Source of the DNA: Candidatus Heimdallarchaeota archaeon | Lineage (GTDB): Archaea; Asgardarchaeota; Wukongarchaeia; Wukongarchaeales; JBHIFL01 | Assembly: GCA_046761065.1 (NCBI GenBank) | Contig: JBHIFL010000061.1 | Coordinates: 1 to 25,053, forward strand | Reading direction: 5' to 3' | DNA length: 25,053 nt | Shown: in pieces, positions 1 through 25,053 of the stretch | How positions within the stretch are numbered: position 1 is the stretch's first letter | Layout: every line of letters starts with the position of its first letter | Translations under genes and position numbers: made by a program | The notes under the pieces: generated by a model | The model's database searches: none | Told to the model about the DNA's origin: nothing | What the model saw: only the letters and a program-made list of their open reading frames with translations

Positions 1-2
1 AG

Positions 3-3000
3 CTTTTTACCTTTGAAACCAACGTGTCCGTTTCCTTTAATGTAACATTCAACATATTATTCGAGAAGAACCTGAATTATTCAGCGTTAACAGCCTATTA
101 TGTGAATTCATCTTTACAAACTGCGGACTGGAATACAACATTCTCTAGTGTTGTTTTTTCTCCAGTAGATTATTTGGTTTACAATAGAACCTATATAATT
201 AACACTTTTCCGACACAATGGTGGAGTCTAACAGTGTATAATGGGACAAATGTATATCCAAGTAACATGTGGGATAGAACTGGTACGGTTCTAAAAATAA
301 ATGCGACACAAATGTATTCAGATGCATCTAATTGGCGAATACATGCGATTTCGGCAAATTACGTAACAAATGTCACGGTGATTAATCCTCCGGGGGAGCT
401 TGGCCAATCTTTAAGTGTTAACACCACGTTAAATGCTACATATACACCTACATCAGCCACGCTGAACTTAACTTACCATAGTTTATCAAATGGTAACTGG
501 ACAGGACCAACTCATAATGACCTTGACACAAACCCGAATCCTTATACATCGAATGATGTACTTCAATCATCATGGCCACATGGACAATACAATGTTTCAG
601 CGTTCTATTATTCGGGTGTCGAAGTGGGACTTAATGTATCATCCACAACCATTGCTGTATATCGCCCCACAGCTTTAGCCATCACGATCCCACCAGGCTC
701 CGTATCGAGAGGTACTTCATTCACAATGCAAGTACGACTCAGAGATGCGTCAAAAAGTAATGTGTGGATCGGGGGAGCTGCAGTCACTTTCAAGACCACA
801 TGGAGTTCGACTCCCGCAACGACTAATGCCCAAGGGTTCGCTGATGCGACCATTCCTACCGCTGGAGCGCCTCTTGGCACCCAAAGTATTCAGGTGCTGG
901 TTTCGGGGGCGGGTCCTCCCGATTATTACCAGTCTACTTCCACAACTGGCTCTGTTTACATTTTTCAGTCGGCTGGAATATCGGGGTTGACTTTTTCCCC
1001 AATAATCGGTTATAATGACTCTACCACGATTCAAGTCTCCTATGCGGTGGATGCCACTGTGACGATCACGATCGATGAGAATCAGAGTTCTATGGGGCAA
1101 ATCAGCAGTGGGCGCTACTCCTATAACTTTATTGGAACCGAATGGGATCTTGGGGAGCATCAGTTTACGATCAACGCCAACAAACCAAACCATACGCCAG
1201 CAAGTACTTCTGGATCTATCATTGTAGAGAATAATCCAACTATATTGCGAACTACCGGCCTTTATGCCTCGTCTGTGACGTTTCCCGACCTCCAGAACGA
1301 TTCGACGCTTCAGCTGGCCTATACGGACACCTTTGAGCTGTCCCTTGCCTATGTTGATCTAATCCACAACACTACTACAGGGAATGCTTCCTTAACGTTT
1401 GACTGGATGGTGGGAGAATTATCTTCCATACAAAGTGGGGCGGGAGGAAACTATACCCTTTCTATTGAAGGGACGACTATCGGACGACACACACTCACGC
1501 TTAATATGTCAAAATACGGTTACCAATCGCAAGAATTCATGATGACGTTCGATGTGGTGAATAACCCGACCGCTTTGAACATCGACCCCACGATTCCTGA
1601 AAATAGGACCTTCGACATCGAATACACCGAAGAGGTTATGATTGGGCTTCACATCGAAGATACAAACCATTCGCTTCCACTTTCAACCACTCCCATCGTT
1701 AATGGCTGGACCAACTATTCTGTGGTTGAGTCCCCCTCGGGAAATTACTCATTCACCTTTTATGGAGATTGGGTCACCCCCGAGGAAGGGCAGCCGGTTG
1801 ACATTGTGTTCCAACCGTATGGTTATGAGCCCCAAACATTTCGTTTCACCTTTATCGTACAACACCGAACGATTCTAATGGAAGTTGCGGTCGAGAACGA
1901 GGACCTGAATGTGACGGCCGGGGAGTCCATTATTGTGCAAGTTCAACTGAATTACAAAAATGGGGATCCGGTACCGAATGTAGAGGTTATAGGGATGTTT
2001 ACAGTGGAATTTGAAAGCCCAGGGAGCCCGGGGTCCGCCCTCGCTCTGAATGTGGCCAGCATGCAGGGGACCCAATACCAGCAATATAATGTCACCGGAA
2101 CGACGGATAAACAAGGCCGGGCAGTTATTCCCTTCACGACGAAGGAAGGCATGCATAGCGTTCAGATTGCGGTGGTCTTTGAAGGGGATGTCACCAAGGC
2201 GGCTGCCGGAGCAGAATTTGGGGCCTCGATTATTGTCACACCACCGGTCGAGCTTACCATCTTAGAAATGCTGCGGAAATACTGGTATCTGACCCTGGCG
2301 GCGGTCGTTTTGATCTCAGGGCTTTTTGTTTATATGATTCGTTTAACGAGACGACGCATGGTGTACCGGGTTAAGCTGGAAAAGAAGATTCAGCGGACGT
2401 ATGACTTCATCATGGACATTGTCAACCTAGACGCCATTATAGGAATCTTGCGCGATGGGACTGCCTTCTACGACTTGATGATCGGGGAGGAACTTGATCC
2501 GCAGCTGTACTCCTCCTTCCTTACCGCGTTAAGGACCTATGCGGCCACGACAGTAGCTGCCAGGCCTGTTGAAGCAGAGGAAGAAATATTTACCGAAGCG
2601 GTGGAAACCGAAGAAAAAGCCCACGCATTGATGGGCGACAAGGAGTCCTACATTGCCAGTGGGGAGCTTATCAGTTTTGCCTTCGTATTCACGGCTCGCT
2701 TTGATGAAACAGGGCAATGGCAAAGCATCAGCCCGATAACGCGTGAAACGGCCCGAGAAGCAGTTGAAGAGATTGAAATGCATTTTGAGAGGGAGATCCT
2801 CCAATTCCAAGAGAGTCGTGACCTTTCCGCAATTCCCAGTGATTACATCTATTTAACGTTCTCGAATATCTTAGGGTTGGACTTCTTGAAGCCCCATCGG
2901 ACAACTCGCCGAGAAAAAGGGCTAACCAAAGAAGAACAAAAAGCTTTGAAAGTTGCACGGGACATCGAGGCACTAGAGGGACAGATTCTTCTACCAATAG

Positions 3001-3182
3001 TGGCTGAGCGTCTGATTGGAGAAGGCATGGCGAAAGAACGAGCTATCTACGCATTGCAGCAACTCCGGGTCAAGGGTGGAGTAGAAACAGTCGAGAGTAG
3101 GCAAGTTGAAGAAGGCGCCCTACAAGAGGAAGAGCGTGAGCTGGAAGAAAATGCGGGGGAGGAGGGAGTGTCCTCTGGTTAA
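3..3182 (+). CDS. Large single-pass surface glycoprotein (Ig-like beta-sandwich ectodomain, TM helix, cytoplasmic longin-like domain plus winged helix); 5' end lies outside the window
   Basis: Frame is open from base 3 with no signal peptide visible, so it is truncated. The Thr/Ser/Asn-rich beta-strand region has >20 NxS/T sequons. TM segment YWYLTLAAVVLISGLFVYMI is followed by RLTRRR. The tail contains LDAIIGILRDGTAFY...LDPQLYSSFLTALRTYA (Asgard longin-like pattern), a helix-turn-helix-like end and an acidic tail. Confidence 0.85.
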   Translation, partial: LFTFETNVSVSFNVTFNILFEKNLNYSALTAYYVNSSLQTADWNTTFSSVVFSPVDYLVYNRTYIINTFPTQWWSLTVYNGTNVYPSNMWDRTGTVLKINATQMYSDASNWRIHAISANYVTNVTVINPPGELGQSLSVNTTLNATYTPTSATLNLTYHSLSNGNWTGPTHNDLDTNPNPYTSNDVLQSSWPHGQYNVSAFYYSGVEVGLNVSSTTIAVYRPTALAITIPPGSVSRGTSFTMQVRLRDASKSNVWIGGAAVTFKTTWSSTPATTNAQGFADATIPTAGAPLGTQSIQVLVSGAGPPDYYQSTSTTGSVYIFQSAGISGLTFSPIIGYNDSTTIQVSYAVDATVTITIDENQSSMGQISSGRYSYNFIGTEWDLGEHQFTINANKPNHTPASTSGSIIVENNPTILRTTGLYASSVTFPDLQNDSTLQLAYTDTFELSLAYVDLIHNTTTGNASLTFDWMVGELSSIQSGAGGNYTLSIEGTTIGRHTLTLNMSKYGYQSQEFMMTFDVVNNPTALNIDPTIPENRTFDIEYTEEVMIGLHIEDTNHSLPLSTTPIVNGWTNYSVVESPSGNYSFTFYGDWVTPEEGQPVDIVFQPYGYEPQTFRFTFIVQHRTILMEVAVENEDLNVTAGESIIVQVQLNYKNGDPVPNVEVIGMFTVEFESPGSPGSALALNVASMQGTQYQQYNVTGTTDKQGRAVIPFTTKEGMHSVQIAVVFEGDVTKAAAGAEFGASIIVTPPVELTILEMLRKYWYLTLAAVVLISGLFVYMIRLTRRRMVYRVKLEKKIQRTYDFIMDIVNLDAIIGILRDGTAFYDLMIGEELDPQLYSSFLTALRTYAATTVAARPVEAEEEIFTEAVETEEKAHALMGDKESYIASGELISFAFVFTARFDETGQWQSISPITRETAREAVEEIEMHFEREILQFQESRDLSAIPSDYIYLTFSNILGLDFLKPHRTTRREKGLTKEEQKALKVARDIEALEGQILLPIVAERLIGEGMAKERAIYALQQLRVKGGVETVESRQVEEGALQEEERELEENAGEEGVSSG

Positions 3183-3369
3183 CCAGACAAAGACAATGAT
3201 TTCATGCATAATAAATTGCCCTTCGAGCTGCAAAAGGATCCGATCTTCTTAAGGCTGTTTTCATGGATAATGTATCTATCCACTATAGAACGGGGAATAC
3301 TTCCGTCTGATTCGGAATGATGCGTTCGAAGGATCTTCTCCTGCACCGCAGATGTTCACAATCGAATAA

Positions 3370-3603
3370 CTACTTTGGGCTCTGGTGATTATTGGGCTCT
3401 TGTGGTGGTTTATTCTGATTGGGGTGTCTTATCCTTTGGAGTGCAACTCCAATAAGTAACAAAACACTGATGAAAGGTACAATAATTTCCCGAGCCACCT
3501 GTTGAGCTTCGATATCCCCTCTAATACCATAAATGCTTAAGAATACAGCAATTGAAAGGATCAAGGCGATTAGATAGAACTTATCCCACTTCGTGATTGG
3601 CAC
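3370..3603 (-). CDS. Small hypothetical membrane protein, 2 TM helices
   Basis: Two hydrophobic stretches (FYLIALILSIAVFLSIYGI; IIVPFISVLLLIGVAL) and a polar tail; GTG start preceded by AAAGG. Confidence 0.6.
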   Translation of the reverse strand: MPITKWDKFYLIALILSIAVFLSIYGIRGDIEAQQVAREIIVPFISVLLLIGVALQRIRHPNQNKPPQEPNNHQSPK

Positions 3604-4065
3604 CCTTTACACCAAAAACGGATAACAAGATCATAATTTTTCAAATTTTTTCTCAAGTCACGCATTTTTTCAAGAACCCAGCTTCCCATGTTTAGTTAAT
3701 AATAGGTCAGGGATAAAACTCAGTGATTGTCTTGGAATTAAAATCTAATACGCTTTTATTGGTATAATTGGAAAGTTCCAACATTAAAACCAGCTGGGGG
3801 AGGGTATCTTGGGCGAAAGACACGATATAAATCTATTACAAATCTTACGAAAAAAAGATTCGAACAGAAAGCTTACTAACTATTCCACGTTAATTTACAA
3901 TTCTCTAGTGAGTAAAAGTGCTGGCAAGCGATAAAATCTTGGGTACATGGGAAGTTACACGCAACAGGCCATGTATTATAGTATAGTATAGTATTATACT
4001 AGTCAATGTGAACACGAACGTCTCCCCGAGCCCAGGACCGCGATAATGCGTTGAAGAGGCGCATG

Positions 4066-4479
4066 TTACAACCCGAGCCGCTCTTCAATCCGGGCTACGC
4101 GCTCGACCAATTCTTTCAACTGGGCCTCGAGTTGCTCGAGTCGCTCACTAGTGAATTGTTTAAACCCTTCTAAAGGTGAAGGGGCCGATACGATTTGATC
4201 GGACTCGCTAGGGAAGCCTTCCTCCTCGGCAACCTCGATCAGCTCCCGAGCGACATTATCAAGAGCCATCTCACTTATGGAAACACCAACTTGGCGCAGC
4301 CCAGTGGCGATAGCGCGCCGGATCGAGCCTTTCTCCAGCAGACGGGAGCGGGTACTGATCTCGGGCTTACCATGGAGGAGAATCACCACCTCAAAATGGT
4401 CAGCAGCTCTTTGGAAGAGTTGAACTGTGTATGCCATGCCAGGAATTTTTATCTCGACCATAAACTCACTGTTCCTCAC
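4066..4479 (-). CDS. Hypothetical protein with C-terminal coiled coil
   Basis: Alpha/beta N-terminal domain, acidic linker, and heptad tail ERLEQLEAQLKELVERVARIEERLGL. The start may be the ATG of MVEIKIP. Confidence 0.75.
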   Translation of the reverse strand: MRNSEFMVEIKIPGMAYTVQLFQRAADHFEVVILLHGKPEISTRSRLLEKGSIRRAIATGLRQVGVSISEMALDNVARELIEVAEEEGFPSESDQIVSAPSPLEGFKQFTSERLEQLEAQLKELVERVARIEERLGL

Positions 4480-4740
4480 AAATCAGTAATAAAAAACATA
4501 TCATTTAACGAGAGGACTACCTAGCTAAAAAAGGTTTTCCTTTCACTTTTTGTACAACGAACGATCTATAGAGCAGAGATTGGGTGTCCATGACTTAAGT
4601 TATGTCCATTTTCGTGAATAACAAGGCTATAACCAATCTGGTATACATAGACAGGGCTAATATCATCAGATGATATCCTCATCTTCCCAGGACTAAAATA
4701 TAATGCTCACGCCCCAGCTCTTGAATGGTATAGAAGGACA

Positions 4741-5145
4741 GTGAGGAGGATCGGTTCAGACATGTTTTTGGGTGCTGCATTGGTTGAATTTGACCCTATT
4801 CAAGGACCGATTCTCATCTATCAGAAAAGTAACCAAACCAAGGTAAAATCCACAATTGAAGAATTACTTACTCAGGATAACTTAATAAAGCTTTATATGA
4901 CCGCTTCTACTTCTCTATCCCCCCGCTCAATTTATTTTGATGACTTCATCGTTGTTATCTCGCGTTGTGGGCTCTCAATGCTCTTTTTTTTCTTAGATCG
5001 GAGAACCTCTGACAACCAAGTTATGACATATTGGCGAAAAGCTCGGATCCTCACTGGAAAACACTCGAAGAAGGGGCAAAAGGAGGTTTTGGTCCACAAG
5101 TTAATTTCCGCTTTGGATCGCAATTTTCAGGTTGCCGCACAGTGA
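4741..5145 (+). CDS. Stand-alone longin/uDENN-like domain protein
   Basis: N-terminal LVEFDPIQGPILIYQ fits the h-h-F-D-x3-G-P start of uDENN/NPRL2-type longins, followed by a helix, beta strands and a helix. GAGGAGG at 4743-4749 suggests the ATG at 4762 is the true start. Confidence 0.65.
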   Translation: MRRIGSDMFLGAALVEFDPIQGPILIYQKSNQTKVKSTIEELLTQDNLIKLYMTASTSLSPRSIYFDDFIVVISRCGLSMLFFFLDRRTSDNQVMTYWRKARILTGKHSKKGQKEVLVHKLISALDRNFQVAAQ

Positions 5146-5405
5146 GAGCCCGTACTGGAGTTTTGGAGGGCTAATTTTAATTAAGTGGCTTTTTGCACTT
5201 TTTTAAAATACGTCTTGACTCAGGGATTGCTAGTCTTTCGACGGCTCAAACCTTCTTTACACCTTTTGGATTAATTAGCTCCGTTCCCAACTCGTTACAC
5301 GAAGGCAATTCTTATTAGCCTCTGAGCCATCTCATTCCTCCAGCATTAATAAGCACGGATGTAGCTTCTGCCAATCTAAGTAAAGTCACTCTTGGAGGAA
5401 AAGTC

Positions 5406-7742
5406 TTGCCCCGTTTTCCCTCACTGCCTACTGAGGACATTCTCCTTTTAGGAGGAATAGTGGGGGCTATTCTTTTTACAGTTCTACTAAGCTCGGAATT
5501 ATACAAATATCTACGATATCGAACCCACAATGACGCCTTAGAATTATCGCTTCTTGGCCTCACCGGAACGGGTGTCCTAGCTTTCACCAAAGATCTCTTC
5601 TTAGCGCTTTTAGTGGCGCTGTTTGTCATGACCATGATCCAAACCTATCAACTCCGGGAGTATCCGATCTGGTCAAAGCTTACAATCATGACTTCAGTGG
5701 TTTACGGCCTCCTACTGGGCGCCTTGATCGCCTCAAAATTCTTGCACCAAGAACGGATCTTCGGGATTGCTCTTAACGCAAGCTTTTGGGTGCTATTGAT
5801 CCTCGGATTCATCTTTTTTGGCCGAAAATATATTCTTGTATCTCGTCTCGTTTCCCCTCAATATCTCTATCTCTTTCTCTATCTTGCCGGTTATCTACTG
5901 ATTTGGGGGCTGCACATTCAAACATACATCTACGAAGCCATTTTCGTGATAAATATAGTCATCTATCTTATCAGTGGGGTTGCTCTCGATCTAATCATGG
6001 GCATCAAACGCTTAGAAGATCCCAAGATCCGTGTTCTCGTCGATCGAGTCAGCACACAAATCGGGATGAAACCCAGGATTAAGATAGGCATTGCACGGGC
6101 CCCGATCTTAAATGCCATGGCCTATGGACCCTTCTTTGATCGCCGTATTGCGCTTATTTGCTTAGATCCCTCCAAATTTACGAATGAAGATCTCGAAGGG
6201 ATTGTTGGACATGAGATAAGTCATGCTTATGAGCACCATACCCTGATTCTATTACTAATCATTGGTGTAGAGCTGTTCATCCGTAAGGTGTTCAATATCC
6301 CCGCAACGACCTACGATTATGCATTTAAAGAGCAAGAAATGAGTTTTTTACAGTTCTACCTCCTTGGATTGGTTATCGGAGCCTTTTTATTAATCTTTGT
6401 CCGTATTCTCGAGGGGCGGGCTGACCGCCGTACAAAGGAAGCAGGTTATGGGCCTCAACTTACCCGAGCACTTTACATGCTGGAAGGGTTCTATCGGGGC
6501 ATTGGTGGGGCTGCTGGGCTGGATGTACGGCTCTTGAGTGATAAAAAGGTCGAAAAAGAACGATGGCAAGTTAGTATGGGCGATGCGGCGCAAGAGTTGC
6601 GAAATTTCCTCCTCCGCCCCTCCAAACTGGGGTTACTCACCAATATTCTCGTTAGTCACCCCCATACCTCCTTTCGTGCAGCTGCTCTCCTAGATCCAAC
6701 AATTTCTCCTTTGAAAACTGCGCTCTTACCGTACTCGCTTCTCGTTGGCCGCGGACGAGCCATGTTGGCAAAAACAGTGGATGGAATTGAAGCGTTCTTG
6801 GACGACCGGTATTGTAGTTCTTTTGGAGACGACGCTGTCACTGAATACCTCCAGTATACTGGAACTCTATATGGATATGAACGATTCAAGAACCGGAAAA
6901 TCCTTTTTTTCCCTCGTTTTCGCGGACCGAACCCAGTAGTTGGGACGGTACGTGCGATTCAAAGCACCAGCAAAATCTCGACTCCTGTGCAATTCATGAT
7001 CGATCCCTTTCCCTTGGATGATGATAGAAACCCTTCTTCCCCATTATTTGAAACAATCAATCCCCAGGATTTTGACAAACTTTTCTATGAAGAGGGTGCA
7101 ATGTACGTCTTAAAGAACGGTGAGTTCGCTCGACTGAGAACTTTTTATCTCAAAGGCAAAAAACCAAAGATAAAATTTGAATATGAAATGAACTCTCGTG
7201 TTTTCAAGAAGAAGTTCCTCGGTCTCTTACTTGACGATCTTCTTGAGATTCGTGGGAAGAAAGCGCTTTTACGGGTAGATGGACGCACAAAGGTGATCAC
7301 AGTTCTGGACATTGTATTAGGTGACGACTTTCACTCTACCCAGTTCGTCTTTGACATTCAAGGTACAAGCCAGGAAGGACTTGGTAAAGATTATATCCTT
7401 GAAGCACCGCCCTTTTTTGTATCACTTGACCATGAGAAAGGTGAATTGGAAATCCTCGACTGGTTAGCTGCCGAACGGATTCCAGTGACCCTTTTCACGA
7501 AAGATGAACTTGAACAAGGGATTCACTGTATCATCTCTGAAGTCCAAGCTTCTTCAAAAGTCGAGATCCTCAAGTTCAATAATCCTGCCAAGAAAGAAGT
7601 CCTTAATGCCAATGTAATCGAAGGCGTCTTTTTTGTGATTAAAAGCTTCATTTTCATACGAAAAGACCAAACTGGACTTGGATCACGCCTTGGAACGCGT
7701 CTTTTCAATCGAAATAAGCAGATAAACACAATTAATGTCTGA
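5406..7742 (+). CDS. M48 (HtpX/Ste24-like) membrane zinc metalloprotease with extra N-terminal TM helices and a ~290-aa C-terminal extension
   Basis: LNAMAYG, HEISH (HEXXH), third ligand in RILEGRAD and SHP motif; multiple TM helices; GGAGG upstream of the TTG start. Confidence 0.9.
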   Translation: MPRFPSLPTEDILLLGGIVGAILFTVLLSSELYKYLRYRTHNDALELSLLGLTGTGVLAFTKDLFLALLVALFVMTMIQTYQLREYPIWSKLTIMTSVVYGLLLGALIASKFLHQERIFGIALNASFWVLLILGFIFFGRKYILVSRLVSPQYLYLFLYLAGYLLIWGLHIQTYIYEAIFVINIVIYLISGVALDLIMGIKRLEDPKIRVLVDRVSTQIGMKPRIKIGIARAPILNAMAYGPFFDRRIALICLDPSKFTNEDLEGIVGHEISHAYEHHTLILLLIIGVELFIRKVFNIPATTYDYAFKEQEMSFLQFYLLGLVIGAFLLIFVRILEGRADRRTKEAGYGPQLTRALYMLEGFYRGIGGAAGLDVRLLSDKKVEKERWQVSMGDAAQELRNFLLRPSKLGLLTNILVSHPHTSFRAAALLDPTISPLKTALLPYSLLVGRGRAMLAKTVDGIEAFLDDRYCSSFGDDAVTEYLQYTGTLYGYERFKNRKILFFPRFRGPNPVVGTVRAIQSTSKISTPVQFMIDPFPLDDDRNPSSPLFETINPQDFDKLFYEEGAMYVLKNGEFARLRTFYLKGKKPKIKFEYEMNSRVFKKKFLGLLLDDLLEIRGKKALLRVDGRTKVITVLDIVLGDDFHSTQFVFDIQGTSQEGLGKDYILEAPPFFVSLDHEKGELEILDWLAAERIPVTLFTKDELEQGIHCIISEVQASSKVEILKFNNPAKKEVLNANVIEGVFFVIKSFIFIRKDQTGLGSRLGTRLFNRNKQINTINV

Positions 7743-8026
7743 AAACACGATTATGGGTTCTAGCTACTTGTGTAAGTCAATATGCCTTTTATAATATTTA
7801 GATATTGTTTAGCGTTTCAAAATTAAAAACTTCAAGAACCTTCACTAAGGTAAGGTATTGCTGGATAGCTGAGTTAGTCTCTGCACTTCATTTTTTATTA
7901 TAGGGGATGATAACTCTGTTAATGATCATGAAATCGATACTCATATTTCATCCCTCAGCTTTTCATCCAGTCACCCTCGACATATAAGACATTAGTACAT
8001 GAAGCCGACCTTTTCTAAGGAGTAAT

Positions 8027-8043
8027 AGAAAAGCATTTAAATA
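8027..8043 (+). promoter_or_regulatory. Archaeal BRE/TATA promoter pointing at 8064-8066
   Basis: AGAAAAGCA followed by TTTAAATA (8036-8043). Standard spacing puts the start site on the first G residues of the structured element. Confidence 0.6.
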
Positions 8044-8063
8044 TCAATCTGTAAAGTAAGTTT

Positions 8064-8175
8064 GGACGCGGGCTATGGCTGTGCGCGTCTTAGGTTTCGT
8101 ACCTCCGACGGCAGAAGGCAACCTCTCAAAAAAGATGAAAATCTTTTTTTTAACCCCCTTTGGCCCGCGTCGCCC
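8064..8175 (+). ncRNA. Putative structured non-coding RNA or leader of unknown family
   Basis: An 11-bp closing stem (8065-8075 with 8161-8171, one U-G pair) encloses a multi-stem arm at 8079-8114 and a 9-bp GAAA-capped hairpin at 8128-8149. It is GC-rich in an AT-rich spacer and has an upstream TATA box. Confidence 0.55.
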
Positions 8176-8458
8176 AACCCCCTTTCTGTTGGCTAAACAA
8201 AGATTAGAGTGATAAATATTAATCACAGATTTGGCTCAGGATCTTAATTTTTGGTTTTTAATTAATTTGAAAGGGGATAACCTGAATAGGGGAAAATCTA
8301 AGGCAGTAAAATCGAAACTTCTTATAACAATAAAAATGCCAGCAAGTGCTGGATAATATCTTATGAGTATGTGAAGGAGCCTTTTAGGTATAAAGCTATG
8401 ATATCCAGGTTGTGCGGAATCTTTATAGTAGAAATATCACAAAATTGGGAAGAGCACT

Positions 8459-9025
8459 TTGTCCCTTGAAAGTTTATTTTACGCAGGAACAGTAGTGTTC
8501 CTAGCTGAACTTGGCGATAAGACCATGCTGGCGACGATTTTTTTAAGTGCTCAGTACAGACGTCCAGGTGTGGTGCTTCTGGCAGCCATAGGCGCACTCG
8601 CTGCAGCGACGGTTATTGCAATCATCATCGGAGTGCTTCTTGCGGTGACTCTTCCAATTGACCTGATTCTTTACATTTCAGGGGTTCTCTTCATTATTAT
8701 GGGTATCTATACTATGGCATTATCGCGCACGAGGGAAGGGATAGATAGTGTAACCGCTACAACCTTTGGTGGAATGTTTTCTATAGTTTTCCTCGCTGAA
8801 CTTGGTGACAAAACACAAATAGCAGTTTTAGCTCTTGCAGCTCAGTCTGAAACTCCCATCTTCGTATTCATTGGGGCAATTTTTGGGTTTTTCCTTGTGA
8901 ACAGCTTAGGTACAGTTGCAGGAGATCGAATTTCCGAATATGCTCCTATTATTTGGATCAAAAGAGTGTCTGGGCTCGTGTTCATTGGCTTTGGGATTTT
9001 AATGCTAATCAGAGTAATCATCTGA
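8459..9025 (+). CDS. TMEM165/GDT1 (UPF0016) family Mn2+/Ca2+ transporter
   Basis: Two copies of the family motif ELGDKT in a duplicated 3-TM arrangement. Confidence 0.95.
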   Translation: MSLESLFYAGTVVFLAELGDKTMLATIFLSAQYRRPGVVLLAAIGALAAATVIAIIIGVLLAVTLPIDLILYISGVLFIIMGIYTMALSRTREGIDSVTATTFGGMFSIVFLAELGDKTQIAVLALAAQSETPIFVFIGAIFGFFLVNSLGTVAGDRISEYAPIIWIKRVSGLVFIGFGILMLIRVII

Positions 9026-9171
9026 TTACGTGTATAAGACGATCCGTAATCGAAAAGTATGCATGCTTATTCCTCATGGAAATTCAGATTGCAAATAGTG
9101 TATTCTCCCATCTGTTGAATGAATGAAGTGTTCTTATTTGGATGCTACCACTGTTGGCGAAGTCATTCATG

Positions 9172-10200
9172 TCAAGCCAATTTAACATCCGGATTCGAGT
9201 CTACGTCCCCACTCAATGTGATTCGGCCTTCATTTTCCAATTGTTTTAGAGATCTCATAATCGAGGCAGTGCTTACATGGAGCTTCATGGCAATCTTCAT
9301 AGCATTTGTTGACACATCTTCCTCGATAATAGTAAGCACTTTATCTTTCATTGTGAGTTCATGTGGAGTGGGAGCACTTACTACTTCAGGTCTTGTGCTA
9401 GGAGGTTCGATTGTTTGAACTTCAGGTTGAGCAGGAGTTGGTTCACGAGCTGGAACGGATACTGTAGGTTTCTTTAATAATGATGCTTCTAAGGATTCTA
9501 AACGACCAACAATCTCACGTAAATCCACTTCGGAGGGTACTCTTGTAGTTTCCAGCTGTGATTTTTCTAAAACTTCCAATCTACGCGAAATAGGACTTAA
9601 ATCAATTGTTGAGGGTGCTTTTAGCTTTACGATTTTTGAAACTGTGTTATCAAGAGTATCTAATCGGTTTAGGATATTCTTTAAATCTGTACTCGAGACT
9701 TCCGTGGTTGGTCGCTTAATGGTAGTAGTGAGGGTATCATCAAGTTCTGCTATTTTTCCACGGGCTGCCAAAACCTTGGTTTCTAGGTCATCAAGTTTGG
9801 TTTCCAGTTGAGTTAATCTCTCTATGTTCATGGGTTCGCTCGGAACTGCCTTAAGTTCGGGAGGCGTCTGTTGAACGGTTTCAAGTTTTGTGAGTGTTGT
9901 ATCAATCTGATCTATACGAGTCCTAATAGCTTCCATGTTGTCCTCAAGCGTTTGTAGTCTTTCTTCATCGAGTCTGGGGACAGTTTCGGTTACTCCCCCC
10001 AATCCAGTGTTACCTTCGGTAAGTTCGAATAATTTATTGACCATATTCGAGATAGCTTGAATCTCTCCATCTTGGCGTTTAAGCTCTGTCTTGAGATCCT
10101 CTAAATCTTCAGGAAACTGTTCCACCTTTTTTTTCATATCCATTACAACAATCTTAAGGGCTTTGAGGACTTTATCAATATTTATGACATCTTCTGGCAA
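9172..10200 (-). CDS. Segmented coiled-coil protein with C-terminal winged helix-turn-helix
   Basis: Repeated RLxxLE/D coiled-coil segments, a Pro/Thr linker, then KVLTIIEE...AMKIAMKLHVSTASIMRSLKQLENEGRI (wHTH). GGGAGG precedes the TTG start. Confidence 0.8.
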   Translation of the reverse strand: MPEDVINIDKVLKALKIVVMDMKKKVEQFPEDLEDLKTELKRQDGEIQAISNMVNKLFELTEGNTGLGGVTETVPRLDEERLQTLEDNMEAIRTRIDQIDTTLTKLETVQQTPPELKAVPSEPMNIERLTQLETKLDDLETKVLAARGKIAELDDTLTTTIKRPTTEVSSTDLKNILNRLDTLDNTVSKIVKLKAPSTIDLSPISRRLEVLEKSQLETTRVPSEVDLREIVGRLESLEASLLKKPTVSVPAREPTPAQPEVQTIEPPSTRPEVVSAPTPHELTMKDKVLTIIEEDVSTNAMKIAMKLHVSTASIMRSLKQLENEGRITLSGDVDSNPDVKLA

Positions 10201-10589
10201 TATTGATCCTCCCTTGGATGAGGTGTGTTATCGCTTCTAGAACTTTCTAAATAAGTTTCAATACTAATCTGCTAGGATATTTCATAATTCTTTACTAATA
10301 AAAACTCTTTCGAACCATTACAAAACAGATCCCAGAATCAGTAAGGCTGTTCCTTTGAAGTCTGGAGACTTCTTTTTGTCCTTTTATTGTCTGTTTATGC
10401 CCGTGTGATCCACTCGATTATAATATTCAGCCTATTGATTACAAGAGCGCAATAGATAATGTTTGGGCTAATCTATCAATTAAATGTTTTCGATTTTCTT
10501 TTAATTTATCTTAACACATGTTTCAATTCATTGAAATAGACGCATGGAGGGGTGTTTGGTGGCTGATACTTTTTCAAAAGGTGGATTTT

Positions 10590-11759
10590 TCATTTACTAA
10601 GAATTTGTTGGGCTTTATTCACACCATTTCCGGGTTCGATTTCGTAGTTACAACCTATGAGCGCCCGTTCAACGGCGCCGATGATTGCAAGCACATCGAA
10701 AGTGGTTATTCGCCCCATATGACCGATTCGGAAATATGTTGTTTTAATTTCTGGCTGCAATCCCCCTGCAACAATCACTCCGTTTTCAGCCATTTTGGCA
10801 CGAAACAGATCTCCATCAACCCCTTCTGGATAGAAAGGAGCAGTGAGGGTATGTGCAGCTTTTTCATCGCTTTTTGGGACAGTTTTCAAATTAAGGGCTC
10901 GGATTCCAGCTTTTACAGCATTACTTAATTTCACATGTCTCTTAAAGCACGTATCCATTCCCTCTTCGAGGATTTGATCGGTGCTCTCTTTAAGTGCAAG
11001 AATCAAATTCACAGCGGGAGTGCCAAAATAACTGGGACGCCTTTCCTCATAAGCTTGCATAATAGGGAGCCAGTTTGCGATGTCACTATAGTAACTCGCA
11101 ACTGGAGTCTTTCGCGCCTTGTAAGTCTTTATCGCATGGTCACTGAGCATCAGTAGCGCTAAACCGGGGGGTACCCCAATCGCCTTCTGCGATGCTGTGA
11201 AGTATACATCGAGATTCCACGCGTCAAAGTGGGTCTCTTCAGCGGCAGCTCCGCAAACCCCATCAACGACCAACAAGGTGTCAAAATCTGCTACCACATC
11301 TCCTATTTCTTTGACGGGATTTAACACAGCGGTACTCGTATCGACTTGAGTTAGAGTAACTAACTTATAATCTTGTTCCTCTAACCTTTCTTTAACCCGT
11401 TGTGACGAAATTGTGTTACCAATTTCGGCTTTTAGCTCATCGACTTGAACACCAAGACGGTTACATATATCCACATATCGACTGCCAAAATACCCCGAAT
11501 TGCAGACAAGTACGTGATCTCCTCGTTCAATAAGATTGCAAACGGCGAACTCCATCGCAAGAGTACCGGAACCTGCGATAATAAATGGTTGACCACTCTT
11601 ACTAAGAAAAATCTCACGCATCTGTTCAAGGCATGTTCCAAAGGTGTCCATGAAGGATGGAGCAAGATGGCTGGGCGTTGGTGTTGACATTGCCCGCAAA
11701 ACGGCTGGATCGAAAGTAATTGGTCCTGGGATCATTAAGAGATTTCGTTCTGAAGGCAT
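10590..11759 (-). CDS. Class V PLP-dependent aminotransferase (alanine-glyoxylate/serine-pyruvate family)
   Basis: LLMIPGP, GSGTLAME, VDGVC, PLP lysine in ASQKA, FRIGHMG; GGAGGAG RBS. Confidence 0.95.
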   Translation of the reverse strand: MPSERNLLMIPGPITFDPAVLRAMSTPTPSHLAPSFMDTFGTCLEQMREIFLSKSGQPFIIAGSGTLAMEFAVCNLIERGDHVLVCNSGYFGSRYVDICNRLGVQVDELKAEIGNTISSQRVKERLEEQDYKLVTLTQVDTSTAVLNPVKEIGDVVADFDTLLVVDGVCGAAAEETHFDAWNLDVYFTASQKAIGVPPGLALLMLSDHAIKTYKARKTPVASYYSDIANWLPIMQAYEERRPSYFGTPAVNLILALKESTDQILEEGMDTCFKRHVKLSNAVKAGIRALNLKTVPKSDEKAAHTLTAPFYPEGVDGDLFRAKMAENGVIVAGGLQPEIKTTYFRIGHMGRITTFDVLAIIGAVERALIGCNYEIEPGNGVNKAQQILSK

Positions 11760-11983
11760 AATAACTCCTCCAAAAGATTAATAGAGGACACCTTTATGGT
11801 CTTTTCGCCTTTTCTAAAAAAACGGAGTGGGTTCTTAGACTGAGCTAACCTTGGGTTTTAATATCTTAGATTCATTGGTCTCTCGGGTTGAGCGACTATG
11901 CTGGATGAGGATTCGTGTGAACGTGCCCTTCTTCTAGAATCCAAACATTCGTCTTTATTTCCGGTAAAAAATCATTGCAACAA

Positions 11984-11991
11984 TTATAAAT
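11984..11991 (+). promoter_or_regulatory. Probable TATA box for the 12002-12754 gene
   Basis: TTATAAAT. Its position implies transcription starts after the ATG at 12002, so the real start codon is probably downstream (TTG 12041 or ATG 12068). Confidence 0.35.
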
Positions 11992-12001
11992 ACGAGAACT
12001 G

Positions 12002-12754
12002 ATGAATTTAAAAGTTGTAAGCAAAAGCAATAATCAAGTTTTGGGGGTTGTTTATATTCCGTTAATAATGGCATTTAAGGATGGAGTTCTTCAAGAAGTT
12101 CCTTCAAATCAGGCAAGCAACTTTGAGATCTTTGCGAAAATTGACGAACTCAGTCGAACAATGCACCTTGTGATTCCTTTTCACTGTTCAATGATTACGC
12201 GTCGGACAGTGGAACGTCAAGCGAGAAGCATCGCGAAAACCCGCTTTTATGAATTAGTCTTAGATGAATCAGAAAAAGTCCCTAGGGTTCCCAAAGAGAC
12301 AGCTAAAGAAGTTGAATTGGCTCCTTCCCCTCCTTCGATGAAGCGAGAACCTAAAGTCCCTATTACCACTGAAACTATTGAACCTGAAGAACCAGTAACC
12401 GAAAAAAAGGCAGAACTCAAACTGACAATTCCCGAATTGAACGTTCTCGATGAACAAACAAAATCGAGACTGATTTTGAAGACTGCGAAGTATCTAGGGT
12501 TTGATTCGGGGGACTTTTTCGCGGCGATGTTTCTCTGGCGCGTCCTTGTCAATACTATCAAACTCGATAACGTTGTCAAGCTTGGCAGTACTGTGACCCT
12601 CCAATGGGATGATGGTGGGGCTCTTGAATTCTCGATAGAAGATAACAAAGAACTCTCGAATCTTTTAGTCCTTAGTGTTCTTGGCCATAAAGCCACTTTG
12701 ATCAAGGATCTCTGGCGAGAAGCTATGAATTGGCAAAAACAAATTAAAGATTGA
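12002..12754 (+). CDS. Hypothetical two-domain protein; N-domain possibly a degenerate gelsolin-like fold, with a Pro/Glu linker
   Basis: DGVLQEV...IFAKID..SRTMHLVIP..SMITRRTVERQARSIAK follows the strand-strand-long-helix pattern of gelsolin repeats. The start codon is uncertain. Confidence 0.7.
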   Translation: MNLKVVSKSNNQVLGVVYIPLIMAFKDGVLQEVPSNQASNFEIFAKIDELSRTMHLVIPFHCSMITRRTVERQARSIAKTRFYELVLDESEKVPRVPKETAKEVELAPSPPSMKREPKVPITTETIEPEEPVTEKKAELKLTIPELNVLDEQTKSRLILKTAKYLGFDSGDFFAAMFLWRVLVNTIKLDNVVKLGSTVTLQWDDGGALEFSIEDNKELSNLLVLSVLGHKATLIKDLWREAMNWQKQIKD

Positions 12755-12882
12755 AAACATAGGTTATTTGAATAAAGAGTAGCTATTAGTTTACTATATC
12801 CCTTCCAAAAAGGAGATCGCTATTGACCTAAAATCTGATTATCACTTGAAAGCAAAGCAAAAACAAAGGAGGGTTAACATAC

Positions 12883-13506
12883 ATGATAGTTCCAGAAATG
12901 GAGGAAGATACAAGAACAAGACGAAAACTACACCAGATTCAAAAAGATCTAAGAACACTTGGCCTCAAAAGGTACCTCTTAATAGCATTAGAGTTTAATA
13001 ATTTTGAAAAAGCGTCAATATCCATTTTAAGACGATGGCGTGGCTTGACCGAAGCGCGTATAGCGCAAGTGATAAACTTGCTTGTTGAACTCGGGCATTT
13101 AGTAAAATTAATCACATTCCAAAGCACGGGAAATGTCTCTTCTGTTCCTTTGATGTTTAATGATGGCCAATCTCAAGATGCAGTAGCTGAATCAACACTT
13201 GTCACAAGTCTAATTGCATCCTTGCTTTACAAGGATGAGAACGTTGCAATTGGAGAAGTGCCTGTTACATTAGCCCTCTATAATTGTGGGATCAGAAAGC
13301 CCTTGATTTACGTGTGTATTAGCAGCATACAATCTGCTTTGGTCATAGGGATCTTGGGTAAACCGCCTCTTCGTGAGATAATTCCACAAATCAAAGTAAC
13401 TCTCCACAATTTTTTAGCACTGTTCGAGGCAGGCTCCCTTGAACAAACGGAGTTTCAAATGGTTCCCACACTTCTCCAAAAAGGTAAGAATAGTGAAAAA
13501 TGCTAA
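12883..13506 (+). CDS. Putative wHTH plus Roadblock/MglB-like fusion protein
   Basis: ASISILRRWRGLTEARIAQVINLLVELGHLV is wHTH-like. The C-terminal ~120 aa has a strand-helix-three strands-helix pattern. GGAGG RBS; 15-nt gap to the GTPase gene. Confidence 0.65.
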   Translation: MIVPEMEEDTRTRRKLHQIQKDLRTLGLKRYLLIALEFNNFEKASISILRRWRGLTEARIAQVINLLVELGHLVKLITFQSTGNVSSVPLMFNDGQSQDAVAESTLVTSLIASLLYKDENVAIGEVPVTLALYNCGIRKPLIYVCISSIQSALVIGILGKPPLREIIPQIKVTLHNFLALFEAGSLEQTEFQMVPTLLQKGKNSEKC

Positions 13507-13521
13507 GTAGAGGGAGTTAAT

Positions 13522-14076
13522 ATGGTGAATATTGGCATCCTTGGCTATGCCTCTGTAGGAAAGACTTCACTTTTCAATCTTTTTCGGAAAAAATTCAAAG
13601 AACGTGGAGGAAATATTTTGGGTGGTCAGCTTGGGGGTGCAAAAAAAGGAAACACAGTCACAATAGATTTTATCCGATTTATCCATACGACAGAGCCGCA
13701 AGATAGTAAAATTGTACACACATTATACGGCACTGGCGGGCATAGGCACCGAATTACGGATTATTATCGCTCTTTTGTGATAAGAAATTCTGATGTCTTC
13801 ATTTGCATGTTCGACCTGTCGATTGGCTTGGAACCGCAACTTACCTTTTATGAACAGTTTGAATTACCCGTACGGAGTATAGTATTGGTTTTTAACAAAT
13901 TTGACCTCGCTGAGAAACCAATTGTTGAACATTTCATAGCTCAAACTGAAGATTTCTTTGTTAACAAGAAAAAAAAGCTGATTTTCGATCGTTACATCAC
14001 GTGTGCGATCCCAAAAAGTCAGTATGCCATATACAACGAAAATGCGGTGAATTCAGTCTTAATACTTTGTAATTAG
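13522..14076 (+). CDS. Small GTPase, MglA/CvnD-like (Arf-related)
   Basis: G1 GYASVGKT, G2 TVTIDF, G3 LYGTGGH (GTPGQ-type rather than DxxGQ), G4 NKFD, G5 CAI; GAGGGAG RBS. Confidence 0.9.
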   Translation: MVNIGILGYASVGKTSLFNLFRKKFKERGGNILGGQLGGAKKGNTVTIDFIRFIHTTEPQDSKIVHTLYGTGGHRHRITDYYRSFVIRNSDVFICMFDLSIGLEPQLTFYEQFELPVRSIVLVFNKFDLAEKPIVEHFIAQTEDFFVNKKKKLIFDRYITCAIPKSQYAIYNENAVNSVLILCN

Positions 14077-14224
14077 GATGATTTTGTTAAACTCTCTTAA
14101 TTAATTCTTCTTTTACCCTTTATGCGACATATCGTAGCGTTACTTGCGTTCCAAAAAAGAGGTTATGAGAAATGATTTTATAGAATTATATACTATAAAA
14201 CACTCATATTTCATTTATTTAAGA

Positions 14225-14833
14225 TTATTTTGTGATTATTTTTTCCCAAGCGCGTTTAAAAATCTCTTCTGGAGTTTTAGTCGCATCAATCGAGATCCAC
14301 TCGCCAAGAATGTTTGTTTCGCTCATTGTTTGATACGTCTTCCTAACATTTGTTAAAAGCTCGAAATTGGTTTCATGGATGTCTAATTTCCCTTTTTCTT
14401 GGCGTTTGCGTTGAATACTCACATCAGGAGAAATATCTAAATAGAATATAAAATTGGGTCTCTCAAATTGGAGCAGCTGAGCTAGTTGGACAGCTTTTGT
14501 GTATGGGACTCCTAGGGAACTTTCATATGCTATCGCCGAAGTCACATAACGATCACATATTACAATCCCTCCTTGCTGCCGAAAGGTCTCTATTCGTTTT
14601 TGATCTTTTAGTTGGTCAGATGCGTAAGTCAAAAATAATAGAACGGGAGAAAGTTTCAGTGTTCCTCGGAGATAGTCCTTTATTATCTTCCCCCAAGGGC
14701 TTGTATAGTCAGGGTATTTAAGTTTTAGACAAGGAATACGTCGTTGATTACACTTATGAACAATATTATTCGATAAGGTCTCCCCACCGGCTCCATCTAT
14801 CCCCTCGACTACAATAAATACTCCATGGTTCAT
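14225..14833 (-). CDS. tmk: Thymidylate kinase family protein with non-canonical P-loop
   Basis: IVVEGIDGAGGET, KYPDY, CDRYVTSAIAYE, YLDISPDVSIQR, DIHE; the Walker A Lys is absent. Confidence 0.85.
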   Translation of the reverse strand: MNHGVFIVVEGIDGAGGETLSNNIVHKCNQRRIPCLKLKYPDYTSPWGKIIKDYLRGTLKLSPVLLFLTYASDQLKDQKRIETFRQQGGIVICDRYVTSAIAYESSLGVPYTKAVQLAQLLQFERPNFIFYLDISPDVSIQRKRQEKGKLDIHETNFELLTNVRKTYQTMSETNILGEWISIDATKTPEEIFKRAWEKIITK

Positions 14834-14845
14834 TTTAATCCCTCT

Positions 14846-15577
14846 CTAGATCGCACTGACCGACTGCATCAGAATTATCCCATTATCTTCTGGTTCCCAT
14901 TCCTTGTAGCATTCATTACAATGAAAATAAGTCAATACGGTTTTCTTTCCAGCGACACGGCATTCGTATTTCCTTGAGATGATTTTTTCCCCACCACATC
15001 GAGGACACGTTCCAGATGCTGATTTTGAGGTGTCTGACAAGAGACACCAAATCCTACTTAATAATGATTGGTGGTAGATTTTTGAATCCCGAATCTTGGA
15101 TATTATGAGCGGATCTGCTCTAATTCGAACCATTAGGACGTTATTAAGAATTTTGTTTCGGTTCTGGCTTTCCGTGGAGTTATAGATGGCTTTACATTCC
15201 CCTACCACATTTAAACCGCCTAAAGCTATTAACAATTCTGGAGCAAAGGGCAAATTTGAAATATAAAAGAGTTGAGGGGTTTCATTAAGTAGATTAAATA
15301 CTTTACTAAAAGATATAAATGCCTTCGAAATTTTGGGATCATCACAAGTGTGTTGAGTTTCTCTTTCCTCATAAAAATCGCAAATTGCAAACACAGGGTT
15401 CTTTTTTTCATCCAGACAGACCATATCAAAGGCCAAGCGCTCGCGGAGCTCTGCGAGGTGAGTTGCTTTCTCACCAAGCGGAAATCGGTTATCTGAAAAT
15501 TTGTGTTGAATCACTCGAAAACCATTTGCTCGGAAAAAATCTCTAGCCAAATAAACGAAAAGTTGGAATTTTTGCAT
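14846..15577 (-). CDS. Degenerate PD-(D/E)XK-like domain fused to a C-terminal TFIIS/TFS-type zinc ribbon
   Basis: ARDFFRANGFRV...FDMVCLDEKKNPVFAICD resembles an Mrr-like fold start. The C-terminus is CPRCG...TYFHCNECYKEW. AGGTGA RBS favours the ATG at 15577; 12-nt gap to tmk. Confidence 0.7.
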   Translation of the reverse strand: MQKFQLFVYLARDFFRANGFRVIQHKFSDNRFPLGEKATHLAELRERLAFDMVCLDEKKNPVFAICDFYEERETQHTCDDPKISKAFISFSKVFNLLNETPQLFYISNLPFAPELLIALGGLNVVGECKAIYNSTESQNRNKILNNVLMVRIRADPLIISKIRDSKIYHQSLLSRIWCLLSDTSKSASGTCPRCGGEKIISRKYECRVAGKKTVLTYFHCNECYKEWEPEDNGIILMQSVSAI

Positions 15578-16112
15578 AAAATCACCTTTAAACAATAGCT
15601 TGTCTATTATTTAGGAATCCTCAAGATTATAAACTTTTGAATCCTCATCCAAGTCTTTAGGGATTAGTTTATGAATTTTTGTTGTGGGTAATCATCAAAT
15701 CTTAACGTTTTTTTAAAGGATTGTAGCCATTGGCTTGGGATGGTCTTTAAAAAGTTAAGACACGTTCCTTCATTTCAGGATTTTCGCGTATTTTTTTCTT
15801 CATTGATTGGTCAATAACACAATTTAAACTATACTTTTATCTGCGGATTTTTATAAGTTCCATGCCCTATGAGGTCCAAAAGCTGAAGAAAACGTTTTTA
15901 ATTATTTAGAGAATGTTTTTATAAGTAAATTGCCTTTGGCATCTCGAAAACATAAGGTGATCTCAACAAAAATCATTATGTTGAGAAAAATACATATAAA
16001 AGGAGATTTTAGCTGTTATCTCCCTTCGAAGAGAATATACAGTCTGCTGAATTAAAACCTTACGTAAAGAAAACATTAACGAATTTAGTTTGTTTATAAA
16101 GAGGGGGAAATA

Positions 16113-18080
16113 ATGGAAGAAACCCCAAAATTCTCACCTAATAAAAAGATAGAGGAAAAGCCAACAGGAAAGGAACCAACGCCGCCTCCAGCAGAGGAGG
16201 TTCCAGCCCCAACGCCGCCTCCAGCAGAGGAGGTTCCAGCCCCAACGCCGGTTGAAAGAGCTTCCTTGGTAAAAAAAGAAGTTCCTCTTCCTCTAGAAGG
16301 GAAACGCATCATTGTGGACTTCTCAGAGAAGGAAGAATGTGTTCTCGGTCCAGCAAATGAAGTAACATTTTATGAAGGGACAGGTGTTTTAACCCTCGAA
16401 AATTCATGCACAAGTGAAAGTCTTTGGAATAACAACATCGAGCTAACTCAAACTGAAGGAACAGAAGATCTTCGTGCTGGGAATTATCTGGCAGCGGATC
16501 TCGATGCAGGTAATGAATGGAAGAAGCCATATAAGCTACTATCGAGCTCACCAATTCTCCAAATCAAAGAGCAAATTGACACCGACTTTCAGGGTGAAGG
16601 TGAACCCCTTGATTTCACAAGGCGTATGCTAATTTTTGGGGAAGAAACCTCCACAATTTTTCAAATAACAATAACAAACCGCCATCAAAAACCGATCAAC
16701 AAGGTAGTCCTTATGAAAGAAATGCCTGGGCCCTATGAGTTTCCTCCACGGCTTTTAGTACCATACCAAGGGGAAGTCGAGTTTGATGCTGATAAAAAAA
16801 GGGTTACTTGGACTCTTACAAGCCTAGAAAGTGAGCAACCGACAACCCTCTCTATTGTAGCGACCATTACCCCTAAGGATGTTGAGCCATTAGAAACTGG
16901 GATGATTGAAGCAACCTATGAAGTTTTCGGCTCAAATATGGTAAACATCCAACCTTGGGTCCACTCTTTGTGTGATGTGTTTTTCTTTGTAGAGACAGCT
17001 GAAAGTGATGAACCTGGACAATGGCACTGTACCGCCGAATTTGAAGGAAATAATGAGTTATTAACGGTTCTTGAGACGGTACAAATCTCAATCGATGGAA
17101 ACATCGTTTTCGCAGATAGTCCGAATGAGGGTCTCCCGGCAAAAGGTGTATGGTCGGCAGATTTTCAAGTTCAGGGCGAAAAACCTCCGATTTTTCAGAA
17201 AGAAATGAACTATTATATCCCTTGGATTGTTAGACGGTCAATATCTAGTCATATAAAGAAACGAGCAGATCTCACACCTATTATCAAAACTATGACCGAA
17301 AAGACATTTGATCCTCCGATTGTCAACACCTATGCGAGAACATTGGTTAACGTCGACGCGAAAGTAACAAATGTTGGATCAGCAGCCATTGACAAGATTG
17401 TGTTCTATGATACCATTCCAGAGTATTTTAAGATCGCAGAAGATTCCAAACCTCAAGTGTTTCTTGGGGAAGAAAATGTTACTCAACTGGTAACCATTGA
17501 ACCTACCGACATTGTAGCAAAGATAGAGGAGGAAAAATCTCTGAAAGTGACAATAACAGAACTCGAGGATCGATATGGAGGATTGAAGCCCGACCAAACG
17601 ATGAGTCTTCGCTACACAATGGAAGCTGCGAAACCAATCCCGGGAAGACGGTACTTGGCTCCACTTGAATCTGAAGCCTTCGCCAGTCCTCCTTCCGTTG
17701 TCCCAGCTATTTCAAATGCTAGTACAACCCGTGGCCCTCCTGAAATAGAGCTTAAATATGAGAAACGAGCGATAGGAGTAGGAAAAGCGGTGCGAAAGAC
17801 TCCTGATGGGCGATTTCAAGTCCGAATCAGAGTTAAAAATAACGGAGGAGTACCATTGGAATCCATTATGGTAAAAGATAGTGTTCCTAGCGATTTTGAG
17901 TGTTTTGATATCGAACCCAAGACAATAGACACTTCTGAACGCCTTGAAGGTGACTTGAAGACCATAACATGGCACATCCATCGATTAGATTCCGAAGATT
18001 CTCTGACTTTGAAGTTTAAAGTGAAGGGTAAACCAGGAGAATTCATACAGAAAGAACCTATCGTTGAAGTGAAGGGCTGA
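16113..18080 (+). CDS. Cytoplasmic multi-beta-sandwich protein, adaptin mu-homology/DUF11-like, with a Pro-rich N-terminal tail
   Basis: No signal peptide or TM helix. RIIVDFSEKEECVL...EGTGVLTLEN and GEVEFDADKKRVTWTL resemble mu-homology-domain strands, and there are three ITN/VTN/VKN...D/ExxP Ig-like modules. GAGGGGG RBS. Confidence 0.8.
   Translation: MEETPKFSPNKKIEEKPTGKEPTPPPAEEVPAPTPPPAEEVPAPTPVERASLVKKEVPLPLEGKRIIVDFSEKEECVLGPANEVTFYEGTGVLTLENSCTSESLWNNNIELTQTEGTEDLRAGNYLAADLDAGNEWKKPYKLLSSSPILQIKEQIDTDFQGEGEPLDFTRRMLIFGEETSTIFQITITNRHQKPINKVVLMKEMPGPYEFPPRLLVPYQGEVEFDADKKRVTWTLTSLESEQPTTLSIVATITPKDVEPLETGMIEATYEVFGSNMVNIQPWVHSLCDVFFFVETAESDEPGQWHCTAEFEGNNELLTVLETVQISIDGNIVFADSPNEGLPAKGVWSADFQVQGEKPPIFQKEMNYYIPWIVRRSISSHIKKRADLTPIIKTMTEKTFDPPIVNTYARTLVNVDAKVTNVGSAAIDKIVFYDTIPEYFKIAEDSKPQVFLGEENVTQLVTIEPTDIVAKIEEEKSLKVTITELEDRYGGLKPDQTMSLRYTMEAAKPIPGRRYLAPLESEAFASPPSVVPAISNASTTRGPPEIELKYEKRAIGVGKAVRKTPDGRFQVRIRVKNNGGVPLESIMVKDSVPSDFECFDIEPKTIDTSERLEGDLKTITWHIHRLDSEDSLTLKFKVKGKPGEFIQKEPIVEVKG
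16176..16250 (+). repeat. Perfect 33-bp tandem repeat, 2.3 copies (PTPPPAEEVPA)
   Basis: CCAACGCCGCCTCCAGCAGAGGAGGTTCCAGCC at 16176-16208 and 16209-16241, with a partial copy at 16242-16250. Confidence 0.95.
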
Positions 18081-18149
18081 CCTAATCCCTAATGAGAAAC
18101 TCAGTTTCCTTTTAAGAAAATGACCGATTCCCTAGACTAGACAAATCAT

Positions 18150-18182
18150 CCCCTTCCCCCCTTTTTCTTTTCTCGATTTTTC
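18150..18182 (+). terminator. Probable archaeal pyrimidine/oligo-T terminator
   Basis: CCCCTTCCCCCTTTTTCTTTTCTCGATTTTT about 70 nt after the stop of the 655-aa gene. Confidence 0.4.
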
Positions 18183-18452
18183 GAGATTGCAGCTTGATGG
18201 AGTATCTAAAATCTAGTCTTGGGATTATTAGTAAATAAACATATACGTCTATCCAGTTATCCTGTTAACGTTTGTGGGATAAAACCCGGTCTATAAGTCT
18301 CAATGAATTCTCTACTCATAATTCGTAATTCTGTGGTTATAAAAAAGGAGGAAAGAGAAGATGAGTATATCAGAGTCCATAACTTATTGTTTTTCTTCGA
18401 GTTCCGGTTTGTCTCATTCTTCTAATTCTGAATCTTCACCCAACTCTAACTC

Positions 18453-19862
18453 TTAAATGGGTTCTACAGATTCAGTTTCTTCAATGGGTTCAATGGTTTC
18501 AGTCTCTGCAGCTTTCTTCTGGAGCTCTGCTTTCACATCTTCGGGTAGTTTGGGTTTCCTGATTTTACTAATGATTATTCCTAAAAGTGTAAAACCAACA
18601 ATCGAAGCAATAGACAGCAATACGGTCTCAACAAGATCCATTGCTGCAAGACCTGTAAGTTGCGCGTAGAAAAACGAAGTGATGATGGCCGGGATTGAGG
18701 CTTTACCCATGCTCCCCGTCACCCCTTTAATTGAGAGTGAGGTACCTGTGAGCAATCCTGACTCTTCGAGGATTTCTGAGGTTTCCACAGCCTCCAAGTC
18801 GCTAATATCGAGTTGGGATGCTAAGTTATAGATAGGAATAATCCCAAGGGTTGCTAGTAAGCCTAAGGCCCTCAAGCTGAGATCGCGTGCTCTCTTTATG
18901 CGGGGTTCTGTGATTGTTCCAATAGTCTTGGAACATCCTGGACAAAGATCTTGATCTGTAAGACCCTTGGGCCATACAACTCCACACTGCGGACATCTTT
19001 CGCCTACTGCTCGACGCTTTATAACCCCTGAAAGACGACGGTTGATTGATCCCTGCGCCGCTGCTGGCATTCGCTCACCAATAAATTGAATGCCTGTTTT
19101 AGTTGGAGCAACAGCAGATGAAGGCGCTAAGCCTACTCCTGCAGTCCGTGGGGCAGGCTTGATCGTGCTACTTGGTCCTGCTGCGGCTGCTTTTCCTGCT
19201 ACAGCAACTGTTACAACCCCTGACGTTGTTCCTACTGCGCCTGGAACTGTGGCGATGTAATCCGTGGCCTCAGCAGGAATTACTACATCGAAATTAATTG
19301 TATCTACGTATTCCACCCATATCAACGCTGACTTCTTGGGAGTGGGTGCTGTCGATATACTTTGAATTGCTCCTCCCCCTGTTTCAACTTCGTAAGTGAT
19401 TGTAAACCCTAGTTCAAACCGACCAACCGCCAAAATGTCAAGTGGAATGGGAATCCCAGCCTTTTCTGCTAATTCTACTAAGTTAACTCGGTAGGACGGT
19501 GTTGTATAGACTTCTCCAGGTGGGAGGACTACTGCTTGCCCAAGGTTAAAATCTTCTGCCCTTAGATTTAGAGTGTAAATCGATTGGCCCAAATAATTGA
19601 TTGATACATCTAATGCAAGAATTCGCACAGCTCTCTCGCCAACACGGACTTGCAGCCATACTTCATGGTTGGCTGCAAAATCAAAATCGGTGAATACTGT
19701 TTGTCTCGTAATCATTTTCCCGTCTATTCTTGCATCGAGATAAAAGTGTCCTGGTCCAATGTCAATTTGCGCTAGTGTGGGATTTGTACCTGTTAGATTG
19801 CCAACTAAGATGATAATCGCAATAGAAAAAATTGTATAATTGATCATTCGTCGTCTTTTCAC
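18453..19862 (-). CDS. Membrane protein: signal peptide, ectodomain, Gly-rich segment, C4 zinc finger, wHTH, 2 TM helices, acidic tail
   Basis: Basic-hydrophobic N-terminus; CPQC-x13-CPGC; IPIYNLASQLDISDLEAVETSEILEESGLL; two C-terminal hydrophobic helices. Confidence 0.8.
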   Translation of the reverse strand: MKRRRMINYTIFSIAIIILVGNLTGTNPTLAQIDIGPGHFYLDARIDGKMITRQTVFTDFDFAANHEVWLQVRVGERAVRILALDVSINYLGQSIYTLNLRAEDFNLGQAVVLPPGEVYTTPSYRVNLVELAEKAGIPIPLDILAVGRFELGFTITYEVETGGGAIQSISTAPTPKKSALIWVEYVDTINFDVVIPAEATDYIATVPGAVGTTSGVVTVAVAGKAAAAGPSSTIKPAPRTAGVGLAPSSAVAPTKTGIQFIGERMPAAAQGSINRRLSGVIKRRAVGERCPQCGVVWPKGLTDQDLCPGCSKTIGTITEPRIKRARDLSLRALGLLATLGIIPIYNLASQLDISDLEAVETSEILEESGLLTGTSLSIKGVTGSMGKASIPAIITSFFYAQLTGLAAMDLVETVLLSIASIVGFTLLGIIISKIRKPKLPEDVKAELQKKAAETETIEPIEETESVEPI

Positions 19863-20113
19863 AATTAATTGTACTCTAATTGTCGTTTCCTCCTAAATTT
19901 TACTTTTGGGTAAGTGGTCATCCATCTTTTTAGTACCAATTTTGTAATATGATTGTTTTAAAAAGTATCCTTATAGAGAACGCGAGTTTCATTTTATAAT
20001 TGCTTTATTGTTCCTTAAATGATATCTTTAAGAAGCTTAAAGGCTTAGAAAATCTTCTACCTTTTCAACAATGAACGATTAACTTATTTACAGCTTTCCA
20101 TAGGGTGAAGTCG

Positions 20114-20404
20114 ATGTCAGAACCAAGTTGTGTTCAAGCACATGTTTATATTTCAGGCCGAGTTCAAGGCGTTTTTTTTCGTGCTTTTGTTCGCCAAAAA
20201 GCTTTGGAGTTAGGCATTACTGGCTATGTTCGGAATCTCCGTGATCGGCGCGTAGAAGCGGTATTCCAGGGGCCACTGGACAAAGTGCAGGAAATGATTC
20301 ACCATGTTCATGAAGGGCCACGGTTCGCACGGGTTGAGAAGGTTTCTATCCAGTGGGAAGAGATCTCTGACGAATTCTCAAAAAGTTTTCACATACTCTA
20401 CTAA
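20114..20404 (+). CDS. acyP: Acylphosphatase
   Basis: ISGRVQGVFFR and GYVRNLRD motifs; GGGTGA RBS favours the ATG at 20114 over the GTG at 20105. Confidence 0.95.
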   Translation: MSEPSCVQAHVYISGRVQGVFFRAFVRQKALELGITGYVRNLRDRRVEAVFQGPLDKVQEMIHHVHEGPRFARVEKVSIQWEEISDEFSKSFHILY

Positions 20405-20501
20405 GTGATATGAATCTCCTAAATTCATAGCTCTTAATAGCTTCCCAAATTCGTATCGAAAATCTAAAAAGACTTAAATTGTCATTTTTTACCGCAGTTG
20501 G

Positions 20502-21272
20502 TTGAGGGCTTTGGTGTCGCGTCAAGAAGAGATGAAGAAGCTCCTCGAACGCTTAGAGGATCCCGACCAGCGTAAAAGTGTAGCCAAAGCTTTGGCTGGT
20601 CCAAATCCCCAACTTGCGGTCAAGATGTTGAGCCTTGCCATGGAGTTGGACACCCCGGTCCATCGAGTTCGCGCGCTTGAAATGATTGAGATCATAGGGC
20701 ACAATGAAAAGGCAAGAAGCGACACAGTAGGTGTACTGACACGAATGGCGCGGAACGATAATGATTGGAGTATAAGACGTATGGCCACCGAAGCATTAGG
20801 AAATTTGAATGATGAAACGGCAATGCCAGCGCTTATTCAAGGGCTAATGGATGAAGATCCTCGAGTACATGAGGCGGCCATTGCATCTATTAAAAAATTA
20901 GGAGCAAAAGCACTTCCTTACTTGCAGCTTGAACTGGCTAACGATAACCCTCCGCTACTCAAATGGCGCTGTATTGAAGTCATAAAGATTTTGGAGATCC
21001 CTAATCTTGCGGTGATCCAGCAACTCCTCCCCTTAGTCATCGATAAAGAACCGATTATACGGAACGAAGCAAGGGCGGCGATCGAACGTTTTCGGAACTT
21101 TTTTTATGAGGATCTAACTCGAGTAACAGCATTGTTAGAAGACTTAGATCCTAAAGAATTGGAAGAAGAGTATATCCAAGAATTTCTTACAATCCTCCTC
21201 AAAACACGCTCTGAAACACAAAAAAAGGCATTTAAGCAAACTTTAAGAGATCTACTCGAGTCGAATAATTAG
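20502..21272 (+). CDS. HEAT (PBS-lyase-like) repeat protein
   Basis: DWSIRRMATEALGNL, ALIQGLMDEDPRVHEAAIASI, DKEPIIRNEARAAI. The start codon is uncertain. Confidence 0.85.
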   Translation: MRALVSRQEEMKKLLERLEDPDQRKSVAKALAGPNPQLAVKMLSLAMELDTPVHRVRALEMIEIIGHNEKARSDTVGVLTRMARNDNDWSIRRMATEALGNLNDETAMPALIQGLMDEDPRVHEAAIASIKKLGAKALPYLQLELANDNPPLLKWRCIEVIKILEIPNLAVIQQLLPLVIDKEPIIRNEARAAIERFRNFFYEDLTRVTALLEDLDPKELEEEYIQEFLTILLKTRSETQKKAFKQTLRDLLESNN

Positions 21273-21493
21273 AAGAGTACAAGGTGGTTTGTGGATTTCC
21301 TGTAGCCCTACAGTCCTTCCTAACTACTCTTATTATTGTTAGAAAAGTTTCTAAGTTACGTTCTTAAAAGCCTAACTTATGTTAAGTGCTCTCTCAACAT
21401 GAAATAAAAGAAGGGTAAGCTGAAAAGGTAGCATAGGTATTGTCTTTTAGGGAACCAGATGCTTGTTAGTTTTTTTTCTAATTCTGGAGAATC

Positions 21494-22147
21494 TTATATT
21501 TCTTGACTCAGAGTAACGAGATCTAATAACTTGGAAACATGGTAATCTGCAATACCCGAAGGAACTGCTGAATATTCGATCGTTAACATCCCGACTTTCC
21601 TAGCGCCGGTGAGTTCGTCTTCCGCATGCCCTATAAACGCGGTTGATTTCCTTGGTTTCGCCTCCAATCTTCTTAGAATTTCTAAATAGGCTTCGGGTTC
21701 AGGTTTTACATGATGCGTAGTAGCTGAAGTAACAACCGCATCTAGATACTGAAGGAGTCCATGTCTCTTTAATTGGGCCTTTACTTCTTCCTCTTGGAGA
21801 ACTGAATCTGTTAGGATCCCAAGTTTAAGGCCTTGGTCCTTCAAACTACTAAACACCTCTTTCATCTCTGGGTGGGGGTTGTCCCAGTAGGCTCTGACTT
21901 CAAGGGCTCGATAATCCAAGATATCAGGAACTTTTTTTTGTCTTAAAATGCTTTGGATAGTCTTATCAGATCTCCCTTTACTCAATTCCCCTGCAATTTC
22001 GTGTGAAATTGTAATAAACTGTTCAATATCTCCTTCCCACCCTGCATTCCGTAACTGTTCAAACGCCCAAACGAATGCCTTCTCATTCCGCAAGACTACC
22101 ACATCTCCCGCATCAAAAATCATTAATTCAATCATCCTCTCCACCAC
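21494..22147 (-). CDS. HAD-superfamily hydrolase (subfamily IA-like)
   Basis: Motif I IFDAGDV, motif II ILTDS, motif III KPEPEAY, variant motif IV FIGHAEDELTGA. Confidence 0.9.
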   Translation of the reverse strand: MVERMIELMIFDAGDVVVLRNEKAFVWAFEQLRNAGWEGDIEQFITISHEIAGELSKGRSDKTIQSILRQKKVPDILDYRALEVRAYWDNPHPEMKEVFSSLKDQGLKLGILTDSVLQEEEVKAQLKRHGLLQYLDAVVTSATTHHVKPEPEAYLEILRRLEAKPRKSTAFIGHAEDELTGARKVGMLTIEYSAVPSGIADYHVSKLLDLVTLSQEI

Positions 22148-22360
22148 CTGAACTGATCTTCTTGATTCAATGCAATGCCCTTACAGGGAATTTCTAGCAC
22201 CCTTGTAGAGGAAATTTCAGGTTGAAAATCAACTATGTGTTAAAATGGTTCGCCATTCGGTAAATCTTACCGTAGGCATGAGTTCTATGAGAATTAACTC
22301 CTTCATGTATCATTATCTTTTTTTATATTGTTGTTCTTCTTGTAAGATGCGGTAATATTG

Positions 22361-22528
22361 ATGGTTTACATAATCTTTGAGCTTGATGACTGCGATTACC
22401 TCATTCCTCCCAATAAATGCAAGGACGCGCCTTGCCCCTATGGAAAAAAGGTCTGTTGCCAATACTGCGACCGAATGAAATATTGTGATGCGTTGTGCAA
22501 CTTATTGCCCCACATAGACGATTTTTAG
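22361..22528 (+). CDS. Small cysteine-rich protein (55 aa), absent from the ORF track
   Basis: MVYIIFELDDCDYLIPPNKCKDAPCPYGKKVCCQYCDRMKYCDALCNLLPHIDDF has 8 Cys; TTTTATAT at 22321-22328; it fills an otherwise empty spacer. Confidence 0.7.
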   Translation: MVYIIFELDDCDYLIPPNKCKDAPCPYGKKVCCQYCDRMKYCDALCNLLPHIDDF

Positions 22529-22623
22529 GTTTCTATGAGTGATGTATACTTGACTTCATCTTGAAATAATCTGTATGTCATCATCTATTCCGTTTCGTAT
22601 TTTTTCATATGGAACGGAGTAGT

Positions 22624-23538
22624 TTATTTCATTACTTCCACAATCAAAGGCGCAACTGAAACGTTTGAAACAGTTGTGGATATTGAATCCGTTACCACTA
22701 AATAATCGGCCTTCTCCTGGAGTATTCTTAACGAATCTTTCAGGAATAACCCATGAGTTGCAGCTGCAATTACTTTTCTTGCTCCCTCGGCTCTCACTTT
22801 CTCTACTGCTTTAATCATGGTACCTCCAGAAGCAATTATGTCATCCAAAATTACGACATTCTTCCCACTAAAATCAATCTCGCTCCTCAAATCGGTTATA
22901 ACATACTCTTTATGCTTATCTTCACACTTACATTGAGTTACTGGCAACCCACAATGAGGGCATCGCTTCTCTTTTTGAAGAACTTTAACCTCACCAGTGG
23001 CCCACTCAACCATTGCAGACGAGCCAAAATCTGGCCCAATAGTCAGAAACTCTTTTCCAACTTTTTTTCCTATATGCTTAAGTAAAATTCGACAAGCAGA
23101 AAGATTGTAACAAGGAATTCCAAATAAATCGAACTCTCCTATTCCTACATGCCGATAGTGTGTGTCAACGGTAATTAAATATTCTACCCCAACAGATTTC
23201 ATTAAATTAATAACAGTCTTAATACTCAACGCTTCGCCTGGTTGAAACCTTTTATCTTGCCGTGCGTAGGCCGAATATGGTATAATCCCTGTAATTTTGC
23301 TTGCACCCATATCTTTTACGGTGTCTGCGATTAATAAGAACTCCATTAGAGAGTTATTCGGCTCAGGAAACATTGATTGGATGATGAAAACCTCTTTTCC
23401 TTTGAGATGATTAGAAATTCTAATATAATATTCTCCATCTGGAAATATTCTTGTAGAAACGGTTTTGACATGAACTCCAAGTTTGTAAGCAATTTTTTCC
23501 CCTAATATGGTCGACTTCGAACCATTTAAGATGATCAT
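22624..23538 (-). CDS. prs: Ribose-phosphate pyrophosphokinase (archaeal type) with a Cys-rich loop insertion
   Basis: FPDGE, YARQDKRF, GPDFG, ILDDIIASGGTM and ATHG motifs. Confidence 0.95.
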   Translation of the reverse strand: MIILNGSKSTILGEKIAYKLGVHVKTVSTRIFPDGEYYIRISNHLKGKEVFIIQSMFPEPNNSLMEFLLIADTVKDMGASKITGIIPYSAYARQDKRFQPGEALSIKTVINLMKSVGVEYLITVDTHYRHVGIGEFDLFGIPCYNLSACRILLKHIGKKVGKEFLTIGPDFGSSAMVEWATGEVKVLQKEKRCPHCGLPVTQCKCEDKHKEYVITDLRSEIDFSGKNVVILDDIIASGGTMIKAVEKVRAEGARKVIAAATHGLFLKDSLRILQEKADYLVVTDSISTTVSNVSVAPLIVEVMK

Positions 23539-23794
23539 AGTATCGCTCCATCTTGAAATTTTCCGAACAATGATTTAGTACATCGCTTTGTAAGTTTACT
23601 GATTGCATTTTATTTTCTTTTCCAGTAAGAATAATACATTTATGCAAGAAAGAATTAACCGTCATTTAAGGAAAAGACGCTCAGATATGAGGGAATAATC
23701 TTACTATTTAATTATTGGATGTTCAAATTTAAATTGCAGTCAATGCCGTGATACAAATTTTAGAAGGCAAGTATTGATATATGGAGGAGCTAAA

Positions 23795-24376
23795 GTGCAA
23801 TTCAAGATCGATAAGAAAGATGTTTTTATAATCGTAGATGTTCAAAGAGATTTTTGTCCGGAGGGAGCCTTACCTGTCCCAGATGGCGATAAAGTTGTTC
23901 CCATCCTAAACGAATACATAAAGAGGTTTCAAAAAGCTGGATCGCCTATCTATGCAACGAGAGATTGGCATCCCCCCAATCACACCTCTTTCAAGCCCTA
24001 TGGGGGCATATGGCCTGCTCATTGTATACAGAACAGCGAAGGGGCAGCGTTCCACCCAGATCTAATGCTCCCAGAAGATGTAAGGATTGTATCAAAAGCA
24101 ACGAACCCTTCTAAAGAGGCTTATTCAGGATTTGATTCTCTTCAATTCAAAGAAGAATTGGAACAGAAGAGCATAAAGCGGATTTTTGTTGGGGGACTCG
24201 CAACAGACTATTGTGTGAAAAGCACAGTACTTGATGCTCTTAAATTTGGGTTTGAGACCATTTTATTAGTAGATGCAATCCGGGGTGTGAATGTTAAACC
24301 TAGGGATAGTGAGAAAGCCATAGAAGAGATGATTAGAAAAGGTGTACTTACAGCTACTTTAACCAATGTACAGTAA
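23795..24376 (+). CDS. pncA: Nicotinamidase/pyrazinamidase
   Basis: VDVQRDFCPEGAL, DWHPPNH, WPAHC, VSKA, AYSGF, GLATDYCV; GGAGG RBS favours the GTG at 23795. Confidence 0.95.
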   Translation: MQFKIDKKDVFIIVDVQRDFCPEGALPVPDGDKVVPILNEYIKRFQKAGSPIYATRDWHPPNHTSFKPYGGIWPAHCIQNSEGAAFHPDLMLPEDVRIVSKATNPSKEAYSGFDSLQFKEELEQKSIKRIFVGGLATDYCVKSTVLDALKFGFETILLVDAIRGVNVKPRDSEKAIEEMIRKGVLTATLTNVQ

Positions 24377-24603
24377 TCTTTAATCCCATACAATGCTCTA
24401 CAACCGATTTTTATTATGTTAGTTTGAATTTATACATTACTTATTCTTCGGTTATAGATCACACCTGTAAGTATTGTTAGTAATGTCATTTCTTAAACTC
24501 ACATCTTTTTGCTTATCATCCATATTATTTTAAAATGTTATTTGAAGGATAGTGCATTATTTTAAGTAAGCTGATATATAATAATCAATTCCCATAACCT
24601 AAA

Positions 24604-25053
24604 ATGAAAGGATATACACAACTTACCAGAAAAATGACACAACAAATTCTGCTTAATGTGAAAGATCTACGAACATCCATTTTCTATGAAGATCGTGCCG
24701 CTAAAGTGGTTGATGGAGTAGACTTCACCGTTCGTGAAGGTGAGACGCTAGGACTCACCGGCGAATCTGGCTCTGGAAAATCTACCATCGCACTCTCTCT
24801 TTTACGATTAATCACACCCCCCGGGGAAATTATTGGTGGAGAAGTCTGGTTTAAAGGGCATGATCTCCTCAAATTGAATGAAGAGGACCTTAATAAAGTT
24901 CGAGGAGAAGAAATCTCTTTGATCACTCAAGAGCCTATTGCCGCAATGGATCCGATCATGATTAGTGGTTTGCAATCTGGTGAGGTTCTGGAAGCGCATC
25001 AGGACCTAAAAAAAGCCCAGATCAAAGAAAAAGTTATTGAATACCTAGGAAAA
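24604..25053 (+). CDS. Oligopeptide/dipeptide ABC transporter ATP-binding subunit (DppD/OppD type), 3' truncated by the window end
   Basis: LLNVKDLRT...VVDGVDFTVREGETLGLTGESGSGKST...ISLITQEPIAAMDP; start at 24604 or 24634; no stop before the window edge. Confidence 0.95.
   Translation, partial: MKGYTQLTRKMTQQILLNVKDLRTSIFYEDRAAKVVDGVDFTVREGETLGLTGESGSGKSTIALSLLRLITPPGEIIGGEVWFKGHDLLKLNEEDLNKVRGEEISLITQEPIAAMDPIMISGLQSGEVLEAHQDLKKAQIKEKVIEYLGK

Follow-up and report, generated by a model that had tools for sequence, protein, structure and literature searches.

An Uncatalogued Small RNA Gene in an Asgard Archaeon, with a Predicted tRNA-Type Intron

Upstream of the GDT1 antiporter gene of a Candidatus Heimdallarchaeota archaeon lies a short element with a GC content of 54%, against 33% in each flank. 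The question is whether the element is an RNA gene of its own or a leader of GDT1, and what its product may look like and act upon. It is part of the window, that is, the whole stretch of 25,053 nt that was analyzed, from a hydrothermal vent metagenome; the assembly was confirmed by four DNA runs, which are possibly the runs it was built from. The original prediction described here an RNA with a promoter, a closing helix (P1), two arms, a U8 run (8144–8151), and an alternative helix, and the coordinates of all of them check. The features are the following:

5406–7742, + strand: M48 peptidase gene (PF01435), upstream neighbor; same order at the homolog loci
8027–8043, + strand: archaeal promoter, BRE-like purine run and TATA box; core kept in 9/9 sequences
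8064–8084, + strand: exon 1, with the predicted start (G8064/8065), the 5′ strand of P1 (8065–8075), and the first half of the invariant junction motif
8079–8117, + strand: relaxed bulge–helix–bulge (BHB) motif, HBh′; outer helix imperfect
8085–8116, + strand: predicted intron of 32 nt (arm 2 of the original prediction)
8117–8185, + strand: exon 2
8128–8149, + strand: arm 3, a variable A/U hairpin; GAAA loop in the window
8150–8160, + strand: unpaired C-rich motif, copy 1, with AACCCC core; kept in 9/9
8161–8171, + strand: 3′ strand of P1; positions 1–9 paired in 8/8 aligned sequences
8172–8185, + strand: single-stranded 3′ tail, C-rich motif copy 2 and then a pyrimidine run; identical in 9/9
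8459–9025, + strand: GDT1 antiporter gene (PF01169), downstream neighbor

Promoter, Fold, and Homologs of the RNA Gene

The window RNA comes from a genuine small RNA gene of this Asgard archaeon that has not been catalogued before and is present as a single copy in the genome. The original proposal of a new, stable small RNA under a promoter of its own is now backed by eight syntenic homologs from Asgard relatives (nine sequences with that of the window), by compensatory changes in P1, and by a fixed promoter spacing.

The TATA box TTTAAATA is located at 8036–8043, and the promoter core AGAAAAGCATTTAA is present in all nine sequences. Across the homologs, the first paired G follows the TATA T at a distance of 28–30 nt, with drift in the sequence of the intervening spacer; judged by this spacing, transcription would start at G8064/8065. 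The 3′ end is likely to be found at about 8185, where the tail is followed by a pyrimidine run. The extent originally given to the RNA held for its elements but was too short at the 3′ end, as it omitted the 14-nt tail (8172–8185) beyond P1.

The + strand of 8060–8180 folds at −44.5 kcal/mol and is more stable than its shuffled controls (z = −3.98, with 0 of the 200 shuffles as stable). The − strand folds as well (z = −3.45), and thus the strand is assigned by the promoter and not by the folding energy. Predicted spliced forms also exceed their shuffles in stability, with z from −2.0 to −3.7. P1, formed by 8065–8075 with 8161–8171, shows alternative pair types at six of its nine conserved positions among the eight aligned sequences, and the changes of one homolog (L290) may in part be a single register shift. 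In a pair count on a model-fitted alignment, which leans towards structure, 96.6% of the cells were paired and 13 pairs had two-sided changes, a value reached by none of 500 shuffles; the two such changes in helix 2 are artefacts of the way the intronless rows were aligned.

Within this frame, three unpaired motifs are nearly invariant, i.e., the junction motif CUGUGC-GGCAACCU, the C-rich motif preceding the 3′ strand of P1, and the 14-nt tail. The C-rich motif thus occurs in two direct copies, 24 nt apart. Arm 3 is far more variable: a GNRA loop is found in five sequences, the arm is short or absent in the remainder, and arm 3 and the U run are reduced or gone in L289, L290, and L389. The location of invariant single strands inside a covarying frame points to recognition in trans.

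The homologs were collected in two ways. A 17-base pattern run over metagenomes gave 120 matches, two of which were true homologs, and six further distinct homologs came from contigs retrieved through the neighboring GDT1 and M48 genes. The RNA is placed directly upstream of GDT1, and behind M48, wherever these genes are on the contig, a synteny which is partly due to selection, as most homologs were gathered through one of the two genes. Spacer and flanks are at shuffle-level identity in the distant homologs. The GDT1 start codon (8459–8461) is TTG in the window and ATG in the homologs. The nearest named relatives of the GDT1 protein are from Thorarchaeota (44–54% identity), and an 86%-identical relative of a neighboring protein is labelled Ca. 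Hodarchaeota. Farther upstream, the ORF 4741–5145 encodes a 134-aa protein that belongs to no Pfam family and occurs in 12 close relatives only.

Beyond these species the RNA was not met. BLAST against 61 relatives, a set that holds no sister genome of the same GTDB family, gave only short A/T-rich chance matches. Pattern searches of 300–400 Asgard genomes, as well as two covariance models applied to 40 genomes each, detected nothing outside the own genome, and 17 Thor genomes were likewise negative with the models; an intron at a different position could hide a homolog from both kinds of search. In both genomes of the same order, the M48 gene is present with no RNA behind it; one of them (G001) carries GDT1 and M48 on separate contigs, and the RNA was seen beside neither. 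Weak matches in other Asgard genomes were rejected as coding (e.g., L427, inside a 238-aa ORF) or as lacking promoter and stem, and a viral match (L299) as a chance match. The RNA is proposed to belong to one Asgard family; it was not found in the other families searched.

The second view of the original prediction was that of an Mn/Ca-sensing riboswitch or an attenuator leader for GDT1. GDT1 does follow the RNA in the homologs, with the reservation on synteny given above, and the alternative helix (8064–8070 with 8084–8090) is the favored fold of 30–60-nt prefixes, with 7/7 or 6/7 pairs in five intron-bearing sequences. However, this helix is 8.5 kcal/mol less stable in the full RNA and falls to 3/7 pairs in L268 and to 1–2/7 in the three intronless homologs, where it cannot form; it is lost in relatives, as is arm 3, and the unconserved spacer between RNA and GDT1 has lengths of 147–309 nt. 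The yybP-ykoY riboswitch likewise precedes a GDT1-family gene, but the window RNA matches neither its sequence nor its structure, has no conserved expression platform, and is 147–309 nt away from the start codon; no yybP-ykoY or other Rfam match appeared at the gathering score or at E values up to 10. The switch is therefore abandoned as highly improbable. No evidence was obtained for a control of GDT1 by the RNA, and GDT1 is a syntenic neighbor only.

Arm 2 as a Predicted Intron

Arm 2 is formed by three short helices, i.e., CUGU 8079–8082/GCAG 8111–8114, CGUC 8086–8089/GACG 8107–8110, and AGGU 8092–8095/ACCU 8101–8104. The stretch 8085–8116 is missing from L289, L290, and L389, in which the junction motif is unbroken. 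In the window, the first helix can be read as the central helix of a BHB motif, with bulges at 8083–8085 and 8115–8117 and with 8086–8089/8107–8110 as the inner helix. Archaeal splicing endonucleases cut behind the second base of each bulge. Cuts predicted by this rule lead exactly to the junction present in the three homologs. Arm 2 is most likely a 32-nt tRNA-type intron, whose removal would rebuild the most conserved motif of the RNA.

The geometry is repeated in the other copies. All four pairs of the central helix are kept in the six intron-bearing copies and in a second intron of L226, and the inner helix varies from 3 to 9 bp (4 bp in the window). When the inserts were shuffled, the BHB geometry had a P of 0.0007–0.004 over the copies (0.0007 for the window). 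The insert of L268 begins with A and thereby fixes the intron border unambiguously. L226 has a second, unrelated insert of 30 nt, which lies two bases upstream and shares this geometry (P = 0.0008); its removal rebuilds the first motif. As for the outer helix, its first pair is mismatched and two pairs follow, and thus the strict hBHBh′ form is not attained. The relaxed HBh′ is a published class, and motifs of this kind are cut by two-subunit endonucleases with a specific loop (PMC6379350, PMC4090602). The GDT1 tree leaves gain and loss of the intron undecided.

Arm 2 might instead stay unspliced, as a variable arm tolerated by an RNA with a three- or four-way junction. Its stem changes are compensatory, its outer helix is imperfect, and the loop GGUUUCGUNCC is invariant in the six copies, an oddity if the intron is simply discarded and a point against splicing. 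On the other side, each of the two independent insertions has its ends at BHB cut positions (P about 0.001 in either case) and splits a motif that shows no variation among the intronless homologs. An arm kept in the mature RNA is, on this balance, quite unlikely. As arm 2 has the behavior of a BHB-type intron, the multi-way junction of the original prediction stands as a fold of the precursor and not as the likely mature form. Separately, the intron loop (8093–8103) has an 8-nt complementarity to a lineage-specific stretch of 16S rRNA, for which about 7% is expected by chance.

The enzymes for such a reaction are encoded in the genome. There are two EndA paralogs (L297 on C15 and L298 on C2); by inspection, the Tyr/His/Lys residues are present in one, together with a CSL-like loop, and the His is missing from the other, so the pair apparently consists of a catalytic and a structural subunit, as read from the residues. 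RtcB is also encoded.

Inserts in the tRNA, SRP RNA, and 16S genes of this genome served as internal controls. Most of the called tRNAs are interrupted. In the SRP RNA gene (L033:1501–1844; G000 C1:41419–41762), the tip of helix 8 carries an insert of 31 nt with BHB geometry (P = 0.0005), the excision of which restores the canonical loop. The 16S gene (L295; G000 C1:440–2273, − strand) contains inserts of 310 and 42 nt at apparent intron sites and measures 1482 nt without both. Inserts within or just before helix 45 are also seen in other Asgard 16S genes (L391, L396, L400, L412, L414, and L415) and are probably further introns. In the RNase P RNA (L034:1823–1845), an additional hairpin of 22 nt precedes the last conserved region and is probably P19 rather than an intron.

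The predicted intron shares with the BHB introns of multi-intron tRNAs in Thermoproteales and Asgard archaea (PMC4090602, bioRxiv 10.64898/2026.10.13.758758) an insert of 30–35 nt, a 4-bp central helix, cuts behind the second base of 3-nt bulges, the relaxed HBh′ form, presence or absence among relatives, and more than one intron per gene. It differs in its host, which is neither tRNA, rRNA, nor mRNA. BHB substrates named in the literature searched are tRNA, rRNA, and single mRNAs (PMC6379350, PMC7714728), and the preprint on Asgard introns, in which tRNA genes repeatedly acquire such introns, covers tRNA hosts only (bioRxiv 10.64898/2026.10.13.758758).

Taken together, the following pathway is proposed. 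The own archaeal promoter would drive transcription from about 8064 to about 8185, and the 122-nt precursor would adopt the relaxed BHB motif. The two-subunit tRNA splicing endonuclease would then cut behind 8084 and behind 8116, and RtcB would ligate the exons. The product, of about 90 nt (75–85 nt as the predicted mature length in intronless species), would possess an 11-bp terminal stem, an invariant C-rich 3′ tail, and a large loop in which the rebuilt junction motif and the C-rich motif surround a dispensable hairpin. On sequence grounds, transcription and splicing are held to be very probable, and the architecture of gene plus intron, apart from any target, is considered probable. With less assurance, the RNA may act in trans through base pairing of its exposed invariant motifs.

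Known RNA Classes and Candidate Partners

The window had no match in Rfam, and two of the intronless homologs were likewise negative. A tRNA or a piece of a split tRNA was rejected, since ARAGORN found no tRNA in the window, the spliced form has no T-loop, and the intronless homologs give no tRNA match. A degenerate 5S rRNA was dropped; the only RF00001 matches of the genome are on C1, at the 5S gene (L031:1500–1655; G000 C1:83457–83600). This gene appears to be circularly permuted, with the 3′ half first, an 11-nt linker, and a flanking inverted repeat, and many Asgard families have two adjacent weak RF00001 matches. C and D boxes are absent, by inspection, from all homologs, which excludes a box C/D sRNA. 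Archaeal H/ACA sRNAs have an ACA box 14–16 nt from the pocket and a K-turn or K-loop. In the window RNA, no ACA follows P1, the pocket is about 22 nt from the stem base, and there is no K-turn motif, so this class was also rejected.

The lead target, tentatively and from modeled pairing, is the 3′ end of 16S rRNA, on which the RNA might serve as a maturation chaperone or a guide; the assignment is doubtful. The junction motif could pair with the 5′ strand of h45 at 11 of 12 positions (one G-U pair, with A-A as the single mismatch). Just upstream and in the right order, the 3′ strand of h44 could take up the C-rich loop motif, and arm 3 would sit where the two duplexes branch. No other site in the 16S and 23S rRNAs scores as well, whether the junction motif is taken alone or the two-part pairing is considered, the margin being 3.8 kcal/mol, and the site ranks first for three homologs. 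The two-part score is, in a post hoc search, reached by 11% of shuffled targets (P about 0.11), and the junction motif alone does no better than shuffles. The A-A mismatch is invariant, and the pairing leaves the 3′ tail unaccounted for; a pairing of the tail with the pre-16S trailer was rejected, as 73% of shuffles do equally well. Absence from the other Asgard families searched would be unexpected for a core rRNA guide. The 16S rRNA of this genome has an uncommon h45 stem beside the GGAA loop, in common with family f19.

A narrower form of this proposal is a box-less guide or chaperone for the decoding region of 16S rRNA (h44/h45) with a SNORD13-like job, whose antisense element would be formed only by tRNA-type splicing; it is regarded as rather unlikely. 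SNORD13 and snR45 are guides for the acetylation of 18S helix 45 (PMC9670809). If the predicted pairing is real, the window RNA resembles them in having two separate imperfect antisense elements near the 3′ end of the small-subunit rRNA. On the contrary, it has no C/D boxes, and its predicted duplex (P about 0.11) covers the CCG of h45, which is not looped out, and leaves the h44–h45 linker free.

Keeping gene and intron, the mature product may be a regulatory sRNA that binds the G-rich Shine-Dalgarno (SD) sequences of mRNAs by pairing through its two unpaired C-rich motifs, like cuckoo RNAs or RsaE. The two copies are conserved and unpaired, the narrow distribution fits, and the genome uses SD sequences; the motif pairs at −8 kcal/mol or better with 8.5% of the −19 to −6 windows, compared with about 2% elsewhere. 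This enrichment is, however, seen with any C-rich oligo and is higher for the true anti-SD (16.6%), and the invariant junction motif is not SD-directed (4.8% vs. about 4%). The window RNA shares with the cuckoo and C-rich-seed sRNAs (PMC4615179, PMC2790875) repeated unpaired C-rich motifs able to meet SD sequences; it differs in being archaeal and intron-bearing and in having another motif, not placed in the loops of 2–4 hairpins. A cuckoo RNA proper was rejected, as CCUCCUCCC in the loops of 2–4 adjacent hairpins (PMC4615179) is absent. The sRNA reading is a minor possibility, doubtful on present numbers and about as probable as the 16S target.

Gene and intron would equally be retained if the invariant single strands were bound by proteins (e.g., poly(C)- or U-rich-binding ones), with the RNA as a scaffold or decoy like Y or vault RNAs. 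The terminal stem, the pyrimidine-rich loop, and the 3′ tail are in accordance with this, as are the two direct copies of one motif and the lack of statistical significance of the RNA targets. Against it, no Ro60/TROVE gene, the partner of Y RNAs, was found in the genome, which is 91% complete, and no partner gene is linked to the locus. Protein binding is possible, if on the unlikely side.

At 5129–5142 of the window, in the final codons of the ORF 4741–5145, there is also an exact match of 14 nt to the reverse complement of the spliced junction (13/14 in L357). An antisense role of the junction on this ORF was rejected as probably chance: the encoded residues vary in distant relatives and the RNA motif does not.

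Implications for Asgard RNA Biology

A strongly conserved, uncatalogued small RNA is present in a lineage close to the origin of eukaryotes, with a novelty tempered by a function that we can only infer. Here, tRNA-type introns have probably entered a host other than tRNA, rRNA, or mRNA, twice within a few bases of one motif; no published case of such a host was found in the literature searched. The natural alleles with zero, one, and two introns form a compact system in which intron gain and the substrate choice of a two-subunit endonuclease could be tested. If the guide or chaperone for the 16S decoding region is true, splicing would gate the activity of an RNA in a close relative of eukaryotes. 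Homology searches are disrupted by such introns, and other Asgard RNAs are perhaps hidden in the same way.
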